DNA of 64,000 nucleotides from Octopus sinensis. Lineage: Eukaryota. Below the pieces are notes generated by a model. It did not search any database, was not told where the DNA came from, and was given only the letters and a program-made list of their open reading frames with translations. Position numbers and translations under genes: made by a program. The stretch spans positions 117,056,001 to 117,120,000 of the forward strand of contig NC_042999.1 in the NCBI RefSeq assembly GCF_006345805.1. The letters are read 5' to 3'. Below, piece after piece: positions 1-64,000 of this stretch (positions are counted from its first letter, which is position 1; every line of letters begins with the position of its first letter).

Positions 1-284
1 AACCCCTCAAACCAGTTGATGGTGTTACACCAGTTGACAGGTTAAGTTTAGAACTACAGAACTGATAAAGTCCACCTAATGAACTTTTACAATTTCTGTC
101 TACCAAATTTCATTTACAAGACTTCTCTCATAACACCTCAAGTCACTTGCACAAAGTGTTGTATAGTTGGACTGAATGCAGAACATCAAGGCAAAGCAAA
201 CCTTTTAATCATATGGCCGTGTCTATAATCAGTAACAATACACATTTATAACAAAGATAGGGGATGTAGAAAATTTAAACTTAC

Positions 285-411
285 TGATGTCCTTGCAATT
301 CAAAAGCAGTTCCCCTTCGGCCACCTATATCCCACACAATGATGGATTGGTCAAAACTACCAGAGAAGAGTAATTTTCTAGAGGAATCCCAACTCAGGCT
401 ACGTACACTTC
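285..411 (-). CDS. WDFY2: WDFY1/2 orthologue, coding exon (exon 7 equivalent, 127 bp)
   Basis: cag|GAAGT...CATCA|gtaagt; translates (G)[41 protein letters not shown], matching the WDFY2 motif LFSGS.D.S.I.WDIGGRKGTA.ELQGH. Confidence 0.96.
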
Positions 412-835
412 CTGTTGACATTTGGAAAGAAAGGTTAAAAATAAAACCATGATTAAATAAAACTTTTTTTTTTTTGAAAATAGGGAATAATATTCAGCAT
501 CTTATTGTGAACATTATCATCTGAAATCAATCTACTTTATCAAAAGATATCACATGACAAAGTTTTTTTTTGAGAGTTATAAGTGAGACTGACTGAAGAG
601 GAAAGAAAGCTTTCCTATCTGCCTTCCTTTTTCTGTCAAGGGCTTATATGCCCCTCTATTAGACTATTTTCCTTAGTCATTGTGCAGTGATTGCCATAAG
701 CTTTAAGAGCATCTGCTCGAAAAGTTAAACCATCATTCTTTCCTTTCCTGAGCGTCTGCTAATACATTACATGTACCACATCCTTGCATTTTTCTTTTTG
801 TGTTTGTTCATTTTTGGATTTACAATATATATATT

Positions 836-2014
836 TTAGGTTGTTTCACGTGAAATGTCGTATTTAAAAGGTAACAATAAAATGTTTCAGAAGTGTTAGA
901 GAACTAATTTATTTAATCAAAGTATGTTTACCCAACGTTTCTCTATGTCATATATTCCATCTTCAAAAAAAAAAAAAAAATCATCATCTTTTGCTGTGAT
1001 AAACTGTCTGAACACTTCAATTATCTCTTCTCTATTTAAGAATGTTTTATTGCTTATGAAAAGCTCTAAATGCTTAAATAAGTATTGATCAGTAAGAGAG
1101 ATGTTAGGGAATAGGGAGGATGTTGCAAAATCTCATAATTCAGGCTTTGCAACTTTTGGACCATAGCTTGAGGAGTGTGAGGACATGCATTGTCTTGGAG
1201 CAAAATTGAGCCATCTCTATTCACTAGTCTGGGTGGCTTCTTTTTCAAATTCTCATGCATACAATCAATATGATGTTGCAGTTATTTTTTTCTTTATTGC
1301 AAAAATGAATAATGAATAACTCCCTTCGCAGACCACCATACAATGACCAATAACTTTTTAGGGTGCAATGGTGGGTCTGGGTAGTGTTTAGGTGACTCTC
1401 CTGTTCTCTAGCTGTTGTCAAAGAGCATTCATTTCTCATCACAAGTAATGATCTGAGGCAAAAATGGTCTTTTTCCAGTTGAGAAAGCAATAAGGAGCAC
1501 ACTTCGAGACATCTAGTTCAGTGGATATGGAGCAAAACATATCTGCTTTCTTGACTCTTACAGGTGTCCAAAAACAGTTGTGCAAGATGTTTGGAGTTTT
1601 GTTGAAAGTTTTTGAACCTTTATGCTCGGATTTTGTTCAACCAAAGCATCATGCCACATAACTGATTTTGGCCTTCCTACCCCTTGGTTTATTTTCAAGG
1701 CTATCATCTCCTGAATGAGAGTTTTGGAACCATCTCCGAGTAGTTCTGATGTCAACAAAACCATTACCCAAGGCCTGCTTGATATTCCGTAGAGCTTCTG
1801 CAGCAGAGTGACCCAGTTTGTACTCATACAAGAAAATCATTCATAGCTTGCTTGTTATCATTTTCATAAGGTCTATGGGTTGGGTATGAATTTTGTATAC
1901 CAATATTGTTGAGAAAGAAAAAGAGTCAAGATTATATGCAAGGTATACTTAACTGAGTGTTTTTAAATGACTGAAATAAATTAAAAATGCGACATTTCAT
2001 ATGAAAGAACCTTG
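836..2014 (-). mobile_element. Near full-length degenerate mariner (DD34D-type) transposon
   Basis: Fragmented transposase: HTH region (IFLYEYKLGHSAAEALRNI...WF...SGDDSLENKPRGR) and catalytic region (LLQDNACPH...LQHPPYS); imperfect ~29-bp TIRs at ~836-865 and ~1986-2014; TA runs on both sides. Confidence 0.9.
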
Positions 2015-2016
2015 AG

Positions 2017-2074
<58 letters not shown>
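2017..2074. repeat. (TA)n microsatellite at the mariner terminus
   Basis: Direct reading. Confidence 0.95.
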
Positions 2075-2076
<2 letters not shown>

Positions 2077-2590
2077 CATTTAGCATCTGCTTTCCATGTT
2101 GGCATGGGTTAGACAGTTTGACTGAAACTGGTAAGCTGGTGGGCTGGACAAGGTTCCATTCTAATCTGGCATGGTTTTTACAACTGGATGCCATTCCTAA
2201 TGCCAACTACTCCAAGAATGTAATGGGTGCTTTTTACATGATACTGGCATCAGCCATGACTACGGTTTTACTTGGTTTGACAGGTCTTCTCAAGCACAGC
2301 CTATCACCAAAGGTCTCAGTCATTTACCATTGTCTCCACGAGGCCTAATATTTGAAGGATGCTAGTTACATGATACCGGCACCAGCCACAACCATGATTT
2401 CATTGTCGGGTAGCATGGCTGTTCGCACACAAACATCATACAATCTGCCTTTCACTTTGAGCGAGAGGCCCTTCATTACCAACAGAGGTAGGAGCTCTCT
2501 GAACTTTGCCCAACCTATTGTTATTCTAGCAGCTATGCTCTTGGAGCATCCACCTCCGCTACTGGCTTGGTCACCAAGATAACAGAAGCT
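2075..2590 (-). mobile_element. RTE-clade LINE 3' fragment, internally deleted
   Basis: Minus strand LGDQASSGGGCSKSIAARITIGWAKFRELLPLLVMKGLSLKVKGRLYDVCVRTAML (RTE ORF2 C-terminal region), followed by the family 3' end ...aacccatgccaacatggaaagcagatgctaaatgat. Confidence 0.85.
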
Positions 2591-2908
2591 ATTAATTACT
2601 TCTAGCTTTCACCCCTGACTTTTGATGGAGTCTATTTTCTGTACATATATGTTCAAAAGAAGTTTAAGTTAGAACTTTATTGTAAGCTTTATTCATTTGT
2701 TACTTATACTCCATTGCAAAGTAACACATGCCACATCAAAATATTGCTGCTCTCTAGCAACGTAGCATGCATCCTACCTTGAGAAACGCCTGTTTAGATA
2801 ATGTTTACAAACTATAAAATTTAGCTCAATAAACAGATGGTAATTACTAGAAGGAAGACAGGCAGAAGTGAATGAGAGAGTGAGTGAGTTAGAGAGATGA
2901 TTACTCAC

Positions 2909-3021
2909 CTGAATGTCCCTTGAAAGTAGTAATTAAATCAAAACAGTTGTTTTTAACTTTTAACACAGATATGTGTCCAGAATAATCTCCAACAAAGGCA
3001 TATTTTGATTGCTCATCAAAT
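2909..3021 (-). CDS. WDFY2: WDFY1/2 orthologue, coding exon (exon 6 equivalent, 113 bp)
   Basis: aag|ATTTG...TTCAG|gtgagt; (E)FDEQSKYAFVGDYSGHISVLKVKNNCFDLITTFKGHS(G); phases join both neighbouring exons in frame. Confidence 0.96.
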
Positions 3022-4224
3022 CTTAACAATGGTTAAGTAAAATAAATTAGTTATCACAACAGGAATATTTTATTCTCATTATGAATAGCAAATGAACTGA
3101 AAGGTCAAAGATTATCTCAAAAGCCTTTATTCAAAGCTTGGTTAAAGGATAATGTTAGAATGTAATTTAAGTCAGATAATGAGAAACAATATATGTTTGT
3201 GTGTAGATGCAAATGTGGAGAAAAGTTAGAAAGCGGGGTGAAGGGATAAACATTAACTGTATATATATATATATATCAGTATATTGGCAGGATGAAAGGG
3301 CAACAGAGAGAGAAATCAAAGAGATGTAGAAAGAGGCAATGATATTAAAATACAAAAGAGAAGGAATAAGAAGCCTAAATGATACTACAAATAAATGAAA
3401 TGATGAAGTAGATACTCTACAAAAGAAACATCCATTATTTAATGGTTTAGTCATGAGAAACAGGACTAGAATCATGGTCTTTGCTTGACTGTTGAAACTG
3501 ATGCAGTTGGTTTTTGACTTGAATATATCTGTAAAGTGACAGCAATGTGAGGGAAAAGGAATTCCAGATGGTTGATACTCTGTGTTGGTAATGATCATGT
3601 GACGGAAGGAAAGGATACAAAAGATTAATACAGGGCCTTTGGGTGTAATGGAAATAAGAGACAAGTATGGTGATAACTTGGCGAAAGTCATAAGCAAACA
3701 GATATATCTGAGGAACAAAGATCATTGTAGTAGAAAAAGCAAAGTAAGAAGATGGCAAGTCATTGGGCTAGACACCTAGCAGAACTGGCTCTATGGAAGT
3801 CACACTAGTGGTCACCAAAGAGAAAGAAATCTGAAGTGATAAATGTCTGTAGTCAAGTTTGCTTGTTCACCCAATTTGGAAAAATTAAGCCATAACCATC
3901 TCATCTTTTTCTCTGACAAAGTACATTATTCAATGTGTCCTACATAAGACAATATGGTGTGATATGAGGTTTGACAGCTATTTCTAGCAGGTTGGATGAC
4001 CTTAGTCACTTCTTTGGATATGGGAGTAAAACAGAGTGAATGTTGGTGGATAATAAATTGTTTCATGGATTGCTGCAAACCACTGTGTTAATAATCCCCG
4101 AGAGAAACAATCAGCTGGGTCAATGACTTGTGGCTAGGTTTCATATCCAAAGTGGATTAGTTGAAGGATAATACAGAGGTTAACAGTTCAGTTAATATAT
4201 GTTGAATTTAATAATTCTTTCTCT

Positions 4225-4432
4225 AATGTTTGGTACAAGGCCAGAAATCTTGAGGGAAGGGTGAAGTCAATTACATCACCCCCAGTGCTGCACTGGTACT
4301 AATTTTAATGACCTCAAAAGATGAGAGACAAAGTTGACCTCAGTGGTGTTTGAACTCAGAATATACAGTCAGAAGAAATGCCACAACTAAGCATTTTGTC
4401 TGACATGCTAATGATTCTGCCAGCTCACCATC
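4225..4432 (-). mobile_element. tRNA-derived SINE, family 1 (old copy)
   Basis: Matches the many in-window copies (gagctggcagaatcattagc...gagttcaaa...gtcaactttg...agtaccag); about 30 further copies or fragments at 8060-9235, 13740-17370, 22195-22385, 37430-37600 and 61320-64000. Confidence 0.8.
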
Positions 4433-5294
4433 TTGTTGAAGTGAATAATTAAGCAAAAAGATGGATGACAGGACAGAATTTTAATCACAAGTGGCTTTCT
4501 GGATGATCCTGTTTCATATGTATGCAAGTAATAGGATAGAGGTTAGTTTTCAATTAGTTGCTTTTTCTTTGGAAAGACAGGAATCTCAGTCTCAAATGGT
4601 GGTATTTTATATCAAGGGTGATGCAGAAGATAATGCATATTTTGCAGCCCGAGTAGAGTTGGCACTACTTCTCACTCCTGCCTTTTTTTTTTGGCCTAGT
4701 CAGAAAAGGAGAGCAGCATTCATGATCTTTTTTTCACAAGACTTCTAAGAGTGGTGCAGTAGGGAATGGCAGGAATCAGGACTTATGACTTACTGCTGCA
4801 GGAAATGAAGTTATCCTCAAACTGGAGATCTCATCCCTCTGCTTATCATGAAATAGCCAAGTTATGGTATTAAACCAAGAATTATTTTAGGTCTGGCACT
4901 CAAAAATAAATACAGTTTGATGGGCTTCTATATAGTTTCCATCTGTCCAATTCCAATCACAATTCCACTTTGGGTTGACCCAAAGTAAAGGCAGAAGACA
5001 AAGTATACACAATGGAATTAAACACAGAGCAACAGGACTGAAAAAGCAAGCTTCTGAAATATGTCTCATGCCTGCAACCATTAAGATAAAGAACTGGCCC
5101 TCAAATCTTTTGCATTCAGGTAAATGTGTTACTGATTATATCACGAAGTGCACATCATTTTTTAAAGGAATGCAACATAGTATAGTTCTGGAGATGATTA
5201 GGTGAATTGCGAATCCATGCGATACATATGGTGCTTATGGACAAGAGTAAAATAGCTTGTGAATGGCATGGCTTTTAAGTTTTAAGTTTCCTTC

Positions 5295-5530
5295 ACAAGT
5301 CACACTGACTCATAGGGGCCAGTTTCTTGGTTTCCATGGTATGTAAATTATTCAGCTGGACAGGATGCCTGACCATCACAGGATTACTCATTTTTGCCAG
5401 TAGAGTTGACTGGAGTAATGTGAAATGAAATCTTTAGTTCAAGAACACAATGCATTGTCTGGTCCTAGAATCAAAACCACAATCTTACGAGCATGAGTCC
5501 AATACCCTAACCATAAAGCCATGCACCTCC
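5295..5530 (-). mobile_element. tRNA/CORE-type SINE, family 3
   Basis: tRNA-like head and tgtgttcttgaactaaag core-like segment; homologous to 10640-10970 and 55430-55600. Confidence 0.7.
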
Positions 5531-5943
5531 ACAGGGCATGGTTTTGCAATGTGTTGCTGTACAAGATGGGTAGTTTCAGGACATAACAGTTGTGAATCAA
5601 CAGAGTGAGGTCCCATGTAATCGTTGAAGAGTAGCCCAAGTAGCCATGGAAAATGTAGAGGAAATTGCTGGATAAATGTCAAGATAACAGAGCTTGAAAA
5701 ACCTCATTTTAAAAAAAAGTTTAACATTTGTAATTAAAAGACCTGAAATTTTGTAGGTCATCTAATCTAAAATTATATATATAATTTGACATCAAAGTGT
5801 ATATTTATCTATGCACGTAAAAAAATGCATACACACACATGTACATCAAGTAAGCATGTACACACATACCTAGCAAATATGCATGCACACATTCACACAC
5901 ACACCATAAAAATTATTTGTAAACCAGAAGTGTTAAAGGATAC

Positions 5944-6094
5944 TCAAGGCAGAGGCACCATGAAGTGGCTTGATATCCTCCTAATCGTCGACCAGTTTCT
6001 GAACAATGCCACTGGAAGTAACGGTCCCGGCCACAGCTGAGGACCCATTCACAGCTCAATGAAAATATAATAGCATTTACTCGACCAAAATGGG
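5944..6094 (-). CDS. WDFY2: WDFY1/2 orthologue, coding exon (exon 5 equivalent, 151 bp)
   Basis: cag|CCCAT...CTTGA|gtatcc; (A)HFGRVNAIIFSLSCEWVLSCGRDRYFQWHCSETGRRLGGYQATSWCLCL(E); lies within ORF-track 5913..6176. Confidence 0.97.
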
Positions 6095-7261
6095 CTGCAA
6101 AAGGAGAAGTAAATAAATGTTTGTTAGGTGAAGAAAAGAAAAAAAAATGGTGGTATTGAAACAAATAAACAAGCAAACATGCAACACAGTCTTTACCAAT
6201 GCTATTGCTGTGGTTATTGTTGTATCCATTATATTCATCGTTACATGCAAACCACCAACTTTTAAAGCGGGAGTGGCTTTTCCAACATCAAGAGAATAAA
6301 TTGTCAGTAGGGTCTTCTACTCTTTCTATCACTTCAGACAGTATGAGGGTTGTGCCAGTATTTTCAAAGCCAATTCTGTGGTATGGGAGAGAATCAGATT
6401 TAAACCCAGTACTTAACTGGTACTTTACAGACCTTGCAAAGGTGAAAGGTATAATTGACATCAGTGAGGTTTGTACTCAGAGTGTAGAGAGCCAGAACAA
6501 ATACCACTAAGTATTCTAAGATTTTTTTGGCCTGCCTCATTATATAACATATCACTATATTTAACCATCAATTATTATCAATGAGGTCACTTAAATTGAT
6601 AGAAATAATAGCTAAATCTTGTTTAAATCACAGCTCATCATCTTATAAGATGGGGGAAGGACATTAGATAATGCAGTCCTAAATATCTCTAAAAATAAAT
6701 TAGGATGGTCACTTCTGGAATGGATATTCACAGGGTTGCTTGATCAGAGTTGGCTTGGAACAAACAAACAACAACCACAAAAACCATCATCACCACCAAT
6801 ATGGTTCTATGTAGGCTGGTATGGTTTTGTTATTCATCACTAGATTAATTTTGACCTATGAACATAGATACATTGGATACAGGGCTGAAAAAGATGGGAT
6901 AGTAACAGGTGGAACATCTCTGATCATAAACATGATCAAACAACACTGAGGCTAAATAATAACTCTTATATAGAGTTACTTGGCTCCTTAATACAGCTCT
7001 CAAGCAAGGGTAATTGTAGTTAAGTCACCATTATAACTAACAACATCTGTTTTAACATACAAAAATAGATTTTAAATGAAAATTATCGTACAGACATTTT
7101 ATAGATCATGATTAACCGTATCTGTTACTATTATGCAAAACTGCAAAAGCAACCTGATGAAGTTTTATGTCTAATGAAGGAATATTACGTTACATTTATT
7201 AAAATTTGGAATATCTATTAACTGTTGTCTAAAGAAAGACAGGCTTTGATTTCAAACTTAC

Positions 7262-7316
7262 CAAGATAATCCCTGACATGCGTCATCCGATTATAATCTT
7301 CAGAAATTGTAAACTC
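7262..7316 (-). CDS. WDFY2: WDFY1/2 orthologue, coding exon (exon 4 equivalent, 55 bp)
   Basis: ttttcttccag|GAGTT...TCTTG|gtaagt; EFTISEDYNRMTHVRDYL(A). Confidence 0.96.
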
Positions 7317-7859
7317 CTGGAAGAAAAAAAATACATACATATATATATCACCATCCTATCCTAGCATCCATCAGACAAGTTTTATAATTGATGTAATTTT
7401 TCTATGGTCAGACACTTTTCCTGTTACCAGCCTTCACTTGTTTCCTAGCAGGACAATATTTGCTACTGTCTTTCATATGAGAGCTGGACATAAAACAGCA
7501 GTTGTAAATGAAGACAGTCTATATGGTGACTGTTTATTCTGCATACATGCTTATGCAACACTCAATATCAAGACTAGGGGAAGATGCACGCGTGCGCATG
7601 CACACACACACACACACAAAGCTTTGTATAGTTCCTACTGACAATTTTACTCACAAAGCCTTGAGGTGACCATTACTATAGCCACCTTAAGGCAGGTGCC
7701 TCTAGAAATAGACATCTACCCCAGGAGAAAGCTGAAATCGCATGGTTGTGAAGTAAACTGCTTAACCTCGTGTGTGTGTTACAATAATAATAATCAAAAT
7801 ACGGTACAAGGCTGGTAGAAATTGGGATGAGATGGTGGGTGGAACAATGGGTTAGTTGA

Positions 7860-8074
7860 TTAATCCATTAGCATTTAAACTAGTCCAGAAATCCTTGATT
7901 TATGTTTAAACTGGCCAGATCCAGGTTCTCACACCTATCCAATCATGTCATTCTAAAATTAAACAATCATTTTATCAAAATCTTGACGCATCAAGATAAC
8001 ATATGATTAATTCATAATAATGTGGATGCATTAGCATTACATTCGACAGAGCAATCTAAACATTAAAGGGTTAA
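7860..8074 (-). mobile_element. TTAA-flanked piggyBac-type MITE (family P1)
   Basis: TTAA...cattaaagggTTAA; reverse complement of the copies at 59811-60034 and 61794-62020. Confidence 0.85.
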
Positions 8075-9234
8075 ATTAACATAGCTACTTGACAGGTACT
8101 GTATTTTCTTGACTTAGAGGCATAAAGGGCTAAGTTGACATTGTGGCAGAATTTGAACCCAGAACAAATTTGAAGCCAGAATAAATATTGACCTCAAATT
8201 TTGGTATAATACAATTACATCGACCCCAGAGTTCAGCAGGTACTATTTTATTGACCCCAGAAGGATGACAAGCAAAGTCGTCCTTGGTGGAATTTGAACT
8301 CAGAATGTAAAGACAGACAAAATGCTGCTAAGCATTTTTCCTGGTGTGCTAACAATTCTGTCAGCTCACTGCCAAAGAGCCAGAATAAATATTCCAAGGC
8401 ATTTTGTTTGGTACCCTAATGATTTTACTAATTCACTGCAACAACAGTAGTAGTAGTAGTAAATTCTGAAGTTGTTAATAATGCCACAAATTTTGAAGAC
8501 AAGATATAGTCAAAGAATTCAGTGCTTGACTGGAATGTATTTTACTGACCTCATTGAAAGGATGAATGTCAAAGTGGCCCTGAGAATATAAAGGAGGCAT
8601 CTAAATATCACAAGATACAAGCATCAAGTTTATGGGTGAAGAAACTTGATTGTATCAAAACCAGTATTTCCCTGCTTCTCTGGTACTTATTTTATCAAAC
8701 TCAGAATGTAATGGGATGGCTAAATGCCAAAAAGTATTTTGTTCAATACTTATCTCATTGCTTTATTTTTTTTTATATATAAAATTATATTTTACATAGG
8801 CACAAAACCACAAATTTTGGATGGGGAAATCATTTATTAAATATGTTACATTATTGACCACAGACAGATGAAAAATAAAGTTGACCTCAGCAGGACTTGA
8901 ACTAAGAACATAAAGAGTCAGAATAAATATTGTGTGGCATTTTGCTTGATACTTTAACAATCCTACCAACCCACCACTTAGGCTTAATTTCAAGGGTTTA
9001 CATCCTCATCTGCCCTTAAAGTCCAAACAGTATGAAGATTCATTCAAGATTCTGTCTGCAGCTTGAAGAAGCTTAGGAGACACTAGCATTAGTTACTTAA
9101 AACAACCCCCCCAGTATTTGGTTGGTACTTATTTTATCAATCCTAGAAGGTTGACAGGCAAAGTAAGCTCAGAACATAAAAAGCCAGAAACAAAGAACAC
9201 AAAGCATTCTGTTCAACAAACAATTCTGCCAACC

Positions 9235-9421
9235 CATCATTTATTGAAGGACATCATTTATTGAAGGACATCATTCATTGAAGGACATCATTTATTGAAG
9301 GACATCATTTATTGAAGGACATCATTTATTGAAGGACATCATTTATTGAAGGACATCATTTATTGAAGGACATCATTTATTGAAGGACATCATTCATTGA
9401 AGGACATCATTTATTGAAGGA
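9235..9421. repeat. 17-bp minisatellite (CATCATTTATTGAAGGA) x11
   Basis: 11 contiguous units with no spacers; one T>C variant in units 3 and 10. Confidence 0.97.
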
Positions 9422-9454
9422 CACACATAAAAAGATCAAGAGTAAAATTTAATC

Positions 9455-9860
9455 CAAATTTCATCTCATACTCTTTTACTTGTTTCAGTCATTTGACTGC
9501 AGCCATGCTGGAGCACTGCCTTGAAGGGTTTTAGTTGAAGAAATTGATCCCAGGACTTATTTCTTAAGCCTAGTACTTATCCTATCAGTCATCTTTGCCA
9601 AACTGCTAAGTTACAAGGATGTAAACACACCAACACTAGTTGTCAAGCATTAATTGGGGGGGGGGGGAGAGACAAACACAAAGACACACATAGATATATA
9701 CATTTATGAATGTGTGTGTATGTATATACACACATTTATGTGTCTACCAATGCTTTGGTCGGTCCGAGGCAATAGTAGTAAACACTTGTCCATGATGTCA
9801 TACAGTGGGACTGAACCTGGAATTGTGTGGTTGGAAAGCAAGTTTCTTACCACACAGTCA
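9455..9860 (-). mobile_element. tRNA/CORE-type SINE, family 2
   Basis: Minus-strand head (gtgtggtaagaaacttgctttccaaccac...ggttcagtccca), ggacaagtgtttactac core-like block, tail ...gcatggctgcagtcaaatgactgaaacaagtaaaagag; further copies at 29625-29935, 30910-31140, 39215-39380, 51770-52135, 53800-54215, 54525-54885, 57285-57690 and 59200-59540. Confidence 0.85.
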
Positions 9861-10184
9861 TGCCTGCATCTATGGAACTACTTAATAGAACAGAGGTCTA
9901 TAAAGTGTCAGTTGCCAGGTCTTAGATGTATGATGGAAGGATGCAAACAGACAGCTGAGTGGATAGGGGTCACAACAGTCTACAAACCCATGGATAGGAA
10001 ACTTGTATTTTGCTGGTTTTACTGTAACAGGTCTATAGTTAAAACAAGTTAATTTGAAATGCTCCAGTCCAGATATTTATAAGTCATACCATAAGGTAGC
10101 ACTATGAAACAAGCAGTTTGTTAGCTTCTAGAGTTAGTAAAGACTAGTGTGCAATAAATATATTTACTCCAGTGATTCATATGA

Positions 10185-10395
10185 TCATCGTTTAACGTCT
10201 GCTTTCCATGCTAGCATGGGTTAGACGATGTGACTGAGGACTGGTAAACCAGATGGCTGCACCAGGCTCCATCTTGATCTGGCAGAGTTTCTACAGCTGG
10301 ATGCCCTTCCTAATGCCAACTACTCCTAGAGTGTAGTGGGTGCTTTTACGTGCCACCGGCACAAAGGCCAGTCAGGCGGTATTGGCAATGGCCAC
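10185..10395 (-). mobile_element. RTE-family 3' end fragment
   Basis: gtgccggtggcacgtaaaagcaccc...ggcattaggaagggcatccagctgtag...catgctagcatggaaagcagacgttaaacgatg on the minus strand. Confidence 0.8.
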
Positions 10396-10639
10396 GAAAA
10401 AATCTTTTTTTTTATTTTTATCCCAAATTTTTACAGATTTATCTGTCCACTCTGCTGGGTTGTTGGTGTAAGAAAGGCCATCCAGCAGCAAAAACCACGT
10501 CAAAAGAAATACAGAAGTCTGGTGCAGGCTTCTGTCAAACCATCCAACTTATGCCAGAATGGAAGGCAGATATTAAATGATGATCTCTGGGTTTGCAAGA
10601 AACAATGTGGAAAAACAAACAAAAATTACATGAATAAAT

Positions 10640-10970
10640 AAACTGGCACATTCTGTCAGATACGACGACGAAGGTTCCAGTTGATCCCATCAATGGAAGA
10701 GCCTGCTCATGAAATTAACATGCAAGTGGCTGAGCACTCCACAGACATGTATACCCTTAACATAGTTCCCAGGGAGATTCAGTATGACACAGAATGTGAT
10801 AAGGCTGTCCCTTTGAAATACAGGTACAGCTAAGTTTTGCCAGCTGAGTGGACTGGAGCAACATGAAATAAAGTGTCTTGCTCAAGGACACACCATACTG
10901 CCAGGAATTGAACTTACGTTCTTGTGATTGTGAGCTGAATAGCCTAACCACTAAGCCATGTGCCTTCACG
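10640..10970 (-). mobile_element. tRNA/CORE-type SINE, family 3
   Basis: Minus strand: tggcttagtggttagg (A box), gttcaattcc (B box), tgtccttgagcaagacactt (CORE-like). Confidence 0.8.
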
Positions 10971-11623
10971 TAAATAAATGTTAGAACAGATGAAAATTTT
11001 TGGGTGATGGGCAGCAATGGAAGTTTATGATTATTTCTTCCACCTTAAATCTATTACATGGTACATACAGTATGTGTGTATATTATATTCTTTTATATCA
11101 TTCCTGTGTCTCTTCAAGGAGTGGGCAGACAATAGGCTAATTAGTTTTTCATTGACTTAGCTGAATTTTATTGTAGAGGTTCAACACAGTTCATGATGTA
11201 AATGCAGCTAATGCACGACAATAGTAATGAGCATGATAATAATAATAATAATAATTAGAAAAATAATAATCATAATATAACTAGCATAAAAATAAATAAT
11301 AGTTTGTCTCTTTTGACTACTTCATTGTTCTAACCAACATCCAAAGTATATGCAGAAACCAGTTTGACTGGCAACAGTCATCAGTTTATGAACATGAGCA
11401 AAATATCTGATGCTATAAATAATTAATCAATAGGGAAAAAAATAATAGGATAAAAATATTTGCCCTACTTTTATTTTATTTTGCTTTATTTTATTTATTT
11501 ATTTTAGTTATTTATAAAATTAATCCCCACTGAACATTATGTGGTCATATGATCAAGAAATTGTTTCTCAGTCACGTGATACTAGGTTTCATTCCTCAAC
11601 ATGGTTCCAGTGTCTTCTACCAT

Positions 11624-11899
11624 AGCCTTGGGTCAACTAATGTCTTGTGAGTAAAATTAGGTCGACAAAAACTGTGCAGAAGCTTGAAGGATGAGCAGTC
11701 CCAATTCTTATGTGATAGACTTAATCTGTCACCAAATTTAATACCACCAACACCAGAGCCTTGGGTCAACTAATGTCTTGTGAGTAAAATTAGGTCGACA
11801 AAAACTGTGCAGAAGCTTGAAGGATGAGCAGTCCCAATTCTTATGTGATAGACTTAATCTGTCACCAAATTTAATACCACCACCACCAGAGCCTTGGGT
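11624..11899. repeat. 133-bp tandem duplication
   Basis: Two near-identical units; AGCCTTGGGT at 11624, 11757 and 11890. Confidence 0.97.
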
Positions 11900-13056
11900 G
11901 GAGAGGATTCACTGTAAGGCAATTATTCTGAATATATTTCCAACCCGAGAATTATTTGACATTTTGATATGTTGTTTCTTAATGCAACAATCTTTGAACT
12001 AGTAGTTCCCTTCCATTCAAGGAAGCCCTGTAATAAAATGTCATGAGTAATGCCCTTTCTCCTTTAGTTAAGCAAAAAATAACCCTAAAATATAGCTGAG
12101 TGTGATATATAGACTGTCAGCAGGAACTTAAGAAAAAACAAAAATGAGAAACAATAGGCTTCTGCATGCAAGAACATAAATTAACTCCATGTTTCTGGCT
12201 TCAAGTCTCAGGTTTTTAGTTTTAAATAGAATTTAGTCAGATAATGGTGTTAATGAGAAGTTGCTGGAGTAGTGGTAATTATGATATATGACTGTGCTTC
12301 AGCCTTGATCTATCAGTAGAGATAAATTGGTCAAACGGACAATGCTGGGTTTCAGAGAAATGATTTTATTGTGTGTTGCCTCAGTTTTTCCACCTGTCAA
12401 AAATAGGTGCTAGATTATCTTGGAATGTTGCTGATGATGGATTACTGTGTTATCCAGGGAAAAAGAATTTTGTCATCCACTTGATGATATAAAACTAGTT
12501 TTTACAACTGATCATAAAAAGGGCTATGACTAAAACAAAATTTACCAAATTTTTTCCTTTTAATTCTGGCCTTCCTTAATACAGTCAAATGGCTGACATT
12601 GATGAGTCAACACGACAACCTGCTAGAAATAGTAATCCAACTTCCCTTAAATTGCATACCCAATAGTTTAAAAAAAAAGAACCACTGTAGATAAGGTAGT
12701 CCCAGATACATTATGACTGATGAAAAATACATTGGATGGTTATGGCTGGAACATCTTTGATCATAGGCCTGCTTGATCAAATTAAACACCAAAAAGAATA
12801 TAACAAAAGTGACATTACAAATGAACAAAATCTAAATGGAATTTTCCTCACAAGGACTAAATATTTGATGCCTGTCGCTGTGAGGTCAGAAACAAAAAAA
12901 AAAAACATGAAATAAAGAGAGACCAGCTGACAAGTTGATTTATATACTCAGAATGCTTTCAAACCCTCTTGAACAAATGAAAGACCAAGCGGCTTTCTTT
13001 CACTAATGTGAAATTGTGGTCATTAATACAGAGGGAATATTGAACAATGATACACA

Positions 13057-13224
13057 TACAAGGAGTGTTCAAAAAGCATTCAACTTTTATTTTTTCTCAC
13101 TAAAACTAAATCCTTTGGATAAGAGGTGATGCCACCCTTCTTGCACACGCATGAAAATTTGTGTTGGTAGGCTGTGTCAGTTCCTGGCTGTTACACTCAG
13201 AGTACTTCTTGAACACACCTCATA
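13057..13224. mobile_element. mariner-type MITE
   Basis: TA-flanked imperfect TIRs tacaaggagtgttcaaaaagcattc / gagtacttcttgaacacacctcata. Confidence 0.7.
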
Positions 13225-13391
13225 AATGCATACACAGATATATCTACATGCAAGTATATATATCTAGACACATGTAATTTTTAACACTTTAGTTGAGTCC
13301 AAGAAATGAATTCTTTGTGAAGTGTTAGTGTCTCCATCCTCAAACATGTCCTAATCTTTCTAAGTGCCCCACAGTCTCAATAAACACCACA

Positions 13392-13627
13392 TTTATTTCT
13401 TTATTGCCCACAAGGAGCTAAACATAGAGGGGCCAAACAAGGACAGACAAAGGGATTAAGTCAATTACATCGACCCCAGTGCATAACTCGTACTTAATTT
13501 ATCGACCCCTAAAGGATGAAAGGCAAAGTCGACCTTGGCAGAATTTGAACTCAGAACGTAACGGCAGACGAAATACCGCTAAGCATTTCGCCCGGTGTGC
13601 TAACGTTTCTGTCAGCTCGCCACCTTT
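13392..13627 (-). mobile_element. Young family-1 SINE with alternative (Tx1-like) 3' tail
   Basis: CpG-rich body; tail ...gcccctctatgtttagctccttgtgggcaataaagaaat; 13-bp TSD aataaa(c/t)accaca at 13379-13391 and 13628-13640. Confidence 0.9.
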
Positions 13628-13739
13628 AATAAATACCACACTACTAAATTAAAACCTCTACCTTTATAACGTACATTAACACCCATCATTGCAAAACATT
13701 TTTTTCACATTTGAAACTAAAAATGAAATTAACTTAATC

Positions 13740-15370
13740 AATAGACTGGCAGACATGTTAGAGCATCAGAATAAATACCTCACAGTATTTCTCCCAGTTC
13801 TTTATGTTCCAAGTTCAAATACCACCAAGATCTCTTCAGAATGAATAAAATAAAGTACCAGGATTGATCTAATCAACAAACCACTTTCCCCAAATTTCAG
13901 GCTTCATAAATTTATTTCTATGTTAAAATCAATTGTTATTAAAACGGATGAGGTCAGTGGAATCAGAGCTTCAGAATAATCTTCACATTCTCAGATCGAA
14001 TCACACTAAGGTCAACTTATTAATAAACTAAGGTGCCAATCAAGTACTAGAGTTGATTTAACCAACACAATCCCTCCCACAAAATTTCAGGCTTTGTTCC
14101 TATGATAAAAAGATTTATATTTTATTCTGGATTGGAAGAATAAATATAGTATCAGACTATACATCTTATGGTATTTCTTGCAGATCTTTGCATTCTGAAT
14201 TGAAATTCCACCAATGTCAATGAAATAAAAACCCATTTCTTTTAAAATTGCTGGCCTTGTGCCAAAATCATCATCCTCATGGCAGTGGCAGCATGAGGAT
14301 TGGCAGAATCATTAGAGTCAGCCAAAATACCTTACAATGTTTTTTTTTTATATTTTGCTGAAAGTTCAAATCCTGTAAGGGTCAACTTTGCTTTTCCGCC
14401 TTCCAGAGTAAAAATAAAAAAAGAATTAAAAAAAATAAAGTACCACTCAAGACTTGGGCTCAATAGTGTTGGTTAACTTTCACCCCTTGTCATCATCGTT
14501 GTCGTTGGTGGCATCGGCGTCATCATCATCATTATTATAGACATCACACAGTATACAATATCGTGAGGTTGTTGACTGAAGATATTGTGTCTACTGGGAG
14601 TCTGTACTGTTTGTCAAGTCACAATAAGGACCTCAGACAGACAGTACTTTATGCAATATGCATGCAGTTCCAAGTAATGCCAACTTTTACAATACACCTA
14701 TATTGTAGGATATTTCTAAAGTTTTCAAATGTTTTTTCAGATTGGGTGGTATTGAACCCAATGCTCCAATGACAATAGGAATAACTTTTATGTTTAACTC
14801 TCATAGCTGCCACATCTTAGCAATCTCAATTCTCAGGTCTCCATATTCATCAACCTTTTCTCTTTCTTTCATGATATGGTGATTTCCTGGCACTGCCATG
14901 TTAATTAGTAGGCACTCTATTGTCGTTATTGTTAAGATGGTGAGCAGGCAGAATTGCTAAATCACTGGACAAAATGCTTAGCTGCTTTTTGTCTGTCTCT
15001 ACATATGCATCCAAATTCCTAAGTCAACTTTGCCTTTCATCCTTCCAGGGTTGATAAGATAAGTACCAGTTGAGTACTAATGTTGATGTCATCATCAACT
15101 AGCACCTTCCGCTGAAATTGCTGGCTTTGTGCCAAAATTTGAAACCACTATTACTATTATTAATATTAAAGGAGGTAGACTGGCAGAATTGTCAGAGCAT
15201 CAGAAATAAGGTTGTATGGTATTTGTTTGGGCTCTTTACATTTTAAGTTCAAACCTTGCCGATGTCAACTTTGCCTTCAATCCATTCGGTGTCGATAAAT
15301 AATTTATCAAATATTAGGATTGATGGTACTGACTAATCTTTTCTCTTCAAAACTGTTGGATTAAAGCTTG
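13740..15370 (+). mobile_element. Cluster of about six degenerate plus-strand family-1 SINEs
   Basis: Repeated ggcagaat...ttagc...gttcaaat...gtcaacttt...agtacca...ctggccttgtgccaaaat segments. Confidence 0.75.
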
Positions 15371-15659
15371 ATTAGAAACAATATACCCATGCCAGCATGG
15401 GAGGCAGACGTTGATGATGATGATACAAAATAATAATAATTGTTTCAAAGTTTTGGCACAAGGCCAGCAATTTTAGAGAGAAAGGGATTGTTGATTACAA
15501 CAGCTCTTGTACCCTGCTGGTAGTTATTTTATCAACTCCAAAAGGATGAAAGGCAAAGCCGACCATGACAAGATTTGAACTCAGAATGTAAAGTGTTCGA
15601 AGAAAGGCTGCTAAGCACTTTGTCTACCAAATCACTGCTTTAATAATAAAAGTATAGAA

Positions 15660-16390
15660 TAGACAACACTACCAATAGTGACAAATGCAGAATGTATGGT
15701 GAGAGGGGTGAAATGGTATGGCACATTGTTAGTGAATGCCCGAAATTGGCACAATGCAAATACAAAAGATGCCATGACAATGTGGCAAGAATGATCCATT
15801 GGGATCTCTGTGGAAATCATGGTCTACAAAGAGCAAAGATGTGGTATCAGCAAATCCTAGAAGGAGTCACCAAAAATGAGAATTGCAAAATCCTATGGGA
15901 TGCAATGATCCAGTGAAATCACCTGACCAGACATAAGAAACCGGACATTGTTGTAGTAAATAAAAAGAAAGAACACGTACGATAATCGACATAGCATGCC
16001 CTGGTGACAACAGGATCAATGTGAAAGAAGAAAAAGTAAACAACTATGACGATTTAAAGTGGGAAAGAAGAAAAAATAAACAACTATGACGATTTAAAGT
16101 AGGAAATATGAAGGTTGTTGTCAATGAAGAGAGTAGACATGATACCAATTGCAATTGGTGCACTTGGAAGTATCAGCACTCAACTACTAATATGGCTGAA
16201 AAAGATCATTGCAAGTGTGAAGGTAGAACATCTACAAAAATCAGCATTGCTTAGAACTGCAAGAATTCTTCGCAGGGTTCTTGAAGCATGACAAGTAAAA
16301 GAAGTGTTACCTTAGTCTGCGTGCTGTGGATAACTGACACTTTTTATCATATCCAGCAATATAAGCTGTGAGTTTTAATACAATAATAAT
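15660..16390 (+). mobile_element. R4/Dong-clade (RLE endonuclease) LINE, 5'-truncated 3' end
   Basis: KCRMYGERGEMVWHIVSECPKLAQCKYKRCHDNVARMIHW (zinc knuckle plus RHD motif), KPDIVVV...IIDIACPGD (PD..D endonuclease), IPIAIGALG, LQKSALL.TARILRRVL*; ends in taataataat and is preceded by taataataa. Confidence 0.9.
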
Positions 16391-17145
16391 CCTTTCTTCT
16401 ATAGGCACATGGCATAAATTTTTTTAGGGAGGGAATAATTCGATCATATCGACCTCAGGGTGTAACTGGTACTTATTTTATCGACTCTGAAAGGATGAAA
16501 GGCAAAGTCGACCTCGGTGGAATTTTGCCCAGCATGCTAATAATTCTGCCAGCTTGCGACCTTAATAATAATAATCCTTTCTACTAAAGGCACAAGGCCT
16601 GAAATTTGGGAGGAGGGGACTAGTCGATTACATTGACCCTAGAACTTCGTCTAGCATAAGCATTTTATTCAGCATGCTAACAATTCTTATTTCTTTATTG
16701 CCCACAAGGGGCTAAGCATAGAGCGGACAAACAAGGATAGACAAAGGGATTAAGTCGATTACATTGACCCCAGTGCATAACTGGTACTTAATTTATCGAC
16801 CTCAAAAGGATGAAAGGCAAAGCTGACCTCGGCGGAATTTGAACTCAGAATGTATTGGCAGACAAAATACCGCTAAGCATTTCGCCCAGCATGCTAACGA
16901 TTCTGCCAGCTCATCACTTTCTTAATAATAATATTTCAAATTTTTACCACAAGGGCAGCTTGGAGGAAGTAGGGAAGAGTCGATTACATCAACCCCTGTA
17001 TTCAACTGATACTTATTTTATCGACCCCTAAAGGATGAAAGGTAAAGTTGACCTCGGCAGAATTTGAACTCAGAACGTAAAGACAGATGAAATACTGCTA
17101 AGCATTTTATCGAGCATGCTAACAATTCTGCCAGCTCACCACCTT
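16390..17145 (-). mobile_element. Block of four minus-strand family-1 SINEs, including a Tx1-tail copy at ~16688-16918
   Basis: Head-to-tail copies separated by (taa)n. Confidence 0.85.
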
Positions 17146-17657
17146 AATAATAATAGATATTATAATGGTTGTTTCTTGTTGGGCATGACATGTTTATGTA
17201 TTGCTCTAGTTTGGAGGAACATACAAGGTGGATGACTTGCACAGTTGATAAAACCTCGGATACAATACTTTGCAGTATTTGTCCCAACACTTTACACTCC
17301 AAGTTCAAATCCTACTTTTCATCATTTTGAAGTTGATAAATGAAGTAGCAGTCAAGTACAGAGGCTGATCCTGCTTTCTACACCTCACTGTTTCTTCCTC
17401 TTTCTCACCCCACTCTCTCTCTTTCTTTCTTTCTCTCTCAAAACATTCAGACCTGGAGAGATGGGTTTCAACTGGTATAAAGCATCCAGAATGTAGCATG
17501 TGTCTTTACAGCACTCCTATGACTTCACTGTAGATAGATATATGGAGAATTATTTCTTAGAATATCGCAGATTTATTACACCCCTTGCCAGCAAAAGAAT
17601 GCCTGAATAACAGGGTTTGCATAATTTAATATCAAAACTAACAACAAAAATACTCAC

Positions 17658-17731
17658 CGATATTGTTCCATTATCTAGACCAACGAATAGCCGTCGGGTT
17701 TCACCATTATAATCCATAGCAGTTGCAGCAG
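17658..17731 (-). CDS. WDFY2: WDFY1/2 orthologue, coding exon (exon 3 equivalent, 74 bp)
   Basis: ttcag|CTGCT...TATCG|gtgagt; (S)AATAMDYNGETRRLFVGLDNGTIS. Confidence 0.96.
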
Positions 17732-18982
17732 CTGAAATGTAACAAAGCAGAAATATCTGAAGTGAAGCAACATAATAGTAATAATACTGAGTGCAAGAGA
17801 CAAAGAGAGGCTATTAAAATTAACATAATTGTTCATTTTATGAATAATAGCATTGTAACTGACAAGTCTTCTATGAGCCAAGCACAGCTTCAGTGCCTTT
17901 ACAATGGCAAGAGCGACAAAGGAGCATCTTTGTAATGCTGGCACAATAAATACTACAAAGTATTTTTGTTTGAAAGCACAGAGTTATCAGTCCAATGTTT
18001 ACATCTTTTGTCAAAATATATTGGTAAAAGATATACTCACACAAAGGCACATATAGACACGCCCACACTAGCCTTACTAACTTTGGAACACTTGGTTGCC
18101 ACATATTTTGAAGCTGTTACAAGTGTTACAGTCTTGTTACTTGTGTGAGGAAATCTATCTTGTCAGCAACATTGGACTTAAGGTACTTGAAGTCGGGGAC
18201 CCTGAATTGAGTTGTGTGCCATCACTGAACAAATTAGCAAGTGGTTTCCATCTTCAATGGTAGTCATGTATTCACACTGCTTTGCAGTCTTCTCTATGGA
18301 GCCATGGATTATGAAAAAAGCTTTAGGATTGTCTTGAGAGTACAAACACTAAGCTTCCAGTGAGGACCCAAAACACCTTGACATGAGCACATGTCAAAGA
18401 GAAGATTTATGGACACATTCCACCTATCCCTATTATTGGTAGGCTTTGATGGCCATTACTAGTGTGCTCAACACCAAACCATACCAAGTGCTGTATTTTG
18501 TTAACTTTTACACTCTAATAAAAGAAAAGTACCACTCAACTGCATTGATGTTATTGGCACAGACTCACAAGAAACTGAGGGTCCATTAAAACTAATTGGG
18601 GAGAGAGATTCCTGTTGTGGAATAAAGAAATACATCTTCATTGTGACTACTTGAAGAATATGCATGCATGCATGCACATAAAATTGTTGTCCTGCACATC
18701 AGTAAAGCATTTCACTTCCAGCTAAGTAGTTCCATTATGGACTGCAGTGGTTACCATTATTTTTTATTGTAATATTTTGTCAGATCACTATTACAGTTTG
18801 TATTGGATGGGCTTTTTTATTCAAATTCTCTGAATTCAGGTGCTCTACAAGGTCCAGTTATGTCTCCCAAATGCAGTAATGATCTAATGACTGCTACTTG
18901 CATGCATGCACACACACACAAACACACACAAAGTAAATAATACTACCAGGTACTGCTCCATAATCCTCCACACACAAAATGA

Positions 18983-19207
18983 TATTGTGACAGGGAGCTC
19001 CTCTATAAAGCACACATCCACAGAGAGCTCCTCTGTACAGCATATATTGTGACACAAAGCTCTTCTATACAGCAGGTGTTGTGATAGAGAGCACATCTGT
19101 ATAGCATGCATGATGACCTCTATACAGCATATATAATGACAGAAAGCTCATCTATACATGTATTCTGATAGAAAGCTCTAAACAAATGCTGTGAGAGAGC
19201 TCTAAAC
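18983..19207. repeat. Diverged ~32-bp tandem array (~8 units)
   Basis: Consensus about gcatatattgtgacagagagctc(c/a)tctatacag, with deletions in some units. Confidence 0.8.
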
Positions 19208-20616
19208 CTCATGTGCAACACAAAGTTCTGACAATAAACTGCAAATGACATTGTGACAATAGTCGATCAAAAGTTTCCAAATGATTAGTGTTAAGTAGAG
19301 CCTGAAGGCAGGAAGCTTTTCAAAGGAATATGAAAACACCTCTGCCAAATGTTACATTCACTTTAGCAATCATGTGTTCAGATATATAATCTATTAATTT
19401 TAAGTAAACAGTGGAAAAAAGTCAATCAACTTAGTCTACCATCTGATGCTAATCAGTTAAAGTATGGCAGATGTAAATTTTATCCTTGATATATTAATAG
19501 GTTTGTACTGAAGCCAAGTCTTAATATGCAGTTAGTTTATCTGGCTTTGATAGACTTACATATATCTATCACATAGCTTCTTTGATAAAAATATGTAGTC
19601 CCAGTTGTTATTTAACCTCAGGTTGGCTCTGACAGAGAAAACCCACATCCAAAGGTAGTTCCAGTTATGATAATCTAAGTTTTTATTTTTTGAAATTTGC
19701 TTGCAAGCATTCCCCATGTTACAGCCACCTCAAGTTGCGTGATTTTATGGAAATTGTAAGGCATGACCATTAATTTTGGGATATGGTCCATAATTTTGCT
19801 CTTACGGAAATTTGTATTGCATAGTTTTAAATTATTAACAATTTAAAACTACACTTTCTTCTTAGCTCAATGGCCACTTGCATTTTAGTTAAGATCAAAG
19901 TACATATTTAACAATTTGAAAAGCTATCATCACATCACACACACATATGTATATATAATGTACTTAATGTGATTGTGTGTGTGTGTGTTTCTATCATCAC
20001 CATGAGCAGAAAGACCAACAGCAACAGTAATATGTAGTATGAAGACAAGCAAATCCATTTCAAATAAAAACATATAAAGTGGTATCCTAGCATATTTAAA
20101 AGTTGAATGAAATATGTCATCTTAGGTCTATGAAGACTGACTCGAGTCTAAACAGCCACAGCAATAAAGTTAGTAAGAACAGTATAACACCAACAACACC
20201 TGCCCACCGTCACTAACATCTAAACCAATGCAACCCAGATTATCACCACTATCAACCCACCAACTTTTGAATCCAACTGTCAACAGATATCAGAATGTAT
20301 GCTAACACATGCTTGCATGACTGTGTGTCTGAAGTCAGAAATGCAAGAGGTGAATTATCTATAAAATCTGGTGAACTGTAAGCTATCATCATGTAGTATT
20401 TTCTCTTCCTCAGTCATTCCTTTTTATCTCATTTTCACTATTGCATTGATAGAAATAAGACAATTTTCTGCTCCAACAAATCAGATTTTTCCTGGGTCAA
20501 TGTCTTTTACTACATATTTGTTGTGGATGATTAATCGCTGCTGCTGTTGAATTCACCTTCAATTTAAGATGGTCAATCAAACAACCCTGAAGGCAGTAAT
20601 GTGTATAGGAACCACA

Positions 20617-22760
20617 AAGTGGTTACGCTGGATAGTAAACTTGATGATTTAAAAAGACTTTATGCAGAAGTGAAACTAAGTTATATTGTCAGAACATGAA
20701 ATCTTGCATCAGGAACAATATGTGACAACAGAAAAAATTATGTCAAGTGCTCAAGAAGCTACTCTGCTGACTGTCCAGACCATATTTTCCCATTGATCCA
20801 ATATAATGCTTAAAATGGAATGATTTTTGAGTGTATGTATCAAGGATCAGAATTGACGTAATGTGCCAATAATCATGATGGTAATTAAAAAAAAGAGCCA
20901 AAAGTTTATGTGATGATTTGCAGAAAAAGGAAAGTGAAACTTCAAATGAAGTTTTTGAAAAGTAAAGTCTTGTTTGAAAGGTTTAAGAAGTGCATGAATT
21001 TGCACAACATAAAAATGATTGGTGAAACTTTAATCAGTAATACAGAGGACTGCTACTAATTATCCTAAACAGTTAAAGAAAATGATTGCTGCAGGGGGTT
21101 ACATACCAAAGCAAGTATACAATGTTGATGAAACTGCACTTTTCTGGAAGTGCATGCCTGCTAGAACCTTTATTTCTTGATAACAACAATCATTTAAAGC
21201 AGCCAGAAATCATCTGTCACTTCTTTCAGGAGGAAATGCCACAGGTGATATGAAATTAAAGCCCCTACATGTGCATCACTCCAAAAATTCTAAGGCTTTC
21301 AAGGGTTACACAAAGTTTAACTTCTGATTTTGTGTTCAAATAAAAAGGCATGGATGACTGAGACCCTTTTCAAAGAATGGTTTACACAAAAGTGTACAGT
21401 GCAATAGAAAGGTACAGTGCCAGACACAATATTTCCAACAGAACATTGCTTCTTTTAGACAATGCACCAAGCCACCCATCAACCTTAGATGACCTTTCTG
21501 ATAATGTAAGAATAGAATATATCCTAAAGAATACAACTTTGCTCCAGTGTGATATCTAACTTCAAGAGATATTGCATGAGAGGAAGTTGTAAAACAACTT
21601 ATGAAAACAATTGACTAGGAGGATAAACCTACAGTTAGAGATTTCTGGAAGAAATTCAGCATAATGGATGTTGTGTATAATGTAGCTGAATCATGAGTTG
21701 AAGTGAAACCTTCAACTTTGAATAGTGCTTGGAAAAGAATATGGCCAGACTGTATTTATGACACTACAAGTTTTCTTCCAACAGAGAATGTCTGCATCAA
21801 ATTTGGAAAGAAATTGTGACACTTGCAAAGGATGTAGGATATGAAGAAGTCAAAGAGGATGATGTAGTTGAGTTGCTAGTATCCCAGAGAGGAAGTTTAT
21901 CTAACAAGAAGCTGATGCTGTTAGAAAAAGAAAAAGCTGAGAATACAGTGGAGACAGCAGAAGTTCCACCTAGACCACTTAAATTGGCTACAAAAATTAT
22001 TGGTAGAGGGAGGTCTGCAGGTTTTTACTAATAATGATTCTAATCATGAACATTATAAAAATTACAAGTGGAGTTTACAATGAGCTTAGTTCCTGTATAA
22101 AGAGATGATGCATCATAAACAATAAACAACTTTGGATAAGTTTTTCACCCTTCAAGGTGATGTTGGTGATAATGAATTATTAGACAGTAAATATTTATCT
22201 CAAATTTTGACAGAAGGCCAGCAAGTTCAGAGGAGTGATAAGTCAATTATATCAACCCCCATGCTCAACTGGTACTCTTTTTATCAACCATGAAAGGCAA
22301 AATCAACATTGGCAGAATTTGAACTAAGAACATGAAGACAAGCATTTTGCCCGGTGTGCTAATGATTCTGTCAGCTTACTGCCTAATGAATTATAAGAAA
22401 GTAAATATTGTCCTGCATCTTCCTAGTAATTCCACCATTCCACCACCACCACCCCTCACACAGTACTCTTACAATATAATGATTTTTATTAATTCCCTAA
22501 TGTATTCCTCTTGAAATGTCTTTTGTGTTTTTATGTCTCTATATTGTACCAAGTATGTTTAGAAATTGTTATTTTCATGTATAAAGATAATAGGATTGCT
22601 TGTTATTTGTTGCTTTTGTTTTGGAGGGGGTATTCTTTGAAAAAGTCCATAGGAACATAATCTCACTTGATAATATGAAAATCAATAGAAAAATTCCACA
22701 TTTCAGAAGTTCACATTACAGCCAGATTTTCAGGAACAACTTAATATGGATTCCTGTATA
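20617..22760 (+). mobile_element. Degenerate Tigger/pogo transposon with an internal SINE insertion (~22195-22385)
   Basis: KVVTLDSKL (HTH start), GGYIPKQVYNVDETALFWKCMPARTFIS, GGNATGDMKLKP, KAWMT..LFKEWF, LLLLDNAPSHP; many stops and frameshifts; boundaries approximate. Confidence 0.9.
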
Positions 22761-22879
22761 TCCCACACTACATCACCCATTGTATTCTTTCTAAGACAGT
22801 AGTCCTAATTGCTTTAGCAAAAATATAATTCGCAACCCAACTATAAAAGCTGATTTACATGTACACTAGTTTCCAGCTT

Positions 22880-24300
22880 ATTATAGCAAGCCTAGGTATT
22901 GATTTGTTTTTCTTTTAAATGGTCTATCAGTAACACAAGGACAAAGTAACAACTTTTTATGACTGTATAATGAGTATATTACCATTAGAAGTAATAGGTT
23001 AACTGTCAGGTTAAGTTGGTTCCATTCAAATCTCTGGGATGACATTAAGAGTAAAGTGATCAATATCACCCAGGAGTGAGCTGAGAGAAAGCTATTCCTG
23101 AAGGTTGGGCAGAGCTGACAAACATCTGCATCATGTCCATCATATAGTACTCTCTGAGCCCATCACGGCTTGCTCTTGTTTTTGCCTGTTCAGATTGAAG
23201 CATCTTTTATTTCACTGCTTGTAAAAAGAGCAAATTCTACTGGCCAGGAACACCATCTGCTACAAACACCATTGCAGACATCTCAATGGAATGCAGCAGG
23301 ATGGTAGAATTTAGCTTCTGCTTATTTTGTTGAGGATGTTTGGGAGCACAATCAACATCATAAATGGGAGGGAGCTTAAGGATGGTTGGGTTGAGAGGTC
23401 TGAGATCACCTATGTATGCTCTCAAAAAATTTAACAGCTTTAGTGGAAAGTCAGTTGAGTGCCAGAGAAAAGGTAAAATATAGGAAATAAGACAGAGACC
23501 ATGCTACACTGCATTACTATAGCAAAGGCAATGCACTTCAGAAGACTGACCATGTTGTTTGCAAGAAGAGACTCAATAGATCACAGTGTGGTAGCTGCTC
23601 TATTAAGCAAGTTACTCAGAATGGCACATCAAACTGTATGCAAGTGATCCTTTTTATCTTGATCTCTCCAAATAAGGTGAGTAAGGCAGTACCAAAATGT
23701 CATCCCAGAATGGCAATTCTATCAGCATCTTGAGGTTGAGACACTTTTGGAAACCAACTCAGATCCAGCTACGGTTTCTTCTTGGAGGCATTCAGCCATT
23801 ATCAATTGGAGGTAGCCTGGCATCATGCTCTTTTATCAAGTGAATATGCAAACCATTACTCTGACTCCATGATTCCTATTGTATTGGATGGAACAGCTAT
23901 AACCAAACGATGTTGCTGGCATTACTGTCGGTCAGCTGGAGCATCAGCATTGAATGGCATAGACTATGTTGAAACCCTGACAACTTGGAGCCTCACATAT
24001 GTAGATGCACTAGTAGTATACAACTAACATATTTCATGATGGCTTAATCACAGCTCACATACCCTGTCAGTGGGTGAACAATACAGCACTTTGTGAATTC
24101 TACTTTGCATTGAGAGGAAGAACCCCTACATTGATGGATCAAAAAGTAATATAACTGTGCAAGCTTGGTTACTACAAGCCAGATATCACGGTAGTAAATT
24201 TTCTGATATTCTCTAGGCAGATACACAGATCACTGTTCAGAAAAGATCAATGAGCACAGAAGGCTCAGTGTGCACCATAGCTGATGCAAGGACATGCTGA
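22880..24300 (-). mobile_element. Possible highly decayed I/Nimb-type LINE (RT C-terminus to RNase H)
   Basis: Only short motifs (SIESLLA, ESWSQSNGL, ALFTSSEI, YDGHDADVC..CP) in colinear order; weak. Confidence 0.35.
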
Positions 24301-26419
24301 TCCTGCAGTGCTAGGTCAGGCAAAGAACAGAACTAGGCATCTAACATCTGGTATGTTGTCAGATGCACACAAATATCAACAAGTCAGGTAACGTGACCAG
24401 TATAACTCGGATATCAGTTTTTATAGAGAGGACTAATAATGATGTACTCAACAAAATTTTGTGTCAACAAGAATCAATAGATTGGTTTGTTTTAAAAGAC
24501 TTTCAACTTGGAGACTAGATAACTTTCAGAAATCCCAGCCAGGCAGTGCTATCAGAATTTTTGAGTGGGGATCTTGCCAATACAAAATAAACTCAATGGA
24601 ACACATGAATGTTGTTAGCTAGGCTACTCTCAGCTGCATGCAAAATGACAAAATGATACTACAAGCACTTATTTGCAAAGTTATGTAGAACAACTGTTAT
24701 CACATGTTCAATGGGTCTGGCAATTGGCTGAGTCCATCAGAAAAACTGCACTGTCACCTACCTTTAGCTGGGAATGGAAATCAACTTTTCTTTGTCTGAT
24801 GGCTATGATCAAAGAGGTTGTATAGTGGATATAACTGACAAGACATAGAAGAGATACTTTCCTTGTCAACCAAGTCCTTACTGATATTAAGTTTAACTTG
24901 GACAGGAAGGTGGGGGCAGAGAAGGCAGTGTTACCTTCTAGAAAATTTATTAAAAGTTAGGTGAAAGTGGTAAGCATGATTTGAATGAGTGAGCCTACAA
25001 CTGGAAAAGAACTTGGTAGTCAGGATAATGCTATAATTGTGGTGTTCCTTGAATGACCAAAGGTAGTAGGGCCTCCACATAGGACTTTATCATATGTTTG
25101 TTTTGTGTTTTTTTTTATATCTTTTACTTCTTTCAGAATTAAACTGCAACTATGCTGTGACACTGCCTTATAGAATTTTAGTTGAATGAATCAACACCCC
25201 CAGTCTTTTTTTTTTTTTTCAAAGCCTAGTACTTATTCTTGCTGCCTCTTTTATTGAATTGCTAAGTGACAGGGACAGAAACACACAACACCAGTTAAAT
25301 GGTGATGGAGGACAAAGACAGAGAACAATACATATATCATTCAGTTTCTAAATAGTAATCTGTTCCATTAATCATCATGGTTGTGGTAATAATAAAGACA
25401 TTATTATCTGTCAGAGAAAGACATAGGAATGAATACAAAACACTTCAAAGTAGGTACTTTAGAATTGTTAGGGTTGATAAAGTAAATTGCAAACTAGCTA
25501 TCAAACTTACTGTTTAATCTCCAAAGTCTTATTTCATTAGGCCAACAAAACTATTCCTTTATGCCTGCTTAATGCAAAATGCTTTCACTCTTTCACTCAC
25601 AAACACATATATAGGCACAATTTATGATTTAGTCCAAAGTTGTATCTGCATGTTTAGTATTAAATTGTGAGTTAAATCAGCAACATTGTGCGGGTATGTT
25701 TTAAGCTATAGAATAATAATTCTTCTCCAATGCATCTTACACATAAACACTGCAACTTGCTCATATTTCATAAATTTTAATGAAAAAGAACTAGGTAAAA
25801 TAAACAGGTGAGTGGACAATTCCAAAGTGGCTTGAAACTATACAAGCAATATATTTGTGTGTGTGTGTGGGGGGGGGGGGGTAGACAGACAGATACACAG
25901 ATAGAAAGGTAATTTTATATCTGCATTTTGATGCTGGCATATAGCATGGATTAGATGGTTTGAGAAGGACCCAATAAGTCAGAGGTCCAAGATGTTCTCC
26001 ACTATCTCTGTTTTTGCATCATTTCTATAGCTGGATACCATTCTTAACACGAACCACTTTACAGAGTGTACTGGGTGCTTTTGTTAATGGCACTAGGACG
26101 GGGGAGATGGCCTTGTGACTTGTAAATTAAACACACATATAAACACCCACTGACACACACTAAGAACTTATTGCTTTACACATGAATACAAAATCACTTC
26201 AGAATTTTTTCTTGAAAATTTAAATATACATGCAAATCATGATATCTATAATTTCTCAAGAATTTGTGTCAGTCCCAAATCTGAATCCAAGAACACACCA
26301 AGTTTTATATCTCAAAACAAAGAAAGATTTACAACTGTTTTATTATAAATATATATAATGTCTAATTGTAGACTATATGCAGAAAATATATCATCTAATT
26401 CTGCCCCTAATTAATTGGA

Positions 26420-26865
26420 CTATTACTCTCGCCTGATTCAGGAATTTGATGCCTTTGTAATTATTTCTACCTCAGGCATCTTTTTTACTATTGTAACAAT
26501 TGACCTTAAAGCTGTCATTGGATGTATCACCTTCCTGTACAACTTGATTAAACTATGTGAGTGGCTAGGCCATATTCTACTCTACCAGATATTTTACACA
26601 TCTCACTGGTGATTTTTGATGGATCAAGAGCTTTCTGGTCTTCGTATCCTTAATTGCTTTATTTACTATACTGCTGTCAACTAACAAAGCTGGTTCTTCT
26701 ATTGGGTCCACATTAGGAAGACACTCTCTCATGCATTCACTACATGTAGTACCCTTTCAAGGTAGCACTTCCATGCTACCTCCTTTTCAGACTTACTAAG
26801 TGCAAGTGTACCGTAATCCATCAGCACACACTCCTCACCCACATCTCAATTCTCTTCAGTATACT
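26420..26865 (-). mobile_element. RTE-clade LINE ORF2 internal fragment
   Basis: LPNVDPIEEPALLVDSSIVNKAIKDTKT, followed with frameshifts by sequence resembling the RTE segment up to NYRGIKLL; upstream EVAWKCYLERVL. Confidence 0.8.
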
Positions 26866-27289
26866 ATATAGCACACACACACACTTACAAATACTACATA
26901 TACCATATCATTGACCCACTAAAAGAGCTTCTACAGTGTCAAATAACTCAGCATAGCAATCAACTATCCAACAATAAATGTTTTGAATTTTAAAATGAGA
27001 GTCCACATTAAGTCTGAAATGTCTAGACAACATGAACCACATTAAAAATAAAACCTATCCAATGCTTTGTCCAGTTATTTCTTTGTCATAAGTTTACTAA
27101 AATAAAGCTGACCAGACATATTGTATGTTTAGCTAGTCTTCTAACAGAGACCACCACCAGTGTATTTAGCATGTAATGTGTCCTAAGCACCAAGGGGCTT
27201 TTATATTGCTGATGCTTAACTGCTATTTCATGACAGTGTGGATTGAGAGAATATTCTCCAAAACAAGATGCCAGTTTATTGCAGCTAAC

Positions 27290-27564
27290 ACTACCAGATT
27301 ACATTATTATTTACATTATTTACAATTGACGGATATTTGTCCTCATATTGTTTGTTGTTAACACAACATTTTGGCTGATATGCCCTCCAGCCTTCATCAG
27401 GTGTCTTGGGGAAATTTTGAACCTGGGTTTTCATTCCTAAGGTATTTTTCGATGTTATTATTATTATTATTATTATCAATTATTATTATTATTCAGGTCA
27501 CTGCCTGGAATCGAACTCGGAATCTTGGGGTTAGTAGCCCATGCTCTTAACCACTACGCCATAC
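27290..27564 (-). mobile_element. tRNA-headed SINE with a hammerhead-containing tail
   Basis: A box TGGCGTAGTGG (27561-27551), B box GAGTTCGATTCC (27518-27507), (taa)n linker, then hammerhead motif and taaataatg tail repeats. Confidence 0.8.
27361..27408 (-). ncRNA. Type I hammerhead ribozyme motif, probably inactivated (GAAA to AAAA)
   Basis: gacac-CUGAUGA-a-ggcug[gagggcaua u]cagcc-AAAA-ug-UU-gugu; stems I and II pair and CUGAUGA is intact. Confidence 0.7.
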
Positions 27565-27931
27565 CTAACTGAGAGACAAACAAAGGTAATTTTGAACAAA
27601 ATTTTCTCCTCAGAAACACAAGAAAATCACCATCAGATTTGAACACATGATCAAAGAGCAATAGTCCTATACTTTATCCCATTCAGCCAATTCACTTTAC
27701 TGCTTGGAATGGCACTACAGAGCAGTAACAACAATGAAGTTGCTGGTTTCAAGAGTGTATAAAAAAAAAATTGATTGTGTTAGCAAAAACTCTCAATAAT
27801 GACTTCTCAATTTGTAGCCAGTGACATATAACTAGTTGATCAATTAATCATATCACAGCTGAGAACATGACTGGCTTTAGCCAAACAAATAATTACAAGC
27901 AAACAGAAGAAAGAAAGAATGTGTAACTTAC

Positions 27932-27999
27932 AGGGCATAGAATGGCATACACTCGGCCAATACTGTCCAGTGTCTCGCTTCAACCATATTCTCACAGTC
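27932..27999 (-). CDS. WDFY2: WDFY1/2 orthologue, coding exon (exon 2 equivalent, 68 bp)
   Basis: catcag|GACTG...GCCCT|gtaagt; (R)[22 protein letters not shown](S), near-identical to WDFY2 RTVRVWLKRDSGQYWPSV. Confidence 0.97.
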
Positions 28000-30731
28000 C
28001 TGATGAAATAGGTAAAATAGAGTTAATAGAAAGAAAAGAAGGGATATAGAAAAGGAGAGAGTAGAGAGACAGAGAATGAAGGAGTAAAGAACAATAAACA
28101 TACAAATAAAAGAGAGACAAACAAGCTGGAGTAAAGGAGGAAGATATTGAGACAGTTTGTTTTGCTTACTGTAATAAATTCTGAAAGAGAGAAGTTGCCT
28201 ATGTTTAATTTCAAATTTGTTCCCATTTAAACTGTAAAATATGCTGTTGTTGTTGACCATAGTTTATATAAATAGAGCTCCACCTGAACTGAGAAAAATA
28301 GTAGTTATATGGTTACACAACTTGCCAGAAACAGCAACAATCAAATCTCACTAAAATTATATCTGACCACCTTGAAAAATATAGGGGAGAGAGAGACACT
28401 GGATAATATAACCTATGAAATAGATGGAATAGTCTTCACTCAAATGTCTTTCATCATAGGCCTGCTCATCTAAGGTTAAGCATCAACAACAGTATGGTTA
28501 TACACTAACATTTCATGATTTATCTAAAATTCTTTTCACCTAACTTTTGACAATTAAAAAAAATTTTATTTTGTTCAAAGAGAAGTAGCCAAGTCCTATC
28601 TATCAGAGTTAGTACCCATACTACAATGGAGAAAGCAGTTTATTAGTTAGTAACTTTTACTAAAAGAAAGCAATCATTAAGGGTTAGACTGTCTGGAAAA
28701 TTTTCATAAATTCCACTTTTAATATATTCTTGTCAAAATGCGGATTTTGCAACTTCTTCTATCACTGAATATTTCAAATACATGCTTCAATCACAAATGT
28801 TATTCAATGAGTCATATCATTTTACTGCGGGGCAGTACTTTGTAACATCTGTTTATATATCTGGAAATAAATGTCGTCTAATATTTTCAACACTACTTTC
28901 TACAAATTATAAGTTTAATTCAGCATCAACCAAATCTTTTCATATTTGTTGGGTGTTGTTGAAGAAATAGAAAACTGAATAATGAAATTAGCTTTAATTT
29001 ACTTATGTCAACTGGACATTTTGTCTTCATAACTTTCAGGACAGTAGATATTTTTTAGTGAAAATTTCTACAAAAACTTTTCAGATGTCATAGATTACAT
29101 CAAAATTTAATGTGAAATCTAAATGAGGAGGAGATATTTATTCCATGCATCTCAAATTTATTTTCCTCATACATTTTGATGATTTCATAACAATTATGTT
29201 GAAAAAAAAATTACTTTTGAGAACTATTCCACCCTTTCCTGAAAATTCTATGAAAGAAATCTTTGTAGAAAGCAGTGTACAATATGAACATTAATTATTG
29301 AATACATATTTCTTTCAGTATTTTACTGCAATCTTAATTTCTCTCTCTTAAACAGTCTGGAAGGTGGTCTATCCCCTACATGGTTGTTTAGTATGGCTAG
29401 AAATAGAAGGGATCACATGAGTCTCAAAAATAATCTTTATTTTCAACATAACCGTAATTAAATCATTGAAACATTGAGGAAATAAGTTGATATGTGTGAG
29501 ATATCCACCTTCCCCAATTATTTTTTTCCACACTAAATTCCTATATAATTATTATCTAAACCATCAAAAAGTTATTTGTAGAAAATTTCACTAAAAAAAT
29601 TCCCACAAATTCCAATATAATAGGCACAGGTGTAGCTGTGCAGTAAGAAATTTGATTCTCAACCACATGGTTCCAGATTCAGTCCCACTATGTGACACCT
29701 TGGACAAACAAAAGCCTTGTTAGTGGATTTGGTAGATGGATGCTGAAAGAGGCCAGTCATGTGTGTATCCCCACTACCACCACTTGACAAGTGTTGGTTT
29801 GTTTATGTTCTCATAACTCAGCAGATCAGCTAAAGAGATCAAAAGAATAAGTACCAGGCTTATTTGGGCTGATTTGTTTAACTAAAAATTCTAGGCAGTA
29901 CCCCAGCATAACCACAGTCTACTAACTGACATTAGTGAAAGGTAATCATAATCTACCTCATCTGAAGTGTATTTGTAGAAACTTTCATTAATAAATATCC
30001 ATTTTTCAAAAAGTTATGAAGAAAGAAATTTGGTGGGGCACATTTCTGTAGTTATGCCCTAATTTTACTGGTCAAGTAAGTTATTATTAAACAAAAAAAA
30101 AAAGAGGATTCAGAAGAAAATTGGACATAACATAATCAGAAAAATTACACAAACTAAGAATCAAATGTGTAAATTTGATTTAGTAACTAGCAGAAAACTG
30201 CCCAGAGAGCAGTCTTTCTGCTAGTTTTGTAAACTAATTGCTGCTAGTTTTGTCCTGAGAGGAAATGGTGTCACATACAGTTTCAGAAGTGAAACTCAGT
30301 AAAGAAACAGATGGAATGCGCATTGACTAACTACTTCAGTGGAGTAATGCAATAGCTATGGTAGAAGAAACAGAGGATATAGTAATGCACCATCCCAGAT
30401 TTGTATGTAATATTACACTATGATTTTGAAAAGAGAAGCCTTAGATCTTAAGGAAGGAATTAAGGACAAGTTTAAAAATACATTTGTGGCTGACACGAAG
30501 GCTAATAGTTGCAGATACTGTGAAGTTTTTTTTTTTTTTAGTTATGCATCGTTCATGAGTTGAAAGATGGTCATGGTGTTTCCTTGAGTATTTAACAAAG
30601 AGGAGAACAGAAATATGATGTTAAATGGTCTACCAAGACATCTTAGAAATATTATCTTCCTTGAAATAGGCTAAAAGCTAATACCAAATCTGTGTGGAAA
30701 GTTCAGGTCCTCTGAAGTTGGTGAAATTGAT

Positions 30732-30905
30732 GTAAGAAGGTCGGCTGAAAAGTTCATAGGCTGCATAAGATACTTTTATGGAATGTGACTAAATGAGGTT
30801 TACTTTTTAAAATAGTCCCCCTTGTAGTCCACACACTTCTCCTACTGGTAATGCCATGCTTGGATCCTATTGGTGAAGGAACTTTCATCCTGTCACTCAA
30901 AAATG
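30732..30905 (-). mobile_element. mariner 3' fragment with TIR
   Basis: QDESSFTNRIQAWHYQ*EKCVDYKGDYFKK* followed by TIR gaacttttcagccgaccttctta. Confidence 0.75.
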
Positions 30906-31484
30906 TCATCAGCACTGTTACAGGGACGTAAACACACCAACACTGGTTACCAAGCAGTGATGGGGGACAAACATAGACACAACACACACAAAGTGCTTCT
31001 TTCAGTTTCTCTCAACCAAATCCACTTATAAGGTTTTGGTCGGCCTGAGGCTATAGTAGAAGACACTTGCCCAAAGTGCCATGCAGTGGGACTGAACCCA
31101 GAACCATGTGGTTGGGAAGCAAGCTACTTACCACACAGCCACAGAAGAAAGAACTTACAAGTAAGAGAAGGTTTCAATAAAGAAATTAGTTGTAAGAAAC
31201 AGGAACTACAACTTATTTAACACAAAATCAATCCTGATTTGTCAAATGTATGACATGAACCAGTTTCTCTCTTCCTTTTCTTTTTCTCCCTAGAGACAAC
31301 ACAATGTATCAAGAACTACATTATCCAATGTATTTTTCCATTTTTAAAACAGCACATTGAAATTTTAGGAAGATTTGATATCTATTTCTAGCAAAACTTA
31401 TAGATTTCCTTCTTTAGTTCATAGGACCAACAGTACATGAAGAACATTTTAAAGACTAGTATGTTATTCTGCATTCATTCTGTT

Positions 31485-32611
31485 ATACAAGACATAAGAC
31501 AAAGCTAAGGAAAATGCTACAGACACAGTAAAAACAGAGAAAGTGGTTCTTCTACCCACTTATTTGGGAAGAAGGACTTCAAGGATTAGGGTGGAGGGAA
31601 TTCCACTGGAAATTGATGTGGATTGGATCTTGGCAGCTGTTCTGGGAAGTGAGGAAGAAGTAGCTGTCCTCCAAGCCACAAAGAAGGAAGGCTCGGTTTG
31701 GAAAGGAAAAACAATGGATCTGATTGTACAGGCTGCAGTGGAGACACTCGAAAATTTAGTGGAGATAGTATCAATCAGAGATATGGTGTTGAAAGTGTGG
31801 GTGGAGGGCAGGACTCCTCACTGCTTTAAACGTGGCCCAAAAGGCCACATTAGAGCACACTGCCCTCTGCAAATGTAGGCTCCAGAAAGGATGGACAAGA
31901 GGCTGGAAAAGAAGCAAGAGGAGGAAAAGGAAAGAAAGGAAGAATGGAAAATTGCAGAAGGAAGACGGAAAAAAGGTGAAACGAACAGTGTTATGTGGAA
32001 CCCCAAACCTCACCCACCTCACCATTACTCTCTGAGACCCACCCCCTCCCTACAGATACCGAACCCACCCATCCCCCTCCTATACAATCCAAAAAAAAAA
32101 AGAAATGCAATCACAACAAAGTACAAAGTATTCCCTTCCCTGTGAAGTAAATTATGTTTGTATACTGACAGACAACGAGAATAAGGAACTAATTTGGAAA
32201 GTAACAGGTTGGAAGATGGCAAAAATGGTATATACAGAAGGATATAACACAATAGGGTGGCACATGGGTGTGCTGCTTTCAGAAAAGCAGATAGAAGAGG
32301 TGAAAAATTACAAAATAAGTTTTAAGTTTTGGAAGATCAATACAGACATTAAAAGGATACCGGACAACATAAGGTATGAGAAACTATTGGTGAAATTTGG
32401 TGTTGATGTGGTAAAAAGACTCCCAAGGAAGTAAGTGATGCTGCTTGAGGTGGGGAAAGCAGCACATTTCCATTTTCTCAATCTCGTTATTCATTCATAC
32501 TATCATATTTATAACTTTATTTGAATTTTATTTTAATTATTTTGTGTTATATGTCCCCACATGTGTTTGTGTTGTCCCCTCTTTGTTAGGCCCCTTGTGG
32601 GAAATAAAGAA
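31485..32611 (+). mobile_element. ORF1(gag)-only Tx1/L1-type retroelement, copy A (5' truncated)
   Basis: VVLLPTYLGRRTSRIRVEGIP...SVWKGKT...LKVWVEGRTPHCFKRGPKGHIRAHCP (RRM-like region plus CCHC knuckle, one C>R), K/E-rich and P-rich linker, unknown C-terminal domain (32150-32434), then 3' UTR ending gccccttgtgggaaataaagaa; no RT or EN. Confidence 0.8.
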
Positions 32612-32633
32612 ACAATGGTTTCTTCAATGTTTG

Positions 32634-34274
32634 TATATTTATACTTTGCTTTTTGTACTGGTGTTTTATTCTTTTGAACATGTTGTGCTGCTTTGCTGCA
32701 GTTTGTTTGTGGTTTGTTTGTGCTTTCTCTTCTCGTGAAAGGAGAAGTAGCTTAGTAAAAACATATCTGTAGAAGATTATGGCTTCTCAGACATATTGTC
32801 GCTGGAAGAGGAATTGTTGGAGGCGGTTTGGTAGATGGACAATCAATTGAAGGGGAAGAGGAATTTTGCCAATGTGGCAAAATGCCAGAAGGAAATGGAT
32901 ATCGGAAAATTTGGAAGGTATAAAGATTTATTAAGTTGGGATGGTTTTGAGGTGAAGCTGTCCCCCACCACAAGTGACACATAATAACAATAGGAAACAA
33001 TAACGTACTGAACCTTTTCAATAAGTAAAGGAAAAATTGACATTGTGACTACAGACCAGGTAGAAAAGGCTATGAGACCGATATGGAGCGATATTGTGTA
33101 CCTCGCAAGAGGTTTGATGTTTGGAGTAGTGGTGGTGAGGTCCAAGGACATAGCAACAGCAAGGAAACAAGCAGCGACATCCATCAAGAGTGAAGAAGTG
33201 GTGTTTCTGCCCACTTACCGAGGATTAAGAGCAACAAGAATCAGTGTAGAAGGAATTCCACCAGCGAGACAAATGTGGCCTGGGTAGCAAACACTGTCTT
33301 TCTTGGAAACGAGGACAACATAGTGGTTATCCAGGCCAGAAAAAAAAGAAAGCATGATATGGAAGGGACAAACACTGAACCTGATTCTTCAAGGATCAAC
33401 CAAGACTCTGGAAAATATCAGAGTCAATAATTATGGATGATGTGATAATGACGGTCCAGGTGGAGGGCAGAGTCCCCAGCTGCTTTAAATGTGACCCAAA
33501 GGACCACATTAGACCAAAAAAGCAGAGAAGTGACTGAAGAATATGGAGGAGCAAAAGGAAGAGAGGTTGGAGAGTTCCAGAAAAGAGGACGAAGTAGTAG
33601 CAATGAAGGACAAGTGGGAAAAAGTCACTGAAAGAAAGAGAAAGCAAGTGTTTTGAACTCTAAACCTCAACCCACACCCTCTCAGACCCACCCTCCCCCC
33701 ACAGACACCAAGCCTACTCATTCCTCTCCGACACAAAAACAAAAGAAAAAGAAAACAAGTACACACAAAACCCCTCAAACTCCCTCCAGCCAGACAGAAA
33801 AGAAAAAATGTATTGTAATAATGTATGATGATTCAAATGAGGAATTATGTAAGGAGGTAATGACATGGGAAGAGTGTAAAAAATGGAAACAGAGGGGTAT
33901 GACAATGTTAAGAGGTGGAACCAATGTGTGGTAACCACAGAGGAACAAAAGGTGAGGTTAACAAGGCATGAAAGTGGATATGATTGGTGGGAAGTGGAAC
34001 TTGATTGGAACAAACTACCAGACCTTTTAACATAAGAAAAATTGTTGGAAAAGCATGGTGTAGACAATTTTGAAGGTTCAAGGTATAAGAGATGTTAGAA
34101 GGCAGAAATGGAGTTGCTCAGAGGTGGGGCTGAGTAGTTTCATTGCATTTTCTCATTTTCATTATCATCATGTTCTCATATGTTGATTTGATTTTTTGAC
34201 CTTTTCTTTCTTTTTTTGTTTTGTGCCCCCATGTATTGTCCCGGCTGTGTTAGCCCCTTGTGTGCAATAAAGAA
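32634..34274 (+). mobile_element. ORF1(gag)-only Tx1/L1-type retroelement, copy B (full length, 22/23-bp TSD)
   Basis: T-rich 5' UTR with hairpin cttctc-gtgaaag-gagaag (32729-32747); broken ORF ~32770-34098 with KRNFANVAK, VFLPTYRGLRATRISVEGIPP, VQVEGRVPSCFKCDPKDHIR and the same C-terminal domain as copy A; flanked by acaatggtttcttcaatgtttg (32612-32633) and acaatggtttctttcaaggtttg (34275-34297). Confidence 0.82.
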
Positions 34275-36675
34275 ACAATGGTTTCTTTCAAGGTTTGAAG
34301 AGAAGTCTTTAACTTAGTTTTTAATGAAATGACAATATAGAAAACATAAATGAAAACAAGAGTATTTTGTCTTTGGACGAATCCGATACTGATATTAGTG
34401 AATATTCGTTGGACGAGGAAGATATTGAGAACAAAAGTGATAAAAATGGTATGACAACATTGTCAAAGACTACAACACCAATTACTATTCTTGATTTTAC
34501 AGAAAACACTGGTCCACAACACAATTTACCTCTTGATGCTCAACCATTGGACTACTTATTTTTATTTTTACTAGGAAGTTTTTTTTGAAAATGTTATGGA
34601 GGAAACAAACAACTATGCACAATGTATAATTTCTATTCATGGAAGAAACAATCCACTATGTCAGCCAATTTATACTGTGTAAATGAGAGCGTTTTTCACA
34701 ATCAATATTATGTTTGGTGTTAAACAGCTTCCTCAACCGTGGAACTACTGGAGTCCTGATAGATATCTCAAGTATAAGACAAGGTATTCGAAAATATCTC
34801 AGTATTTACATTTAATTGATTCTGTTAATGCCCCCAGCAAAAACGATCCACACTACAATCCCTTGTACAAAGTATGTCCTGTAATTGATTTACTCCTTAA
34901 TAGTTATAAAACTGTGTATGTACCTGAGAAAAATCTCAGTGTAGATGAAGCCATGATAGTCTATAAGGGCAGAGTACATTTTTGGCAGTACATGCCTGCC
35001 AAAGCCACTAAATGAGGGATCAAGGTATGGGAGGTTTGTGAATCAGACACTGGATATTGTATAAACTTTGATGTTTACACAGGTAAAAAATATAATGGGA
35101 ACAGACCATATGGATAGGGACATGATGTAGTACGTTCTCTTACTGAACCATTTCACCATCAGCACTGACACTGCTAGTTTGAATGTTATTTTTTCTTCAC
35201 TGGCTTTGGCAGAAAATCTTGCCCATGTAAGTACTTACATGTGCAGTACTGTTATGGGCAGCTGTAAAGGTTTACCCCGTGAAATGAAAACAAAATTTAT
35301 AAAAAAGAGGGGTCATTTTACAAATGCAAAAGGAAAATTTATTAGTTACTGCTTTCAAACACAAAAGACAGATTTTATTTCTGTCTACTAATGAACAACT
35401 TGGTATTGGTGCTGAGGAGAAATCCCTAGTGAATAGTTATAACAAATATATGGGTGGGGTTAATAAATCTGACCAATATTGAGCACATTACCCTGTTGGT
35501 CAACCTGGGAAGAAATCATGGAGGTATATTTTATAGTTTTTTTAGTTAATTTAATTACAGTTAATTCATATATTGTATATGTAAAAAGCCACAAGGTACC
35601 TCCACCACCAAAGGACTATGACCATTTGAAATTTCGGTTGACATTGATTCTCAGTTATGTGAGGGCTTTTCTTCTAGAAAGCACACAACTGGGAGAAAAG
35701 CAAAATTAACTGAAGTGGGTGTCAACAGAGAAAATATTGACTTTCATAACATCAAAAAGATAAATGGTAAAGAAACGGTTTGCAGACTGTGTTCGCTGCT
35801 AAAAAGAAAAACTGCAAAAGGGTATCAGATCAAGACTTCGTATATGTGTTTCTTTTGCAAAGTGCTTTTGTGTAAAAGGTGCTTGGGCAGTTTCATGACA
35901 GAAATATGTCATAACTATATTATTTTATCATATATTCCTTTTCATTTTATTATAAATAATATGTGAAAGTGAGAAATACATATAAATTTTCAATATGTTA
36001 CACACCTGTATTCACCTTTATCTCACCTGTTAATGAGCTTTTTTTATTAGATGCATTCTGTTATGTAAATGAATTCATTAAATTGTATAAGAGTACATAG
36101 CCAATGGTGTATTGACTAGTAAAAGAGTTTTGTACTTCATTTTCAATGAAATACAGAGAAAGAATAAAATCTTGTACCAGTTACACCGGTATTTTAATTA
36201 ATTCAAATTTAAAAAAGCTCATTAACAGGTGAGACAAAGGTGGATACAGGTGTGTAACATACTGAAAATTAATATGTATTTCTCACTTTCACATATTATC
36301 TTGAAAAATGTAAAATTGTTTCCATTATATTTTTTAAATGTGTAAACATCAAATAATTTTAGTAACAAATGAAACAGGTAAGATATATTAAGAAAATGAA
36401 TTTTAGTGTTTATTCCTAATGTTATTGTTTCTACACCTGTAAATTAAATTTACCTGCCCATAGAAGTCAAATTTAATTAGAAAGATCAGCTAAAATTATG
36501 TAACTATAAACCACTGGCATATAAGCACCCATTTACAAAATTTCAAATCTGTATGTAGAAAATTAACAAGTTACAAGCAAATATTGTGGAAACCCCACTT
36601 AAACCTGAATAAATCAAACAATGTGAACAGATAAGCCTTACATTTGACAAATTCATCTGAACACTAAAGGGTTAA
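34275..36675 (+). mobile_element. Dead piggyBac (PGBD4-like) transposon; left TIR missing, right TIR plus TTAA present
   Basis: Probable ATG at 34278; acidic N-terminus; FTENTGP..LPLDAQPLDY; LYKVCPVIDLL; NLSVDEAMIVYKGR; YNKYMGGVNKSDQ (D>N); C-terminal CRLC...MCFFCKVLLCKRC; terminus ...tctgaacactaaagggTTAA. Confidence 0.93.
35957..36300. repeat. ~90-bp inverted repeat (foldback) in the piggyBac 3' region
   Basis: ataatatgtgaaagtgagaaatac...ttaatgagctttttt (35957-36045) vs aaaaaagctcattaac...tctcactttcacatattat (36210-36299). Confidence 0.9.
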
Positions 36676-37987
36676 AGCTTCTGTAGACTCCTGTTTTACA
36701 GCTTTGTAAATCAAATCAAAGAAGAACAAAGTATTTTGCTGAGGACCACATTGAAATGCTAGTGATGCATTTGAATTGAGGATCCATGAGAAGACAGCCC
36801 CAAAACTAAGCAGTTTTGAACTGTTGCCTCTATCAGTGGAAATCTAGATATAACAGTATTTTACTAGGCAAAATACCAATCAGTCACTTGTTGAAAATCT
36901 GATTTTTTTAAAAATGTAAACAAGTTAGAAAGAGAAGTTACTCATCAGACTAGAAGTAATATTGATTATGCTTAATGTACAGAGGTCATGCTCTGTATCT
37001 ATCTTAATTAATTGGTCTGGATGGCTTTAACGTTATTGAGCCATTGCAGCAATGTTAAGTCATAAGATAACATCGGAGAGAGAGTGAGACAGATTATCAT
37101 TAATATTATCAAACATTCACAAATGGCATACAGATGAGATAGAGCCCCCACTACTGAACTTAGGCACAAATTTCACCGATTTGTTTTCTTTCGTAATCAA
37201 TAAATCACATTTAATCTGTTGAAATAATTAACCATAGAAATGCTTCTTTGCCAAGAATAATTATTGCTTCTTAAATACTAAAATACACATTTTCAAAATG
37301 ATACTAAGTTTAAAGGAAGCCCTAATATGTGTAGCACTGTCTGTTGCTGATTCAATCAAGTTTCCTCTTGAGAGTAAAGGGGTATATGTTACTCATTATC
37401 ATATACTAACTTAACTGTAATAACCTTGATAGATTAGATGATGATGATGATGATAAATTTCTAATATAGAGGTAAGGCCACATATTTGGAGAGATGTGTA
37501 TAGTTAGTTAAATTAATCCAATGTGCTGGACTGGTACTTATTTCATCAATGCCAGAAAAATGAAAAGCAAAGCTGATCTTAATGAGATTCAGATTCCAAA
37601 TATCCTTATTCATCTCTCCATATAGAAGATAACTATGACATCACTATTGGATTGGTTGGGGAGTGATTACAAATCAATATGTAGGCAGCCCAAAACATTC
37701 TCAGTATCCTCAACTTATTTACTCCTAGCTTGCTCAGAAGTTACACTGCAATATGAGGTTGTGCTAGATAAATATCTCAAAAGTAAGATTCTCCCAGGAT
37801 TCTGGATTGACCTTGAAGTCTTTTAGGGAGACCTCAAGAATACTCTACACACCAAGTGAATGTTCCCTCACTTACCAAAAACAAAAAAAGTTTCCGCAGT
37901 TCTGGCATTGTGGTCAGGCAGTGCATGCTTCATGATTGAGAAACCTGTGTTTGAGATGTTGTCCTGCCAATTAATGTACAGCATTCT

Positions 37988-38226
37988 AATTTCTTTATTG
38001 CCCACAAGGGGCTAAACATAGAGGGGACAAACACGGACAGACAAAGGGATTTAGTTGATTACATCGACCCCAGTGCGTAACTGGTACTTAATTTATCAAC
38101 CCCAAAAGGATGAAAGGCAAAGTCGACCTTGGCGGAATTTGAACTTAGAATGTAACAGTAGACGAAATACTGCTAAGCATTTCACATGGCCTGCTAATGT
38201 TTCTGCCAGCTCACAGTCTTTCACAG
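37988..38226 (-). mobile_element. Young family-1 SINE with Tx1-like 3' tail
   Basis: Exact 15-bp TSD aatgtacagcattct at 37973-37987 and 38227-38241; tail ttgtcccctctatgtttagccccttgtgggcaataaagaaa. Confidence 0.92.
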
Positions 38227-38942
38227 AATGTACAGCATTCTGTGAAAGCAGTTCAGTTGGAATCTTAAGCTCATCCTGTCTAATAAAGCTGAATTTACCA
38301 AACCATTACTCTCCATAACAATAATTTTCATCCCAGCACTGAGAGTTTATATTTTTTAGAGCATGGAGTCAATAAGGACTATCTTATCTTTAAAGAATGA
38401 TCAAAGATATTTTATAAATATGTTTTCTTTCATTTTCCCTTTCACTGTCACAAATATAGGTAAGAGTATCAATGTCACTCATGGAGGAAATTGCTTTTTT
38501 ATGAAATTATAACAGCCAAGCTGACAACAAGGTGAAAGATATCCACAGAAGTTCAAATTGTCGACCACAAGTTTCTCTCTCCATGTAAAGAGTAGACTGT
38601 ATGAGGCAAAGATTGTTTATCTTAAACAGCTCAATGTTATATGATCACATAACATGAATAAAAACAGAAAATCTTTTAAAAAATGAGGAGCAGCAAACTG
38701 AGTTTGCTGCAGAATAATTGACAAGAATAGCTGAGTACAAGTGAATTGCAAAAGTAGTTAATGCATATATGACAAAGCAGACAATTATGCTAGTAGGGAT
38801 ATATAACACAAATGGACAAGTACTAATGAGAGTAGGGGGATAAATAAATAAAATATTAAGTATTTTAAGGAAACAGTTGAAGCTATGTTAACCTTAGCAA
38901 AAGTGGATCATGAGAATTTTGGGAGAAGAACTAAGATCATTA

Positions 38943-39171
38943 TTAACCCTTTCGTTACCGTATTTATTTTGAGATGCTTTGTTTTTCTCTCAATTATTTT
39001 AAATATAACAAAGAATTTAGTAAAATAACTTAGCTATCATTAAGCTAGTGTTAGGAATATAAATTGCAACTAATGTTTGGTGGTATATTTTGATGCAAAA
39101 CTTATGAAAACAAGACATTTGTACTACAGAGCCAGAGCCAGTTTTGGCCGGGTTAGTAACGAAAGGGTTAA
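38943..39171 (+). mobile_element. TTAA-flanked piggyBac-type MITE (family P2), intact
   Basis: TTAA-ccctttcgttac ... gtaacgaaaggg-TTAA, perfect 12-bp TIR. Confidence 0.92.
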
Positions 39172-39507
39172 GAATATTTGATGTCAGAGATGACAATATG
39201 CATGTTTTGAAAACCTATCATATGGGCATGACTGTATGATAAGGAGCTTGCTTCCCAACCTCATGATTCTGGATTCAGTCTGTGTGGCACCTTGAGCAAG
39301 TGCCTTCTACTATAGACCAGGCCAACCAAAGCCTTGTGAGTGGATTTGGTAGACAGAAACTGAAAGAAGTCCATGGTCGGTGTGTGTGTTCCTTATGCAT
39401 TCAGAAACTGAGTTGCCAATTTTGGCGTATGGGGTATCTAAAGATTCAATAATCTTTCTGCTACCAAATAAACTTTATTTTCGTTTACATATTTTCTATG
39501 TTTTCTC

Positions 39508-39857
39508 AACAACCTGCTATAGTTACTTGAAAGACACTGCTCTACATCAACCAGGTTTCATTAGAAAGTGAAAATAGTTTCACACTTTCAATTTGAACCA
39601 AAATTACGTGACGATGTGTGAATAATGAAAGTAATGTTTCTCTGAATTAGTTACATCCGTACTATAATAATCAAAAACAACCTGCTATACTTACTTGAAA
39701 GACACTGCACTACAACAGACAAGTTTCATTAGAAAGTGAAAATAGTTTCACATTTTCAATTTGAACCAAAATTACTAAGTGTCGCATTACAAGAGTGACG
39801 ATGTGTGAATAATGAAAGTAATGTTTCTCTGAATTAGTTACATCCGTACTGTAATAA
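39508..39857. repeat. ~168-bp tandem duplication
   Basis: Units start at 39508 and 39676; the second unit has an extra ~19 bp. Confidence 0.92.
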
Positions 39858-41701
39858 ACAAAGCTGCTTTAACATCTATCTATATACACAAAAGCTACCA
39901 AATAAACTGTTTTTGGCACAACACATTTTTAATGCTAAAAGAGGTCGGGTCGCACAATTTTGAGGTCACTTTCAGGCAATATTTTGATTTGCTTCTAATG
40001 TTTCACTTTCATCCGATGTTTCACACATGTATAGAATTCTACTCTGACAAACATTATGAAAATGTACATGTAAATATTGTATTAAAATAAACCAAAACCA
40101 AAAAAACTTTCATTAAAAGACATCCATTTCTCTAGGTGTCACTCACTCATACATACAAAACAGATGTATGCATATATATTTATGTACATGTATATGAAAG
40201 ATAATGTGTGTGTGTGAGATAGATCAGGAGAGAGAGAGAGAGCAAGCGAGTGCCACTTACACATACATGCAAAAAGAAAAAAATACATACAACACAAACT
40301 TTCACTCTCTCTATCTCTCTCTCACACACACACATCCATCCATTTCATATACACGTACATACATCTTTCACTTTCTGACCTCACTTCAAAGCAAATGCTG
40401 CCTTTTCACTTCCTCCTCTCTTTCAATTCCTGCTCTCTTCAAATCATAAAGAAAGAAAAATTTTTTTACAGAAATTAACGAACAGTAATATGATCTCATA
40501 TAATCGGGATAAAAACTCTACTGCTTCAAATGAAAGAATGCCATAAAATAACTTCTTTTGGCATACACACACACACTAGGTAAAACTTTTGTATGAATTA
40601 TGTTATTTCTTGCTGTGTGCACATGCAAAATTACAGCTCAAATCCAATTGAAATGACCTTTATCCATTCTGTAATTTGTGTTTGTGATGAGCATATTTAA
40701 AAACCTGATCTTTAATATAAACTTAAAAGGAAGTTTTCCCAGAAATCCTGTCCATTACCTGTTGTTTCTAGCATGTCTGAGGTGACATTTGTGCCCCACC
40801 ACTTATTTTTTTTCCTGAATTTCTTCCAATTCCTGTTTTCTATACAAGAAATTAGGATTTCACTCGAACAACACCTTCTCAATATTTAAATTTTCTCCTT
40901 CTCTTCCCCAATATCTTCATTTTTTTTTTTCCAAATTTTTTTTCTTGGTAATCCACAGAAAGTATAAATCTTTAAGAATATTCTTCTTCCTTTCTTCTTA
41001 AAAGAAACACTAAAATCTCTTTTCTAAACATCAACCCATCACCTCACCACTTTCAGAAAGCTACAAACTACCACTGTTTCACTTTAATCTATCTGGAAAT
41101 TGGGGAAGTTTCTTCAGAAATAATGATTACCTGTTGTTTCTAACATGCCGGATTTACTGGTGGTGGTCTGGTATTTCAGAACAATTCTACGCATGTGTGA
41201 AACATCAGATGAAAGTGAAACATTGGGAGGTTTTAGCTTTTTGAAAGCAGGTAGGTGATGGGTGGGCACTGTGGGGGAAGGGGCATTAAGTAATTTCCCA
41301 GATTCGTAATCTCTGTATTTTTCTAGGTCGTTAAAAAAGAATTTGAAAAATGTTACAAACTAAGAAATTTCGATAGGGACAGGGGAAAATTAAAATTTAA
41401 AAAATGTGATTTCTGGGCAAAATTGTATTAACCCCCTTTTATACGATGAAACAATACATAGTTTGTGATCCTTCTTAAGAACAGAAAGCACTTTCATGCA
41501 AACCCATGCAAATAGTACCCTTGCCCAATTCACTTTTAAACAAACAATAACTTCCATTACACCAGTAATCCAGTTCACTATATATCAGCTGTGCTGATTC
41601 TGCCCATAAGAAAGGAACAAATAATAAAATGTGGCTGTAGGTCATAACATCTGGCCAATGCTGGGATGCATCACTAGTATGTATGTATGTATGTATCTCT
41701 A

Positions 41702-41753
<52 letters not shown>

Positions 41754-41799
41754 GAAATATGTTACCAAAAGAAAATAGAAACTACACGTGGAAATGTAA

Positions 41800-42620
41800 G
41801 GGGAAAGTAAAAAGAAAAATAATCGAAAATGCACATTGGAAATCAAAAACAGTAAAGGCTTTTTATGAAAAGTAACGAAAGATATATACAAGTAGATGAA
41901 CTGAGGTAGGGATAAAAGTAATAAAAGCCATTATTGTGAATTGTTAAAGAGATTCAAAAGCATACCGGTTTCGTAAAATTACTGATCACTGCTTTGAATG
42001 CACACCGATTAGCAAACGTTGTCAGGTCTACTAGTCTCTGAGTAAAAAGATTATGTGTAAGGGACGTAAGTAGTTCTTGATTTGGGGCAATTAGGGTAGA
42101 TATAGATCTGTAATGTGAATGGTGTATGGGATGTATGGGGATTAGTGGTATTAATTGAAAGGTTAGTAGTGTTCTGTATTAAGCTATGTGTTCATATTCA
42201 GTTGTGGAAGATATTTATTGATGAAAGTTGCCTCTTTATTCATTCTTTGTTGTACAGAGGTGTTCTGTGAACATTGATAGAAGGGGAAAATTAGGAAATT
42301 AGGATTAAGGTTCCTAGCACACCTTTCTATGTGTTCACTGACCTGTATCTGTCTGTAATGTAGGTGACAGATTTCTTCTTTGTAGAGAGTGGTTCTTCGA
42401 GGGAATGATATTCCTATTTGGCCAATATAATGATTACTACACCCTATGCATGTAATGGCAAAGATTAGATTTTCTGAAGCACTAGTGAAATTTGATATAA
42501 TCTTAAATATTTCACCTTGTTTAAATCACAGGTGATCTAAATGACTAAGTATGCTGGGTAAGTGTTGTAACGGATTACCAGGGCTTCAAGTTTAAAGTCA
42601 AGACAGGAGTTATGGAACCA
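41800..42620 (-). mobile_element. Penelope-like element 3' end: GIY-YIG endonuclease ORF plus 3' UTR
   Basis: Uninterrupted 113-codon frame 42525 to 42184: FKQGEIFKIISNFTSASENLIFAITCIGCSNHYIGQIG...RR...VSEHIERC...FLIFPFYQ...RMNKEATFINKYLPQLN*. Confidence 0.88.
41952..41999 (-). ncRNA. Degenerate type I hammerhead in the Penelope 3' UTR
   Basis: auucaaagca-GUGAUCA-guaauuuuac-GAAA-ccgg-UA-ugcuuuugaau; stem I and GAAA intact, CUGANGA mutated. Confidence 0.5.
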
Positions 42621-43004
42621 TTGTAGATTTCCAATATAGCAGATATATAATTGTTAAAGAGGACAACAAATGTTAAGGCAAGTCAAAAATCTCAAGTGAT
42701 ATACATTATTATTATTATTGGAAAAATTCAAAGTCTTACAGCTGTTTCTGGGATATCCCAGAGTATGGAATATTCTGTCATTGGAGACAAATAGAGAAAA
42801 TGAGAAGAGTATAGATTTATGAAATGACAACATAAAGGACAGGAAAAAGGAATGTGATGAAGAAAGAGAAAAAAGAAGCATAAAAGTTCACAGTTCAACT
42901 ATCTAATCATGTAGATGTTAGTCCATAAGTCCTTAGGTGCAATCCTGCATAAATCCGTGTAGGTTATAGTCATAATAGTGTAAATATCTAGAAGTGGACG
43001 CGAA

Positions 43005-43044
<40 letters not shown>

Positions 43045-44607
43045 TATAGGTATGTTTGTTTGTGTCCCCACAACTACCACTTGACAATTGGTGTTGCTTT
43101 GTGTCCCTGTAACTGATAGGTTCAGCAAAAGAGATCAGGGATTACAAAAAATAAATAAATAAAATTACATAATAATAATAATAAGTAAAGAGGCCGAGTC
43201 ATTCAACTTAAATCCTTCAAGGTGGTACCCCAGCATGGCCACAGCCCAATGACTGAAATGAGTAGAAGATAAAAGATAATCTATGAAGTAGATAAATACA
43301 AATGGCAATGATGATAAAATAGAGAGCAGAAAATTAAAAGTAGTTGAAATACCATCCAACAAAAGTAATTAACACATTTGAAAATTACTGCAATTATGCA
43401 GGTCAGGGTAATTTGATTACGTACATGCATATATGTGAGTAGTGACATATATGAGAGGAAGACATAACCAGTGAGCCAAACACATAAAACAACATTGTAT
43501 AATAATTTAGTGACCTCCACTGTTAATTTAAAATTGTGTGACATAATTTTACAAATACCATTTAAGGACAATGAAGATATATACGCTGATGATGATGATA
43601 ATGATGAAAGTAAAAATAATGAATTTATTTGCCTGCTGGACAGAAAGGTAAAAGACATTACAAACAGATATATGAGACAATATAAAGTATAGAATGTGCT
43701 ATGAATAACAATGAGATAGACAACTATATGAGTCACCTTGTTCTTCCACCAACACCACCTCTAATGATGTCATTGATAAGTAAAGTGATTCTAATGTCAA
43801 AACAACTGGTCAGCTGTCATCTTGAAAATAATATGTTGATCAACAGTCTTATTAAATGTTTTGTTTAGTAAGCAGAACATTGAGATTAGGCTTAAACCAC
43901 TCACTGCCATTTCAATCAAGTCATGAAGCAGATAAAATACAACCAATTGTTAAACTCCAACAATGTATTAACATATGACTAACTGTGAAGTAGATAAAAA
44001 TATGTAATATGGGAAATAGCTACTTCCTGAAATATTAATCTCATTGAAATATTCCAAAAAGTTTATAAGTTTTTTTTTTTTTTTGCTTTTTCTTGTGAGT
44101 ATGCACTGAATTGTTAAAAATTGTAGGCCATAGTTTTAGGCATCTGACAGTGTTAACTGTGAATGAGACTGACAACTAATATTAAGCATAACTCAACACT
44201 AGTAACAAATGCTTGAAATGATCCATCCTCCCAGCTCCAGAAATGTCTGGGTTGAAAACCTTTGACAATAGATCTGCTTGGCCATGGGCTTCAACAACAC
44301 CAACTATTCAAATTAATATTATACACTGTTGTTCAACTTGTTAAAAATAGCACCCAAATCACCCTCAAATAACACCCTACTGTATTAAAAAAGAGAAAAG
44401 ACATGAGGAATAATATATCTCCAGATAAACAGAACAGAAGCACAATCACTGTTTCATATCAAGGAAATAATCATGTACTTCAAGTTCTTGTTTGGGATAC
44501 CATACAATTAAAACCCTCACAGTTGTTCTCTTCACAGCCTTTAAACACCTCAGTTATGATCAACTGCTACCCTCAATAAAGCTTACCAAAAGCCATCAGA
44601 AGGGTAC

Positions 44608-45956
44608 AACTTCCACGTCAGGAGGGTATGTTTTGATTGTCGTTAGTTTGTCCATCTATGTGCGAAATAGCTCAAAAAGTTGTGAACGGTATTCAATGAA
44701 ACTTGCAGGAAAAGTTGGTAATGACACAAAGAACTGATGATGAAATTTTGGTAGTGATCCAGGAATTTTTATGGATTCTTGAAGGATTTTTCATTTGTTA
44801 TATTTACTTTACATGAAGTATTGTTACGTACTTTGATTATCTCCCTTGAAAACACTTCAGCTCCATGTAACCTATGGTGGTGTTGCTGTTTCCAAAGTTT
44901 ATTTTTGTTTCTCTATTAGTAATTTTACTCGCGTATCTATCTTAAAATGAGCTGCTTGGCAGAGGTCTGCAGAGGATGACATGACAAGCCTTGACTATTG
45001 GGATCGACTCAAAAAGCTCAGGCTTTGCTCCCTCCACTGCCGCTGTGAGCTCTATTTCATCTGTATGATGTGGAAAATATTCCATCAACATTGCTCATCT
45101 TTAAAATTTGTCCAAGGCTTGGCCCCCATGCCATCTGTCCACTACAGAAATGTTCATGTCATATCACAACACTATGACAGAACTATTTCACCTCAATTGG
45201 CCCTGCTCTCTTCAACATCGTGCCAGACACACATAAAGGAGGAAACTGACTTCCTGGCATTCAAACGATCCCTAGATGATTATCCCCAACAAATACCAGA
45301 TAAACCACCCACACCCAGATATGTGTCTCAAAACAATAACCCTCTGCTTGAATGGACTATAGCTCCTCAGAGCTGACTGTGTATCTTTTTCAGATGGTGC
45401 TATTAAATTAGACATGGCCTGAATCAACTTCGGCCGAAACTTATCTAAGTAATCTAATCTATGCTGTAACCTTTTAATCAAAGCATGACAAGGGTAGAGG
45501 CTGATGTCTTAAACATTTCTGATGGTCTTAAGTATAAATAAAATTATTAAAGATTTATATAGAACTACATTCAGAGTATGTCTATAAGCTATTGCGTTTA
45601 GACCTGGTTTCTATCCTCAAACTGTTCCGTTTTGTAGATGCAATTTTTTTTTTTTTTTTAATAAAGCACACCGAAATTAGAAAAATTAAAAATTTGCAAC
45701 AATCTCAGTCCCATGAGTATCAGATAATGGATTTTCAACTGTGTAAAGAAACTGATTGTGGTGATCGTAGTTTTGATGGTGATTGTGGTGAAAGCAGAGA
45801 CAGTGTTGATGATGATGATGGTTGAGATAGGTATGGGAGAAGGTTATGGTTTTGCTGGCATTGGTTTGGGAAATTGGGCAATTTAAAGCATGCATGTGTA
45901 TGGGTGGAAATGAGCTGCTTGGCAGAGGTCTGCGCTCTCCGAGTGCTTTTCTAGTT
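44608..45956 (+). mobile_element. Helentron-associated (HINE/DINE-like) non-autonomous element with duplicated 3' end and internal cargo
   Basis: 5' ttccacgtcaggagggtatgtttt...tcaaaaagttgtgaacgg..tcaatgaaactt; 3' ggcagaggtctgcgctctccgagtgc-ttttctagtt; 26-bp repeat at 44945-44970 and 45908-45933. Confidence 0.65.
44971..45465 (+). mobile_element. L2/CR1-group LINE 3' fragment
   Basis: SLDYWDRLKKLRLCSL...YFICMMWKI...FKRSLDDYPQQIPDKP; stem-loop and (tctaa)-like tail. Confidence 0.7.
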
Positions 45957-48900
45957 TCAGGTAAGTGTCTTCCATCATAGATTTAGATCAAACTGAACTG
46001 TGTGAACAAATCTGGCGAATGGAAACTTTGCAAATGGCTATCAGAGGGAACTATATCAGTTCTTATGTGGACTTGAAGATAACTCAATATTTTGCTGCAC
46101 TGCTTCCTACAGCAGCAACCCATGAGTCATGGTTTTACCACCCTTTCCAAAACAGTCTCAGAGAACTTGTATAAAGACTATAGCTACTGCCTTTTACCTA
46201 TGACTTAGTCATAAAGTAAAAGTTCCAAGTCAACCCAGATCCAGTGAACCTATATAATCAAAGACCTTCCAGCCATGATTACTCTGTCTTCTAACTAGAT
46301 AGTATAACAAACACTTCATTACCTAATAAGTCCCTTACTTTATTTCAGAAGGGTAGAATATGATTCAGCTACTATTTCTAGTAAGTTAAGTGAGCATATA
46401 GAAGTTTCCTTTTTAGCATGAGGGAGATATACTGCTTGCTGAATCTGCCTAATTTAAGAAATAGATTCCAGATTTGGATTCAGAATTAAATGCTTAAGAA
46501 CAGAAAAATAATATATCCAGGTATGAAACACTTGAGGTACACAAATGTTATCTCTCACTCTGTTTTGTATGTTAACATGCAAAAACTGATGTAAACAAAA
46601 GTACTATCGCTATCTCATGATGAATATACAGAAATTTTTAAGCTCAATTGAGAATTCTGATGCACTGGAAAACAATTTTAAAATGAAAATAAAATGTCTT
46701 CAACTTGAATACATAGGGAAGAGAGGGCAACTATGTGAAACAAACAATACAATTTGGTGTACAGAATGCCCTTGGCCAAACTAATAACAGTTAGTCAATA
46801 ATCAGTGTAAGAGTTCAATTAGTTACCTAAAGCACTATATCCAGCCTCAATCCAACCAAGGCCTTGTGAGTGGATTTGGTAAAGAGAAAATGAAAAAAGT
46901 CTGTTGTATGAGTGTGTGTGTGTACCTCTTCCTCTTGACATTACATTATTGTTGTAAATGAGTGTCACAGTTATACATGCAGTGTCATTTGTTGTTATGG
47001 GGAAATGTAAATTTGCTTGGAAACAAGTGAAGGTTGACAACAGAAAGGACATCTAGCCATAGGAAATCTGCTTAAACAAATTCTTTTTCACCAATGCAAG
47101 TATGGAAAAGTGAGCATTAAGGTGGTAGCAGTGGTTGTGTTGATGAAATGGTGGCAACAAAACAGTACAAAAATTTTATTTTATATTACTAGCTCAAAAG
47201 ACACTATTTAGAAATTGCTCACAGGCCACTATTGAAAAACTAAGCTGCTACAGCTAAGATGATTATTAGCATTAGATTTCAAATAGCATTAGTACCTAAT
47301 AAATAAATTAGGGTTCCTGATATGTATTGGATAGATAGAATTCTCAACACCAAAGTGTGAAACAAAGAACAGCCTATAAGTAAGCTCCATATTCTAAACC
47401 AACAATATCTGAGATGACAAAAATATGCTTGATGATTGGCTGCTGAGATTATTCCCAAAGACTTAGATGAAAATATAATCCTTAATGACAGAGTAAACAA
47501 AACTAGATTAACACAGGACCCAAAATGCTAAAGCAACTGGAACAATCAAAATATTATCATTTTAACATTCATTTTATAACATACAGCATATTGCTGCTTA
47601 TCTTGGACTTTTTTTGTCACAACTGTAGTGCTTCAATGTTATAAAATCTAACTTCAGAAAATCAACATATTACAATATATTAATAGCACTACAGTATTTG
47701 TAGTTCTAAGTGAGCAGAAGTCACTTTACAGCAAGAACTTGCAACTTCAAAGAGTGATTAATGATGTTAAAATGAAATTTTGCTTTTTCAAAGTGAAAAA
47801 ATATTGATTTCAAAGTGGGATTAGGACAAACAAGTTTATTTCATAGAAAATATACCACCAAAATTTCGCTTACAAGTGGTGTTGATGACAAATCCAATAT
47901 TGTACCTTCATTTATGCTTCATAAGGTGATGGATTGTTATTTATTACCATGTACAAATAATCAGGTAGTTCCTCAACTTACACATTGCTTCTACCTCAGT
48001 TACTCAAATCAATGCTGTAGATCGAGAAAGGTCCTAGTAGTCAATCCCTAATCACAATAATATGTAAATTTTGAGCAATGTTGGACAAAGCTATCTTCAT
48101 GCCTTATAAAATGAACTGCACAGGAGAAACTACTTTTCAGAACTCTGTATAAAGTTTGGCTTCCAATGGTTGATAAATAGTGGGGTTCTGTTTTTGTTTT
48201 ATTTATATCAATACTGTATTTTCTGTATGATAGTCTTCCTTGTTACATCTTTACATGTAGATACCTGATTTAATTAGCTAAGAACAACCCAAGTTTAAGT
48301 TTTGTTTAATTGAAATGTCCTCACTTTGAAATAGTTATTGCCCCTTTGAAGTGACAAGTACACACTAAAAATTACAAATACTGCAATAGTAGTTCAATAT
48401 TTGATATTCTTGATTGATTTCCTCCAGAAATCTGGTCTACAAGCAAACAGGAAAATAAGTAAGATATAATAAGCTACTGAAATGCTCAACAACAGAAATG
48501 AAACCAATCGATTCTATAAAAGAAAGGTATAATGAGTGGGTAACAGAATCAGTAGAGCATTAGTTGAAGTGAGTTCTTGCTCAGGTCCACCTTGCCCTAT
48601 TATCTTTCTGTTATTGAATGTTATCAACATTAACAAAAGTAGAGATGGCCCAATGTAACTAACAAATCATTGACCAAAATCAGAAGATCTTGGGAACTTT
48701 CAAATAACACATGGTGCCACTGAGACATCAGGTTATGATGAACTCTCCAAAAATGAATACATAAAATATGCATTTATGAAAAAATAAAATCAAGAGAATA
48801 AGAAGTCCTATAGAAAACACACACAAAAACCCCACCTCATATAAGGCTTTAAAATGTTGGCCAGATCTAACCCATTAGAGTTAAGGTGAATCAATATACT

Positions 48901-49064
48901 TAATGTGTCAACAAAAATATGATGGAAGATTATTTTTCCTTGGGTCACGAACTGCCATGTAGATGGCAAACTTGAGGCAAAATTTATTTATGAGGTACAT
49001 TCCAGAAGTTTTGAGACTTTTTTTCAGGAGAAACAGTTATAACTGTCTGAGATTTTATTGTCAT

Positions 49065-49715
49065 TATCATCATCGTTTAACGTCCGTTCTCCATGCTAGC
49101 ATGGGTTGGACGGTTCGACCGGGGATCTGGGAATCCAGAAGGCTGCACTAGGCTCCAGTCTGATCTGGCAGTGTTTCTACAGCTGGATGCCCTTCCTAAT
49201 GCCAACCACTCCATGAGTGTAGTGGGTGCTATTTACATGCCAGGCGAGGCTGGCAACAGCCGCGATCGGATTGGTGCATTTTATGTGCCACCGGCACGGA
49301 CGCCAGTCGAGGCGGCGCCTGCATCGGCCACGTTCGGATGGTGCTTTTTACGTGCCACCGGCACAGGGATCACAACTGCAGTTTCCATTGATTTTGATGT
49401 TGGTGTACTTGACTCAATGGATCTCCTCAAGCACAGGGGCGAAATGGTGTTTCTTCACTTGCCACCTGCACAGGAGTCAGTCCAGCGGTCCTGGCAACTG
49501 CCGGGTGCCAGTCATAGGATTGGTTCAATTTCGATTTCACTTGCCCCAACAGGTCTTCGCAAGCAGAGTTTAGTGTCCAATGAAGGGAGGTTGGCATCGG
49601 TGCCTGTCGTTGGATGAGGTTTGATTTCAACTTTGCTTGCCTCAACAGATCTTCGTGTGTCCAAGGGAGGAAAGGCATGCATAAGTAGGCTGGACTCACT
49701 TGTCCTGCCGGGTCT
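49065..49715 (-). mobile_element. Young RTE-family 3' UTR and terminus with internal repeats
   Basis: CpG-rich; three gtgccggtggcacgtaaaaagcacc-type units; (tga)n tail at ~49065. Confidence 0.8.
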
Positions 49716-49737
49716 TTGATTTTAGTATATTATTACT

Positions 49738-50493
49738 GTACATCTAATAAGTTGGCCTGCTAACTTTTTAAAATCCAGATTGAAGGAGTCAGCTGCAAGT
49801 GCACTTTGGATACACCCTACTAAACACTACTTGTCACAGCTGACTAATTTACAGAATGCAGTTGGGATGTGAAGACAATTTGGAAGCTCACTATGCATTA
49901 AAGATCTGTGTTAAACAGGGCAGGAATACTACAGAAAATTATGAAATGCTCCAGCATGTATTTGTATTAACTTGTATGAGTCGAGCATTTGTTTCTCGCT
50001 GGTAAAAGAGGCCAGGAAAAGCAAGTCTGACAGGAAGCTCATGATGATACCCTCTTTTGACAGGAAGGGTAACATCAACATCCACTGGGTTCCCTCTGGT
50101 CAGACAGTCAACCAGGCGTACTTAATGGAGGTTTTGAGTGAGTTCAGGAAGAGATTTCATTGCAAAAGTCCAAAACACATGTACCAAGACAATACAACAG
50201 TCCACAATTCCATTGTGGTAACTATCTGCTTGAGAGATATGAGCATCAAAATTGTCCCTCACTCTTTCTAAAGTCCTGACTTTGCTCCCAGTTTTGGTTG
50301 TTCCCCAAGCTGAAGGAGATCTGACAAAGTTCTTGGACACCTTCATTTTGGAGAATTTCTATGGGGTCTTCACAAAGTGGTTGGGATGCTACAACAAAAG
50401 CACTGAAGTCAGAGGATCCGACTTTGAAGGTGATTAGTGTTTTACACTCCTTTGAAAATAATTAAGGTTTCCTCTTCTGAAAAGCACCTTGTA
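49738..50493 (+). mobile_element. Internally deleted mariner transposon
   Basis: EARKSKSDRKLMMIPSFDRKGNINIHWVPSGQTVNQAYLMEVL...YQDNTTVH...IVPHS; boundaries approximate. Confidence 0.85.
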
Positions 50494-50989
50494 CAGTTCA
50501 GATTTAATTTCTAATCACAACTATTTCATTTACCTAACTAACACTTTTAAAAAGATAAAGTATAAACATCATAATTTCTGCTCTCCAGCTCCTAATATCA
50601 AGATAAATTACCAAAGGATGGATATTTCTGATAATGAAAATTCAAGTAATTAACTATTTATAAGTGGGTGGAAATGCTTAGAATTATTTCCTGTATTTTC
50701 AAATGACAAAGCAATATTAGTCACCATAAACTAATATTGTTTTTATTTTTTCATGATGTAACATTTTTCATGTTCCAAACTTTAAAAATATTATAGCCAA
50801 TGTAAATATCATGTGGAGGTTGCCCAAGGAATTGTCGAAATTTTAATTTTCTCTTTCTCTCTCTTCACACACACAGAATAGCTATCTCATGGATTAAAAA
50901 TACGACATAACATTTCTGCTCAAGATTACAAAGCAAAGTAGAGTGTCCAGTTACATTCCAGAACTTGACAATGGATATATATCATCATC

Positions 50990-51295
50990 ATCAACATCGT
51001 TTAGCATCCGCTATCCATGCTAGCATGGGTTGAATGGTTCAACTGGGGTCTGGGAAGCCAGAAGGCTGCACCAGGCCCAGTCTGATCTGGCAATGTTTCT
51101 ACGGCTGGATGCCCTTCCTAATGCCAACCACTCCGTGAGTGTAGTGGGTGCTTTTTACGTGCCACCAGCACAGGTGCCAGACGAGGCTGGCAAACGGCCA
51201 CAATTGGATGGTGCTTTTTACATGCCACCAGTACGGAGGCCAGGCGAGGCTGGCAATGGCCACGATCGGATGGTGTTTTTTATATGCCACTGGCA
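50990..51295 (-). mobile_element. RTE-family 3' end
   Basis: Same terminus as 49065-49370, with three repeat units. Confidence 0.8.
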
Positions 51296-53865
51296 TATAT
51301 ATATATCTATATAATTACCCACCAACTATTAATATTTTTTTCCACAGCATATTTTAATGTTCCAATCATTAAAAAATACTTTAAAATGCACTTAACTCTC
51401 TTACACCAGCACTTAACTATCGCACTGGTAAGGAAATTAAATAAAGACATTAACATAGATAAGCAGAATAACATTTCCTGGTTCCTAAACACTTATCAAT
51501 ATGAAAGAGATGCTTTCATAAATAAAACATGATTTAAAGATGCTTTTATGCCATCATGACTAACACAGATGAGTCAATGAGAGAGAGAGCCTTTACATGG
51601 CTATTTGATCCACTAGACATATCGGCCTAATATCCCTCATATCACACACTACCATCTTAATAAAAGGACACTTGACATAATGTGTTCTATATGTCCTAAA
51701 GTAAAAGGATGGTCATGGCTGGAATGATTTTAATTACAGGTCAACTCAATTAAGACTAGGACGCCAGGCTAGACAGCAATGACTGTGTGCTTAAGAAGTT
51801 TGCTTTGCAACATCATGGTTTTGAGTTGAGTCCCACTGCTCAGCACCTTGGATAAGTGTCTACTGCCATACCTCCAGGTCAACCAATGCCGTGTAAGTGA
51901 ATTCAGAAGATGAAAACTGTGTTGAAGCCTGTCGTGTGTGTTTGTATTCATCCCCTCCACTGCTTGACAACCGGTGTTGGTTTGCTTACATCCCCAAGGC
52001 TTAGCAACACATAAAAACAAAAAAAAATTATAGAATAAATACTAAACTTAAAAATAAGCACTGGGCTTGGTTTGTTCAACTAAACCCTTCAACACAGTGC
52101 CCCAGCATGGCACAGTTCAATGACTGAAGATAAAAGATATGTTAGTCAAGTCAAACTGGTGTGGAACATATAAAACAAATATTAAAAAAAGTCAGTAGAG
52201 AAAGCAGTTTCTTTGAGGAAATGGCATAATAACTATCTACCATAAGACAACTTCAAAAGAAGTATTCAAGTACCACCAGATGACCCCCTTTCCCCATGAC
52301 CTAAAATGCTGGTGATAAATTCTTTTTGAATTTTCCAATAAAAATGAGCATAATAAACCAGACTATACATGGTTTAACATAGCAAGGGGGAAAAAAGTGG
52401 TTTTATGAATGGATATCATACATAAATTATGCAGCTAGTGATGAGAGAATCTATGGCAGTTGAGAAATTATACAGATAGATTTATATAGCATCATCATCA
52501 TCATCATCATTTAATGTCTGCTTTTCCATGCTTGCATGAGTCAGATGGAATTTATTGAAGCAAATTTTGTACAGCCAGATGTCCTTCGTGTTGCTAACCA
52601 TCACCAGTTTCCAAGCATAGTAAATATTTCCCCTTTAACCAGACAGACATGTTTTTTTTTACAGAAGATTGGAAATAAAATGAGCTTTTATGATGGTGGT
52701 GCTCATTTGATAATGATTACATGATGTCAAGACAAGAGAATACACACACACACCATCATAATTTAATATCTGTTTTCCATGCTGGCATAGGTTGGACAGT
52801 TTGACCAGACACTGTGAGGCAAAAGGCTGCAACATGCCCCACATCAGCTCTGACATGGTTCCTATGGCTGGATGCCTTTCCAAGCACCAATCATTTTACA
52901 GTGTGTACTGTGATGCCTTCCCATACCAGTGGCACTAGTGGGATTGCCAAGTAACTTGCAAGACAAGAAAGAACAAGAAAAGGGGAAAAGGAAAAAGCCC
53001 ACTTGACTAAGTGGATGTGGAGTATTGGAGAGGTGATTTTATGCCAGGGATAAACAGAGATATCTTGCTATAGAGAAGATATATGGCTACCCCATATTTA
53101 CGTAAGGGTTGATAAGAGTATCAGAGAAACTGGCAAGATGGTAGAGATGGAGTGCCAGAGCAAAACCCTCAAAGAAGCAAGAGATATGGGGGAGAGGGCA
53201 GTTATAAGCATGCGAGGGGAGAGAGAGAGAGAGAGGGGGTACTAGATGGTAGTAGAGGTGAATGTAAATATGTTGAGGTCATGAACAAGGATGGAGGTGC
53301 AGCTTGATGGGAAATATCAGTATGGGTGGAATGACTGTAAGATGAGAGAGGGGAGTGGCTCAAGGATGATAGTTCAGGAAGTAATGATAGCTAATATGTG
53401 AGGAGTTAGGATGAAACATGGCAGGTGAGAGAGGGGAATGACTGGAGGCTTATGGCCATGATAATAATGAACAGGAGTGATATGAGTGGTGGGGAGACAG
53501 TAACTGATAGCAAAAAAAGTTAGGGAATGTTGAGAGAAGGGGGTATGTTGAGAGATGAGATGTGGTAGAATACTTGACAAGGCAGTATGGGTGTAAGGAC
53601 AGCACCCAGTACATGGAGGAGGGGATAAATAGGGAGATGAGATGTGGGGAATGCTTGAAAGGGCAGAGTGGGCACAGGGACAGCAATCAGTACATGAGGA
53701 AGGGGATAAGAAGGGAGATGAGATGTTGGGATACGAGGGGTGGGGAATAGGGAGAGGCAATGTGGAGAGACTAGGCTGTTTTTAGTCTACTACAAAATCT
53801 GATCACAAGACTTTGGTCAGCCCATGTCTATAGTATAAAACACTTACCAAAAGTGTCATATAGAG

Positions 53866-54155
53866 CAGTGCTTCTCAAACTATTTGATTTGGTGTACCAG
53901 CAGTTTCTTTTCCAATGTGCCAGGGACCGGTAATATTTCTTAGTAATATTAATTTATACCAGAAACAATAATGGATATAATAAAAGTTGACAATTTCTTT
54001 TTATTTTATATTTGTTTTGTAAACAAATAATATTAGTTAAGCATTTTATAAGCATGTTATAATGTTTCTTTCTTTTCTGGAAACTCACCACATACTGGCA
54101 GCTTATGGCTTGCAGACCGACACCAGTCCATGGACCACCATTTTGAGTAGCACTG
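53866..54155. mobile_element. hAT (Charlie-like) MITE inserted into a family-2 SINE
   Basis: TIR cagtgcttctcaaa / tttgagtagcactg; 8-bp TSD atatagag / atgtagag. Confidence 0.88.
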
Positions 54156-54749
54156 ATGTAGAGGAACAGAACCTGAGATCATGTGGTTGGGAAGTAAGCT
54201 TCTTAACTACACAGCCCAGGGTGCATCTATAGATTTATACACATAGATATAAAGACAGTAGATTTCTTTTTATGCTTCAAAAAAATAACTTGGAAACCTG
54301 TACAAGCGCTATTTGATAAAAGCAATATTGGAAGTGCTCCAAATTGACAATTAGTAGAACCAAAATTTAAATAAAACAATAAAGATTATACAGGCAAGGG
54401 AAATCTAATTATAAAACTCTTATGAATTAAACTGGATATTTAAATGTATTTATAATTTGTGTGTGTGTATCTCTGTGTCCAACCCATGCTAGGATGGAAA
54501 AAGCATGTTAAACAAATGAATTATTTTATTCTTTTACTTGTTTCAGTCATTTGAGTGCGGCCATGCTGGAGCACCGTCTTTACTCGAGCTAATCGACACC
54601 TAGGACTTATTCTTTGTAAGCCTAGTACTTATTTTATTGGTCTCTTGCTGAACCACTAAGTTACGGGAACGTAAACACACTAGCATCGGTTGTCAAGCGA
54701 TGTTTTGAGGACAAACACAAACACACAAATACATATAATTATATATATA

Positions 54750-54811
<62 letters not shown>

Positions 54812-54889
54812 TGATGGGCTTCTTCCAGTTTCCATCTACCAAATCATGTCACAAGGCTTTGCTTGACCCAAGGCTATAGTAGAGGACAT

Positions 54890-55375
54890 GTAGTGGGTGC
54901 TTTTTATGTGTCATCGGCTCAAGGGCTAGTCAAGCAGTACTGGCATCAACCATGCTTGAATAGTGCTTTTTAAGTGCCACCCACATGGGAGCCAGTCAGG
55001 CGACACTAGCAATGACCACGCTTGAATGATTTTTTTATGTGCCACTAGCACAGGACCAATCAGTCAGCACTGGCGTCAACCATGATCGAATGGTGCTTTT
55101 TACGTGCCACCGGCACAGGTGCCAATCAAGTGGGACTGTCATTGGCCATGACAACAACTTCACTTGCCTCAGCAGGTCTTTGCAAGCCCAATTTATTGCC
55201 CAATGATTGAAGGGTACTCTTAAATGGGCTGGTTATGTTGCGCTGGCATAGGCTACGGTTATGGTCTTATTTGGCATGCCGTGTCTTCTCAAGCACAGCA
55301 TATCTTCAAAGGTCTTGGTCACTTATCACCTCGGTGAGGCCCAACATTTGAAGGTCGTGCTTCACCACCTCATCC
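54890..55375 (-). mobile_element. RTE LINE ORF2 end plus 3' UTR with four ~65-bp units
   Basis: DEVVKHDLQMLGLTEVISDQDL*RYAVLEKTRHAK*; units at ~54895, 54960, 55026 and 55092. Confidence 0.82.
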
Positions 55376-55970
55376 CAGAAAGGGATACATATATATAACC
55401 TGTGTATATAACATAACCTACATACACATGTGTGTGGAGGTGTGTGGCCAAATTTAAAGTGTTGAGCACACAATCAAAATTCACAGGTTTAATTCCTGGA
55501 CTAAGTGGTATGTTGGCACACCTTGAGTAAGACATTTCAGTTCACTTTGCTCCAGTCTACTAAGCTGAAAATTAGTACCAGCCCAGTGTTGATATAGTGC
55601 TCTCTCTCTCTGTCTCTCTAGCTTCCGTACCCAGCATTGTTCAACTAGGTCAAAAGTGAGAGGTCCAAGAGTGTCTACATTTACTCCTGACTAAATAGAC
55701 ACCTACAGCTGTCAGCAAAAGCATGGTACATACTACTGATACTAGACCATAGTTGTTTAAAAATAACTATTATACTGCTTTATTTTCATTTTATTTATTT
55801 AGATTTACACTACATGTTTTTTTTTGTTGCTCTATTTCCTTTCTCTGTGGCAATGAATTATCATGCTAATTTTTCATTATAAATACTGTATTTTGTAATT
55901 TCAAATATCAGTTCAATAACCTAAAACTACTCAGTTGTAATAGAGTGTAACCTCACAACAAAAGGATATA

Positions 55971-56832
55971 CAGGGTGTTTCTGCTAAATTTGACAGTTTA
56001 CACAGGAAAAGAAAACAATATCCCAGCCAAAAATAAAGGTATTTTAGAACATCAAAAAATATCAACAAGTTTATGGCTGAGAGAACGATTTACTCAAAGT
56101 AGCTGCTCTCAGCTTCCAGGCAGCTTTTGAACTTGTTGCATGCATTCTTCACAGTTCCTGAGAAGATCTTCAAACACCTCCTTGATCTTGGCCACTAGCT
56201 CAGCCTTGGTGTTGCAAGCAGAATAGTTGGGTGTCTTTCTCAACCATGCTCCCTACACAGTAATCCATGGGATTACAATCAGGGGAATTAGAAGGCCAGA
56301 AATTGGGGCTGGTGAAGTCATAGAAATTCTCCGACAACCACTTCCATCTTTATCTGGATGTATGGCAAGGAGCCAAATCCTGCTGCTACATGCATGGCCT
56401 TCCAGCAGCAAACCTTATCAGCAGCTTTATGTAGCTGTCTGAATCAAGCCTATGGCTTTGTTCCTGCAGTTGGGATGAAGTCCAGCATGTAGATGCAATC
56501 AGAATGCCTGCTGTGTCCCTTCCTGCTAGCCACATCTTCATACTCTGTTGCAGTAGGCCATGGCACGTCTTACAGCCTTTACAGTGTTTAGAGAGCATTG
56601 AACAGCAGTGATAATGTTGGTTTTTTGGTACCCTGCACGAATCATCATAAACTGGGTAACTCTTTTCCAATATTCAAATGATTTCCAGTTCTCCATATTA
56701 TCTAACTTTTTCTCAATAACAACTTGCATCTTTATGCTCTCCAAAACCATTAACTGTTCATCAATAAATCAAGGTATACCTGAAAAATGGAGACATAAAA
56801 GAAAAATCATCAAATTCAGCCCGAATACCTTG
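55971..56832 (-). mobile_element. Internally deleted maT (DD37D) Tc1/mariner element
   Basis: QQD-LAPCHTSR*RWKWLSENFYDFTSPNFWPSNSPDCNPM-DY gives 37 residues between the aspartates; TA-flanked imperfect TIRs cagggtgtttctgctaaatttga / tcaaattcagcccgaataccttg. Confidence 0.88.
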
Positions 56833-56852
56833 TGTATGAATATATATATATA

Positions 56853-57059
56853 TAGTTGGAAAGGGGTTAGTAAATAAAGTTGGAAAAGGCACAAAAGTAT
56901 ATTTTAGGGAATGTTTATACAGTGAGTCGTTTAAAATATAACTGGTTTCGATTTGTTCAATCTTATTGAAATTTTAAATGACTCACTGTAACAAAAATAT
57001 TAAACATTCACTAAAATATACTTTCGTGAATTTTCCAACTTTGTTTACTTTTTTAACTA
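56853..57059. mobile_element. TA-flanked foldback MITE
   Basis: ~85-bp imperfect inverted arms around a ~35-bp spacer, embedded in (TA)n. Confidence 0.75.
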
Positions 57060-57111
57060 CATACATATATATATATACATCTAATATTAAAATACCTTTT
57101 AAGGTGAAATT

Positions 57112-57177
57112 TATAAACAACTTATAAATAAGGGCAAAGGAAATTGGAATGTTTTCTTTTGCCCTTGTTTATAAGTT

Positions 57178-57184
<7 letters not shown>
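57112..57184. other. 73-nt near-perfect hairpin (32-bp stem, ~8-nt loop)
   Basis: tataaacaacttataaataagggcaaaggaaa vs ttttcttttgcccttgtttataagttgtttata; 30/32 complementary. Confidence 0.9.
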
Positions 57185-57233
<49 letters not shown>

Positions 57234-57461
57234 ACATACATACACACACATATGCATAAAATTATCATTGTTAAGGCAAGTAGATACAACTGGAAGTTGC
57301 TTGTGTGCTTAGGAAGCTCACTTTACAACCACATGGATTTGGGTTCAGTTCCACTGAGTGGCACCTCAGGCAAGTGTCTTCTACTATAGCCCCAGGACAA
57401 CTAACACCTTATGAGTGAATTTGGGAGATGGAGCCTGTGTGGAAGCCCATTGTGTATACTG

Positions 57462-57493
<32 letters not shown>

Positions 57494-58084
57494 ATGTGTT
57501 TATTACCCCACCCACCAACTGACTACTGGCGTTGGGTTTCTACATCCCTGTAACTTAGCAATTTGGCAAAAGACATGGAAAGAATAAGTACCAGACTTAA
57601 AATGATATTGGCGTCAATTTATTGACTGCACCCTTCAAGGTGGTGCCCAGCATGGACACAGGCCAAAGTCTGAAACAAGTAAGAAATAAATTTAAAATAT
57701 CAAATCAGTATCTTAATTTTATTTTATTTTATTCTGTTCACTGAAATAGCTTGATAAACAAGTAAAGCAAGGCTGAGAACATAAATTCTGATAGGCAGTT
57801 TGTGTTGGCAAAACCTGTTAAACATAACTGAACAGGAATTTACTTCAATAAATCACATAATAAATGTTTATGACTTTATCTTCTGAAAAGGTAATCTAAC
57901 ATATATTAAATCATTTTATGGCAATTTTTCTTAAGATTTTAGTCTTGACCTCTTAGCACCACATACATGATGTAGGTCTGTTTCTCAAAGAAAGAGAAGA
58001 TAGAATAAGAACAAGGCTACAAAATGATAATGAATTTTATTCATCTGATTATATGAAGATGGCTTAAAAAAAAAAGAAAAAAAT

Positions 58085-58122
<38 letters not shown>

Positions 58123-58124
58123 TA

Positions 58125-58159
<35 letters not shown>

Positions 58160-58163
<4 letters not shown>

Positions 58164-58378
58164 TGCGGCTGTTGCCAGTACTGCCTGACTGGCCCTCGTG
58201 CCAGAGACACGTAAAAGCACCCACTATACTCTCAGAGTGGTTGGCGTTAGGAAGGGTATCCAGCTGTAGAAACTCTGCCAGATCAGATTGGAGTCTGGTG
58301 CAGCCATCTGGTTCGCCAGACCTCAGTCAAATCATCCAACCCATGCTAGCATGGAAAGCGGATGTTAAACAATGATGA
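58160..58378 (+). mobile_element. RTE-family 3' end (plus strand) after (TA)n
   Basis: cacgtaaaagcacccactatactc...ggcgttaggaagggtatccagc...gcatggaaagcggatgttaaacaatgatgat. Confidence 0.82.
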
Positions 58379-59810
58379 TAATATAGATATAAAACCCCAA
58401 AACTTTGTATTAATTTATGCACAATATAAAGCTTTAAGTGAAATTCACCAGATTTCTAGTATTATGGGAAATGGTCTCTGTATGTGTGCAGAGAGAGAGA
58501 GAGGCAAATGGAGTAATTAACAGGTCTAATGATAGGTAACCATGGAAATAGCCATTACAGCATGCCACAGAAGTTTCTTTGATCAAGTAACTATATTGCT
58601 ACTAGCAAGAATAACAAAACAAATGATTTGGGAAAAGAGACATTTTTCATATGAATTGATGGAAAACAGCTAACATCCTGTCTGAGCTAAATATGACTTC
58701 GGGAATAATAACAGCTGCAACTAAGATGGTGATGTAGTGGCTGTTAGCAATGTTAACGATAAAACACAAAAAAGTCCATCTATAGCTGTTAAGTTATATA
58801 GGTAAGCCATAAGTAGGACTGTTTGGTCGCCTAGACTATAAATGTTTCTTGGTTTTTGTAATTTGTCTTTGATTAAAATTTCAGGGTAGAATGTAAGCAA
58901 GGCTAATTTTGAGGTGGTTGGTATATTAAATGGTAGAAATGACATCATCAGTGAGAAGGTCAGGGAGGGAAGAGAAGGCGGAAATGGTAAACAAGTAGTA
59001 ATAAATGAGAATTGCTTGGAAAGATCTATTTCATGACATTGACTGTAGCAATAAATACTGAAAGAGCAACTAAAAGAGAGTCTCAGAACACAACTGATTA
59101 AGAGCCAAAGAGTCATTTGGTAGAAACAGCAACCAAATCACCTTCAAATCACACCCCTACTCTCTGAATAAGTGAAGGACATATTAGACGATGTAATCCT
59201 AGATGTTTTTCTTTTTACTTGTTCCACTCATTTGACTGTGGTCATGCTGGGGCATCGACTTCAAGAGTTTTAGTTGAACAAATTGACCCCCAAGACATTT
59301 TCTATTGGTCACTTTTGCCAAACTACTAAGCTATGGAGACATAAACAAACCAACACTGGTTGTCAAGTGGTGAGATGGGTGACAAACTCAGAGACACATA
59401 CATAAATATATATGACAAGCTTCTTTCAGCTTCCGTCTCCTAAGTCTATTCACAAGGCTTTGGTCGACCCAAGGGTATAGTAGAAGGCACTTGCCCAAGG
59501 TGCCACGTAGTGGGACCAAGCCTAGAACCATTTGGTTGAGAAGATAAAACATGATAAATCTATTCCATCAGAGCTGAAATGACTTGTGGACTAAACAACA
59601 ACAAACTAGAATAAAAATTCAGTTAACATATACTTTGTGCTTATGTACAGATGTACATAAACACAAAGTATAAATACATTAAGAAATAAAACAGAGTTCT
59701 CCAAAACACAGATGGCAACTACTGAAATGATAGTTATTTTGGTACCCTTAAACTTTGACATACTCCCTGTTGGAGACCAAGGACCTCTGACCACACTAGC
59801 TTACAAGGGT

Positions 59811-60034
59811 TTAACCCTTTACCATTCAGATTATTCTGTCATATATTAATACTAATTTCTTTACATTGTTTTGAATTAATCATGCTTTATCTCATAACTT
59901 TGAGATTTTGATGATGTGATTATTTACTTTTAGAAAGACATTGTAGGATAAGTGTGAGAGACCAGATCTGGCTGGTTTGAACATAAAACAGAATATTTTA
60001 GCCAGATATGTTAGTTTAAATGCTAAAGAGTTGA
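59811..60034 (+). mobile_element. piggyBac-type MITE family P1
   Basis: TTAAcccttttaccattcagatt...aaatgctaaagagttgaa. Confidence 0.8.
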
Positions 60035-61696
60035 AAGATTTCTAGGAGAAAAAAAAAAGGGTGTTTGGGCATCTATACCTATTACAAATGGGGTTTAAAT
60101 TTGTGAACTAAAAGAGCTTCTAGTTGATGCATGTGTGCGTACATGTACCAAGGCTGAAACTAATCCACTTGATTACAACAATGTATTGAAGTGGATCATA
60201 ATATGGGCCACAACAATCCATTTGACTACAATTCATCCTGAACTGAACTTGTATGTGCATGCACATGGTGTGTATGTAACAGGATAACCATTCTAGCAAA
60301 TGGCAGCATAAGGAGACACCAAGCTTGTATATGAATTATGTTGACATGTATGGGAAGAGAACTGCCATATAATGAAAAAAAAAAGTCCTGTCTGACGAAA
60401 GAGACATTGCAAAAGTGAGAATCACTGACGCTATGAGAAAAGACAAAAAGAAAGAGTACAGTATAGATAGAGAATACCTATAAGTGTTTTGAGCTGACAT
60501 AGGAAAGGCTTTTAGCACAAGGGTTGGACTGCAAGTGCACGAGAACTTATGAGAAAATATCAGTATAGAGAAAAATTAAGAGTCTTTAATTTTACAAATT
60601 CGTAGGTACGGAACTTCTATCATATTAAAGCTTAAACAATTTATTTCATATGAGTTTTTAGAGACTTAACCAGCAAGCAGTTTCAAATTTGAAAATGAAT
60701 GAAATTACACCAGTATGAAAAGGGTTCTCCAATCCCAGGTTGATAACATATGAACATCAACTGACTTCAACACCTCATCTCACAGGATGTGGTCCCATGC
60801 ACATGAAAGAAAATAGCGTTTCACTACAGTGGAGCTGTTAGTACAGATATTTAAACAATTGAACTGTATACGTTCTGATTATCAAACATTGGTGCTTCAC
60901 TCTGTAACAAGTTCAAATAGTTGATTTTGCCATAAATTTTTTTTTTTGAGCTTGGTAACATAAATTCTAATAATTTTCTGGAAATGATTCAATAAATTAT
61001 TTTGGTTACCTCCCCACACGCAAAATAAATGGACTTATGCCAAGCAAGTAAAAGAAAAAGAATTGTGGAAAGCAGAATCAAACTGCTTTATACAGGGTGG
61101 CCTAGAAATGGTCTACCATATTATATCCGTATAATTGTCAAGCCATTCATGGGCCACTGTAGTTTTTTTTTAGCTATGTCTAAAATTTAAACTGCACCTA
61201 GTTGACTAACTTCATCATTTTAGGGTCCATAAAATAAAATATTAAGACTGATTTAATAAACTACACCTCTTCAAATATGTAGCAGTGTTCCTATTTTACA
61301 GATCCATATTATTACAGGAAGGTTTAGTGGAATTTGTTTGTCTATATGTTCTGAGTTCAAATTCTACTGAAGTCAACTTTGCCTTTCATCCTTTCATGGT
61401 CAGTAAAAGAAGTACCAGCTGAGCACTGGGACCATTGTAATCAACTTACTCACTCCTTTAAAACTACTGGCCTTGTGCCAAAATTTGAAACCATTATTAT
61501 TCTAAGTTCAAATCCTGCTGAGTTGAACTTCGTTTTACATCCACTTAGAGGTCAATAAAATAAAGTAACAGTCAAGAAGTAGACGTAATAACTAGAACCC
61601 ATCTCTGATGGACTAAATTAGAAACATTATTAATAAAGCAGTGGATCGTGGAAATGTTAAAGAGCAGAAAAAGATACATTGTAATATTTAGTAAGA

Positions 61697-62143
61697 TTAA
61701 CTCTTTTGTTACCGTATTTCTGTTGAGATGCTCTGTGTTTCTTTCAGTTATTTTTAAATATACAAAGAATTTAGTAAAATAACTTAGTTATCATTAACCT
61801 TTTAGTGTTCAGATTATTCTATCAAACATAATGCTTATTGATTCCCATTGATTTGAATTAATCATGCATTATCTCATATCTTCAAGATCTTGATGGTGTA
61901 ATTACTTAATGTAGAATAACATTGTAGGGTAGGTGTGAAAGCCTGGATCTGGTCAGCTTGAACATAAAACAGATTAGCTATTTTGGCCGGATATGGCCGG
62001 TTTAAATACTAAAGGGTTAAGCTAGTGATAGGAACATAAATTGTAACCAAGGTTTGGTGAGCGATTTTAATTCAGAACTTTTGAAGACATTTGTACTATA
62101 GAGACAGAGGCGGTTTCAGGTGGGTTGGTATCAAAAGGGTTAA
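61697..62143 (+). mobile_element. P2 MITE containing a nested P1 MITE (61794-62020)
   Basis: TTAA duplicated at both ends of the inner element; the outer halves rejoin to match 38943-39171. Confidence 0.92.
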
Positions 62144-62924
62144 GAAAGCGAGCTGGCAGGGAAAATGCTAAGCGGCTTTTCATCTATCTTTATGTTCTGA
62201 GTTCAAATTCTATCAAGGTTGACTACCTTTTTTTTTTTTTATCATTTTGGGGTTAAATAAAATAAGTACCAGTTGAGGACTGGAGTTGTTGTAATCAACT
62301 TACCCACTTCCTCGAAATTGCTGGCCTCGTGCCAAAAGTTGAAACTAATATTTAGTATTTAGGCTTTGAGGGTTCAAATTCCAGCAGAGTTGATTCGGTT
62401 TTTTTTTTCTTCTTTTTAAGTAAATAAATGAAGAAAATCAAAATCAATATGATCAGCTGCATCCCCTCCTCTCCCACAAAATTTGTGGCCTTATACCTTT
62501 GTTAGAAGTCATTATTGTTCATTGATTTAGTAGACATCTGTTTTTTTTTTTCAGCAGACATGTTACTGAGCAATGGATTTTTTATTTTTTTTCATTCTAA
62601 AAGGTTTATTGGCTCTGCCACAACAATAACACTGAATAAATGAATAAGAAAATAATCAAGATATATTTAAACAAGATGTCTATTTATAGCCCACAGCTAT
62701 GTTGAACAACAACAACAAATGAAATAAAATTATTTATGAATTCACAATGCATAGAGTTTTGGAAATTTCCACAAGAAAATTCTAGATTTCATCTTATTTG
62801 AAAGACATATTATCATTTGTCTGAATGAATGTATTAATCACAGGTAAATGCTATTCTTGGCAGCAGCAATAATAATTATTAGTTATTATTATAATAATTA
62901 TATTGTCATTATTAGTATTACTGA

Positions 62925-64000
62925 ATTGTTAGCATGCCAGACAAACATGCTTAGTGGCATTTTTTCCACTTTTATGTTTTGAGTTCAAATGCCACTGAGG
63001 TCGATTTTGCCTTTCATCCTTTTGGGGTAACCCCCCCCCCCCAAAAAAAAACAAGCACTGGGATTGATGTAATAAGCCATACCCTCCCACTACATTTCAG
63101 GTTTTGTGTCTAGAGTAGAAAGAATTAAGGCAACAAGCTGACAGAATTATTAGCATGCCAGACAAAATGCTTAGCAGCATTTCGCCTGACTTCATGTTCT
63201 GAGTTCAAATTCCACTTAGGTCAACTTTGCTTTCATCATTTTGGAGTATATAATGTAAATACCAGTTGAGCAATGGCATTGATATAATCAACTTACCCAT
63301 ACTCCAAACCTACTGGCCTTATGCCAAAATTTTAAACTATTTTAAATCATTATTATTACTATCAAAGTGGCAAGCTGGCACACTGTTAAAATACCAGGCA
63401 AAATGCTTAGCAATATTTCATTTGTCCTTACATTCTGAGTTCAATTCCACTGAAGTCAATTTTGCTTTTCATCTTTCCGGGATCAATAAAATATGTGCCA
63501 ACTGAGCACTGGGGTTGATGCAATCGATTAAACTTCTTCCCCAAAATTGCTGGACATGTGCCAAAATTAGGAACCATCATTATTATTATCAAGGCAGTGA
63601 GCTGGCAGAATCATTAGCACACTGGGTGATATACTTAGTGGAATTTTGTCTATCCTTATGTTCTGAGTTCAAATTCCGCTGAGGTCAACTTTCATCCTTT
63701 TGGGGTTGATGAAATAAGTACCAGTTACACACTGGGATCGATGAAATCAACTATCCCTCTCCCCCAAATTTCAGGCCTTGTGCCTATAGTAGAAAGGATT
63801 ACTACTACTACTAAATCATTAGCATGTCAGCAAAATGCTTAGCAACAGTTTGTTTCCATTTTCATGTTCTGAGTTCAAATGCTGCTGAGGTCAGCTTTAC
63901 CTTTCATGTTTTCAGGACTGATAAAATAAAGTACCAGTTGTGAGATGGGGTTGATGTAATAAACTTTTCTCCCTCCCCACTAAAATCACTGGCCTTGTAC
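62925..64000 (+). mobile_element. Head-to-tail array of about five family-1 SINEs
   Basis: ~200-230-bp units starting near 62925, 63130, 63365, 63590 and 63815, separated by (tta)n or (cta)n. Confidence 0.85.

Follow-up and report, generated by a model that had tools for sequence, protein, structure and literature searches.

A family of non-autonomous, ORF1-only LINE derivatives in octopus, with a dead member lying next to a relative at the 5' end of a decayed piggyBac transposase ORF

Non-autonomous LINEs that have retained ORF1 ('bipartite' elements) are known from several clades, and include HAL1 (L1 clade), HeT-A (Jockey clade) and Ag-Sponge (CR1 clade) (Kojima 2018, PMC5786205). Here we document a family of ORF1-only non-autonomous LINE derivatives of octopus, i.e. 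LINE-type retroelements of about 1.6 kb with one putative ORF1/gag-like gene. As in HAL1, HeT-A and Ag-Sponge, the ORF1/gag-like gene is kept together with the LINE 5' and 3' ends while RT and EN are lacking, the copies show target duplications and 5' truncation, and the architecture is conserved across divergent members (elements B and A, and a copy at a second locus, L001). Unlike those elements, the octopus family ends not in poly(A) but in a specific tail of about 60 nt with the terminus AATAAAGAAA(T), which it has in common with tRNA-like SINEs, and its host is a cephalopod. No earlier description of such an octopus family was found in a narrow literature search.

Tx1L, a Tx1-clade LINE of Xenopus laevis, inserts at one sequence within Tx1D (PMC4494074, PMC1919474, PMC1950540), which is a non-autonomous piggyBac family according to Kojima 2015 (PMC4494074). 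The octopus locus resembles this system: a LINE-type element is found in a transposon of the piggyBac type, a relative occupies the same site in tandem with it, and the target duplication measures about 23 bp, as does that of Tx1L. The two systems differ in that Tx1L is autonomous, with an endonuclease shown to be sequence specific, whereas the octopus element has no ORF2, its relatives and the SINEs sharing its tail occupy unrelated targets, and a single occupied piggyBac is known. LINE/SINE pairs of the stringent type, which have a common 3' tail (Ohshima and Okada; Kajikawa and Okada 2002, as cited in PMC4494074 and PMC9115989), provide the third comparison. In octopus, too, a tail of about 45-60 nt is common to a tRNA-like SINE and a LINE-derived element, which points to one reverse transcriptase recognising this tail. 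Compared with these pairs, the predicted tail hairpin of the octopus elements (4 pairs, one compensatory change) is weakly supported, and the partner LINE is a predicted one.

Element B, a full-length but dead member of the family, occupies positions 32634-34274 (+ strand, 1641 bp) of the window, i.e. the whole 64-kb stretch of Octopus sinensis DNA that was analysed. Its 5' UTR (32634-32778), which can be aligned to the beginning of the O. sinensis element at L001, precedes a start codon remnant at 32779, an RNP1-like sequence (YLARGLMFGVVVV, 33099-33137), a CCHC remnant (33481-33513) and a C-terminal block ending near 34065; the last bases of the tail are ...CCCCTTGTGTGCAATAAAGAA. The ORF is interrupted by 21-32 stops per frame, and its longest open stretch comprises 100 codons. 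The preliminary description had presented B as a full-length ORF1-only element without RT or EN, and this was borne out, as Pfam detected neither RT nor EN in it and coding similarity was limited to ORF1-like proteins, e.g. P0161 of O. bimaculoides (48% identity over 238 aligned residues in tblastn; BLASTP gave 58%, with 62% of the query covered). Its label 'Tx1/L1-type' for this ORF1 went beyond the available support, which extends to a CCHC knuckle, seen by Pfam in relatives, and to a fold of ferredoxin/RRM-like type for which no structural match was significant.

The ORF of the family encodes an RNP1-like motif (RG..(F/Y)G.V.V), a predicted ferredoxin-like domain and a CCHC knuckle, followed by a C-terminal block. 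Structure modelling gave a confident beta-alpha-beta domain (pLDDT above 90). Foldseek returned no match to PDB at E<=0.001, with RRMs only among the weak matches, and a PDB profile search retrieved CCHC knuckles and nothing else. Neither A nor B has a Pfam match of its own; relatives match zf-CCHC. The O. sinensis relative at L001 (about 1597 bp) represents another subfamily than B and has an ORF open for 384 codons; the ORF1 identity between the two is only 36%, and their 5' UTRs, ORFs and tails are nonetheless homologous. Because B and the L001 element are alike in size and layout, the ORF1-only structure is the standard form of the family and not that of a single deleted copy. RT/EN are absent by Pfam from A, B and the L001 element, and also from all of the ten longest among 173 relatives in a representative library; the element is thus non-autonomous. 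Proteins related to that of the family are P0161 and P0014 of O. bimaculoides, and word-indexed protein searches yielded four octopus proteins only, of which one, P0011, has DNA on record. A lookup of two window ORFs for other copies found none, and an autonomous LINE that combines this ORF1 with this tail is absent from the 64-kb window and from L001.

In five SINE copies, as in the L001 element, the terminus of the tail is AATAAAGAAA(T), with different sequence beyond it each time. Within the window, a tRNA-like SINE with the same tail (CCCCTTGTGGGCAATAAAGAAAT; 37990..38213, - strand) carries a 15-bp duplication, AGAATGCTGTACATT, and another same-tail SINE (13393..13632, - strand) a 13-bp duplication, TGTGGTRTTTATT. 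Since this terminus is common to the tRNA-like SINEs, the 23-mer T that follows it in B lies outside the element and constitutes a target duplication. Its left copy, T1 (ACAATGGTTTCTTCAATGTTTG), is located at 32612-32633 and its right copy, T2 (ACAATGGTTTCTTTCAAGGTTTG), at 34275-34297, the latter including an ATG at 34278. The bracketing 22/23-bp repeats reported earlier are real: 21 of the 23 columns are identical, with one gap and one mismatch, and the repeats coincide with element ends defined independently by homology to the SINE tails and L001 (3') and by the L001 5' start (5'). The duplication is 22-23 bp long, and would reach about 30 bp at most with the last bases of the tail included. 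No further match to T with <=3 mismatches exists in the window, nor did any occur in 100 shuffles. Hallmarks of a non-LTR element inserted by target-primed reverse transcription are present in the target duplications of B (T1/T2) and of the L001 relative (19-21 bp), and in a 5'-truncated element, A, that has kept its tail. As this tail is common to an abundant SINE, the family should be useful for repeat annotation and for tracing the LINE behind the octopus SINE expansion. Three metagenome matches to the tail motif lay in unrelated DNA and were dismissed as chance.

Element A (31465..32611, + strand) is an ORF1-only retroelement, decayed and truncated at its 5' end, which belongs to another subfamily than B; it has a CCHC remnant at 31822-31863, a C-terminal block at 32105-32434 and the tail end ...CCCCTTGTGGGAAATAAAGAA. 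Protein homology with the L001 ORF and P0015 begins at 31465 and nucleotide homology with B at 31541; roughly the first 700 nt of A are missing. At their 3' ends, A and B remain homologous without interruption through the 23-bp repeat, and T1 is consequently also the 3' flank of A. In ORF1, A is 60% identical to P0014, 56.5% to P0013, 51% to the L001 element and 46% to B. The 3' regions of A and B are 73.5% identical and the two copies of T 91%; at 70% identity, at least 21 matches in 23 positions would be expected with p about 0.016. Since A is nearer to P0014, P0013 and L001 than to B, and T is more alike than the 3' regions, sequence comparison indicates that A and B are separate insertions.

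Downstream of T2 lies a decayed piggyBac (PGBD4-like) transposase ORF (34298..35966, + strand), with stops and frameshifts in three frames. It contains Pfam DDE_Tnp_1_7 (1.1e-53) and is 73-77% identical to XP_014770740 of O. bimaculoides; homology to P0001, a piggyBac protein of O. bimaculoides, is firm from 34331 onwards, i.e. 34 nt beyond the end of T2, and a C-terminal Cys-rich finger reaches about 35918. These matches sustain the earlier placement of B at the 5' end of a piggyBac transposase, and the insertion point can be assigned to the 5' end of this dead ORF. P0001 has 15 further N-terminal residues, which predicts a start codon near 34286, within T2; the ATG at 34278, confirmed to read MVSFKV*, is probably the piggyBac start codon. 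The proposal that T2 encodes the piggyBac N-terminus is in keeping with the expected position of the start, and the residue match does not reach significance. By eye, MVS / SRFEEKSLT can be matched with MAS..SDFEGFTLD, and a frameshift-aware alignment of the first 16 residues of P0001 with 34260-34330 scored 14, a value reached in 89 of 300 shuffles, so that the match by eye is suggestive only. No pair of piggyBac terminal repeats with TTAA was found around 31.2-37.5 kb, a weak negative as there is no family consensus, and neither a terminal repeat nor a piggyBac 5' region was identified upstream of A, so that the earlier statement that the transposase is cut off from its promoter is a conjecture. 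Two candidate terminal repeats were discarded: CCCTAGAG occurs once, at chance level, and TTAACAGGTGAGA.. is confined to a local inverted duplication.

Copies of the family are readable at two loci only, the 64-kb window and the 20-kb L001, and the following comparison of insertion sites thus concerns a tiny sample. The L001 element was inserted in a SINE head, with a 19-21-bp duplication, CAGAAAYGTTAGCACGCC(G). There is no one defined target common to the copies: T is the site of A and B, a SINE head that of the L001 element, and the same-tail SINEs are found elsewhere. Sharing of sites is seen in other places as well. At L001 (17990-18480) two SINEs with different tail types are bracketed by three copies of one 15-mer, and at 62.9-64.0 kb of the window SINEs form a head-to-tail array, an arrangement common in this DNA, in which each head directly follows the preceding tail. 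These two cases suggest that re-use of sites may be generic among these octopus SINE/LINE elements.

We therefore regard it as fairly probable that B landed at the tail of A through ordinary re-use of an insertion site beside an older relative. According to this model, the family would be mobilised in trans by a LINE recognising the tail; A would have been inserted first, and a top-strand nick about 23 nt downstream would have led to the duplication of T, which by chance probably forms the beginning of a piggyBac transposase ORF, now a pseudogene. The site common to A and B might reflect either the re-use of insertion sites or an attraction of new insertions to existing tails, and since either would account for it, recognition of piggyBac is not needed. 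Two clean cases in which two retroelements share one target duplication are available, and they bear on how head-to-tail SINE/LINE arrays are formed. Some observations point away from re-use. The sample of copies is tiny, and its one comparison copy, the L001 element, is of another subfamily. The best-scoring candidate for a third copy of T upstream of A fell within the range of shuffled sequences, and this absence counts against the model. The presence of two divergent subfamilies at one exact nucleotide would also fit a site-specific element, and the length of their duplication is close to the 23 bp of Tx1L. The naming of Tx1D as a piggyBac family (PMC4494074) is to be set beside these.

Two independent hits at a local endonuclease hot spot, with the tail of A uninvolved and piggyBac not specifically targeted, would also place both elements at T. 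Three of the five readable targets start similarly (AGAATGC, CAGAAAY and ACAATGG), the ACAATG of T resembling AGAATG and CAGAAA at the other insertion sites, but the motif is short, the sample comprises five sites, and in a genome of gigabase size such a motif would recur hundreds of thousands of times, so that a double hit guided by it alone is improbable; we consider this explanation unlikely. The preliminary description favoured a sequence-specific hyperparasite; on such a view both lineages would be directed by the endonuclease of a partner LINE to the 23-mer at the piggyBac start (ACAATGGYTTCT..), as Tx1L is to Tx1D. The arrangement at this locus is what such targeting predicts: divergent subfamilies arrived by two independent insertions at the same nucleotide with identical junctions, targeting of this kind should leave tandem insertions in a regenerated target, T is at the expected place of the piggyBac start codon, and the piggyBac target has its parallel in Tx1L/Tx1D (PMC4494074, PMC1919474). 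A duplication of about 23 bp is a further parallel. Other loci speak against it, however. The related L001 element with the same tail resides in a SINE head, and the same-tail SINEs, with their unrelated 13- and 15-bp duplications, occupy unrelated sites; targeting of a non-autonomous element is set by the machinery that reads its tail. Moreover, A is nearer to the L001 copy, which is not in a piggyBac, than to B, elements share a site at an unrelated target too, and no further copy of piggyBac or of T exists in the sequence examined. Piggybac-specific targeting hence appears quite improbable to us. If it were nevertheless true, it would constitute a second independent case of the Tx1L/Tx1D type, the first with a non-autonomous element, and cephalopods would then have to possess a site-specific partner LINE as yet undiscovered.

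Two further readings were rejected on the evidence. The 23-mer might belong to the element itself, as an extended 3' end or a 3'-transduced flank of A and B, with B merely abutting A. The A-B homology that continues through the 23-mer is compatible with this, as are the AATAAA signal 3-8 nt upstream, since with cleavage about 20 nt downstream the 23-mer would be part of the transcript, and the lack of a significant match between T2 and the piggyBac N-terminus. Such an origin, which the preliminary description had itself named as a test of its reading, is very improbable: the L001 element and the five SINEs have other flanks beyond the tail terminus, A and B belong to different subfamilies and the other relative has no T, the 5' end of B would have to fall exactly at the last base of A with no duplication, and to accommodate the N-terminus of P0001 about 45 nt are required before 34331, a stretch that extends into T2. 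Hardly credible is a tandem duplication in the distant past, by which one unit of element and 23-mer was doubled and the two copies then diverged. It would explain two directly adjoining homologous units with T at the end of each, but A is nearer to elements elsewhere than to B, T is more alike than the adjoining 3' regions, with the p value given above, and A is 5'-truncated while B is full length.

A third SINE of the window with the same tail (16687..16940, - strand) is joined directly to a 5'-truncated SINE head, and its duplication is ambiguous.

Element A, a 5'-truncated ORF1-only LINE-type retroelement (about 31465-32611, + strand), is followed by a 22-mer, ACAATGGTTTCTTCAATGTTTG (T1, 32612-32633), by a second ORF1-only retroelement, B (32634-34274, +), by a 23-mer, ACAATGGTTTCTTTCAAGGTTTG (T2, 34275-34297), and finally by the decayed ORF of a piggyBac transposase (+), whose firm homology extends from 34331 to about 35920. 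T1 and T2 are identical in 21 of 23 columns, and no further near match to T2 was found in the window or in shuffled sequences; the direct repeat reported around B in the preliminary description is therefore real. That observation is confirmed, and its interpretation, in which B is a non-autonomous, sequence-specific parasite of piggyBac that produced a target duplication at the transposase start codon, is partly supported.

B was described as encoding ORF1 only, and this held: no reverse transcriptase or endonuclease was found in it, its translations gave no match of their own in a Pfam search, and its coding similarity is to ORF1-like proteins. It shares 48% identity over 238 aligned residues (tblastn) with P0161, an uncharacterised protein of O. 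bimaculoides (58% over 62% of the query by BLASTP), and has a protein-level match to the O. sinensis gene model P0011 (LOC118767527). Its relatives in the representative protein library form a family of 173, mostly short, the longer members carrying a CCHC zinc knuckle as their only domain. Another O. sinensis locus, L001 (CM016880.1; own numbering), contains a related ORF1-only element of about 1597 bp (9459-11055), which may be a recently active copy. It is composed of a T-rich 5' UTR, an ORF open over 384 codons (9575-10729; annotated at only 242 aa, as 'uncharacterized protein LOC118767527') and ~330 nt of 3' sequence. Since the 5' UTR, start-codon region and tail of B all align with this element, B (1641 bp) is full length, and an ORF1-only layout is the normal form of the family. 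With 21-32 stops in each frame and a longest open stretch of 100 codons, B is dead.

The AlphaFold model of P0011 contains a confident beta-alpha-beta domain (residues 20-120, pLDDT above 90) followed by the knuckle, and a Foldseek search with it against the PDB gave no significant match, RRMs appearing only among weak ferredoxin-like hits. The label 'RRM-like plus CCHC' is reasonable for the ORF1 product, but its designation as Tx1/L1-type goes beyond the evidence. In its way of working the octopus element is like HAL1, HeT-A and Ag-Sponge, which are ORF1-present bipartite non-autonomous LINEs (PMC5786205), and we assign it to the same kind, with no LINE clade assigned. Tx1L, whose insertions go to a single sequence within Tx1D (PMC1919474, PMC1950540), a non-autonomous piggyBac family according to Kojima (PMC4494074), is Tx1-clade and site-specific, whereas the octopus element is placed in neither class on present evidence.

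The ORF downstream of T2 encodes a piggyBac transposase (Pfam DDE_Tnp_1_7, 1.1e-53) interrupted by stops and frameshifts, its closest relative being O. bimaculoides XP_014770740 (P0001, 73-77% identity). Firm homology starts at residue 16/17 of P0001 (DDIENINENKS, window 34331); the preceding 15 residues (MASASSDSDFEGFTL) require ~45 nt upstream, which places the piggyBac start codon near 34286, i.e. inside T2, and T2 contains an ATG at 34278. On visual inspection, T2 and the bases that follow read M-V-S and then, in the +1 frame, S-R-F-E-E-K-S-L-T, which resembles MAS....SDFEGFTLD; the SDFEGF motif also occurs in the piggyBac proteins P0003 and P0008. A frameshift-aware alignment to the P0001 N-terminus was not significant, its score being reached by 89 of 300 shuffles. 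Position thus argues for the proposed insertion at the start codon, but the sequence match is suggestive at most. Neither piggyBac terminal repeats nor a piggyBac 5' region were identified upstream of A. Just 3' of the ORF, two non-adjacent stretches of this piggyBac (35940-36044 and 35067-35103) are repeated in inverted orientation at 36211-36353, with arms of 105 nt (90%) and 37 nt (92%), and the minus strand there encodes FDVYTFKKYNGN; either the DNA was rearranged into a foldback, or this is what remains of an inverted copy with an internal deletion.

The 3'-terminal 45-60 nt of A and B (...TTGTCCCCTCT.TGTTAGCCCCTTGTGGGCAATAAAGAAA) also terminate the L001 element, two SINE copies in L001 and, on the minus strand of the window, three tRNA-like SINEs (13393, 16687 and 37990). 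A metagenome scan for the tail motif gave chance matches only. In every copy the similarity ends at AATAAAGAAA(T) and the sequences downstream differ, including those of the L001 element and the SINEs, so that the 23-mer does not belong to the family tail. Target duplications were defined where both flanks of a tail-bearing copy were readable: the SINE at 38 kb has one of 15 bp (AGAATGCTGTACATT), that at 13 kb one of 13 bp (TGTGGTRTTTATT), and the L001 ORF1 element, which lies inside a SINE head, one of 19-21 bp (CAGAAAYGTTAGCACGCC(G)). T (22-23 bp) lies at the upper end of this range and fits as a target duplication produced by machinery of the same kind. T2 (and T1) contains TTTCTTT (34282-34288), which is complementary to AAAGAAA, the core of the tail (chance in a 23-mer ~0.007). 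The exact 12-nt tail motif CAATAAAGAAAT is also present at 31176-31187, some 280 nt before the start of A (~0.06 such matches expected by chance in the window), and may represent a severely truncated insertion.

Across the common RRM-CCHC region, A shows 60% identity to protein P0014, 56.5% to P0013 and 51% to the L001 ORF, but only 46% to B. Identity is 73.5% between the 3' regions of A and B and 91% between T1 and T2; at an identity of 70%, at least 21 matches in 23 would be expected with p ~0.016. Because A is nearer to these other elements than to B, and T is better kept than the 3' regions, an old tandem duplication is unlikely. Sequence comparison instead indicates that A and B, which belong to different subfamilies, were inserted separately at one and the same nucleotide.

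The simplest account of this coincidence, and the one towards which we lean, is generic re-use of the site. The first insertion would have been that of A, beside the piggyBac start, and B would then have entered at A's tail, where the tail of its RNA could have paired with the nicked tail DNA. A staggered second nick would have duplicated T, and the last tail bases, indistinguishable from B's own tail, may lie within the duplication. The copies compared were those of the window and of one further O. sinensis locus with DNA (L001); the protein index gave four octopus proteins. A motif hot spot in which the tail plays no role seems unlikely. True specificity for piggyBac, with sequence-specific targeting as for Tx1L, has a genuine analogy in the Tx1L/Tx1D pair, but we consider it improbable. 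The targeting of a non-autonomous element is set by whatever machinery reads its tail, and elements with the A/B tail occur at unrelated sequences (the L001 element and the SINEs at 38 kb and 13 kb), which argues against it. Moreover, A is nearer to the copy in the SINE head than to B, and sharing of a site is seen elsewhere: at L001 17990-18480 a 15-mer present three times (atattttatctgatt, atattttatcttaat, atatttcatctggtt) brackets and separates two tandem SINEs that differ in tail type, the second instance of one target duplication being common to two elements. This genome is likewise rich in tRNA-like SINEs arrayed head to tail, the head of one copy directly following the (ATT)n-type tail of the one before (62.9-64.0 kb and 16.4-17.2 kb in the window). 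In the copies compared, the evidence on targeting points the opposite way to that first proposed, towards re-use of the site.

In the window arrays, several SINE copies share one point of 5' truncation within the head. The window also contains, in a non-rDNA context, a fragment of eukaryotic large-subunit rRNA (24022-24254, minus strand; Rfam RF02543, 111 bits, model positions 2411-2988), and L001 carries a 293-aa ORF for a mariner-type transposase (327-1208; Pfam Transposase_1, 6.6e-25).
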